A DNA stretch of 58,186 nucleotides, filler included, from Dugesia japonica (Eukaryota): assembly GCA_001938525.1 (NCBI GenBank). It is 5 parts of 5 records of this genome, joined end to end, with 100 filler letters (N's around TTAATTAATTAA, not from the genome) between each part and the next. Parts side by side here need not be neighbours in the genome. Positions count along the whole stretch, not along the records: positions 16,233 to 31,306 come from MQRL01603240.1; 4 more parts are not named here. The stretch is one strand, 5' to 3'. Positions 1 through 58,186 of the stretch are shown piece by piece. The notes under the pieces were generated by a model. The model was not told where the DNA came from, made no database searches, and saw only the letters and a list, made by a program, of their open reading frames with translations. Within the stretch, counting starts at the first letter, position 1; each line of letters begins with the position of its first letter. A program made the position numbers and the translations under genes.

Positions 1-171
1 TGGTTATTCAAAAGATCGAGAAAATGAAAACTGAGCAGGAAAGATCCACATTTCATGGATAAGATTTTCAAATTATTATCAGTGCAGCTAAATTCATACT
101 AGAGATAATATTTCTACTAATATAATTATAATAAAGGACTTCTATGGCCATATTAATTACAATAATATGTC

Positions 172-173
<2 letters not shown>

Positions 174-214
<41 letters not shown>

Positions 215-235
215 AATAATAATAAGAAACACTGG
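174..235. repeat. (TTA)n microsatellite followed by inverted (TAA)n
   Basis: About 15 TTA units switch to TAA units; this explains the poly-N tail of ORF 170..415. Confidence 0.95.
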
Positions 236-1738
236 TCCAGTCACTAATATCATACGATTTTTCTGATTTTCCAAGTGCTGATTCACTTGGAAAACCAGAC
301 AGTAAGAACAAGGACATTCACTTGACGACACGAATTTAGAATTGTCAATCATGTACGCATATAAACCAGCTAACCCCTGAACGAGATAAGAGAAAACATC
401 GGAGTAATCAGCCATATAGTGTTAGGGAAAATGCAAGCCAAACACAAGCATACATTCACTACACACATAATAAAAACTTACAAGACTCAGACACTGAAAC
501 CAACCAATATTCGATATTCGAACCTATCAATCAAATAACTCAGAGATCAATACCCAAGAACAATTCCTTAGACATTATTTTATTGACATTTTATTCTGTT
601 GACATTACGTTATTTTAGTTTTATTAACATTTAAATATTAATATTTAGATATCTCAATTCCTATTGGGTGAGATTTTTAATTAATAATTATTTCCTCATA
701 GTAATAAGGCATTCGAAAACAAAAAAGTAACAGTACATGGAAATGTGGAATTAGATGCGAGAATTGGAATAAAAGACAATCAAAAGACATAGTCGGATGG
801 TCATCCGAAAAGGATGGTGCGGAGGAGGAAATTACTTTCTATGAAGACAAATGAGAAGCAGTTTAGTAGAAAGGCGGATGAACTATGTGGAATTAAGAAA
901 CTTCAAAGCCTCATTCGATTCAGTCACCGGGAAAATGATGACGCACTGTTTTTGTAATTTACCAAATTCCAGTTGTGATACAGGAGAATCTATGTTAACA
1001 TACAAAGTAAATCTAAATGAATGTACCCTGGCAAAACTCGCTCACCAACGAATATAGTTTAACTAATATAATAATTGCAAATTTCATGGACAGTATAGCA
1101 TGTTTAGTGCATGCATTTGTAATGCAATTAGTAGGTATTATATTTTTTCAATTAAATTGTATGTCTTATATAATATTATNAACATATGCCGCATAATTAA
1201 ATATTTTAGTGCCGAGTATCACAATTTTTCTTGTTGAAAACACGTTACACATATCAGATTGTATTTCGTAAGACGCAATCCAGTAAATAATTACGGTTCA
1301 AACAAGCATTTTTTAATTTTTTATAGTTTATACAAATTAATTATTTGTTCCAATAATACATTTAAAATTGCATCATGAATAAAATATTTCAGTTTTGTTT
1401 TCATCAGTGGAAGAGCTCAAATTTAGTAACACTGGACACTCATAATTAAAAACTTCCTATAAATTGTCTAAAGGATTAATATCGAAAAACTTTTCGTTCA
1501 CGCTGGAAGGGTGTATCGTGGGAGAACACTTATAATGATAACAGTTATAATTATAATTAAATAATATTTCTGATTTTTAACATTAGAATAGGAATCAAAA
1601 ACTGATTAATAAATTGTCTCAGAGCCACTATCGAAAAACCCCCGAGAAAAATTTCGTTTGGATTTTATGTCAACATCAGTTGAAAAATTTTAAAAGTGAT
1701 ATTGAACTTTATTGAACAAAATATTTGTGAGCGGGAAA

Positions 1739-1955
1739 TTTGAAATTTTGTTTTAATTTCAGTGAGAAATTTAAATTTAAATGTTTTCGCAAGAAATTAT
1801 TTATTTGTTTTAATTACATGAATAATTTTAACAGGTAATTTGAATTATTGTTTTAATTTCAGTGAGAAATTTAAATTCAAATGTTTTCGCGGGAAATTAT
1901 TTATTTGTTTTAATTACATGAATAATTTTTACAGGTATTTTGAATTATTGTTTTA
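1739..1955. repeat. Tandem duplication, 100-bp period, about 2 copies
   Basis: agtgagaaatttaaatt...atgttttcgc...gaaattatttatttgttttaattacatgaataatttt occurs at 1761 and 1861. Confidence 0.9.
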
Positions 1956-2149
1956 TTGCATTTATAATATATTAATTTCAAGTTTATAATTTTAATTTTT
2001 AATTAATTTTATATAGGTTAAATTTATGATAGAAAATTTTTAAGTCAATAAATTAAATATTTATAAATTTTAACTCAAAAGATTTAAGAATTTAAAAGTT
2101 TATAAATTTTTAGTTTACTTTAAGCAATTCTAAGTTGACAATGAAATTT

Positions 2150-2610
2150 TTAGAATCTCGGTTTTTGTGCGCGAAGATGCAAAGTATTAATCTTCGGAAT
2201 CCATGTCATCGAATATTATCTTTTATTATTTCCCATATCATCGGAAGAAGATAAAGAACTAAAAGTCACCAGGTGCTCTAAAAATAGGCACCAATGGAGT
2301 GGACGGAATCTGTAGAAAAAATCTAAAAATCATGTCATGTACAAATGAAAAGCGAAGAAATTAGATTTAAAAATAATCACCAGTTAGAATCGAGCACTGG
2401 TGCAAAACAGAAGGTTATATAAACCCAAGTGAAAAATTGAAACTTAACTTACAAAAAATTTCGATTTCTTGGATAAATAACCCTGTGAGACAGATATTAA
2501 CGGTAAACAAGGTAAACCGTATATTTGAAAACTTAGCAATTTATCGATTATAGGCACGAGAAGTATAAAAAGGTACAGCAACACCTTGTGGACATTGATT
2601 CAGACGAAGT
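2150..2610 (+). mobile_element. Degenerate DNA transposon remnant related to 53.5-54.2 kb (possibly Merlin/ISXO2-like)
   Basis: Shares gctc(t/c)aaaaataggcaccaat (2274 vs about 53680) and a downstream gtgaaaaa..aaaact block with the 53.5-54.2 kb element. Family assignment is weak. Confidence 0.3.
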
Positions 2611-4900
2611 CATTTCAATCGAACTACGAAAATCCATATAGGAAACGCAATCCCAGTAGTTATATGAGCATCGACATCGTCCTGTTCAATTACTCTTGTC
2701 TTTGAGCATATTACATAGTTGTCTAATGGCTTTTCTAATACTTGTTTGTTTTTAATAGCACACAATAGCTCTCCCACCATATCGTTTTGCAAGGTGACCT
2801 GACACACGGTGCTATTTTTTCGACTGATTCTTTGAATTCTTTATTTGTTTTGTTTATCATAATTATAAAATAGTCTGGCTTCGTTTGCTCTCTCATTTCA
2901 CTTTTGTATTCCCATATCATCGGCTGCCATTCCTCTCTGATAATTGGGTTTAGATATTTATATTCCAATAGTTCCATTACGTGATTCAATAATTTCCAAT
3001 AAGCCTTTCTGTTGATCCTTCCTTTGAATCCTTGTATCAGATCGAGTTTACTTTCTACATGTCGTTTTACCGATGCTTGTTCACTCTTTTCGATCTTTAC
3101 TTCTGTGTCATTGACTGCTCGCATAATATTCACTCGACCTTGATTGTTATTATTGTGGTTTGACGCTCTCTCGTTCAATCTCATCTGCGCAACCCGCTGC
3201 TCCTCGCATTGTAGCCTTAAATACTCTTGTTCTTGTTTGAGTTTATCATATACTCGTTGTTCGGTTGATTCATGTTTGTGCACTTCTTGTCGCATCATGT
3301 TAATTCGCTGTTGACTATGCTTCTTATTATTCTGTAATTGCTGTCGTAAGCTATTATTTTGTTGTATCATGTTTTCGATTGCTTGATTATTTGATGTTAT
3401 TGAAGCCTTGGCTATTATTTCCATACCCATGTCCTCTCGTATTCCTGAAGCAATTTCTACTCGTATGACCTGGTTTGTTACAAGTATAACATACTATTGG
3501 TTTCGATGTATAACATTGATCTGCTATATGGCCTGTTCTCTGGCATAATCTACAACTTAATGGCACTGAACGACATTCTCTGGCTATATGTCCATATTTC
3601 CCACAATTAAAGCAGTTTTGATTAATCGCTGATTGCCAATCCTTTTGTCTATTGCCACCTCCTTCTCTTGAGTTATTCAGTTGTCTTCTGTTGTCTGGAC
3701 GATTCTGTCACGGAGTCAATGATTTTAACAAGCGTTGCGTATTTGTTGGTATGAAATTCGTTATCTTCGGAATCTTCTTCTCTTCTGAGTCTTGCTCCTC
3801 AATTTTAAAGATGCTAGCTTGCTTCTGTGCAGTTTCTACTTTTTGTGATACTCCGGCTAAGTTTATTGCTTGTTCCACCGTTTCTGGTTGCATTAAATTA
3901 ACCAACTTTCGTACTTCTGAGTTTCTAAGACCTTCAATAAATATTCCAAGAATTACTTTATCTTGCAACTCTTCTCCGAGGGCTAGTTTTCCGAGTCTCC
4001 ACAATTCTATTGCATAAGCTTGTAAAGATTCATCTTTCATCCGTCGTCTGGCTGTAAAATCTTGGACTTCCTGTCCTTGTAATGTCAATGGTTTGAAGTT
4101 GTCTTATAAGATCTTATAAGCATACTTCCATGTTTTTACTCCATCTTCGAATAGTTTTGCTTTGTTCCAGTATATCGTTTTCAGCGATCCTTTTAAACAT
4201 AATGGTAATCGCTCTATTGCTCTCTCCTCACTCCATCTGCATGCCTTTCTATGTTTTTTGTGCACGGCTATGAAACTCTCTAATTTCTCCGGGTTGCCCG
4301 AATAATGTTATTTATTGAACTCTGTTTTCCATTCTGATTCATGTTTAACTTTAGTTCCACTTAGGCTGTCGTCTTCAGGTTTCTCAATAAAACTAATCGT
4401 TGTGTCTTGGTTATCCGTTTCGTTTCCTGACATAATTGATTCGTCACTAGATTCTGAACCGTTACTGTTACACGTGTTTAATTTACTTTATGGTCTATAG
4501 ATTGTTTCCACGCTGGTATCTCCTGATCTCACTGTTGTCGTAGGGCTTGTCCGTCCTGAATTCGATGGGCTCAACGATATTGTACTGTAATTGTATTTCG
4601 AATCGCCGATTGGATTTGAATCTTGTTCACTAGTTTCATATGTTGCTGTTAAATTATCTTGTTGGAGTTGATGGAGTTTCTGGTTCTGTTATGAATGATT
4701 GATTGAATGGTTTCCTAATTTGTGGATTGAACGATGCTGTTCTTCCTTTCATTGACGAATGTGGTGTAACACTTGAATAGGATTTCTTGTCTTTTGTCGA
4801 ATTCGTAGAGTGTATCTGTCTGCTGAATTCGCAATGGTGAATTAGCTGATTGAGTTCTCGATCGTTTAATTTATTAAATAACCTGAAAATATGATGGCAC
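2610..4900 (-). mobile_element. Ty3/Gypsy-type LTR retrotransposon gag pseudogene with three CCHC zinc knuckles
   Basis: Capsid-like motifs RLPLCLKG and RRMKDESLQAYAIELWRLGKLA...FIEGLRNSEVRK...PETVEQAI. Knuckles CFNCGKYGHIAREC, CRLCQRTGHIADQC and CYTCNKPGHTSRNC at about 3449-3615. Several frameshifts and stops. Confidence 0.8.
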
Positions 4901-4974
4901 CCCGGCTTCTAAACTCCAAATCACTTCTTTATTCATTTATCATTAGTTCTTATTAGCAGTTTGTTTAATGTTAA

Positions 4975-5590
4975 TACACATAAGCTTTATTATTATTTAT
5001 TATTCATTTACTTTTTATTATTTATTATCATATTACGCAATTTATTAATTTATTAATCCCTATAATTTGCTAGTTCACACAGTTTACATTATTGCAAACT
5101 TTTAATTCGTACCCTATTTCTCTTCAATAAAATTAAATTTTCATATTTTACGGTTTTTATTTTTAAGTAACTTTACATTAAAATTTTAACTAACATTGTC
5201 ACTTANCGAATAGAATATGGAAATATCCGAATTTTAATAAACTATACTATAATATTTTAAACTGTAAAATTTTATTTTTTGGTAAACTATCACGGTTTCG
5301 AAAATATAAGAATATTTTATACTATTAAAATTCAAATTTAATAAATTAATTTATTTTTCTATTTAAAAGCCAATTTGTTTTACTAGACTATTTTAATCGA
5401 ACACCTCCGAGTTATGATTAAACTGCTTTGAAATACGCGGTTTATTTATAATAACACGTAAGCTTTAATATATATTTTTATTCTTAATACTATTATTATT
5501 ATTTATTATCATATTACGCAATTTATTAATTCCTATACTTTGCTAGTTCACACAGATCACATTATTGCACACTTTTAATTCGTCCTTATA
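4975..5590. repeat. Diverged direct repeat of about 135 bp (4975-5112 and 5455-5585) in the putative 5' leader of the gag element
   Basis: taagcttta...tttattatcatattacgcaatttattaatt...ttgctagttcacacag...cattattgca.acttttaattcgt is present twice. Confidence 0.8.
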
Positions 5591-8544
5591 TATATCACAT
5601 TGCACACATTATCATTGTACGCACAATTTATCTGCCCATCTATTACACACGCGTTTAATTCCTTAAGTTCAACCCGCCATTTGACTTTCATTTATACTCG
5701 ATTTAATTTCTCTTTACTCGTTATACCTTATTTTGTTTTTTCTCTATACTTATCCCATCGTTACTTCACATTAGTACACATTAGTATCTTTATTCCACAA
5801 TTTCTACAATCTTTCCTGATTGCTGCATTTTTTTATTTCTCGTTTCTCTTCTCACGGTGTTTATTATTTCGATTTTATTCCTCGATTTTTCCAATATCCT
5901 ATATCATGAGTTCATACTTAACTATAATTATTTTGTAAATTTCGTCATTATTACGGTAAAATCTCCTTTGACATTATTCCATTAATCTATTTACAATCGG
6001 TAGTTTATTTCGATTCAGCTCCGATTATCGCTTCTATATTTCAATATTTCTAAGTAACCGATAGTCTATTATTTCAGCTTCGGTTATAGGTTCTCATTAT
6101 CTTTAAATCGCCAGTTTCCAATTTCCTATTATAAAGAACCACCTCGCAGTTATTATTGAAATACGTGGAAATACGTAAAGTTATTTTTATTATTTATTTG
6201 TTATTATTTTTTAGAAAGATTTTTCAATCGTATATTATTTGTAAATTATTTTGAAAGCAATTCACTTTTTTTATACGGCTATTGTGGAGAGCTTATCAAT
6301 TCTTTAGCACACGGAGGAAAGAAAATATTTGTAGATAGTAAATTTTGTTATTATTTGAATCCCATAGTGATATAATCCAACTGAAGCTTGAAGACGTCGA
6401 TCGAATTTGGAAGAAGAGTAAAAGGAATCGCATGAAGAGGAAGAGGAGCTGGAGATTCTGATAGAGTTGATGGGTTTGAGTGCCATACAGCCACTTTATG
6501 TAAAAACTGATGAGTGAAAAAAATAAACCTTATTGTGTGTTCAATCACGAGCTTTTTATTCTTAATCTGCCTTAGACTGAATTGTGATATGTACGTCACA
6601 ACTAATATCTGTCGAACGATTTAAACATTTTACTTATGAATTTATTATAGGACTTACCAGTAAATTGATTGCATGATATACCAAATCATTCTCCCCAGTG
6701 TTAACCAGTGTTTTAATATTTTACTGATTGAATACTTAATGATATATCATTTAATTTTCGATTAATTCACAACCGTTTTAGTGAGCAAACTACCAGAAGA
6801 GCAGATATCAAAGAAAGATATGCTGTTATTGCAAAAACCATTGAATGAACATAAAAGAGAGTTGGGAATGATATGCTCCGACTGAAAGGTGTAAACACAA
6901 ATTCTAAGATAAAAATAGGACAGCTGAAAGAGTAAGAACTCGCTTTTCAACAGGCCAATAGACTGATGACGACTTCATTAAAATCTTGGCAAGAAAAATT
7001 CGCAAAAAACGTAAATGGTTGTCCATTAACATCAGTCGAGAGTAAGACGTGATAAAAAATTGGACTAAGGAAAGAGAGGGTAATGTCACATAGGTAGCAG
7101 AAACGCTTGTAGATTTTAGGTATGGCCCTAGATAGATGAAGTAATGGGGAAATGTGAAAGAGAAATAATGTGAAGCAATCAAATTAAATTAAAAACTTCA
7201 AAGTCTAGAATTCCAACATGTTACGTTGCGGTATTTTTTAAATATAGTATTTTGATTGATTGATTAGTAAGCAAGTACACACAGAAATTTTGTTATAAGC
7301 ATTTAGATTTCTAGGGCTTCCCACAATCTATTTTAAAAACGAAAAATGTACTTTTTAATTAAAATTAAGTTTTTATTTATTACTTTAATAATTAATATTC
7401 TTTAGAAAACTAATGCTGCTCTTAATAATCCAAGAACCATTTGAAGTAAATTAAATATTTATGATGATTATTTGCGTCGTTTGTGGTGAGATAACTAAGT
7501 GAAGTGATGTTTTCTTAAATGATTAACAAATCAAGACTTGTCATTGAAGATAATTTGTGGATCAAATGACAAAAATCCATAAAGAATGCTATATTGTACA
7601 AAACAAAGCAAAAACAAATATAACGTAAGTTAAATAATAATTATCATTAGTATAGAAAGTAAACATGAATATTACTTTCTCTGATAATTTATTTAAATTT
7701 AAAGATTTTAAATACTTGTTTGGTCAGTAATTTACTATAAAACCTAAGAACGGATCCCCGATTACAAATTTTTCGGGAAACTCCGAATCGGAAACAATAA
7801 AGACTTAGAAAGTCATACCTGAACAATAATTTTTGGATCATAACTCATTTAATTTATGTTGGGAAAACACACATGCACGCATGTACAACATACATAACAA
7901 GACACAATATATTCGAATCAATCAAATCCGAACCAAATCGATCCAACTACGATCAACCGAACCAAATCAATTCAAGCATAATCCGATCCTACTCAAACTA
8001 TATGATTTAATCCAATACTTGACATTTTATTTTTTGCCAATTACTATTATGTTAATTCATAATATTATATTGTAAATAAGTTAATTTTATTTTATTATAA
8101 ACGACTTTTTATATTTCATTGTATTTTATAAGTGATTTTTATTTAAGAAATCAATTTTCATTTTAATGTGTCAACAATCTCTGAATCAATTCTCATTTCA
8201 ATCCACAATCTGTTATATATCGAGTATTTATTGTGGAATTGTGTAAAAAAAGGAATTATTTTTGTATTAAGGTATAAGATTTTTGTATATTTTGTTAAAT
8301 TTCTGTAGATTTATAAATATATGTCCAAAAACACTATAAATACATTAAAATTTTAGTGTAAATTAACCCTTTTTAATCTCGTAACAAGATTTTTACCTTC
8401 TATAGTTAAACAATCTAGAGAAAAACTCTTTATAAGCATATTTGTAAAATTTAATTGCTATTTCAAATAAAATCTTTAAACGTAATATTCATTTGAATTT
8501 ATATAGAATTCTCTATATACTATATTTATAAATATTATTGTATC

Positions 8545-8850
8545 TATATTAAACATATTAAGGCTATAAGGTACATTATATTACTTCATATATCGGATTG
8601 TTATAACCAATGAATTTATCTTTAAAACTCACGCACTAGTTGATTTATTTTGGCAACAATCCCCAAATTATCTCAACACTTATACTCATTATCGATTACT
8701 TATTCGATAATGTTCCTGAATTCTTGTACAGTGATGGTAGAAATTGTCTCTAATGTATATGAAATTACACCCATTACATTCAGACTTATAAATAATATCA
8801 GAATACACTGTGAACAAATTTTTTTAAACTTAAAACTGAAACATGTTCAA
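8545..8850 (-). mobile_element. Penelope-like retroelement remnant (GIY-YIG endonuclease)
   Basis: Minus strand 8703-8808 reads VYSDIIYKSECNGCNFIYIRDNFYHHCTRIQEHYR, matching the PLE pattern SxVVYKxxCxxCxxxYIGxTxRxLxxRxxEH. It ends in NVPYSLNMF. Confidence 0.65.
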
Positions 8851-10381
8851 AAAATTTAAACGTACATTCTATAAAAACATTAAGTGCTTAACTATCAATT
8901 TTTACTTTTAAATCATTATTATTTTAAAAGACATTTATCATTTTATTTTGATCGAAGCTATTTCTATATTTTAATGAAATTTTATCAAATTATTCAAAAG
9001 TTCATTTCCACTATTAGTTCCGATTTTTATGGAGTTGTTGGGTTTCCAAGTTTTTTATGTTTGCTAACATTCTATATTTGTATTCAGTATCCTTCTCTTT
9101 CTGTCATTGTCTCATCTAGAAATAGGCCTAGAAATCACAAGACTTTATGCACTCTAAGTGTAAACTTCCACTTTTACCCGAGTCCAGTGGGTATGTGGTA
9201 ACACGTTTTGGACGATCAAATCTGACATCAATCATTTTGGCTAATCTATGCTTTATTCCACTTTTTTATGTAATAACAGCACTATTTATCCACCAGTTAG
9301 GCCGAATACTTGCACATAAAATGAAGTGACTGGAACGAGATAGAATGAATAATTCGAGCAAGGATATTGATTATTAAACAAGAGAACCTGAAATGATAAA
9401 GTATGAAACGTTATTCGAAAGAAAAGAAAATCCAAAAGGTCAACATCGGAAGCGCGAATGGTTATGAATCAAGAGGAAATGAAATAATAATTCACTAGAT
9501 GTTAATGATTGCGAATGGAGTAACCAAAATTATGAGTGAAATGCCATGGAGCACATATCGAGGAAGAGCTAAGTCGATTTGATAACGAAGACAACGATGT
9601 TAGCTGTGATGCTCATAATCCTAAATTGAAACACTACTAAATAAAGAGTCAGTACGTAAATTATTGAAATGAGTAGTAATTGAAAATCAACCGAAATGAA
9701 GAGTGAAATATGGTTGCCGAGATGATATGAAGAATGAAATAATGAATCGTAAATGAATCCAAAAGTTAAACAAATAAAATCAAGAGTGACAGGGATAATA
9801 ATGAGATTGGTTGCAGTAAAATACACGAATGCAAATGTATAAACAAATTTGGAGTTGGTCAAATTTATAACTTAATTACAAAGGAGTTGTAATATTCGGA
9901 CTTCTGATGATGATCGAGGGTGGCGAGAGTGTTTTGTTCTTCATTTATTTTCTTAAAATGATGATAAAGTAGATTTGTAATTATGAACGTAAAATCAAAT
10001 AGTAATGATAACGATAATTGGTTAATTATAATATATTTTGGTTTAATTATTTTGTTATTTCACGAAAAACATTTTATTTTATCGCATAAACTAATTTCAA
10101 TTTAAAGATTATCTTGTTTATCAAATGCTGAAATTATTAAAAATTATTTTGCACTAAACGATGTGGTTCGTAGTAACATTGAAATATATTTAAATAACTT
10201 TCATTAATGATTGTTTTTTCACTATGAAATAAATGAACTTGCGAATGATTTTGTTCATGTAAATAACTTGTGAATTTATTTCTGAAAACCACTAATAATA
10301 TCTTACTTATTTATCATTTTTTTATATTTTATTGAGAAACGAATGGTTTGATTTATTAGAATTGTTAGAGATCAAATGAAA

Positions 10382-11153
10382 TTAATAATGGAGTTTCCTA
10401 TCGATTTTTAATTTTGAATTCTGGACCTGGACATATCACGGTAAATGTCAATTTATGTTATTATTTTTATTATCTTATTATTTTATGAAGAATGGAGGCA
10501 CGAATATCACGGTAAATGTCAATTTATGTAATTATTTTTATTATCTTATTATTTTATTATTTTACTTAAAATTTAAATGTATTTTAATATCATTTTCAAA
10601 ATAATAGAATCCTCTTTAAATCCAACTAAACAATAATAATAATATATTATTAATAATATTTATTTCAAAACAAAATTATAACCAAATGAATATTATATTA
10701 AAGAAGAGAGTCTTTAAAGAAAGTAAATGAGTGCGTTGATTTAAAAAGGATAAGTAATTAAAAGTAATCAAAATTTTGATATTTCAAGATTTTTTAATTT
10801 TCTAATTTCTAAACGATTTTTGTAAACATCGTTTTCACTGAAGTTGTTTAACATCAAATTATTTTAATTAAAAAATGAAATATTTGCTATAAACTTGTAA
10901 TTTTATCTTATTACTATTCCTAGAGTAAAATTTTAAGTATTTGCTGAAAATTCACGTGAAAACTGTTTTATAAAAATTTTATGATCAATTTTGGAAAGTA
11001 AACAAATAAAAATAAACAATAATATATTTTTTGAAAACATAATTATAACCATATGATAATAACTAAAGATCATCGAGTATTTAAAAGAAAAGACTCTTTT
11101 ATCATTTTATATTATTCATGATAATGATGATTAATAATGGAGTTTCCTATCGA
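10382..11153. repeat. Local mosaic of short direct repeats
   Basis: attaataatggagtttcctatcga occurs at about 10381 and 11130. atatcacggtaaatgtcaatttatgt...ttattatcttattattttat occurs twice about 71 bp apart (10433, 10504). Confidence 0.8.
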
Positions 11154-11508
11154 AAAGGAATTTTTGAAATAGAATATTTATATTTTTTAAAACAAGTTAT
11201 ATATTTTATAGAATGTGAACGTGACATAAAATTTAAAACTATTTTTGTTGATAGAGTTATATAGTTCGAACTATAAGGATGAACATAAAACGAAATTGTC
11301 TAAAATTATGAACGCGACTTAAAATCTGTAAATTATTGATAAGTAGTCGGAAAACAATAAGGGACGAAGCTCTCGCCGAGAACTCTCATATCCTTGCTCG
11401 AAAATATATATTTTAAATTAAATATAATAAGAGTCAACGAATAAAATAATCGGAATTAATGTAATGTGAAATGTGACTAGTTGTATAAATCTATAAAATT
11501 ATTTAGAA

Positions 11509-11979
11509 ATGTCTAGAAAAATATCAAATTCTGAGGATGAATCGCTAAATGGATAGTCCTTTAACATAAGAGATTGGAACACTATGTCTGTACCATACGA
11601 TTCCTGGAGGCACGTTGAAACAGACCGCGATCCTTGGTGGGTCGATCAGGGAAATTTAGATTCAAGAACAGGCCAAGACTATCCAGAAGCTACGACAATA
11701 AATCCTCTATTTGGAAAATGAGCATACTATCACGGTTCAAGATTGAGCGCAACAAAATAGTGCTCTCGCAGAATTACTGTTATTCGGTACAAAGTCTCGA
11801 ATCATGTTAGGAAGGCCCCGATATTCACGGAACTAAGGAGCGTATATGAACTGAACTTTTTGGAACACAATCAGGTGGGCAAACAACTAAACCAAAATAT
11901 TGATCGGATAATGCCGACGGTCGTAGCTCACTTAGAGAATTCGGGAAATGAAGAAATCATAGAAGAAACTGCAGTCTGA
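11509..11979 (+). pseudogene. Orphan ORF of 157 codons with three in-frame stops
   Basis: One frame from ATG 11509 to TGA 11979 (MSRKISNSEDES...DRDPWWVDQG...EEIIEETAV), visibly more GC-rich than the flanks, with tataaa about 25 bp upstream. Confidence 0.4.
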
Positions 11980-12384
11980 CAAATCATTATATATACTGTG
12001 AATATAATTTTGTAATCGATTTTATTTAACTTTATAATTTGTTTGTCATCCAAAATGAAGAAGTAAATAAGGAGTAATGTTGTTATACAATTATAATATT
12101 GATTTTCCGATAATCGAGACTTTTTTTAATAATATAACAAATTAAATTAATGCAATAAAGATGTCGGAAAAAGATGATCTTGCGAAAAAGATTAAGTGTT
12201 AGTCGCCGGAAAGAACTCGCCATCAGCCAAAAATCGAATATTTATGGAGATTATAAAAAATATATATAAATACACTATTTCATTTATAATTAATAAAAAA
12301 TATTCTCAAAGTAGATGGAAAAATTACTAATTCGAAACAANNNNNNNNNNNNNNNNNNNNNNNNNNNNNNNNNNNNNNNNNNNN

Positions 12385-13230
12385 AGAAAATAGCTCGATC
12401 GACAAGGAAAAGCGACTATACGATAACAATTATCTGCAATATGGATTCATTGTGCTTGATAACAACCCTTTACTACCGTTTCACTAGATTTGTTGAAAAA
12501 CTTTAAGCAACGAATCTATAATAAATAAACAAAAGTCAATTCCTGAGGAAGAAAAAGTCGAAAATTAGAACTTTATCAAACACAAAAATAAATTTTGTCA
12601 AAGCTTTATTTTAATGAAATCTTAATGAAGTTAATTTAAGTTTATATGACCCTCAAGAAATTTTTATAAAAATCTCTGACAAATTGAAGGCATTTAAAGG
12701 AAAGCTTTACTTATAAAATTTAAGGTCAACAAGTCAAATTTCGTATATTTTCCGATGATCACCCTAAATCCTTCAAAATCATAAATCAAGCAAGAAATCT
12801 AAAAAACTTTGAAGACATTGTCAACATCTTTTGTCAAGTACTTTCCCAATCTAGATTATTCCGATATAGAATGGGTAGTCAACCCTTTTACGGACAATAA
12901 AGTTAGAAATCTTGAACTGGAAGAGACAAAAAATCTAATTTCTTAAAAAAACAATTTGGTTTTCAAAAAAACAATTGCTGAAAAAGAGCTTTCTGAGTTC
13001 TGATTGTGTTCAAATAGTAAACTTTCTCGACTTAGTAGCAAGGCAATAGAATTATTGTTGCAATTTCAAAGCTCTAATATTTGTAAGCATAGATTTTAAT
13101 CACTTACGAAAATAAAATCAAAGAAACGAGGCTTAAAGTGATCGACCATGAAATGCGTATCTATCTGTCAAAAATTGAACCTTGCATCAATCTTATTTGC
13201 TCAAAAAAGCAATCATATAGGACGTAATTA
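12385..13230 (+). mobile_element. Internally deleted hAT transposon, Buster/Charlie (ZBED5/SCAND3-like) transposase remnant
   Basis: KRLYDNNYLQYGF, LSNESI, LNEVNLSL, DKLKAFKGKL, EWVVNPF, KAIELLLQF, LTKIKSKKR and EMRIYLSKIEPCINLICSKKQ in broken frames. Confidence 0.85.
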
Positions 13231-15049
13231 TTAAATCTGAAACTTTTATTCTGACCAATTAAAGCTTAATTAAAATTTGTTTTGTTTATCAAATTATCAT
13301 TTTTATAATTGAGTGTGTTGCGGTACACTTCTAAATCAACAGTCATTTTAAAATTTTACGGCGTAGGTTGCTTAAATGTTTGTTTTAGTATAAAATACCT
13401 TTAAAAATTATAAATATCACATTTTTAAAACAACTAAAACTATTTTAGTGTTTTTAGATTAAAGAAAGCGTAGTCAATATAATAACGCTTATTTACTGTA
13501 ATTGTATTCAATAGCCTCACTAAATCATCGGCCTTGACCTAGTAAAAGTTGAAGTATAAGACATCTTAGTTTATATTAAATGCCTATTCCATTTTGTAAT
13601 GCTGAAATGGTCATGACGTCCCTCGTTTTCCTAAAATTATCATTAGAGATCTTTGATTATAATTATATTCGTTGCAGTAAATAGAGATAAGAGATATATT
13701 TATCATCATAGTTACTTGCGGTTGTAACGTTATTAGTATTCATGTCATATAACCATTTTTGTCATGATAAAATTACATATTAAAACAATAATAACATGAT
13801 AAAGTTGAAGAATAAATCGTAATAATAAAACAATAGCATATAACGAGTATGACAATTATCATCTTAATTGTAGCAGATAAATAACGAATTGAAATTAAAT
13901 AACCTTAATACAACATACTTGAAAAAGATTTTGATGACATTGTCAATTTGAAATAATAACTTTCAGAGTTAATGGTTCGTATTATAATTGTATTCATTAT
14001 TAATGAGTAGAATTTTAAATTAAGATTCGCGACAAAAATAAAAAATGTAATCAAAACTTAATTTATTTAAAAGATAATCCTCAAAACAAGCCATAGAAAT
14101 TCAATATTGATCTTAAAAAAATACAAATTAAATCCGTTTGAAAGATTTCTACGATGCAACAAAAGATAATTTGATATGATATTCTTTTAAATACTCATGT
14201 TGATAATATAAAGTAGGAAGACACAGCACGCATACTATTCAGGGGTTCTTACGTCAATTTGTCCAAGTATCCATCAATCAAATTTCGAGAAAATTATTAC
14301 GTCATAGTGCGCAATTATGAAAATTTTAGTTTTAATTAATAGAAACTTTTATTTATCTTAATACTTATATAATCTTAATAATTGGTAATTATAGAAAAAT
14401 ATTCAAATAAAACTTCAATAATAATCACTTCAAATATGAATAATAATAATAATAATATTAATAATAATAATAATAATATAACCTAATATTATTCGTTGAG
14501 TTTAAAAATTCTCAAATTAGTGAGTTTTTTTATTTAAATAAGACAGACATTAAGAAATATACATAACAAACAGATCAATACACACACAAAATACATCCCT
14601 AAAAGTACATATACGAAACAAATAATCAATCAAGTACTAATAAAGCCAATCAATAATCGGTGATCCTGATCCTGATAATTCAATGACAATAATCATAAGT
14701 TCAATGGGTTACTGATGGTTTCTGTGACAATGCATTTCTAACAACTATTATTGAAATGTCTTATTATACTTTATCTGTATATTTGTAAATTACCTAAAAT
14801 ATTTTTTATCTTTTAATTTTTGTGCATTTTAATTTTTTGTAAACGAAACATTTTATTTTATTTTTATTTTAAACTTTTAATTTTATCTTATCTATAACAC
14901 TATTGATTTTATGTGTTGGACGATATTTTTTATAAAAGTATGTTTGGTTTTATTGTTGATTTTTAAAAATAATAATACTACTTTAAATTTTTATATTATT
15001 TTTCTTTTACTTAGGTTTATTTTTATATAATTTATGTATCAACCTACCG

Positions 15050-15400
15050 GTTGAAAATTAGTATAAATACTTTTCTTAGTATAAGGTCTAAAGCTTCTTC
15101 AGCTGCAGATCAAAATATACAAATAAAATGACGCCTTTTATTTGATAATGTAGTATTGGATAAATAATAAAAAATTGGAAAAGTAAATTTTGGTCTTTTA
15201 CGTAAGGATATTATATAGATACTATATAGATTATTTATAAATTATTATTATATCTATAATAAATATACTTAGGCATAGGAAATTGACCATATATATCTGG
15301 ATTCATAAATATTAAACTCACGCAATTGTTTATTTGGCTTTGCAAGAATTCCAAAGCCATCTCCACAAAATGAAACAAAAGTTGCTTGATATAATAAACT
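15050..15400 (-). mobile_element. Second Penelope-like 3' remnant, paralogous to 8.3-8.7 kb
   Basis: aaactcacgca.t.gtt.attt..tt.gcaa.aat.cc.aa..atctc is shared between about 8625 and 15314. Reads DGFGILAKPNKQLREFNIYESRYI. Confidence 0.4.
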
Positions 15401-15890
15401 TAAACGCGTTTAATTATAACAAAATTATTACTGTTTCGTCTCAGTAAAATCTTTATCGGTAACATTTTGTCCAATTTTTTATTCTCTTGTTGCCATTTTT
15501 TTACATGTAGACTGGGGTTTCTGCTGTTAGCTTGAAACACCCAAAAGAAATATGATTAAAGGAACGGGATACCCCAAACAGGTGGAATTTNNNNNNNNNN
15601 NNNNNNNNNNNNNNNNNNNNNNNNNNNNNNNNNNNNNNNNAATCAATTAGGAATATTATAGATGGAAACAGAATTCCAAAAAATTAATTTAGGAATAATT
15701 AGAAATTGATTAAGAAAATATTAAAATAAATAAAATATTTGAAATAGAAAAAAGACAAAAACCTGATCAGCTATAATTAAATATATTAAAAAAATTGTGT
15801 TGGGTTAGAACACATTTTGATAATAATAAAATAATTTGGAGAGCGGGGGAAAACAATTTGGAATTTGTGGCTGGATTAGAGGGTTTACGT

Positions 15891-15891
<1 letters not shown>

Positions 15892-15927
<36 letters not shown>
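15892..15927. repeat. (TAT)n microsatellite
   Basis: About 12 units, seen directly. Confidence 0.95.
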
Positions 15928-15930
<3 letters not shown>

Positions 15931-16132
15931 ATCGGTAATATGAGTTATTATAAAAAGGTCAAAAAAGGAAATCGGGCGTAGAAAGGCCTAAATTCAGTGA
16001 ATCTAGAATAAAAAGGACATGGGCAGAAGAAAACGATTATTATATTAATAGAGATACCATACAATAATATAATAATATGTTAAAAAGGTCTCTACGACCC
16101 GTTTCATTTAATATATTAACGCTAATTAGCGT

Positions 16133-16232
16133 NNNNNNNNNNNNNNNNNNNNNNNNNNNNNNNNNNNNNNNNNNNNTTAATTAATTAANNNNNNNNNNNN
16201 NNNNNNNNNNNNNNNNNNNNNNNNNNNNNNNN
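16133..16232. other. Artificial assembly spacer
   Basis: 44 N + TTAATTAATTAA (stops in all six frames) + 44 N, exactly 100 bp. Confidence 0.97.
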
Positions 16233-17400
16233 CAACAGCTGTTGCAAAAGCTAGAGAAGCTTCAAAATTAGGTGTAGAAAGACAAAAAGTTGAAGAAGAA
16301 TTAAGACAATTAAAAGAAACAGAAATAAAACTGTTCAACCATTTAAAAGAAAAGGGATTGTAGAAAGTTATAAAGGTAACGGAATTTATTTAAATCCTTA
16401 TCAGGGAAAAGGAATATATAATTTTATTAAGAATTTAATTAATCAATCAAACTTACCTGATTCAGTAATATCAACAATAAACGAAATAGGTAAAAAATAA
16501 AAATTGGGCGGTATTGTTAAAATAAAGGAATCAAAACATGGTTTAGGAATATATATGAGATCTTATTAAACCTTGGGATCTTAACGCCCAATAATTGCGT
16601 TACTAGATATTTAAAAATGTATGAATATAGAATTACTTTATTAAAACAATTAATCAAAGAGCAGGATAAATATAATAATAAAGAATTATCTGAAAAACTG
16701 AATCAACAATTTTAAATGATGTTTTAACTCAACAACAAACACCTACATTAAAAGCACTAGAAAGAATAGTTAAAACATTATTAACAACAAAACTTGCTTC
16801 AATTGAAAATACTAAACAAACTAAACCAGCTATTAAGAATAAAAAGGAAGATCAACAGCAAAAACAACCATTATTAATTTATATTGATAATTATGAACCG
16901 TTTGATATGAAACAGGATATTACTAATTCAATAACGACAACGATTTGCCCTATATTTACTGTTCAAACCTTAAATAATGTTAACTATAGAATTATAACTA
17001 TTAATAAACATCCCTTTATGCTTTATAAAAGAAATGAAATGGGATATATTTATTCACAATTAGAAAAAATTGAATTTGAATTTACAAATAGTTTAGTTTA
17101 ATTCTAGGGAAAAACTCTAATAAATAAGATGAAATTAAGAAATATTTAAATTTATTATCTTTATGCAAAATAACTTAAGGCAATTATATAAAAAGTTTAA
17201 AACATTTTGCTTTATCTAATGATGGACCAATAATTCAAGAAGGAAAAGGCATAATAAGTCATTTAACTTCAAGTAGTAATGATGAAGATGATGACGATAA
17301 TCCTATTAATCTATTTATAGAATTAAATAAATTATTTGCTGCACATAATAATGTTGATAAACAAATCAAAAAAACTTAAAAAGCCTAAAACATTTTCTCA
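16233..17400 (+). pseudogene. Polinton accessory/structural protein remnants with GxG motifs
   Basis: YKGNGIYLNPYQGKGIY, KHGLGIYM, EGKGIISHL and DNPINLFIELNKLFAAH resemble the GxGLYLxP and PxELxxRLxLLxA motifs common in Maverick hypothetical proteins. Confidence 0.55.
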
Positions 17401-17634
17401 ACTAAATACACAGTAAAAAAGTAACCCTAAATAAAGTACTATTGCCTAATGATGCAATTTATGATCCAATTTTTAAATTCCCAAATAAATACATTAGGAT
17501 TAAATTTCGTTACGTCACGGCGGGGGGGGGGGTTACTGATTGTGTGCGTATAAATTAAGCAAATAAAATAAAAATGAATTACAGAATACTTGATTTCTTA
17601 AAAACATTTGGTATTAATCTTAATTTTATTAAAA

Positions 17635-18198
17635 ATGGAGAAAGAACATGATCGTATTTATCCTGATATAAATGAAGAAAATCAATTTAATCGAACTGCA
17701 TCTATAGTTGATTATAAAAATAAATTAAAAACATTAAGAATTAAAGATTTTGAAAATGATTTAACATTCTTAACTGATAAAATAAATCATTATAATAAAT
17801 TATATAGAAGATGGGAAATGTTTGATACAGGCGTCAGATATACCGATATTTTAATAGGATCTTTATTTGGTGCTGCATGAATAACAATAACTATTTTAGC
17901 TACAAGTGGTATAGTTATTTTAACTTTACCTGTTATTATTCTTGGTACATTTCCTTTAACAAGTTCAATTGTTCATGGAATATTAAACATTGGTTTAATT
18001 TAAAGAAGAAAGAAGAAATATAATGATTTAATTAAAGAATTGGAAACAAGTAAACATAAATTATTTCTTTATCAAAAAAGTTTAAATGATAATATATTAA
18101 CTGATGAAGAGATAAATACTAGTAAAACAATCGCTAATGAAATCGAAAACAAAATATTAAAGATGAAAACTGATATTGAAGTTAAAGAAGAAAAATAA
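17635..18198 (+). pseudogene. Polinton/adintovirus-type membrane-hairpin coiled-coil protein
   Basis: MEKEHDRIYPDI...HYNKLYRRW, then two hydrophobic helices (LIGSLFGAA*ITITILATSGIVILTLPVIILG), then RRKKKYNDL...KSLNDNILTDEEI. Two in-frame stops. Confidence 0.6.
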
Positions 18199-18399
18199 AT
18201 AGATAAAGCGTCATCTTCAATGACTAAACGCTTTGCGGTAGATAATACTTTTTTTTAACAAAGCTAAAGGAAATGGAAACTATAATAAATCAACCTACAG
18301 CAAAAGTTCGAAAGAAAGTAAATTAGAAATAGATTATAATTGTTTAAATTGTATAAAATTGAAAATTAATTATAAAAATTAAATTAAATATTTTAAAAA

Positions 18400-19025
18400 A
18401 TGCTTCATAAAAACAATATTTTACATATCGATAAACATATTAAAAGAATTGGTGTTAGTCATAAATTAGAAAATGAAATTAGAAAAGAATATTATAAAAT
18501 TCCACAACACAATAGAATTCTTCAAGCTAATTTCTTAGCCACTTTATATTTAAATTTCTATCTTCCTAGTGAGGTTTATGATAAATTTAACTGTATTGTT
18601 TCTTTATCATCAGGCGAGGAAGATAAAAACTTGATTGAAATATTAAAAGTTATAATGTATATTATGATAATTTATTTAAATGGAATGATCCTCGTGCACT
18701 CTTACTTCAATAATTGGGCGTTGTTGATAATTAATTTATTAAATTTTTATAAAAATGACAAATAAATTTATAGAGTGCGTTTCTAAAGATAATGATTTTA
18801 AATTAAAATTACAAGAAGATGTGAATATGTATAATTCATTACCAATTGGCGGACAAGCAGAAGCAGGAAGAACATTTATAATAAGAGCAAAACAATTTGA
18901 ACAGTGCGTTGATATAATGGGCGGAACAATATATAATCTCGCTTCCGAAAAACATGAATTAGTTAATCAAAATAAACAATTAATTGCTGAAAAACATCAT
19001 TTAACCGATCAATTAAAAGCGAACA
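18400..19025 (+). CDS. Two small hypothetical proteins of the Polinton remnant (18400-18765; 18755 into the gap)
   Basis: ATG starts in an AAAATG context, same strand and tight packing as neighbouring Polinton ORFs; no recognisable motif. Confidence 0.35.
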
Positions 19026-20075
19026 NNNNNNNNNNNNNNNNNNNNNNNNNNNNNNNNNNNNNNNNNNNNNNNNNNNNNNNNNNNNNNNNNNNNNNNNNNN
19101 NNNNNNNNNNNNNNNNNNNNNNNNNNNNNNNNNNNNNNNNNNNNNNNNNNNNNNNNNNNNNNNNNNNNNNNNNNNNNNNNNNNNNNNNNNNNNNGATTTG
19201 CCTGCATAGTAAATCAAATTTATCAATAAAATAATTATAATAATCAAGAAGAATAAATTATAATGACTTAATTTATTTTTTGCTTTATTTTTATCTTTGA
19301 TCAAATACTCTAATTTTCCAAGAGTATAATAAATTTGTTTTATATCCGATTCACCTATTTATAGTTTCATGTGTATTTATTTTTAATTTTTTCTAAATAA
19401 TCTGTATTAAAANNNNNNNNNNNNNNNNNNNNNNNNNNNNNNNNNNNNNNNNNNNNNNNNNNNNNNNNNNNNNNNNNNNNNNNNNNNNNNNNNNNNNNNN
19501 NNNNNNNNNNNNNNNNNNNNNNNNNNNNNNNNNNNNNNNNNNNNNNNNNNNNNNNNNNNNNNNNNNNNNNNNNNNNNNNNNNNNNNNNNNNNNNNNNNNN
19601 NNNNNNNNNNNNNNNNNNNNNNNNNNNNNNNNNNNNNNNNNNNNNNNNNNNNNNNNACTAAGTGTTTTAAATGTTCAAAATTAATATCTGCTGTATCGTA
19701 TTTATTAATAAAAATAATTAATTCTTCATTACTTTGTCCTGAATATAAAGGTTCTAATAAATAACTAGATGATTTTAAACATTGCATATATTTATAGTAA
19801 GAAGCTCTTTTTTTTCATAATTTGTTTCTAATGTAAAAGCATTTAACATTTCTAATATGCTTTTGAATTTTTTATTCTGTTGAAATNNNNNNNNNNNNNN
19901 NNNNNNNNNNNNNNNNNNNNNNNNNNNNNNNNNNNNNNNNNNNNNNNNNNNNNNNNNNNNNNNNNNNNNNNNNNNNNNNNNNNNNNNNNNNNNNNNNNNN
20001 NNNNNNNNNNNNNNNNNNNNNNNNNNNNNNNNNNNNNNNNNNNNNNNNNNNNNNNNNNNNNNNNNNNNNNNNNNN

Positions 20076-23000
20076 GTTTGAATATTATTAAAGTCTTTAT
20101 AATTATTTCCTGTTAATTTAAATTTAATATGTTCAATTGTTTCATATGGTTCAAGTGGATTTATATTATATGGATTGTTAATATTATTTAAAACCATAGC
20201 TTTCTTTTTATCAAGTGTTAGTTTATCTGATTCTAAATATTTCTTAACAAATCCTTTTGTTTTTCCTTTTACGTCACCATTAGATAATCTATAATGATAA
20301 TCTTTTGGAGCAGGGACAACTATCAGTTAATTCTCCTAAATTATTTCCTATTTGTTTATCTATATATCTAACAGGCTTACATTCTTCATTATCACAATTT
20401 TTATTATCGCATGAGTCGTCAATAAACACGCTTGAATCGGTATCACAAAAAATTACTATATTTCCAAGTGATTCTAATATATTATATAATCTTAATCTTG
20501 CATGAGCTGTTGTATATAAAGCTAAATAAATATTTGTTGATTTGTGTGGTTTCTTCCACTCGTCTTTTAATTTATATTTAATCATCCATGTTTCTTTGTC
20601 TAATATTAAAAGATTTAAATCTGTATAATTATTATTATACAATTTTTTACATGCATCGTCATAATTGGTAGGATGTGTTGTATGATCAAAGTCATCATTC
20701 ATTCCAAAATATCCCCATAGACTATTTAAGCAAATTTTAGCTACTTATCTTAAACCTGCATTAAATTTGATTTTATCTATATCTACATCATAAGCTAAAT
20801 TGTCTGCAATGAATTGAATCTTTGTATTACAGTTGCTACCATTAGAACAATCGCTAATACTGTGTTTATCGCAGTTGGGAGGACAATTTTCATTGTGTCT
20901 TTTACATTTACAACCGGAAGCTTCTAATTTATATTTCATAAATACATTTATATAGTCTTTGAATAAACCTTTTATTGTTTTTCCGAAATTAAATAATTCG
21001 TATATATGTAATAATTTATATCCTTTATCTAAAGCTTTATTTACTTCAATTGTTGACCAAGTTCCTGTTATACATCTTTCTTCATCATAATGGCTACATG
21101 GCGCATTTCTATAATTAAAACATTTTGTGCATTGTTTTGTCTTAAATATAGATTCATGTTTATTTTTCGTGCAATGTTCACAAGTATTATCCTTATGTGA
21201 AGCTTGCGCTTTAAATGCACACCTTGTTTTTAATTTATGGTGTGTGCATTTGCTATTTATTTTATTCATGCATGTTTTGCACAATCCAAATAATAATTTA
21301 TAGGCGTTTATTGTTTCTTGTTTAAAGGGCAACACTGGCAAATATAAATTTTTAGGAGGCAGCATTTTACATTTAATTAAGCCAAAATTTGGTTTATCAT
21401 TTTCATTAATTATAACTAATAGATTATTTAGGTTTATATATTTTTAAATAATATTTGTGGATGATCTATCGGATATTCGTTATATTTATTAACAGTTGGG
21501 TATAATGAAACTACATCAACATATCTTATCTTTTGATTATTATTTACTTTATAATATAATTTAAATGGTTCTGTTCTTCCTCCATAAAAAGCATCTTTAG
21601 GCTTTAATTTATTTAAATATGGTTTCGGTTTAAAATTTTTAAAATGAGGATTCTCAAATAAATATCTTTGATATTCACATTCCCATAAAGTAATATATTC
21701 GACCTTTTCTCGTCTATCATTAAAATATCTAATAATATTATTCTTTTTAGTTTGAATTCTTTTATTTAAATATTTCATTGATTTACTTCCTTTCTTACAT
21801 ATTTCTTCTTTCGAATAAAATTTTAAACATCCATGAAAATATCAGCCATTAAATTCATAAACGTAATGAATTTGTTTTGTCGAATCATAATAATATCCAT
21901 CTAATTTATAATTACTTATTGCCTTTTCTCCTCCTCTTTTGGCGTGTTGTATATTTATTTTATTGATACAGCTTAAATATTCGAGCCAATGTAAAGATTT
22001 GGAACAATAAACGTCATCAAAGTCAGGCAGTCTTGGAATTCCTATTGTATTATTATTTATTATAGACATAAATGTTTTGGCACATACTTGCGCTATGGTA
22101 ATATATTGAAAAGGGTCTAAATTCAATAAATTACCATTCGGCATCTTTATATTCACAAAAAAATCTTTGTATATTAAACATCCTTTAGTTAATATCATTA
22201 CACCTGTTAAACAATAATAAAATAATTCATTTTGAAAATTAAATATCTCATTGTTATTTATTCTCTCATCGTGCCAAGCTTTTAATTTTTCTTTAATAGT
22301 TAATTGATCGATTTCTTTATCTTTTGAATTATTACTCATTGTTTCATACCCATAATAATATAAAGCTGGATAAGCGCCAATATAATTCTGATTTGCTATT
22401 GTATTCGCTAAATGAGGAAATTCCCCTTTTGTTCCTTTAAAGCCGAATGTTTAGGGAAATGCTTTTAAAGCGCATAAAGTAAAACATAATGAATCAATAA
22501 ACCTAATATTAAAATGTTTTACCCGAATATGTATAATTTTATTTCCTCTACTTATTTCTTCTAAAGGTAATTTATTTTTAATTAACCATCCTAATATTGG
22601 TTGATTATCATATTCTTTGGAAGAATGAGCTATAAAAATGTAATCTTTAAAAGTTGTGCTAATAAAAAATTTACAGAATGTATCTATTAAAGATTTCGAA
22701 TCACTTATAATTATTTGGTTTATCGCTGCGCATTTAGCCATTATATTATTAACATTTAATTCATCTAATTTCCAATTCATTTCTTCTTTCGTTTTATCAT
22801 TAGTTGTTTCAGAAATTATTTTAAATATAGTTACAATATTTCCTTGAAATTTATAAAATAATTTTCTTAATGAATCATATGCAATTGTGTAGTTCATTTC
22901 GTGATAACCTCTATTTTCNTGNGTTGCTTCAAAATCAAAGAATATATAAGAACTGCTAATTTTAAATTTGCCGCCGTTATTTTTAATATAACACTTGTGA

Positions 23001-24111
23001 TTATTGAATGGTGGCGTATAAAATTCATGACATATAGGGCAATTCTTTTTGCCACAACTATGTTTATTTGGTTTTGAATATTCTTTACCACAATCATTAC
23101 ATTTTACAATTTTCTTCCTTGATAACAATAATCCTATGGAGCACGTATGTTGATTTTGAAAGCTTATTAAGCAATGATGGCAATATTTATTCGATTGTAA
23201 GAATGCGGATATTTTAGCAATACCATTGAAATGATTATTCTCTAGATATATAAATGTTTGTTTCTCGAATGAATCATTTCCTCTATATATGATTGATTAG
23301 TTATTATTACTAGCATAAACTATTATTCTTATATTTAAAAATAACTCGAATCGTTTTAAATCATTAATATTGCTACCATTTTGATTTATAGGAACTCTTG
23401 CCTGTAAATGTAAATTATAAGCATATTCTGTTTGAATGGGATCAGCACGTCTAATATATCTTTTTCTATTATCTCTTGCATCAAAATCAAAATAATTTTT
23501 ATTAGTAAACTTATCATAAATTAATGAAAATACTATTGCTCTAGCTAAACATATAGTATATGTATTATTAATCATATTAACCGAATTTGTAGCAAAGTTT
23601 TGTAATATCTGATTAGTTGACTTAGATGCGCTATGAATACGATCATTTCTTCCTGTACCGCTTGGTGTTGGTATAAGTAGAAATTCAAATTTTNTTGCAT
23701 CAATATCTATTTCTTCTGCTGATTGTAAAACATGATTTAATTTATCAAANAATTTATTTACTATAGTGTCTCTCGTCCTGCGTGAAAATAACTATTTGGA
23801 TTTAATCTAATCATAGCGTGATAAGCAGTTATCTTTACAGTGTAATTAGAATTTTTATTTGTAATGTCGTCTAATATAAATTCTAAACAATTTATAATAT
23901 TTACTTCAGTCATTGTATAAGGAGAAATCGTATATGTGTGAACAATTCATCTATATTGTCTATAATAATGCGAGCCAAGATGGTTGACTAGGTTGAAATC
24001 ATCTATCAGTGTTTCAACAAATAAATCGTCTCTAATTTGATGTTCTTCAAAAGGTAGTGCATTATTAATAGCTGTCCATTCGTCTAAATGTGAATTCGTA
24101 TTTGCTGCCAT
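20076..24111 (-). pseudogene. Protein-primed family B DNA polymerase (pPolB) with OTU-like N-terminus and embedded Vsr-like nuclease
   Basis: VLQS..PTPSGTGR; CLARAIV and NNHFNGI (OTU-like Cys/His); zinc fingers; Exo I FFDFEA; Exo II IAHSSKEYD; RFIDSLCF; KGEFPH; YKLDGY..VYEFNG*YFHGC..LWECE; AFYGGRTE; motif A YVDVVSLYP; motif B KICLNSLWGYFG; motif C FCDTDS; KTKGF. Many frameshifts. Confidence 0.95.
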
Positions 24112-24254
24112 TTTTTTAAAAACTAAAATAAAATTTACGCAAATATTCCCAACTGAAATATAGAAATTGGGATAATTATTTGAAAATAATAAATCGAACA
24201 AAATCACATTCCAGACAAATTTTCACAATTGCATTCGCATTACGAAAAATCGTC

Positions 24255-24476
24255 ACACAAAGTGGCCCGCGTTTGGACGAACATCATTTGAAAATGAAAA
24301 AGCGCGAAGAAATAAATTTTTGGTGAATCGTAGAGCAACAATTAATTCCCTTGTAGACAATAATACTTTTTATAATTATAGAGAAAACTCCCTTTTACAT
24401 CAAAAAGGCGCGAAAAAGGGGGTTATAGCTTTTTCATTTTCAACTGATGGTAGTCCAAACGCGGGCCACCTTGTGT
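24255..24476. mobile_element. 222-bp MITE with about 49-bp terminal inverted repeats, superfamily unassigned
   Basis: Left acacaaagtggcccgcgtttggacgaacatcatttgaaaatgaaaaagc; right reverse-complemented acacaaggtggcccgcgtttggactaccatcagttgaaaatgaaaaagc. Confidence 0.88.
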
Positions 24477-24479
24477 TAT

Positions 24480-27400
24480 CATCTTCCAATTTTTATTTAT
24501 TTAAATTGTATAAAAACCCAAAAATATTGTTATGTTTATTCAAATCTTTTTTAAAAGCAGATACGTGCAAATAAAAAATTTTTAAAAAATAGTTTATTCT
24601 GAAACTTTCTTTAGGATCATAAATTTGTTCATCTACCCATTCATACGCAAATAATTTTCTATTTCGTCTGCGACGTTTTGTTTCAAATTCTGAAGATATT
24701 TTCAATTCACCTGCACTCACTTTAGCTTTCTTTAAACATGATTCAAAACCGGATTTTCTAAATTCTTCAAAATATACCAAAAGNTCTCTTAGATGAGAAA
24801 CGGATACATCTATCTGCATTGTAGAAGTCTGTAGTACTTTGCTGACGAAATTGACTTTTGATAATAAATCATACCAAATAGTCAGGCTAACAATAAATTC
24901 AAATTTGGTGAGTTTCTGCTCAATGGAAATTATTTCACTTTTAATTCTATTATCAGATAATGCATTTGAAATCTCAACTAAATCAGTTTGGAAATATTAA
25001 ATTTGATGCAATACTGCTTTTCCACTTTCTGCACTACATTACCAACGTGTTTCAAATAAGGATTTTTGTGGAAAACATTTAACGTGTTTTTTCAATATGT
25101 CCCAGCGTGATGTTGATGCCGCAAATATATTGTAGATCAATGGTCTGCAACATACGCCCCATCCAGTATTTTATTTTTGCCCTGCAAGACTTTTATTACC
25201 ATCTTGTTATCCGGCCCGCTTTGGTCTTACTTTATTTATACTTTAAAAAATATTAACCTTTCAAAAAATTCAATTACTATTGTGTTTACNGCTAAATTTT
25301 GATTGCCAAATTTTCTGAAGGGTTACTGATTGTTGTTATGTTACGCTTTGTAGTTGTAATAACCAAATTCACATCTGATCTGTTAAAAATATGCAAATTC
25401 ATTTCCAACCAAACTTTTGCTTTTAAAAAAACAATTGACGTTTGGTATTTGTTCTTTGTAAATTCTTCTCAAGTATATGGAAAATTATAATGTTATGTTA
25501 TGAATATACAATTGTAGATTGTAGGTAAGTAGTAATAATTAAAAAAATTTATGAGTATAAGATTATCTAATTATTTATTAATATATTAATTATTTTAATA
25601 TGTTTAACTGAAGTGTAATTTCAAAAGCTAACCAAAAAAGTGAATAACAAAATAACTTAGTAATCGAAATCAAATTTCAATATTGCAACTAGTAAGTTTT
25701 TTATTATTGCAATACCAACTGTTAAATGTTGTCTAAGTTTTAATAGAACTATAAAATCTTTTTGTTCATTAATATTTGCTACATATAAATGTTTTATATA
25801 TTTTTAGCAAACATCAGTATAAAATATTTTATTATAAACGCCTTCAGCAATATTGTCAAAAACGAAAAGTAGATTCGGAAGCAAGGATTTTCAATCAAAA
25901 ATGGACATATGACTATTTTTTCGTAAAATATAATAAGAAACCGTGCTGTCTTATTTGTGGAACGACAGTTGATGTATTTAAGGAATATAATGTACAACGG
26001 GACTATAACTCACAACATAAAAAGGAATACAGCCTGCTTCAAGGTAGTTCAAGAACAACAGAAATAAATAAAATGAAGATTTCTCTGACAAAGCAGCAAA
26101 CTTATTTCCACAAAATATATAACAAAAAGGAATCACTAATACGAGCAGGCTATAAAGTTGCATATTTAATTGCACGCACTGGAAAAACTTACTGAAGGCG
26201 AATTTTTAAAACAATTTATGCAAGAAGTTATTGGTGAAGTTTTACCAGAAAATAAAAATTTAATTTCAGATTTAAGCCTTTCAGCACGAACTATAACCCG
26301 CCGAATAGAACATATAGGGAGTGATCTCTTTGAAACGTTAATAAAACAAGCAAATACGTTTCAATATTTTGCAATTGCTCTGGATGAGAGCAGTGATATT
26401 AATGATACAGCTCGACTTATTATATTTATCCGGGGTATAAATAGTGAATTCGAAGTATGTGAAGAGTAAGCTGCTTTGTGTAGTATGAAAGGTACAACAA
26501 CATCTGCAGTTATATTGGTTCATGTTGAACAAATTATTGAATCATTAGGATCGAATTGGAAAAATCTAAAAGGCATTATAACAGATGGTACCCGCAACAT
26601 GTGTGTCATAAGACTGGTGTCAGTGTAAGCAGGAAAGTGACAGATTCAGGTGGTGAAATTCCAAGCTTTGTGCATGAAAATTTTAAAATGGAAATCAGTT
26701 CTGGATGTAGTAATTTCTATAATAAATCTAATAAGGCGACACGGTTTGAACCACCGCCAATTTCAAGAATTTTTAGCAGAAATTGAATCCGAGTACGGTG
26801 GTGTACTTTATCATACTGATATTAGATGGTTAAGCACTGGTAATGTCCTTAAAAGATTTTTTTTTAAAAGCTATTGATATTTTTTTAGTTAAAAAAAGAA
26901 AAAGCAGAATGGAATTGTTAGATGCGGAATGGCTACTTGATTTAGCTTTTTTAATTGATATCACTTCGTTGATGAATGAATTAAATTTAAAACTACAAGG
27001 CAAAAATAAATTGGTGCACGAATGTCTTTCTGATATTAAAGCTATTGAAATGAAATTACGATTAATCAAAACCAACTTTTTAGGGAAAAAGTTACATAAT
27101 TTACCATTTTGCTCAATTTTTATGGAAAATAATCCATATTTAAATTTACTTAAATTTGGAGATTACATTGATATGCTTCAAAATAAATTGGAATCACNNN
27201 NNNNNNNNNNNNNNNNNNNNNNNNNNNNNNNNNNNNNNNNNNNNNNNNNNNNNNNNNNNNNNNNNNNNNNNNNNNNNNNNNNNNNNNNCAAAAAAAAACT
27301 GCTATAACTGAAAATTTCACGATATCTCCTAAGAGTAAATTCAGATTATGGCAACCACATGAAATGTAAAAAGCTTTTGGATTTTCACGTGAAATATATG

Positions 27401-28740
27401 ATTGCACTCTTTTATACACTTCTTTCATATTGGCTCCGTTTTTGTATCCTTGGTCTCGGCAGTCAAATAGCTTCAGAACTGTGGTATTTAAAACATCCTT
27501 TATTGTCACAGATAAGCCCTTTCTCGTAGTGTCGTATACTCTTACAAATGCTATAAAATATTCCAGAATTTTTACTTTCCTTTCATTTATATCAACACAG
27601 CGTAAGACAACTGATAGTGGGTACTGATGACTAATATCAAGAGTACAATCGAGTACATAGAATAATATTTGAAGTACTTTATCAATTCTATTATTTTATT
27701 TTTAACTTTATTTCCAAAAGAATTAATTAATTCATTTTGAATTAAATGAGACAAATAACAGTTTCTCCTTTTTTTCTTGCATTTTAAATTAAGATGATCT
27801 TTTAAAACCGGATCAAATCGAGCAATCAGTTCTAATAAACAAAAAACGTTGTCATTGTGCGATGAATATAGCGTATCACTACTTCATCAGAAAGCTAAAT
27901 TATGTTCAGATAAATATAAAATTGCTCCGATTGTACGTTGACAAACTTTTTCCCAACAAAGTGTTTCAATCTCAATTATCCGTTCATGTTCTTGATCTCT
28001 TGTATTACCAATGTTTAGATTGTGTTCAGTTTGAAGCCAAGTCTGCATAGATTTTATATGATGCACTGATCGCACATGCGTTTTAAGACTTTGACTCAAA
28101 TGAATCCAATCATTAAAACCATTATTGTATAATGATACATCAGTTTCGGTATCCATAAACATTTTACATGGGAAACACCATACTTTCTTCATAGTTTTCG
28201 AATAAATTAGCCATCGTCTTTTTAGAGTTTGGCCGTTTGTAACTTTTCTATTGTAATATTTTCTAGAGAAAGATCTCTTATTTCTGTCTATAGAAAAATC
28301 GAAATTATTTATTTGAACAGGACCATGCTGAATTAAAGCTATTCTGATGTTTCGATATTTTACTTGGCCATGTACCAGAGTCTTCAAAATCTAATAGATT
28401 AATTTCTTCTGCGGTTTCAATATCAAATTTTTTATTAAAAATCATTACAGGGTTTTATTATGGATCACTATTAAAAATAATATTATTACTTACCGCATTA
28501 TTATTTTCATCAAGTCTGTTACCAGCACCATCACTATCTGTATCTCCAACTTCCATATTGCGACTGTGAGCTTCTACTTCTACATTACTACTGTGAGCGA
28601 ATGCAGTATTAGACACGTTGACGACATATTTTAGCATACTATTACTTTGTTTTTTCTCCAGTAATTCACACTTTAATTTGTTCTTAAGTTTTTCACTTCC
28701 ACTTAAATATTTTATTCCTCGGTCTCTTCCTATTTTGTCA
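24480..28740 (-). mobile_element. hAT transposase pseudogene (ZMYM1-like, TTF-type zinc finger/DUF4371), split by a nested element
   Basis: KRRWLIYSKTMKKVWCFPCKMF..GFNDW..L..H..S..H; YLSEHNLAF; LDCTLDISH; DCRDQGYKNGANM; CGCHNLNL; FAASTSRWDIL; ETRW; FEEFRKSGF; ESFRINYF. Confidence 0.88.
25138..27197 (+). mobile_element. hAT transposon (SPIN/GTF2IRD2-like) nested in the ZMYM1-like hAT
   Basis: End caatggtctgcaacatacg...ccggcccgc after target ttgTAgat. Transposase motifs KRKVDSEARIFNQKWTYDYFF..CLIC..KEYNVQR, LSARTITRR, IALDESSDINDTA, TDG, GLNHRQF..YHTDIRWLS, LAFLIDIT..LNLKLQGK. Right end lost in the N gap. Confidence 0.92.
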
Positions 28741-29157
28741 ACTTAAATGTATACAATGTATAAATATAGGCAAATCTGCCATTTATACCAAATTACTGAG
28801 TATATATTTACCTATTTATCAATTAAAATTATAATATTTATTATATTATATACACAAACACTAGAAATTAATTATTTTTATACAAATTTAGCAAGTTCAA
28901 TTTAAAGACAAAAAAGTTAAATACACGACAACAACCAATTTGGCAGAATTCTCAAAATACATTGCCAAAAATACAAAGTTGGTATATTCTTTGGTTTTTC
29001 AAATATTTTTAAAAACAAAATCAACTGCAACAAAGCCAACTGAAACTATTTATTTGAATTTCTTTAAAAAAAGTTTGAATTTGAATTTCCACTAATAGGG
29101 AGCCACTAAAATTTTTCAATTTAATTAATAAAAATAATCTTAAAATTCTTTTTTTCT

Positions 29158-29355
29158 TAAAAACATATCAGCTAGTTAATTTTCTTGAAAAAACATATTA
29201 GTCATGAAATTTTTCTATAAAAAACATATTAGTCACGTAATGTTTCTAAAAAAATATATTACTAGTAACGATATTCTATACAAAATCTCATTAGCGATGC
29301 AATTTTTAATAAAAACATATTAGTCATGCAATTTTTTCTATAATAATCATATTAA
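29158..29355. repeat. Minisatellite, about 30-bp unit, about 6 copies
   Basis: Consensus close to aaaaacatattagtcatgcaatttttctata. Confidence 0.85.
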
Positions 29356-29464
29356 AATGAGAACATTTATTACAACAAAATGATAAAAACATAGAACTGT
29401 TTTCATTAAAATCATAATTTCATGGAACCTTTCCATATATAACTAATAAGTCTATATCAAAAAC

Positions 29465-29820
29465 TTACCTTGTATTTTCGTTATATGGTTTATAAGTACA
29501 TTATTTGCAAAGTTACCATGTATTATTTATATAGCAACCATGTAATATAGAGATTATGAATGTATTATTACATAGTAACCATGTCTTATAGGGTTTATGA
29601 GTATATTATTTACATAGTTACCTTGTATTATTTACATAGCAACCATGTACTTTAAGGATTATGAATGTATTATTACATAGTAACCCTGTCTTATAGGGTT
29701 TATGAGTACATTATGTGCCTAATTACTATGTATTATTTACATAGCAACCATGTAATATAGAGATTGTAAGTGTATTATTTACATAGTAATCCTGTATTAT
29801 TGGAGTTAATAAATATATTA
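29465..29820. repeat. Higher-order minisatellite: 105-bp period built from about 21-bp subunits
   Basis: gcaaccatg occurs at 29534, 29639 and 29744; subunit close to tgtattatttacatagtaacc. Confidence 0.9.
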
Positions 29821-29959
29821 TTTGCAATTTAACTACGAAATAAGAGGCCACCATGCCAAATGCATGTACATGAAATTAAAACCTTATTTATTTACTTATT
29901 ATAAATAAACTACGAGAAAACAATTATCTAATAAAACATTTATTAATACAACATTTATT

Positions 29960-30475
29960 AATTAAACATTTTTATCTCATATTCTTGAGTCATCTTCAAA
30001 ATTTTGTCTTTTAAAATTTCATAATGGTTCGTGTTTTCATTGAACGGGAAATCCGATTGAAGTTCTATGATGAAATTGTTCATAACTTGAAACACGTAAA
30101 TTCCGGTTGGTGCAATAAATGATTAAAATATTCATTCATCATCAACCGAATATATTCATGAAGAATTTCTGGAAATCTTTCATCTCCAACGCTTATTCTA
30201 AAAAATAATTTAATAAAATAATAAATAATAAATAAAATAAATAATTTTCATAATTTCTGTCTTCAATTTCAGTATAACCACCATCACCATCACTGTCATC
30301 GCCATGAAATGTAATTTCCATCTTTTCATTTTCAATAGTTTTTTCTTTTCATTAATATTTTCATTCCGTTATCATTGCCTTCCATTATATTTTCTATACC
30401 TTCATGGTTAATGTCATTTTCAAATTCTTCCCCTCCTTGGACAGTTTTTTCAAAAAATAATTCACAAGTATTCAT
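29960..30475 (-). pseudogene. Small acidic orphan gene remnant, possibly two exons
   Basis: ATG at 30475 (MNTCELFFEKTVQGGEEFENDINHEG...GDDSDGDGGYTEIED), then an AT-only tract ending ttttttag (about 30197-30255), then ISVGDERFPEILHEYIRLMMNEYF. TATA about 40 bp upstream. Confidence 0.3.
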
Positions 30476-30504
30476 TTTGTAAAAAGTGAATTTATTTTAA
30501 AAAA

Positions 30505-30735
30505 CAGGTCCTACTTATATAAACCCGATAACCAATCATATCAATTATAGTAAATATAAACCAAAAGAGACTCATAAATAATGAGTATGTGTGTATCGGA
30601 ACTAGTATATAAACCCAGTAACCAATCATAACTGTTAAGACAAATATTAACAAATCATATCAATTATAGTAAATATTAACCAATAGGAACTCGTAAATAA
30701 CGAGTATGTGTGTATCCCAACAAGTATATAAGCAA
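30505..30735. promoter_or_regulatory. Duplicated CCAAT/TATA-rich intergenic module, possible divergent promoter
   Basis: tatataaaccc.gtaaccaatcata occurs twice, aatcatatcaattatagtaaatat and gagtatgtgtgtatc occur twice; lies between divergent small ORFs. Confidence 0.35.
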
Positions 30736-31306
30736 AGGTTTACATAACACTAATCACTTTTACAACTCAAAAATGCAAGAAAATCACCTCACTAAAGAAA
30801 ACGTTTCAACAATAATTCTGGAACTTAGGAAAATTACAGATTTCCATAATTACAAGATGTTCTTTTTGAAGACTCTAATTATCTATGACTTCAAAGTAAT
30901 TAATTTTTATTTCATTATAAATTATTATTTTATTTCAAAAACCAGTTTCAATAAAAAATGCAAATTTAGTTTGGTTCAATCTGGAATTCATGAGAAGGAT
31001 AGAAATAGATTAAGCAGGCAAATTGAAGTCAATGAGACTATTGATATAGCCTTTAAAGAACAAGATGGACACAATTATGAAGACGACAGTCAATAGATGA
31101 TTCCAGTGGAGATTAAAGGCTTTAAGAAGTCCATTAATTCGGTATGAGTTATATGGAAAGTTAAAAATATTGCAAATAAGATCTAAATTTGTTTACTTAA
31201 TGTTTACTTAGTGTTATTTTTTTTATTGAAATAAAAATTTATGAAAAAAGTCTTGTTAGATTTAATTATAAAAACAATTTTTAATACAATATTTTAAAAA
31301 ACTAAA

Positions 31307-31406
31307 NNNNNNNNNNNNNNNNNNNNNNNNNNNNNNNNNNNNNNNNNNNNTTAATTAATTAANNNNNNNNNNNNNNNNNNNNNNNNNNNNNNNNNNNNNN
31401 NNNNNN
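31307..31406. other. Artificial assembly spacer
   Basis: 44 N + TTAATTAATTAA + 44 N. Confidence 0.97.
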
Positions 31407-31657
31407 GAAAAAAGCAAACTTTGAAACGATTTCTTTTCTGCTAGTCGTATAATTCATGTATAATCTATAAGTCTAACTTTTGACCTTCCCAATTCTTTTA
31501 AAATAATCGATTACCATTGGAATGGAAACGATTATCAACGACATTTTTACCAAACACTTCGTTTATATTTCCAACTATTTACTTTGTATTGGTTCAAAAA
31601 TATTTCTAATTTTTAACATATCGATTGTTTCTAAAAATTAAAACGTATGCTTAAGAG

Positions 31658-33050
31658 CAATGTTCCCTCNAATTCCTTTTTTTTAGCTGAGCAGAAAAAA
31701 AATTAAATTGCGCAATAATTAAAAATTAAACAAAAATGTCTTAAATTATGTATTCTATTAGTAAAAACATGTTTTCTCTTTCAATAATATACACATATTA
31801 ATTAATTATATTATTATTTTCTTTCTCATCTGTCTTCGTTGTACTTAAAGTAATGGTATACTTTATTAGGTCAATAATATTTTTTGACTTTAAGTGTGAC
31901 TTTATTTTTATTAAGTTACCCAAATGATTTACATTTCAAATGAGCGGAATAATTTGCCAAAATGATGAGAAAGTCAGCGTATTTCATTAAGAGGTCGAAA
32001 CATTATAACTTCATAATCTATTAGACTTGTCATTAATATGTTTTTTAACAGATAAACGATGGAACATCGTTAAAACTGTTCGCAATAACCGCTCTACTTT
32101 TGCAATAATAAGTATACCTTTTCAGGTATTATCTATTCCAAAACCTTCTTTATGTGAAACAGAATTCTGAGCTGTTCAGTGACAAATTTACCACAAAATT
32201 AACGTTGTAATTTCATTTTAGACCCCCAACATTACTGCAGCTCGATCTTTTGCATATCTAAAATAATATTCTTATAAAAACTTTTTATCGACTTCACAAC
32301 TGATTTCCTGTCACATGCGTTTAATTGTATTATACTAGCAAAAGCAGTTTTGTAATTAAATTTAAATCGGTATTTTATATAAATGATTAACATTTTGTGA
32401 ACTGAAATATTAGCGTTTTCACCCATTATTAAGCAATGAAATTGTGCCATTCTTATTTCATTGAAAATTTCTTATTGCATAACGTGGTTGATACATTCAA
32501 CGAATTCAAAAGCATAATTTTACTCCGCCAATTTACTGGAGTATATATTTTCCAAAAGGATTGTTTATTTCATTGAGGCATTTATTTATTTTAATTGCAA
32601 AATAATATTTTGATTTAATCATTCTCAGTTTTTGTTCTTACAATGACCTCTATACGATCGTCACGATCTTGCTGCGTTTCTCTAAGTAGCTGCAAAACTT
32701 CCCATGATAATTGTACACGTGGTATTTTGATCGCTTTAATTTAAGTTTTATGAATAATATGCCGCTTTAAATAGTCGCGCTTCCTGTCAATCCATTTTTT
32801 CACAAGTGTAAATTCTCCACCAAATTTAAACTCAGAGCAAAATGTACATTTAACTGTAACAAATAACTATGTACTTACAAATATTAACTGTTTTGGCAGA
32901 TTAGATAAAACGAATGAAATGAGAATAATTTGGTTTTAATATAAATAAATCTCGTAAAACTACGCAATAATCGAGAAATAAATTGAAATATATTTCGAGT
33001 ATAAAGATTATATAAATTATTACAGAGTGCATACAAGTTATAGAGGAATG
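31658..33050 (-). mobile_element. Deleted hAT transposon (ZNF862/KIAA1586-like transposase)
   Basis: End caatgttccctcNaatt. LIMGENANISVHKMLIIYIK resembles IDESTDISxxKxLIIYI; IIQLNACDRKSV; DRAAVMLGSK resembles DGAxVMLG. Right boundary approximate. Confidence 0.65.
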
Positions 33051-33436
33051 AATTTAAAGTTTAAATTACCGTTAATTTCATGCAAATTTTAATTTATATT
33101 AAAAAATTAATGTAATTAAATTTTTTGAAAGATAGCCAGAGTATAAATAAAATAAATTGAACTCAAATTGATCGTTATTTTTATAAAAAGTATGTAATAA
33201 TAAAGTTTTGGATTGAACTATATAAAAATAAGTGTAACAGAACAATTTGTTTAAAATTAAGTGAATCCTTGAGAATAAAAAAACCACATGTTGAAAAAAT
33301 TGTAAATCAACATAATTTTACAGTAAAATAAACGTTAGTATCTTTGAAAAAAATTAGGTAACTCGCCGTTTAATTAATAATTTAATCACTGAAAGCATAT
33401 GGAATATCAAAGTAAAATTTTAAGTAATCTATAAAG

Positions 33437-33908
33437 CAGGGCTGCCTTAAGAAATTCGGTGCCGTGGGCTACTAAAAGTAATGCGCGCCTTTTTTTGTCG
33501 TATAGTCTTTATTTAGGTATGCATCAGTAACCTATTTCTATCTTTTAGTAGGATTTTAAACATAATACAAATTACATTTAGCTAAAGAAATACACCTGAG
33601 CGGGGAGTAAACATAGGTGGTCTGTTTACATTTAAGTCGTCTATCGAAGTTTATGGCATCATAAATTATTGCAATATCGTTTGTCATTTCAGCACATTTG
33701 AATCTAAAAATCAGTTAAATATTTTAAGAAATTGTTTTAATTTAAAAATACGTGAAAACCAATAAAATGAAAAATGAATTTATTTAAAACTAATAACTAA
33801 ATAACTAATAATAACAAAAAAATTTATATTGTAAATAAAAAGTGCCACCCCAAAAGGCTTGCGTTCTGGGTCTATAGTCCATTTAGTCTTGTGGTTAGGA
33901 CGGGTCTG
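33437..33908. mobile_element. Non-autonomous hAT element (MITE)
   Basis: Ends cagggctgccttaa and ttaggacgggtctg; 8-bp TSD ctataaag/ctgtaaag (7 of 8 match). Confidence 0.75.
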
Positions 33909-36900
33909 CTGTAAAGATCACGAATTTAGTCAACACAATCATGTAAGTTAAGAATAATAGAAAATTTTATTAAAGAAAATTTAAGAAAACAATAAATAAC
34001 TTTGTATTTTTTTAAATTTACAATATGTTGTTATTGATGAATTATTGAAAAATTGTAGATTTTTGTTAAAATTATTTTTTTCCAGAGTCGCACTCTTACA
34101 AGGGTCACATTTTAGAAAGTTGAAAGAAACCTAATTTTCTATCTGCTAATAAAACCTATATAACACGATAGAATAAGCCATCATTTTATCATACCATTTA
34201 TTCTAATCATATTTATTATTTACATAATTATTTTTGTTGAGGTGAAACACCTAGCATAAGAAATAATAATGGCGATAAGTAAGACAGAAGTTGAGAAAAG
34301 GACATGAAAAAGAGAAAGGAATAATCTAGCTGACGAAAGGTCGGGAAAACTTACTTGAAGAAGAAATTAGTAGAAAATTAAAACCTGTGCCATAAATAGA
34401 ACAATCTGGAAATAAAAGGAATAACTTAGTAAACGAAAAGAAAAGAAACGACAGAAACTATCAACAGATAGAGAATACAAAGAAAAAACAAACAATAATT
34501 AAGAGATCAAATAAAATAAATTATATGAACTAAAATAGTTTATTATAAAAAAGAAATTTAATTTATACGATTAATTAATTTATAAGACAAAAATTAGTAG
34601 TAAAAAATATTATAGTTGAGAAAAGTTCAGAGCTTTCAAAAATCTAAACCAGAAGACCGTAGTTAGATGAGAAAAGAAGTTGTAAGGAATTCTAAAGGTT
34701 TGTCTGATAATAAGAAGTCAGGTGGCAGAATTTGAAAATCTTGTCCAATGAAAACACAAAAAAATCAGAGCATATGCATTGGCCAATGAGAAGAAAGAAT
34801 GCATACTAAAATTTAGTATAAATACCCTACAATTTTGGGCATCAATTGTTATAAAATTTTCAACTAAAAATAACAATTGAAATTATCGATTTTAAAGCGG
34901 TAAGAAATTGTCTAATTTTTTATTTTTCAATGAGGCAAAATCAACACAGGTGGAAAAATAAAACGAACCAGTTGGCATGGCAACAAGTGATACACCATAA
35001 GAATAATCATAAGACGACTAGTAGTGTGCGGGTGTGTGAGTATTGAATGACCGAAATGATGCATCAATGATCAATTGGATTAAACAGAAATTAAATGGTT
35101 ACGCACAAGTGCACAGAAGAAAGAACATTATTCGCCAATTAGATACAATACAATCAAATCGTGATACCACCAGCAAAACAATCAGGTGCTTGCTCCGGGC
35201 CATCTATGGCTCATGTAAGTCTTTGTTTAATTTATTTATTCTACAATTTAATGTTTAATGGAATTTTAGTAATGATAATAAACACTTTATGTAATCGAAT
35301 TTTTTTTGGTGATTATAATAAGATTGATAAATATTAAAACATTATATAATGATAAATATATTTTCATTGATTAATGACATTGATTAAATTTTTTTTTATA
35401 AAGATTCATCATATTAATTGTTCAATTAATGGTTTACGTTTATAATGATAAATTATAATTATAATATGAAATTTACTTTTCTCTGAAGATAGATGGGGAT
35501 AAGCAATTCTTTATTATTAATGTTAAACTATTAAAGACAGTAAAAATAGTAATATGAATAAGTATGATAATAATAGTTAATGATGACAATAATAAATAGT
35601 TCTTCCTGATAATAATTCATTAGGCAATAATGCTGGTCGATAATAATTATAAAATTGATCTTTAATAATTGATAAATATTAATAATAATAATTTTCTTTA
35701 ATGAACTCCGGTTATTTAATAGGAGTAGTTCCCTTTATTAGCAATAACTAAATTAATGGCAAATTGTAAGGGTATAAGTGATAAAGATTAACGACCAATA
35801 ATAACTCACAATAGTAATGCTTAACTAATAACCATAAGACACATGGATGATTTCTAAGTATGAATTCAGAACGTTAGGACATTATTGGCAAACTCACTTT
35901 TCCATAATCCTAGATATTAAATCTTGATTACGACAATAATAGCTATAACTCCCGTAATATCTTTTTGATAATCTGCTAAAATGATAATCATGAAAGTAAT
36001 AACAGTCAAATATAATGATGTGATTTAAAACACTACCATCGTCATCATTGACAATAACGATTAAGCGCGCTTCACCGCATAAAGCGAGTATCGTGAAATA
36101 AGAACCCAAACCAAAGGAATGTGATCCTGTACTCCAACTACGGGTTGAGAGTCAACGGCTCCATTCCGAAAATCTAGTTTTTTGGACACTAGATCAATTT
36201 CTTCGCGGGGTTTTACTAGGCCAGACCACCCTTGACACAATTTAATTTTAACCCACTTAGATGGAACCCCAACATTTTTAAAAAATCACAAATATATTAA
36301 ATGGTTTTGAAGTGATTATTATAAAATTAATTTATTTTCTGTTTTATAATTGTAAATGATTCTACAAAACAGATTTATGTCATTAGAAAAATAGTCAAAT
36401 AAATTTAAATATTAAAATTATAAATATAATTTTATAAAAATTGAACAAAAAACATGAAATAAACAAAATATTTCTTTTCATAAAATCTAATTCAAAATAA
36501 AATAATAAAAGAAAGCAAATCATTATTGTTGTAATCCTTGTAGAATTTGTAGAACAAACGTGTTTTTTAAAAATAACATTACTCATTAAAATATTTATTT
36601 GTTTGTTCAATTCACATATTTCAAACATTTTTTAAAGCAAAATATTTTTGTTTAATTGTTTTACTTTAATTAATTTAATTAATGAAATATTTAAAATAAT
36701 ACTTTTAATTTGAGAGTTCATGTGATTATTAAATACTAATTCTTTTTTTTTCATTTTAATAGCACTATTAGTCTCGATAAAGTTTTTCTTACGTATTTAC
36801 TTACCACATCCGTGTAATCCAATCTCTTAGTAATTAGTTTTTTTTCTTTTTCTACACAAAAATAATAATGCAAAAAAGAAATTTTTAGTAGTAAATAGTT

Positions 36901-38879
36901 GAATTATCAAATTAGCATTAATTTCGTCAGGAAAAATATTTTCAAATTTTATTTCATTTCAAACGTTTCAATAAAATTAACTAGATTTTTTTCAGGGAAA
37001 AATAAAAAAAATTTAAAGTTACAAAAGTAAAAGTAAAATAATTCCTTTCTAATTCTGATCTTTTATTTTTCAATCAGTTTATTATCTATTTTAAAATTAA
37101 TTTTATTTTATTAATCAATTAAAAAAGTTTAAAATTTTATGTTTTTCGTTTTTTACATTTAAAACTCTTTTTATTTATAAATATATTGAAAAATAGGAAA
37201 TTATAATAAAGCAATATATTTATATCCGACTTTATTTCTTTTATTATTTAATAAGATGGATTTTAGATTATTATCGATTTATTATTGGCTAAAAAATTAC
37301 ACTATAAATGACTGTGTTTTTATTTAATCGTTCCTGATGAAGATTATGTTGAAATATTAAATATTCTAAAAAATGGGAAGAGAAAAAACAATTTTGACCT
37401 TTGAATTTTGAAAATTTTTTTTTGTTAAATAAAGATCAATGGTTTACAAGTGAAATCGTTTATTTTAAATCTCGCGCAAATTAACCGAAAACATTTTCAA
37501 TGAATTTAACATTATAATTTCTTAACCAATAGGAATCAATTCGAATCAAATTAATTTGAATTGTTTCTTTAAGAATTTTGTGGCTAGAATGAATTGAACA
37601 ATAATTTCAGGTGAAGAATTCTATTATACATTTTAATAAAATAAAGACAGCTACACTAGATAAAACGAGTTAAAGTTAGACATACACTAACTGTTTTAAG
37701 AATATTAACTAGCATGTTCTCAAACCCTTCAGCTACAAATAACTAATATATGATATTTAGGAACACTTCATTAGGAATTAGAAAAGCAAATTTAGTTTCT
37801 TTTTGAAAAATAAATTTGCTGAGGAATTTCGTTTTTTCCATTTATAACGTCATTTAAGAAAATTAAACGGATTCACACCCGTTGCACTAAATAATATATA
37901 CTTTCTAGAAACCGAAATCTTTCAAAAAATGGGAAATATTATCAAGAAAATTAAATATAGATATAGAGAAATTATAAAAAACTAAGGATAGCCAAAGAAA
38001 GATAGTAGGCAGATAGTAGCGAAGAAAATTATGTATGTTTTTGTGATGGAAAATAATAACAAATTTGATTGAATCAGAAAAATTGCACCCTGTTTTAAAA
38101 AATGTTTTAAAAATTTATCGATCCAATTTTAAAAAAATATTTTAACCATTAAAAACAAAAAATTATTTTCCATCACGAAAACATAAATAAATTTCTACTG
38201 CAATTTTTATGTTTTTCCGCGAGAGGGGTAAGGAAGTGCGGTCATGCCCTACGATATACCTACTATGGATAGATTAAAAGATAGTTTTTGAATTAAAATA
38301 TTGTAAAGTAGTGCACAATTAAAGACGATAATTATACAAAATAGAACAATTTTTAAAGTAAAATATTGAAAACTGGTGCCAAATTAATAATAAAATTTAT
38401 GCAATAACTCTACAAAATATACATAAATATTTTTAATGAAATATTTAGAATATTAAGTATTAAATGAATTATTTTTTATTTATAATATTAACATTATTTT
38501 TTGTAATTAAAAATTAAATTAAATGAAATTTAAGCTGTTCTTAAATGAAACAATATAATATTAAATTATTAAAATTAATTCCTTTTAAAATTTTGGGATT
38601 AAAATGTTTTTTTTAAGATTGTGAAAAAAATTGTATTCTATTTATAATAATGATAATGTTTTTATTTTTTTTAATTTACACAAATTTGCTATTTCGTCTG
38701 ATTTATATTTGAAAAATTTTTTTTATGTCAAAATTTGTAAAATAGAAATGTAAAAGGTTTTTGTTTCTTATTAACTATTTTTTAAATCATTTATCAATAA
38801 ACAATTATTTTCAGATTTTCGGTATCAAATTTTTTAAAAGATTTAGTTTTCTTAACAACTTGCTTATTTATTCTATTTA

Positions 38880-39713
38880 CGTGGTAAGACTAAAAAGTCC
38901 TTAAATTCTGTCAGAAATATTGAAGATATTTAAATAAAATTTTGCACGTAAAATAATAATCATGAAATGTACGATTTGTTTTAATATGCTAATTTTTGTT
39001 TGAACTAGATTAGAATAATTCAAAATGACGTTGAATTTTGCAGTGTGCTCCTATTATTACTTAAAGGATTTCAGGTTGTTCAATCATCTTGAAAAACATT
39101 TGTGAGAACATAAGTTTAAAATAAAAGCTTCGATCAAAATTTTGTATTTTTAGTTTTCGATAACAATTCAATATTTAGACTTTGTCTTCGTCAGGAATTG
39201 ACTTTTTTTTTTAAAAAATGTACAATACCCTATATATATAAAGGAAAAGAAAACATAAGCTATGTTGAGTTTTTAATGAATATGTTAAATGTCACTGCAT
39301 TACAACCATATTATATTAATATAAATGTTCACACAAGCTGGATTGTCAAAATTTAAGAATTATAGCCATCTTATATTCAGTATAATTGCTTGAATCTTTT
39401 ATTTTAATGAATTCTAAAAAACGATCAATGGTTACATCCAACAATTATTCTCGACAAGATTGCAATTGTAAAACATAAGTTTGTTTCAAAGGATGATATG
39501 AACAACGTGAAGAAATTCATCACGCAGAAAAATCACAATTTCTTTAAAAGGGGCTTCAATGAAATGGTTTACCGCTGGAAAAAAAGCGTCAATGTAAACG
39601 GGGGTTATATCGAGAAATGAAACTTATGAATGTATATTTATTGTTCATAAAAGTTTTGTTGAATTGACTTCATTTTTTATGGTAAAGTCTAAGGACTTTT
39701 TAGCCTTACAGCG
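38880..39713 (+). mobile_element. Mariner deletion derivative, 834 bp
   Basis: TA TSD on both sides. TIRs cgtggtaagactaaaaagtccttaaatt and (reverse complement) cgctgtaaggctaaaaagtccttagact. Mariner C-terminus QKNHNFFKRGFNEMVYRWKKSVNVNGGYIEK*. Confidence 0.92.
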
Positions 39714-40187
39714 TATTTTGCAAAATATTTTGAGAATAATATTTGATATCAGTGGTTAACAAGTGCAACAGTTATTAACAATTAAGCACATATTACCATG
39801 TTATCAGCCATTAAACGGTTACATACACGAGCACCTGGTATTAATTTGAGTGTTAAATGACTTCGTTTGTTAAATAAAAATTCGCGATATGTTAATATTC
39901 AAATCTGAGAGAATGGAATATTAAAAAGCAATGTACCAATGTAAGTTACGGAAATACCATCATACGATAATATTAGAATGAAGCACAAAGGAAAATTGCT
40001 AATTCATAATATGAATCAAATATATATATATATATATTGGAAGTCTAGATTAAAAAAGAAAGAAAATCAAGTAAAGAACTTCAATATATTTGAATAGAAT
40101 TTACTGTAATATAATATAGAAATTAGAAAGAATAGTTTGTTTAATATTACGATTGACATAAGAACAAAAAATTTTAATTATTGTTCT

Positions 40188-40382
40188 AGTAGGGGGATAG
40201 TAGCACACTGGCACATTTTTTTTAGTTATCGAGGGGGACCCCCCCCCCGGGGGGGGCTCGGAAACACAATAAGATTGTGCTACTATTTTTGTGCTACTAT
40301 TTTTGGGTTGCTTTTTTTTTCTAAGATTTTTGGGATCAAAAATTTTTTGATCGGATCAAATTTTTTTTTGATCGGATCAGTT
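40188..40382 (+). mobile_element. Element terminus starting AGTAG, probable Polinton TIR end
   Basis: agtagggggatag.agcacac.gg...ccccccccgggggg..ctcggaaacaca...tttttgatcggatc repeats; homologous to 57829 onward; runs into a gap. Confidence 0.6.
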
Positions 40383-40482
40383 NNNNNNNNNNNNNNNNNN
40401 NNNNNNNNNNNNNNNNNNNNNNNNNNTTAATTAATTAANNNNNNNNNNNNNNNNNNNNNNNNNNNNNNNNNNNNNNNNNNNN
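40383..40482. other. Artificial assembly spacer
   Basis: 44 N + TTAATTAATTAA + 44 N. Confidence 0.97.
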
Positions 40483-41389
40483 TTTTTTATTTGAATTATT
40501 TTTCTTTTAATTTTAAATAATTTGATACACTAATGAAGAAAAAGAAAAAATATGTTTACATTAAAATTAAAATAACCAACTACAATTTATTTATGAAGAC
40601 CAACTAAAATCATAGGATAAATAATTTCTACATTAAAATGTATGGACACGGATCGTCTCCATTTAGTGTTGGCAATTCGAATTCAAATTGAAAAAAAGTA
40701 TATTACATCTTTGATATCGATGTCTTCTGATTATAAAACGTAATTCCAATATTTGTCTTCTTTCATCAGTTTTGATTTTCTTTCCAATTTTGGAAACATT
40801 TCATTTACTATCCTTTTCGTAAGATATAAAAATTAATGACAACCATAATAATAATTAAAAAAATGTTTACCGCCTTTAGTTATTGCTTAAATATAACAGT
40901 GGGTATTCTTGAGGCCAAAATGTTACAGCTTTTTTAGTGTAAAGGAGTCGTTGAGGGCAAAAGGTATAAAATTAAAAAATACCGACATTAATCAACAAGC
41001 ATATCTAGATTGTTATAGAAGTAATAATGCAGTCTCAGTAAATCAGTTTATGGAGCGAAAATCATCAGCTCTTTAGTTTTGTAGGTCCTAAAGTCGCATT
41101 AACAAATAATGACGACAAACGTATATAGGTATATAAAAGCGATTGTTTGCCCTACGGACATTATAAATTAAATGCAATATTTTTGCCAAATATGATGGAA
41201 CCAATCAGTTTCAATTGAACGAAGACAAAATGGTTATACATTTATATTTGTGATAAATAATATTTACATATATAATTAGTTTGAAAATGCTGCTGTCAAT
41301 GAAAATATTGAGTGGTGCTGAAGATATACAATCAAAAATAGTAATATTTTTTTTATAATAAATAATATTAAAATATATTTAATTTTAAA

Positions 41390-42050
41390 TGATACCATCC
41401 AAACGATTTATGTAAAATGTAGAAAATCAAAAAAAATATNCAGAAATATTGCTTATTGTCAAAGAATATTAGATAACAAAAATAGATAACAGTTTTATTT
41501 ACATCTAAATGCTATGTGAACGTTAATGGTTCTCTTTAGAGCCACAACTGCTGATTGATATTTTCATTTTTTGTTCTTTTTGAAAAAAAATAATAGGTAT
41601 ACAATATGGATGCAGCTGTAACAAAGTCAATATAAGACGAAAGCAACTGAAACATAGACAATGCAACAGGAAAGCAGCAGATGAAAAGAAAATTACTGAA
41701 CCAAGTAATATTTAATTTGCTATTAAATTATATTAATTTTTGTTTAACTGTAAATGCTACCAACCAAACTATATATATATAGAAAATGAAGAAAATCAAA
41801 ATCAAAAAATTGTCACAAATATTTATTATTGCCAACGAATATTATTTTATGAAATAGATATCAATTGTATTTATTTACGTTTATGGTCTCGTTAGAACCA
41901 CAATTGGTGATAAATGATTCATTTTATTTTATTTTGTTCTTTTGGAAAAAAACAATTGATGTACAATATTGATGTAGCTGAAACAAAGCCAATGCTAGAT
42001 GAAAGAGTCTGAATCACAGAAAAGGCAACAAGAGAGCAATGAAAACAAAG
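41390..42050 (-). repeat. Old tandem duplication (about 360-bp period) of a hydrophobic coding-like segment
   Basis: Minus strand FPVALSMFQLLSSYIDFVTAASILYTYYFF vs SLVAFSVIQTLSSSIGFVSATSILYINCFF; the DNA blocks align throughout. Confidence 0.6.
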
Positions 42051-42639
42051 ACTTATAAACGAACTAAAAATTGACAGAAATCATGAAAATGAATGTTAGC
42101 TGTCGCTAAGTTATTGGGTTCAGTTTCAATCTCTATAAAATAATTTCAATAACTACAAGATTTATTTAACAATAAAAGATTAATCTTCTTATTCAGCATA
42201 TTTAAACAAAGTTCTTCAGGGTTAAATTATTTTAATGTTGACAAATTTACTGGCTATAATAATCAATATTAAATTTATCTAAATTATTTCAAAATAATGA
42301 TTTTTAAAATTACAAATGAGTTTATTTTTCAACTACTAACAACGAATATTTGCAAAATAACTGATAATATTAATTATTCTGTTTAAAACCAAAAAACATT
42401 TTATTTTACAAGATGATTTTACAAATAAAGATTGTAAAACTAATATATATAACTAACTATATATAAATATCTAACTATATATAACTAAATGTTATTATAA
42501 AATATGATTAAATCAGAAGTAATAAAAATTTAGTACAAGATTTATTAAATAACAAATTGAGTCTTTTTTCTTTACTGATAAATCCATGGTAATTTATGAT
42601 CTTCTGAAATGGGTCCGTGGCAAAAGAAATCTAAAATAA

Positions 42640-42800
42640 ATATGTTTGTTGTGTCTAGTAGCCTATCTTTCACCATTAATTCAAGCAAATTTAACAGCTT
42701 CATTTTCTTAATCTCATTAAAAAAACTGTCTGTTTCAGCAGCCACTATATTTGTCTAGTATTTCTTCAATCTTCGATATTTTTCAGGCTCAACATACACA
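42640..42800 (-). pseudogene. Isolated pPolB fragment (motif C region) of the same family as 55.4-57.8 kb
   Basis: NIVAAETDSFFNEIKKMKLLNLLELMVKDRLLDT aligns with NIVAGD.TDSF..EVKDIKLD*LLELMVKDRLLDT at 55770-55870. Confidence 0.8.
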
Positions 42801-43435
42801 AGAAAAAGATTTTTATTATGAGTCCAACGATACAATATTCGAAGCCATACGATAATATTCGAAACCAAAACATCAAATTTCAACCTGCTCGAGCAAAGTT
42901 TTGACCAATAAATTCGAAATCGAAAAACGTTTACACTGAAAAGTAAAGACTAATTAAAATGCAAAATTTCTATATCACTAAAATTCCTGTATTTCTTAGT
43001 GAAGTATGTGAGATGATCCAGTGCTGAAGTATATATCTAATAACTGTTTCATTATGTTGAGAAAACAAGCATCAAAACTAAATCATAACACATGTTTACA
43101 AAGCACAATCTGAAAAAAAAATAGAATTTAGATGAGGTTTAATTTATTTTGTGGCACAACTTTAAAGTTGCATTTAGGTAAAATTTAAAACGTATCAGTT
43201 TGTTTTGTTTTTTGAAGATAGAAATGGGAATTAATTATATTTGGTTTTATGGAAACTTATTATAAGGATTAATTATTAATCGGTATCGTTTATTCTTTGT
43301 ATTTTGTTTGGTAATTTTGAAGTCAGGATAATTTAGCCAGAAAAAGTTATAATTATTCATTTTAAAAAATATTAAAGTTGAATAAATATTGAGTATCATT
43401 TACAATTTAAACAGTTAGATTGGTTTGCTTTAGAT

Positions 43436-43705
43436 CAGATGTTTCCAACCTGTGGGTCGCCTGAAACTTCTGAAAATAAATTTTTAAAATAGGAAAATGT
43501 TTTTTTTTGCAAAATTTATAAACCTTCTACTTTGAAGTTTATCTACTGTGATTAGGCTATAAAATGGACTGATTTTTGAGAAATCAAATACATAATAGTT
43601 ATATGCAAAAATGTGATAATGGAGGAGCAATTTTATCGTAGGGGTTACCACAACTTTGGAAATGATATCAAGGGGTTACAGCACCAGAAAGGTTGGGAAC
43701 CGCTA
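43436..43705. mobile_element. 270-bp hAT (Buster/Charlie-type) MITE
   Basis: Ends cagatgtttccaacctg and aggttgggaaccgcta; perfect 8-bp TSD ctttagat (nnnTAnnn) at 43428-43435 and 43706-43713. Confidence 0.92.
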
Positions 43706-44049
43706 CTTTAGATTGTTTTGTTATTTATTCATTTTTTGCTTTTAAACTTAAAAAGATGTAATTTGACAACAATTTTTGATAATTTGATAATAATAATTTC
43801 AGAATTTTTAAATTTCAATTGAAACATTTACAATCTCATTAATAACTATTTTATGTTATCAAGTGGAATATCTGAATTTAATAAAATTAAATACCATTTA
43901 CTTGTACCGTGTTCTTCTTTTTAATAAAACTATTAGGTGAAATAACTGTTGCTAATAAACAACCATAAATAAACGAAATAATCTAAACTCGATTTCAGAA
44001 ATTCAACTTTAATAAATTCAAATTATTAATGTCAAATGAGTGTAATATA

Positions 44050-45288
44050 CACCATATTTTCAAAATTAATAGAAAACATTCCAAATTAGAAATATCCATA
44101 AAAAGAGTGTAGAAATGGCAGATTAAATATACAGATTATGATGAAAATGCTGCAAAATTATTGATTGGATGCAAAGGAGGGGAAGAAAACTGGCTGAACC
44201 CAATCGTGTATTGAAAGATAATATTTGTGAAATAATTCAATTCAATTGTAGCCTCACGCAAAAGAGTATAGGAGCTAAACTCCAGAAGAAAGAAATTAAT
44301 ATTTCTCAAAGCATTATTCCAAAAGCGTTAAATAAGGTAGAAATTACCGGATAATATTACTTCTCTTGAAGTAATATCTCAACGTGGATTTAGAAATTTG
44401 AGAAAATGATTTTTAAATGAGCTAGATTTAATCTCTATTCCAAAAAATTAGGGTTAAGCTTTTACAATTTTCCGTTTCATTTGCATTGTTGTTTAGTTGA
44501 GTTCAATAAGTATATTACCAATTTCTTTTATGTTCAAATTGCTTTATGAACGATCAAAAGCAAAGTGTTTAATAAAACAGCAAATCAAGATTTTGGAAAA
44601 CAAACCAGAACCTCTTACATCATGTGGACACTTATTGAGTATAGAGAAAAATATCAACATATTCGTTATGTTTCTCGCTAGTAAAGGCAGGAATATTTCC
44701 GTCCTCTCAATATTATCTTCATCTGAGTTACTTCATACAAAAATTATTGATGGAGCTTATAATGGACAATTGTTTTTGTAAATTTTAGAAGAATGTGTTA
44801 GGCATTTTGAAAATATTGATTCCCCAATTTTGTTTATGGATAACGTGAAATTTTATCATGTCAAGAAGATGAAATGTTTTGCAGTGTAATACCATTTAAT
44901 TAAGATATTTGTTGCCTTATTCACCAGATTTTAATCGAATTAAAAACGTATTTAGTACATTAAAATCAAGATATTATAATGTTCACCCAACATCAGAAAC
45001 GAACACAAGCAAACAATTTTAAATATATTACAGAAGTGAATAGAAATCTAAATGATGTTGCATTTTAAGAGCACATACAAGGATATCTCAATCAATCTTT
45101 TGATATAGAATTATTTAAAAAATAAAAGTCTTCGTTTATATTTGATTGTGTTTTTGGAATATATATTTACATGTATTATCCCATTACTTGGTTTCTTATT
45201 TATAATTTACGTAATTTAGTTTGACTTAAACAGTTTTAAAACCTTTTCTAATTTTGGAATATTTTCTACCACTTTTGGAAAAAGAGTG
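44050..45288 (+). mobile_element. Tc1/IS630-like transposon (DDE_3), degenerate
   Basis: TIRs caccatattttcaaaattaatagaaaacattccaaattagaaa and tttctaattttggaatattttctaccacttttggaaaaagagtg, with TA on the left. HTH region RRGRK..SLTQKSI..ISQS; KGRNISVL..DGAYN..ILFMDNVKFYH; LLPYSPDFNRIKNVFSTLK. Confidence 0.88.
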
Positions 45289-45327
45289 TTATATTTTGGA
45301 AAATTAACCATTCTGTAGTTAGTTATT

Positions 45328-45925
45328 CAGTGTCAGTCAAATCCTTTCAGATCGTAGCACACTGAGCCAAAATTCCTTTTGCGGCGTAACTATTTGAAAA
45401 TTGATAATTTCGAAAACATGAAAGAAAATTTATTAACAAATATTTAATCTATCACAGGTATAACAACTCTATTTTTGATCAATGCGAATTTTGAAATTGT
45501 TTTTCAGTGCAAATAAATTTGATGCGAGGCTCAATCTTTGAAAAACAAACACGAGGTTCCTCGTCAATTATTTGAAGTCTCTCACAGTTTTTTAGCTTCG
45601 ATTCTGTGAGTACTGAAAATCCATGCTCGCAAAGACAAAAGCTTTCAAATGGTAATAACAATTCTATTACTTCACTGCTAAAAAAAAATTTGGTGTTTAA
45701 AGATTTCCAAAACTCCTAAAGACTTTTTAAAACTAGACCAATCAAGTTTTCTTCAAGCTCCTATTCATGATTCTCAGCTTCACACTCCATAAATGGGTTG
45801 AGAACCCCACATTCTATTTCTAACATTTCCAGATTCGAAAAGATCTTGATAAACGAAAGTTCAAAAACGCTAAAAACTTTAGACAATTTCAGATGTTTTT
45901 GCAGCACATAGGTTGCCCGACACTG
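45328..45925 (-). mobile_element. Deleted Buster-type hAT element
   Basis: Ends cagtgtcagtcaaa and gttgcccgacactg. Dimerisation domain LLPFESFCLCEHGFSVLT..RVCFSKIEPRIKFICTEKQFQNSH. Same family as 12.4-13.2 kb. Confidence 0.87.
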
Positions 45926-46778
45926 GAATAAATTGTTACTATGATGTTATTAAATAAACCAATAAATATCTTAATATTAATGATCGCATAAAGAAACGTT
46001 GATATCTTTTTTAACTTATATTTAAATGTTTTGTTGGAATATAAATAATGAAATGCTATGAAAAATTAGTAAAAGGACCATAATTTTTAACAGCTTATTT
46101 TTTCAGAAACGGCGATAATTACCTGTATTTAAGACTTTTATTTCAGATCACAATAATTGTATGGAAATTAATATATGCTACATACAGTGGCTAGTTTTTT
46201 CATGAATTTATCTGTGGAAAACTTATTCTCTACTACTCAAATAGACCAAATTTCATTTTTGGTAATGGATAATTGCTGATTTCATTATAGAATAAATATT
46301 TTGCATTTAATAGTTGAAAATAGAATTTCATATTAGTTTTTGCCTCCTTACACAACGGATCGAAACTCTACTGAATAAAGGATCATTGCAAATTACAGAA
46401 ATAAATCATTATCAAGGAAACTTAAGAAATCAAAAGGAAGAAATAGTAAGATAAAAAACAAGAATCAACAAATTTTTCAAAACGATGCAGTTTAAAGTTT
46501 TAGTATAAAGTTGATATAAATCAGAGTTTCACAGCGTACAATTGAAAAATGAAATTTTAAAGAGTGAAAATTTAATAACGTGGCGACTCTAAGTCATCTC
46601 TCAGGCTTAGTAAACGTCCAATATGGAGTCTAAATAACCTTTGACCGCTATTTCAATATTTCGCATCAATTTTTACTGAGTATCTTATAGCAAATGGCTC
46701 CACTTATAAAAACAATGAAATGACATTATGAGGTGACCGAGATGCATTCAAATAATTTTGGTTTGATTACTTGAATAT

Positions 46779-46842
46779 ATTATGTTTGATTGAATTATTA
46801 TGTTTGATTGAATTATTATGTTTGATTGAATTATTATGTTTG
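46779..46842. repeat. 18-bp tandem repeat, about 3.5 copies
   Basis: Unit attatgtttgattgaatt. Confidence 0.92.
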
Positions 46843-47851
46843 TTTAATAACTTCCATATTATTTCTACCTGACATCCATCATTTAAGATACTTATTGAAC
46901 AATTAAAAAATTTTCTGTTATATGGGAGGACATATTAAAATTTTTAAAACTTAGGTAGGGCATGGCATGAAAAAAATGGGAAACACTTATATAGTGCAAA
47001 CATGGAAAGATACAGGATATTTCATGTTAATTTTTAAGAAAGCATGTAAATATGTAGTTTATAAGAAATTTTATAATGTTTGATAAGTAAATTTTTAAAT
47101 TAGATTCCAGTGAGTTTTTATAAATAAATTATAGATTGCTGAAATTTTAAACCCGTTTACACTTTCAGATTTAGTTTAGTTGTGCTTAATAGTTTATTTT
47201 TATCAATTTTATAATATTGCCTATTAATTTTGGAATAGTTAATACAAATTTTGGAATATATTGTACCAATTTTGAAATAGTTTTTGCAAATTTTTTGAAA
47301 AGGGTGTAATATTTTTGAAATTTAACCAATCCATAATTAGAGAATAAATTATTACTGTTATGGGATTAAATAAAATCAGCCAATATCTTAAAATTATTAT
47401 TGATCGTACAAAGACAAGTTGATATCTTGATTAACTTATATTTAATTGTTTTATTGCAGTACAAATTAGTAAAAGGCCTATAACTTTTAATACCGTATGT
47501 TTAGCAGAAACGGCGATAATTACCGTTATTTCAGACACTTAATTTAACAAAATTAATTCATACTCCAATTGTTTTTATGAATGTTTGGTTTTAAGATGTT
47601 TTATGTAGTTTATTATAATTATATTTCTCTACTCAAATCACAAATTTCTTCTAAATTTCAATAATAATTCTTTAAAGTTCTTTATTAAAAATAATAAATA
47701 ATTATTTTGATAATAAAGAGGAAATATTCCTTCTAAATCAAAACAATTTTTTTGAAACTTTTTAATTTTGAATTTCTTTTAATAGACTAATTAAAGAATA
47801 TTTGTTAGCTTAGATATTTAAAGATATAGGAAATTGTAATTTAATATTTCA

Positions 47852-48346
47852 ATGAAAAAACTTTTATTCGTAATTTTATTGGCGGGGTTTATAATATTTG
47901 CAATTAATGCATTTCAGCGTAATAAATTAAATTTTAATTTTAATAACTTGAAATTTTTCTTAGAATTCGGCAGAGAACTTGAATGTTATCAATGTAATTC
48001 ATTAACGCAACCACATTGTTCTGATTTTTTTGACAATCAGACAGTGATTTTAGAAAGATGTCCAAATGACGGTAAAAATTATTCCATGTGCAGAAAAATT
48101 ATCCAAGAACTATATTATGATGGAGTTTGGGAACGAAGATATTACAGAGATTGTGCAGTTACTGGTTATATCGGTGCAGAAGAAGGTCGTTGGTGCACAG
48201 ATCGAATGGGAACTCTTCGTGTAAAAGTGAGATATTGCCACTGCAACAATAAACAAGGTTGTAACAGTGGATCATCGATTTCAATTGGAATTATTTTGAT
48301 GATATTTTCATCATTTCTTGCAATTTTTACAGTGACTCCTACATAA
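47852..48346 (+). CDS. Ly6/uPAR three-finger protein, quiver/sleepless-like, signal peptide plus GPI-type tail; probable intron 47919-47963
   Basis: Hydrophobic N-terminus; LECYQCNS..CSD..C..CRK..YRDC..C..YCHCNNKQGCN (10 Cys, terminal CN); hydrophobic C-terminus; AT-rich GT...AG 45-mer (gtaata...ttcttag). Confidence 0.92.
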   Translation: MKKLLFVILLAGFIIFAINAFQRNKLNFNFNNLKFFLEFGRELECYQCNSLTQPHCSDFFDNQTVILERCPNDGKNYSMCRKIIQELYYDGVWERRYYRDCAVTGYIGAEEGRWCTDRMGTLRVKVRYCHCNNKQGCNSGSSISIGIILMIFSSFLAIFTVTPT

Positions 48347-49399
48347 TATTTTGATATATCACTCATTTTTGATATCTTATGGCTGTGTAGTTTTTTTTCT
48401 TTGTAAATATCTGTTTTTGACATATCATGAATTTTAATATTTACTAGTTTTTTTGTAGTGAAACTACTTTGGTCTTTATTATTTATGATCATATATAATT
48501 ATTTATATAGCAAATTTCTGATCAGAATGGTCTTGTTATTAATATTACACAATGAAAATTGCAAAAATTGTGGAATATCTAAATTTAATAAAATATAATA
48601 AATAATTATTCCATATTATAATGATAAAGAAAATTTTAATTCTTTTTTTAAAAAACAACAATTGCCATTAGCATCGTTTATTCATACTCTGTTCGTCTTT
48701 ATAATTAAACAGTTCGGTGAAATTACTGTTACTTATAAATCACTATCAATAAAATAATCAATCTAAACTCGATTTCTGAAATTCAGCTTTAATAAATCCA
48801 AATAAGCATAATATAATATTTTTGAAAATTAACCATTTCATAGTTAGAATAAATTATTATTATGATATGATTAAATGAAAACCAATCAATATCTTAATTA
48901 TATTGATCGTACAAAGAAATTTATTATTTTGATAAACTTATTTTTAGATGTTTTGTTGGAATATAAATAATGTAATGCTATGAAAAGTTAATGGCTATAA
49001 ATTTTGACACCGTCTTTTTCGCAAAAACATTTTCAGAAATTTTATTTTAAAAAAACTTAAAACCTTTTATTCATTCATTCGTATTTATAAATCCTAATAA
49101 AACTACATTTGGTGTTTGATTTTTATAGTTAATTATAATTATGTTTCTCTACTCAAATCACAAATTTTCAAGAGTAATTTTTATTTTACTTATTGAAAAT
49201 ATTTGCGTCTTATTTTCTAAATTACTCTTATTTCTTAAAAGGTGTGATATTTAATCATGTGTTTCTTTTGCTTGATTTTCACTAAACAAATATTGAACTC
49301 ATTTTATTGTATAGCTTCTATTAATTTTTTCAATGAAAAGTCGTTTCTCCGGACATTTCCAGCTAGTGTAATATACTTGTTCACAAGTCAAACACCTGA

Positions 49400-50510
49400 G
49401 TTTTAATTGAAGTGGACATTCCCATTTTATGTGACGATCTTTATTACAGTTCCAACACAATACAGTCATTTTACACTAGTATTATCTCGTAGATCTCTTC
49501 CATAATTCTGTCTTTCTCTTCGTCTTATTTCGTAATCTAAATTTTCTGGTTGTCTCCTGAGATCGTCTGCCTCCTTTCTTTTCTTTAATTACTTCTGCGA
49601 AGCTCATGACATTTTCAGACTCCTTATTATTCCTTAAGTTATCCAAAAGTTTCAAGGTCTTTTTCATTTCTTCAAACCTTTTGCATTTTACTCAAAAGTA
49701 CTTGTTTAACTCTTTTTTTCTCGGTACATTGTACCAATAGTTAAGCCGTTAATTTTTCTTTGNNNNNNNNNNNNNNNNNNNNNNNNNNNNNNNNNNNNNN
49801 NNNNNNTTAATTAATTAANNNNNNNNNNNNNNNNNNNNNNNNNNNNNNNNNNNNNNNNNNNNTAACTGTTGATACAGATTGTGCATAGAACGTTCGATTT
49901 AGTCTTTTAACGGTTGCCAAGTATATAATTTTAAAAGTACTCAACTCAAAAGCGAATTCATTCACCGACTCTCCTTCATTTTTTACTCGATTATAGAATT
50001 TGTTTCTCATAATTCTACCCACATCTTCACTAACTAATTTTTCGGCTAATGCATCTTTATAATGTGCCCAAGTATCCAATTGCTGAGCCTCTAACTGACA
50101 GTAAGCATCTCTAGCAGCTCCTTTTAGATATAATGGCAATTAAATTACAATAATTCTTTCTGGCCATCCATAGGCTTTACTATACATATAATAATCTCGC
50201 ATAAAATCCACGAAATTTATGGCATCTCCATATTGTGATACAGACAACTTTTGACAATTTGTTCCATTAATTACATTATTATTTTCAATATCCTTGAAAT
50301 TTCTCTCCATGTTGCTGACGTCTTCAATTTTTATTTCTCTGCTCCTTAAATTGTACTGCCGCCTACCAATTACATTATTATCTTCAATATCATTTGAAAT
50401 TTCTCTCCATGTTGCTGACGTCTTCAATTTTTATTTCTCTACTCCTTAAATTGTACTGCCGTTCACCGAATAATGGTTTTTTGTGTTTCTCTGGCACTGG
50501 AATTTGTCAG
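49400..50510 (-). mobile_element. Ty3/Gypsy gag pseudogene, spanning an assembly join
   Basis: YSKAYGWPE; LPLYLKGAARDAY..TWAHYKDAL..FYNRVKNEGESVNEFAFEL; knuckle CWNCNKDRHIKWEC at about 49415-49457; internal duplication of about 100 bp at 50270-50461 (RQYNLRS). Confidence 0.87.
49763..49862. other. Artificial assembly spacer
   Basis: 44 N + TTAATTAATTAA + 44 N. Confidence 0.97.
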
Positions 50511-50560
50511 ATAAGAATTTGGTAAAACTTTTGATCTACTTCAGAATTTTTCTGTGTTCT

Positions 50561-51010
50561 AGTTCGGGCTCACCAGTTGTTGTGTTGCCGATTCCACAAA
50601 ATTAAATTTAAGTGCGTCTACAGAATAGACGTAAATAATCGATTACCCAACTTTAGAAAAATCTTTGTCCACAGAAATACAAACTCGAAAATCCACAAAG
50701 TTTTATTTGAACAAAATACACCAATTATTAAAAGATAAATCTTAGACCAATTTAGCTAATTTTTGCAAAATTACATTCGTTTATATATGCTAATCATACA
50801 CACCAAACATCAAATTCACAAAGAGAAAAATCTAATAAAATGTTTTAACAAATTATAATCAATCCAAAAATTCTTGCACTCATGACTCTACCAATGAAAC
50901 ATTGACAAATACAAAATTTCGAGATAATTCTGTATTCGCAAATCTACCAATAAAAATGATTTTGCCATGCTGATCACCAATTATCGTCAACTTAGTATCG
51001 CCGCACGTCA
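50561..51010 (-). promoter_or_regulatory. Candidate 5' LTR plus primer-binding site of the gag element
   Basis: On the minus strand: TATA (catatataaac, about 50785), AATAAA (about 50705), end ...CACAACA, 2 nt, then TGGTGAGCCCGAACT directly upstream of gag. Outer LTR edge not determined. Confidence 0.55.
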
Positions 51011-53479
51011 ACTTTCTCTAAAACGAAACAAATGAGAGGTTCAGGATCTACTCCGTAAAATTTTAAATTGATTCTATTTTCAAAAATAATTGTCAGAAAC
51101 CATAATTTACTTTAATTTTAAAATTTGATAAATTTTGCTAAGTGTTTAGATTATTATTTAATCAATTGAAGTTTGCTTCATATTTGTTAAACTGTGGATC
51201 ATTTATTGAATGGCTTCTCCCCATTTTGCTTTTTATTTTACGAGTCTATTTTCATCTATCGCTATTACTCGTCCATATCATTAAATAATATTATATGTTT
51301 TGCCGCTTTTCAAATTCAAATAAATATTTTTGTTGTAAAAAAAATTTTTAATTTACATGATCACTCGGGATAATCAATATTCATTCATAAATTTTACAGT
51401 TTCATAAATTGTATTCACTATATACATTAAAATACAACTTCACAGTATTTACATAATTTTACTACTAATTACTGATATGTATTATTGAGCCTTTGTTTAG
51501 GGCCTGCCAGATATGTAGCTATTTTAATACTTTGNNNNNNNNNNNNNNNNNNNNNNNNNNNNNNNNNNNNNNNNNNNNNNNNNNNNNNNNNNNNNNNNNN
51601 NNNNNNNNNNNNNNNNNNNNNNNNNNNNNNNNNNNNNNNNNNNNNNNNNNNNNNNNNNNNNNNNNNNNNNNNNNNNNNNNNNNNNNNNNNNNNNNNNNNN
51701 NNNNNNNNNNNNNNNNNNNNNNNNNNNNNNNNNNNNNNNNNNNNNNNNNNNNNNNNNNNTAGTTTGATTCCGGTTAAACTAACCCAATAAATTTCCTTTT
51801 TCTATTGTCTTTCTTATCTTTTCTAAAAACTTCTTAGTGATACAAGTGATATTGTTATAACTTCATTGATGTTGATTCCAAAATCATATTGTGCCCAGTA
51901 TTTAGAAATATCTCTCAATTTCGGATAAAGTTTTTCAAGTAGATCAATAAATATTTCTAAATGTATGTTAACTAAATCATTAGAATTAAAAATTAATATT
52001 ACTTCGATCGAATACATTGCTTTAAGTTTCTAAAAGATTGATGCTTTTATCATGCATCTTTTTATCGATAACATTTTCATTTATTTCACTTTCCATAGCT
52101 GCCTCTAAACTTCTTTGACATTCTTTAACATCCATCGCCTCTTCTTCAGTATTGATATTCTCCGAAATATCTAAGTTAGAGATTTTTTCAATAAGTTCCT
52201 CTACAATGCTCATTTTCAAAATTTACCTAAATTACAAAAAGATTTCGTATATATATGTTTTGCTAACCAATTCAATTGATTCAATAACGCGCACAGTTAT
52301 ATTCTAACATCATTCAACCAATACGAATATCACACATGTATACATCGAAACAAAGAACAACCATTAAGAATATTGCTCACCAACTGCATATCAATTGTTC
52401 AGGCAATGATGACGAGCTTGAATTCGTTGGACAAACGCAGAATATTAATATCCTGACTCCATTTTGATAACAATCGATATAGAATTAAAAGCTACCAAAA
52501 TGTTATCTAACAAACTGATAAAGATATCCTCCTTCCCCATTTGGATTTTCTTTTTGAATAGGATCATCACTATCATATCTATAAATAAAAAGACAATTAG
52601 TATTCAAAAAACAAAATTAAAATATCTATCTTTTTCATGAGTACAATCCTCCTCTTCCTCGGATTCTGTCAAGAGGTATTTATGACAAAATTCTTCCTTT
52701 TTTACTTCAAACATTTTTCTTTCTTAAAAATTAACTGATTAAAATGAAATATGTAGAGCAATATATACAGTTTTCTATTTAAAACTTTCTACCAATTGAA
52801 ATCGATCAATGAAAAGCAAGTAATTATCAAACAAGGAAATACCTTTTTATACTTGTATTCATATTGCATGACTATGCATTATGTTGTTAAATTAATCAAT
52901 TAAATACAAATCTGAAATTATATTATCTACATATCCTTGGTAGTGTAAATTCTTTATACCGAGTATTACAATTTTTCCTTATGAAAATACGTTTACACAT
53001 ACAGGATCATACTTTGNAAGTCCTAATGCAGGAAACAAATCTGGTTCAAACCAACATTTTGTTATTTTTGCTAATTTATACAAATTAATTACTTGCCTCA
53101 AATTGATTACAATTGTTAATGATTGCAAACGAATGTCTTTAATATTGTTGGGGTGAAACACCCGGACCGTAAAGAAAAGTGGGAGCCAGGGGCCCAAATC
53201 ATAAAATAATGAAGAAGGGGTTGAAAAGAAAAATTGATTAGGAATACGTATCTTTCGACTGAACATTATAATAATTATACTAATAAAAAGATCAGTAAGA
53301 AAGGTAAATGGTAGAAAGAAAAAATCAGATAAATAAATTCAACCCGGATCAATTTTAATAATTAAAGAAAATTATAATTTATTAAGAAAAAACAAGAAAA
53401 TTATTATTGGAAAAAAATTAATTAGCAGGAAAAAATAAATTAATTTTAGCCAAAAAAGAAGTTAAATTAGACAAAATTC

Positions 53480-54220
53480 AGTTTTTGAAAGATATCTTTG
53501 CTCTAGAAAATCGCAAGAGGATCTAGCAAAAGAATCTGAAGAGGAAATGATACGGGGCAATATGATTTTGCAACAGGAAAACTTTACGATTACCAGGAGG
53601 GTCTTGAGAAGGTTTCAAAGATGCAACCAATCATGAGCCAGAAAAGAAACATAAAACAAAGAAATAAAAAATCACAAGCTGCTCCAAAAATAGGCACCAA
53701 TAATGCAATAGAAAATTTTTAGAATTTTAGACAAAACCCCAATCAGGAACCAAGAAAGTCAAAACAAAACTAGACACCCAATACGAAAGAAGTTGGGGTG
53801 CGAAGAAAATCGTATAAAAGGATCCGTAAATTTTAGTGAAAAACAAAAACTTTTAATTCTGAAAAAAATAACTAACATAGTTCACCTACTGATTACCTTA
53901 TATCAAATTAATAGGAGAATCCTTGGAAAATTAACGACTGAACAACATTCACACGTGGAACAATAGCACGAAATTCTAAAAAGAAAAAAAATCATATTAT
54001 TAACCAGACGGTGGAAAATCTAAACAGTGAACTAAGTAGAATCTATTATATTTTAACTAGAAATAATTTTGTGAATCAAGGAAAAAAGAAGAAATTGCCT
54101 AACAAATTATTCGGTTACCTAATTTCAACAATTACCCGTTGCAGGAATATCACCTTCGAATTTCATTGTAAATTTTCTATTCTACTCATATGTTGTAGAA
54201 TATTTTTAATTGTCGTGTAA
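53480..54220 (+). mobile_element. Probable Merlin/ISXO2-like transposase remnant
   Basis: Ordered degenerate motifs APKIG..E, TD..PYIKL, an H.T.N.S..F-like block, NQTVENLNSELSR and LFGYL resemble KIGG..VEIDE / TD..Y..L / H.TVNHS..F / TQ.IE..W..LK / L..YL. Confidence 0.45.
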
Positions 54221-54559
54221 TAATAAATGTTCAGAAAATTGAACAGTAATATAAATCATTATTAAAATTATCAAATAAAAGAAATGAAATAACTATTTTA
54301 TTCAGTAAAGCACTCACCAATTCCAACTAGTACACATAAATCCAAGTCATAATGAATTGATGATCACAAATAAGTTCGGAACTATAATTCCAGAATTTGG
54401 GGAAATATTCATAGATAGAATCGGATGTTTTGTTCAATCGATAAATAAGAGAAGATATTCCCCAGCTTCTCAATAAAATCTAGTATTAAATTTTTTTTGT
54501 GAACTGCAATTCTGGCACATGATAACTTTAGGTTGTCTCATATTGTCACATACATACTA

Positions 54560-54835
54560 GCAGAAAAATCAACCGCTTTTTAGTAGAAATGTCAGTTCTG
54601 ACTCATTTAAAATTTGCACTGGATAGAGTATGCATTGCAGTAAAAAATGCGATATCCCATACACTAACAGACAATGCTCGTGAATCTGTCATCAAATTGT
54701 TATCATCACTCATGTCGTCATTCCAGTGAGAATAAAAGGAGATAATCTTGCTTTAGTCGATAACTTCGTCATGACTAACTAATTCCATTAGTAGTAGGAT
54801 GCTAGCGCATTGTAAAAGCACCCACCACCCCATCC
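54560..54835 (-). pseudogene. Possible OTU-like cysteine protease remnant
   Basis: GWGGGCFYNALAS at about 54800-54835 resembles the OTU catalytic motif GDGNCFYRAxS; the rest is degraded. Confidence 0.25.
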
Positions 54836-55419
54836 TTGTTTTATAAATTTCTCAACCAAAACCTATCGTATGGTCATGAAATTTTATTTGAAATTCTAGA
54901 TTTTTCCAGTAAATATTGAATTTTAATGATTTTTATAATATAAATTTTGATTTTCTTTTAAAAAATAATTGTTAACAAACTAATTACTCTGAAAAAACTA
55001 AAATAATAATAAAATTACATTGATAAAAAATTAAAACTATTAAAATATTGCTATTGAAGGCACATGTAAAATTTAAATTTTCAAAAATTTTTAAAATTTA
55101 TAAAGTAAATTTATTGACAACAATGATGAGAAAAACTATGTAAAAAAACCTTACACTTATTAAATCTTTCTAATAAAATAAGAAAACTTATAAAATAACA
55201 AAATATACACGTCAATTAAATAACAATAATTTATTTAACACAAATATCGGCTCGATTATATTTTGACTGGGTTGTATTTCGGTTGGATAACATTGATACT
55301 ATAAAATAAACACAATAAATTACTGGAATAATAATAAATCAAATAATTTACTTTTATTCGCTGATTTGAATGGGAAATTTGAACCGATACAAAGTACTAT
55401 GTAGCAGGTAATGTATGAT

Positions 55420-57828
55420 GATCATATGCTTTGCTTATGTTCTTATCTATCCACACTTTTTGTCGTCATTACTTTTAAGAGCTAATTTGAACTCATAAAA
55501 CTAAAAAGCTGGTGGTTTATAGACCCTATTCTAAATTGATTAACTAAAACTATTATTTTCGTTGTAGCAATCAAGATATGACTGATGTGTTATGCCTGTA
55601 TTTTTCCAATGATATTCCATTAGCTTTCATGCTAGCTTTTTCCTTGAGAAGACTATAACATTTTGATCTGAGGAAATATCCCTTCTTTATATATTTCACC
55701 TTTACTCTCATCAACTACTGAATTCAGGTCTATGTTATAAAGAGGATCACTTGTTTTATAGTTTAATGTATCCAATAATCTATCTTTTACCATTAACTCC
55801 AACAATTAATCCAGTTTAATATCCTTAACCTCTAAAAGAAAACTGTCAGTATATCACCAGCTACTATATTTATCACACATTTCTTCTCTCTTCGATACTT
55901 TTCAAGCTTCACATACTGTAATTGATACATTCTTAGTTTACTCAGATCGAGTACAGTCTGTCCAATGTAGCTGGGTCGATCCAAACATATCACCTCCTTG
56001 TTGAGTTGAGCAGCTATTAAATCGTTGTCTATTTTTATTGTTCTTCTAAAATTCGGTGTAGAAGTGTAAGTAATCAACTTTTTGGCAGAATAACAAATCC
56101 TCAGGTTAATTCTTTTCTTTAAATTTTCTACAATTTTTCCATATAGACTATTATTTAATAGCTTGTAGTAGTTCTTCTCCAATTCGGTTTACTGTGTGAT
56201 CTTAGCTCTTTATTCATATCTATGTATTTTTTAAATATGTTAGCCTGACTAAACGTTTACAGCTTTATGTACCTTTGTCACTTGCACACCTAATTGTAGG
56301 TACATCTGCAAGAGCCTCCAGTGAACTACATAATTCTTCTTTGGGTAATGTGTTAAGAGTAATTTCTGCTACCGGTAGATCATCCAAATAATTATGTAAC
56401 TCATTACGAATTACAACATCAACCTCTAGTACATATCCATATGACAACGAAACCAAGTCCATTCTCCTACAATCTTCGAATATTTCATCCAATCAGAATG
56501 TACCCACACAGAATCTTTGTATGGCAACTTTTCACTTAATGCCCACCCATTCAAATTATTAATATCAATTTACAGAAGCTCTGTATTTTCATCAGATTTA
56601 ACATGATGCTTTATGACAAAAGTGAGTCCTCTTCTGATTCCTCCTACAAAAAACGTGTACATGTCATTATCTGTTAATAATTGTATAGGCTCATCAAGTG
56701 TCAACAGTGCAGATGCCCAACTCATCCCCGGAATACCAAAGAAATTCAATGGTTCTAATCAATTATTTTCCAACGATTTTTGATAAAATTGTTGGAAAAC
56801 GTCAGCCAACAAAAAGATATCCAACTTTAAATATATCATCATATAATCTAACAAGTTATTACATCCGGTAATTTCCCACATTTTTAATGCTTTCGCGTAT
56901 GATTCTTTACTCAATTCATTTCATCTCGGTGGCATGCTTGTTGTTTCTTCTAATATTTCCAAACTGGTGGCAAAGTTATATGGAAATATTCCCTTTGATG
57001 AAATTATCCGACTATCATTAAACTCTTTTGTTGTTAACGGTGTTGTTTGTATTGATTTTACAGCTGCATCTAACGATGAGTTGATAAATTGATAAGAATC
57101 AATAAATCTGATGGTAGCTGATCTCTTTTGATTAACCATGAGAGAGAAATTTCTCACTGGTTGTATGTATACATTTTATTTCCCAATTTGAAAATCTACA
57201 AAGTCTATACTTGAGAATATGATGTAGATCATATCCTCTGATATTATGAAAAACCACTGGTAACTGCTTATAAATTTTACTGTTTATATTACAACTATTG
57301 CATTCAGCACCCTTATATTCCACTGTAAAGTGATCATGATCATGAACTGGCTGAACTATTGATTTTCTACATAAATAGAATGTGTTAGCGGTAGAAAATG
57401 CAATTTCTTGGGCAGGAGTTATTATCATTTTCTTATTCCAATGTTCCAAATAGTAAGGATATACTACATTATTAGTAATATATTCCACTTCTTCTAAAAA
57501 CTCGAAAACACAGTCATTACCGATAAATTGATTGTATTTAGTCTCATTTGTGTAGTTGTTTACCAACAGTAGTCCAGCTGAAAATGTCAGATGTTTCTGA
57601 TGATAAATCGGTTCCTTTGGCAAAACTGATTCAAAATCAGCATATAAGACAAATGGTGTAGTTATCATCTTTAAAAAATCCTTGAACTCCAAATTAGGAT
57701 TTGTTAGCGTATTGCACATTGTCGTACCAGTTTGAATTTTATTGCAAAGTGGTTCATGTGTCTCAAAATAATTTTCACTATAAAATCCGTTGAAACCATT
57801 TGGACGCCAAATTGACTGAATTCGCACA
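55420..57828 (-). pseudogene. Protein-primed family B DNA polymerase (pPolB), endonuclease-VII-containing Polinton type
   Basis: PFVLYADFESVL; VHDHDHFTVEYKGAECNSCNIN (EndoVII/HNH); PVVFHNIRGYDLH; IRFIDSYQF; KGIFPY; YLKLDIFLLADVF; IDINNLNGWALSEKLP; YKLLNNSLYGK.VEN; IGQTVLDLSKLRMY; GD.TDSF; FLRSKCYS; NDDK. Confidence 0.95.
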
Positions 57829-58186
57829 AGTAGGGGGATAGAAGCACACGGGCCCCACTCACATAGCGCTGGGCGGAACCCCCCCCGGGGGCTCGGAAAC
57901 ACATTACGTTGAGCTGCGTTTTTTTAAATCGATAATTATTGATTATCGATTTTTGATCTGATTGATTATTGATTTTTGATCTGATCTTTTTTTTTGATCG
58001 GCTTAGATTTTTTTGATCGGATCAATTTTTTTTGATCGGATCAGTTTTTTTTATCTTTTTTTTACCTTTTTTTAAATCTTTTTTTTACCTTTTTTTTTTA
58101 CCTTTTTATTAGGAGTGAATTTTTTTTAATTGTTTTTTTTTGTTTTAATAATTAAAATTTTTTGTTTAAATTAATGTAGTCTTTTT
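57829..58186 (+). mobile_element. Element terminus starting AGTAG, inserted in or abutting pPolB; probable Polinton TIR
   Basis: Homologous to 40188-40382 starting exactly at AGTAG; poly-C/poly-G palindrome; tttttgatc(gg/tg)atc subterminal repeats. Confidence 0.65.

Follow-up and report, generated by a model that had tools for sequence, protein, structure and literature searches.

The DNA polymerase (protein-primed, family B; pPolB) of a Polinton-type element in Dugesia japonica carries three Cys/His-rich spans, in the TPR1 subdomain, at the fingers tip and in the palm loop after motif C. As an elaboration of a known enzyme the spans are real, have been under selection and characterise a clade; the protein itself varies only modestly from one already known. 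Judged from the ligand patterns of copies and relatives, the three loops would be structural zinc modules with some benefit, added stepwise on surface loops within one clade; this reading is given a probability of about 0.6.

Broken gene and its three spans

The window, i.e. the whole stretch of DNA analysed, is 58,186 nucleotides long. The part studied occupies positions 16233-31306 (15 kb) and belongs to D. japonica record MQRL01603240.1. Features are as follows.

20114..23994, minus strand: decayed Polinton-type pPolB gene with N-terminal region, exonuclease and polymerase (tblastn and Pfam DNA_pol_B_2)
21497..21517, minus strand: polymerase motif A, aligned to phi29 222-272 through the family profile
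21090-21281, minus strand: span 1, in TPR1, 64 aa with 9 Cys in the window copy (phi29 profile alignment)
20829-20912, minus strand: span 2, fingers tip, 28 aa with 6 Cys in the window copy
20712..20738, minus strand: polymerase motif B, just downstream of the in-frame stop 20745-20747
20433..20450, minus strand: polymerase motif C (profile alignment to phi29)
20379-20420, minus strand: span 3, palm loop after motif C, 14 aa
17806..18153, plus strand: hydrophobic ORF remnant (tblastn, 83% identity to L049:1566-1943)

Residues 94-1322 of the homolog P0002 align to the gene in four frame segments, from 23994 to 20114, at 31-52% identity (tblastn). Three frame changes occur over the whole gene, and in-frame stops are located at 23297-99, 22451-53, 21842-44 and 20745-47. 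The window copy is a dead, broken genomic copy. All three spans are contained in one minus-strand frame, 21443 down to 20289, whose sole in-frame stop (20745-20747) lies between spans 2 and 3. Frame changes near the spans are at about 21404-21458 and about 20320, none inside spans 1-3. The peptides quoted in the initial annotation are all found on the minus strand in one frame, and the three Cys/His-rich spans are thus real. The Pfam DNA_pol_B_2 match flanks them on both sides. Motifs A, B and C and the PF03175 match are present, as in protein-primed family B polymerases. Cys makes up 18 of 106 span residues versus 5 of the remaining 248 (window copy). Composition predicts 2% Cys per codon (binomial P 4e-12, indicative as the spans were picked post hoc).

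Further CxxC-rich zinc-finger-like motifs, present also in P0002 and P0178, occur at about 22960-23200 (minus strand), directly before exonuclease motif I. The Cys-containing motif at 23551 presumably resembles the vOTU helix. Between exonuclease and polymerase, at about 21700-21900 (minus strand), lies a VSR-like nuclease segment; the family profile matches Vsr weakly (E 0.16-0.22).

Copies in the genome and their element

The genome contains at least 154 pPolB matches. Forty loci were examined and 3 duplicates dropped, leaving 37 copies in two subfamilies whose mutual identity is about 65-73%: A (22, including the window copy) and B (15). Each span is near-constant in length in every copy covering it. 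Conserved ligands in the 37 copies are 12 in span 1, 9 in span 2 and 4 in span 3. Span 1 follows the pattern CxxC-x7-CxH(H)-x5-C-x7-H-x4-CxxC-x13-CxxC-x7-CxH. Most copies have 7 Cys and 2 His in span 2 and C-x4-C-x-H-x2-C in span 3; one ligand of each of these two sets is absent from the window copy.

Cross-subfamily identity above 60% is reached by 22 of 23 added Cys/His columns versus 43 of 79 other span columns, with one reference per subfamily and with ligand columns set by majority, a definition that favours the result. The exception is one His, present in subfamily A only. When columns are defined from one copy alone, 16/16 Cys/His are conserved versus 42/80 others. Both synonymous codons are used at 23 of the 26 conserved ligand columns, so that the residue is kept and not the codon. 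Between subfamilies, dN/dS (Nei-Gojobori, bootstrap over codon columns; copy pairs not independent, values inflated by post-insertion decay) is 0.24 (0.14-0.37) for spans 1-3 together and 0.17 (0.12-0.23) for the core. Highest in span 1, 0.35 (0.17-0.57); 0.14 in span 2 and 0.07 in span 3, with synonymous sites of the latter two near saturation (pS 0.69 and 0.71). The kept ligand columns and the dN/dS of about 0.24 show that the spans were under purifying selection. The initial annotation had proposed comparing Cys positions between independent copies; across the 37 copies they proved conserved (22/23 columns, dN/dS 0.24).

Breaks at many points of the window copy, and a GC content of 26% in the stretch, might be expected if the spans were an artefact of decay, assembly or AT-rich composition. 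The same ligands are found in 37 copies and in long open frames from other sources, which leaves such an artefact a negligible probability. Chance or decay as the origin of the spans was rejected on the conservation in 37 copies together with the Cys enrichment.

The stretch that holds the window copy gave no integrase, capsid or ATPase. The hydrophobic ORF also adjoins two other pPolB copies (L049 and L037); its remnant is probably a gene of the same element. A retrovirus-like integrase lies beside L041, a copy of the same subfamily (38% to the integrase of the relative L057, E 1e-14, tblastn; Pfam rve E 0.044, below the cut-off), and is present in the relatives L057 and L060. Further fragments below the Pfam cut-off are a double-jelly-roll capsid in the L049 neighbourhood (E 8e-5) and a C5 protease in that of L050 (E 0.015; 31% to the candidate protease of L060, tblastn). 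A packaging ATPase was not found in the loci of this genome examined. L060 and L067, with a 12-ligand span 1, have genes for double-jelly-roll capsid and A32 ATPase, and L060 also for integrase.

hAT-like transposase fragments with weak DUF4371 and DUF659 matches (24496-28390, minus strand; 25773-26192, plus strand) and a Spin-doc zinc finger are directly upstream of the pPolB gene and are probably nested insertions. A protein kinase remnant (L041:6946-7944, plus strand), about 1 kb from the Polinton integrase fragment, is either cargo or a neighbouring host gene. Accessory domains occur in the Polintons of two relatives (L067:11136-12368 and L060:6690-7985, both plus strand): one has an F5/8 type C (discoidin) gene, and in the other the integrase is fused to a phospholipase A2-like domain. 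At 57132-57923 (minus strand), in another part of the window, a frame of 263 aa matches Endonuclease VII weakly (E 0.0025) and has exonuclease-like motifs; it resembles a second Polinton polymerase, Beta or pPolB2-type. A Quiver/u-PAR/Ly-6-like host gene is located at 47840-48343 (plus strand; E 2.6e-12).

Relatives and order of gain

Outside homologs were 165 in number (16 from one protein search and the best 150 of 4003 from another, one shared); selected by likeness to the query, the set over-represents close kin. A further 81 loci were fetched with a clade-built alignment. The viral contig search gave 0 relatives with a single query and 1 distant relative with the alignment.

Span 1 has a median of 23 aa and 3 Cys in 124 scored outside homologs, versus 72 aa between the same anchors in the window copy. 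A short single CxxC...CxH/C unit, expected as the normal state by the initial annotation, occurs in TPR1 of 109/124, and two such units in 7/124. Expanded in 12 of 65 scored loci of the 81-locus set; a looser pattern adds three more carriers. Ligands number 4 in most pPolBs and 8 in P0002, P0178, P0060, L057 and L066. Twelve occur in the window lineage and in P0003, P0005, P0018 and L058-L078, with the middle four spaced differently. Over 26 aligned rows, with identities as low as 42%, the core of eight TPR1 ligands varies little or not at all.

Span 2 has a median of 42 aa in 127 scored homologs versus 59 in the window copy. Four or more Cys are present in 6/127, and the span is Cys-rich in 3 of 77 scored loci of the 81-locus set. 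Cys number 4 in P0029, L092 and L066, 5 in P0002 and P0022, 9 in P0178 and 7 in the window lineage; the basal form has four Cys and no His. The usual form had been described as WPxxC-like: a W/F/Y/L-Pro start is indeed common (92/127), but WPxxC-like forms are found in only 38/127. P0151, an unrelated pPolB, has its own, apparently convergent 5-Cys cluster at the fingers tip.

Span 3 has a median of 21 aa in 126 scored homologs versus 35 in the window copy. No Cys in 89/126, in agreement with the expectation that this loop normally lacks a Cys cluster; three or more Cys in 1/126, in a different pattern. Cys-rich in 0 of 63 scored loci of the 81-locus set. Relatives with a Cys-rich span 2 have at most one loop Cys here, and the full CCHC set was found in this genome only, among the sequences compared. 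The unrelated pPolB P0071 has its own CxxC...CxxC after motif C, apparently convergent.

Compared with typical pPolBs the spans are expanded, far exceeding most homologs in length and Cys content. By sequence comparison all three are uncommon in the family, yet spans 1 and 2 are not private to this genome; their uniqueness to it was rejected because carriers occur among the outside homologs and loci. As far as seen in the sequences compared, the span 3 CCHC set and the 7-Cys form of span 2 are limited to this genome. Gain by this lineage, as initially annotated, would hold for span 3 and for the 7-Cys form of span 2. Span 1 is expanded across a wider clade, and Cys-rich forms of span 2 occur across a nested subclade. 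Most pPolBs lack all three additions, which are therefore dispensable for the family.

When the spans were left out of tree building, every carrier fell in one 26-row branch (SH-aLRT 96, quick search), and the Cys-rich span 2 marked a nested 10-row branch (SH-aLRT 96). The carriers form a clade, which may be an undescribed polintovirus taxon as the initial annotation suggested. Inclusion of the spans gives the same picture, with branches of 18 and 12 rows. The 26-row branch also includes two proteins with a single-site TPR1, P0023 and P0024. The nested branch includes P0022, annotated from the mussel Mytilus coruscus; P0178, from a clam-associated bacterial assembly, is probably host carry-over. 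Rooting is weak, as no single branch separates the outgroup from the rest. The lineage of the window copy is placed within the proteins that have 8 ligands and away from the other group with 12, so that its third TPR1 site was likely gained separately, the alternative being repeated loss.

Single-site units resemble unit 1 in their front half (68/79) and unit 2 in their back half (55/79), the rows being related; this would fit additions nested inside the ancestral site. No DNA repeats were found in span 1 of the window copy. One 14-nt pair, 150 nt apart, lies over both CxH units of L024 but is too faint a signal to establish a duplication. Leftovers of mobile domains once inserted here (homing endonuclease, intein or host zinc finger) would have precedents in the HNH and VSR inserts described for Polinton pPolBs in the available parts of 10.1101/2023.08.22.554363 and PMC11161782. 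The graded series 4-8-12 and 4-5-7-9 point instead to local growth, the spans are too short for a nuclease, and Pfam gave no family besides DNA_pol_B_2 at E below 0.05 in the 26 span-1 rows; such remnants are very improbable.

It is possible, with clearly lower probability than zinc modules of some benefit, that the spans are tolerated decoration, in which a Cys-rich insert folds round zinc and selection keeps the fold only, with no function added. Cys-free insertions in the same loops of other lineages (P0041, P0095, P0106, P0076, P0124) indicate that these loops tolerate extra sequence. Decoration would also agree with the single-site members inside the clade, with the variable ligand spacing of the third TPR1 site between lineages and with Cys clusters that are unrelated but occupy the same loops, span 2 in P0151 and span 3 in P0071. 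It is opposed by the length and many non-ligand residues fixed across both subfamilies at dS near 1, by the (near) invariance of the eight-ligand TPR1 core noted above, and by repeated independent gains, which suggest benefit.

Predicted fold, metal sites and known polymerases

The single-sequence PDB search gave nothing useful; the family profile search reached phi29 polymerase (E 1e-11). No eukaryotic pPolB was found among solved structures by these sequence and profile searches. In the profile alignment, span 1 lies between phi29 residues 272 and 352, i.e. in TPR1 with the subdomain limits that we assume for phi29, span 2 between 376 and 378, ahead of motif B at the tip of the fingers, and span 3 within the loop following motif C. 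The earlier location of the spans around TPR1 and the palm is correct for spans 1 and 3, respectively, and has to be changed to the fingers tip for span 2.

The copy folded was L024, a natural stop-free partial copy, with an alignment of 130 rows. Mean pLDDT of the model is 86 and pTM 0.89; by 10-residue block, pLDDT is 67-96 in span 1, 47-73 in span 2 (47-51 over most of it) and about 90 in span 3. The model aligns to phi29 polymerase with Z 22.9 and rmsd 3.1 (321 aligned; next family Z 11.6) and also matches tectivirus, adintovirus and bidnavirus pPolB models. The predicted fold is phi29-like with TPR1 and TPR2, its core intact. Span 1 folded alone is an elongated hairpin (mean pLDDT 58.6, insert 69-87). 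The isolated model has no Foldseek match at E 0.001 and aligns only to generic helical hairpins (VIA-align best Z 4.7, rmsd 7.2); matches as poor as these do not show a new fold.

Mixed Cys/His ligand sets are typical of zinc. Zinc would fit spans 1 and 3 better than Fe-S, because their ligands come in fours (span 1: 4, 8, 12; span 3: 4) and in mixed Cys/His sets. Span 1 likely has three predicted zinc sites, with one as the ancestral state, and span 3 likely one; span 2 likely holds up to two predicted metal sites. The total would rise from one to perhaps six. Zinc modules are less well supported by span 2, with Cys counts (4, 5, 7, 9) that are not multiples of four and a poor model (pLDDT 47-51), and by the single-site P0023 and P0024 inside the clade.

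An Fe-S cluster in one or more spans, most plausibly span 2, could sense redox state and is unlikely. Span 2 is Cys-dominated with CxxxC repeats, has a basal form of four Cys without His and modelled poorly, all of which favour such a cluster. Its growth to 5, 7 and 9 Cys, which we take to be metallothionein-like, argues against it, as do the CxH and CCHC sets of spans 1 and 3 and the lack of likeness to a known Fe-S domain in the span searched (span 1). Family B precedents are found in Pol epsilon (CysX) and in Pol delta and zeta (CysB) (PMC7544198, available part).

With structural zinc modules as the preferred reading, TPR1 would have started from a single CxxC...CxH site, within which two more sets of four ligands were added one after the other, so that the arm would now run out and back over about 60 residues. 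At the fingers tip a 4-Cys cluster would have arisen and been enlarged to 5, 7 or 9 Cys in different lineages; the last gain, in the lineage of this genome, would be the CCHC knuckle that follows motif C. Serving as a rivet, the metal would allow small inserts to fold while the catalytic core stays undisturbed. The phi29 TPR1 loop 304-314 binds terminal protein and DNA (PMC6921018, available part); by analogy, and speculatively, the most likely use would be to enlarge the basic surface with which TPR1 holds DNA or the terminal-protein primer. More doubtful is a wider proposal, in which an animal Polinton clade would repeatedly have built metal-stabilised arms on TPR1, fingers tip and palm, the TPR1 arm giving specificity for terminal protein or a host factor through a new surface, and the cluster at the fingers tip moving with each nucleotide and linking synthesis to metal or to the redox state.

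The graded series (1, 2 or 3 TPR1 sites; 4 to 9 fingers-tip Cys; 0 or 1 site after motif C) is a natural experiment in zinc-module accretion, and the spans are a simple sequence marker for a Polinton clade across distant animal hosts. No mechanism is changed unless a function of the modules is shown. Cys/His clusters are known from the adenovirus polymerase. No description of the spans was found in the text of the literature searched, where figures or supplements may show the motifs in alignments. The available parts of 10.1101/2023.08.22.554363, PMC11161782, PMC3511435, PMC8502044, PMC7544198, PMC6921018 and PMC13215967 describe neither the spans nor the single TPR1 CxxC...CxH unit of most Polinton polymerases.

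phi29 DNA polymerase (PDB 2pzs, 1xhx) has the same fold with TPR1 and TPR2. Its chain turns at the fingers tip within one or two residues (376 to 378), versus about 35 residues in Polinton enzymes and about 50 in this one, and it has no Cys cluster after motif C. CysA, CysB and CysX of eukaryotic family B polymerases are likewise Cys-based metal sites added to such an enzyme, but differ from the spans in location, with CysA and CysB in the C-terminal domain and CysX at the P-domain base (PMC7544198, available part). The HNH/VSR insertions in Polinton pPolB2 are also clade-specific, HNH with zinc-binding Cys, but are whole nuclease domains, whereas the spans are modules of 14-64 aa in a graded series (10.1101/2023.08.22.554363, available part). 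Another close system is the Polinton/Maverick pPolB of the Alpha class (OTU + pfam03175; Starrett et al., PMC8502044, available part), with a PF03175 match, about 1300 aa and the same motifs. The single TPR1 CxxC...CxH is common to both, and relatives whose span 1 is expanded belong to elements that carry genes for integrase, A32 ATPase and double-jelly-roll capsid; the present enzyme differs in having as many as five further predicted metal sites, spread over three loops of its polymerase domain.
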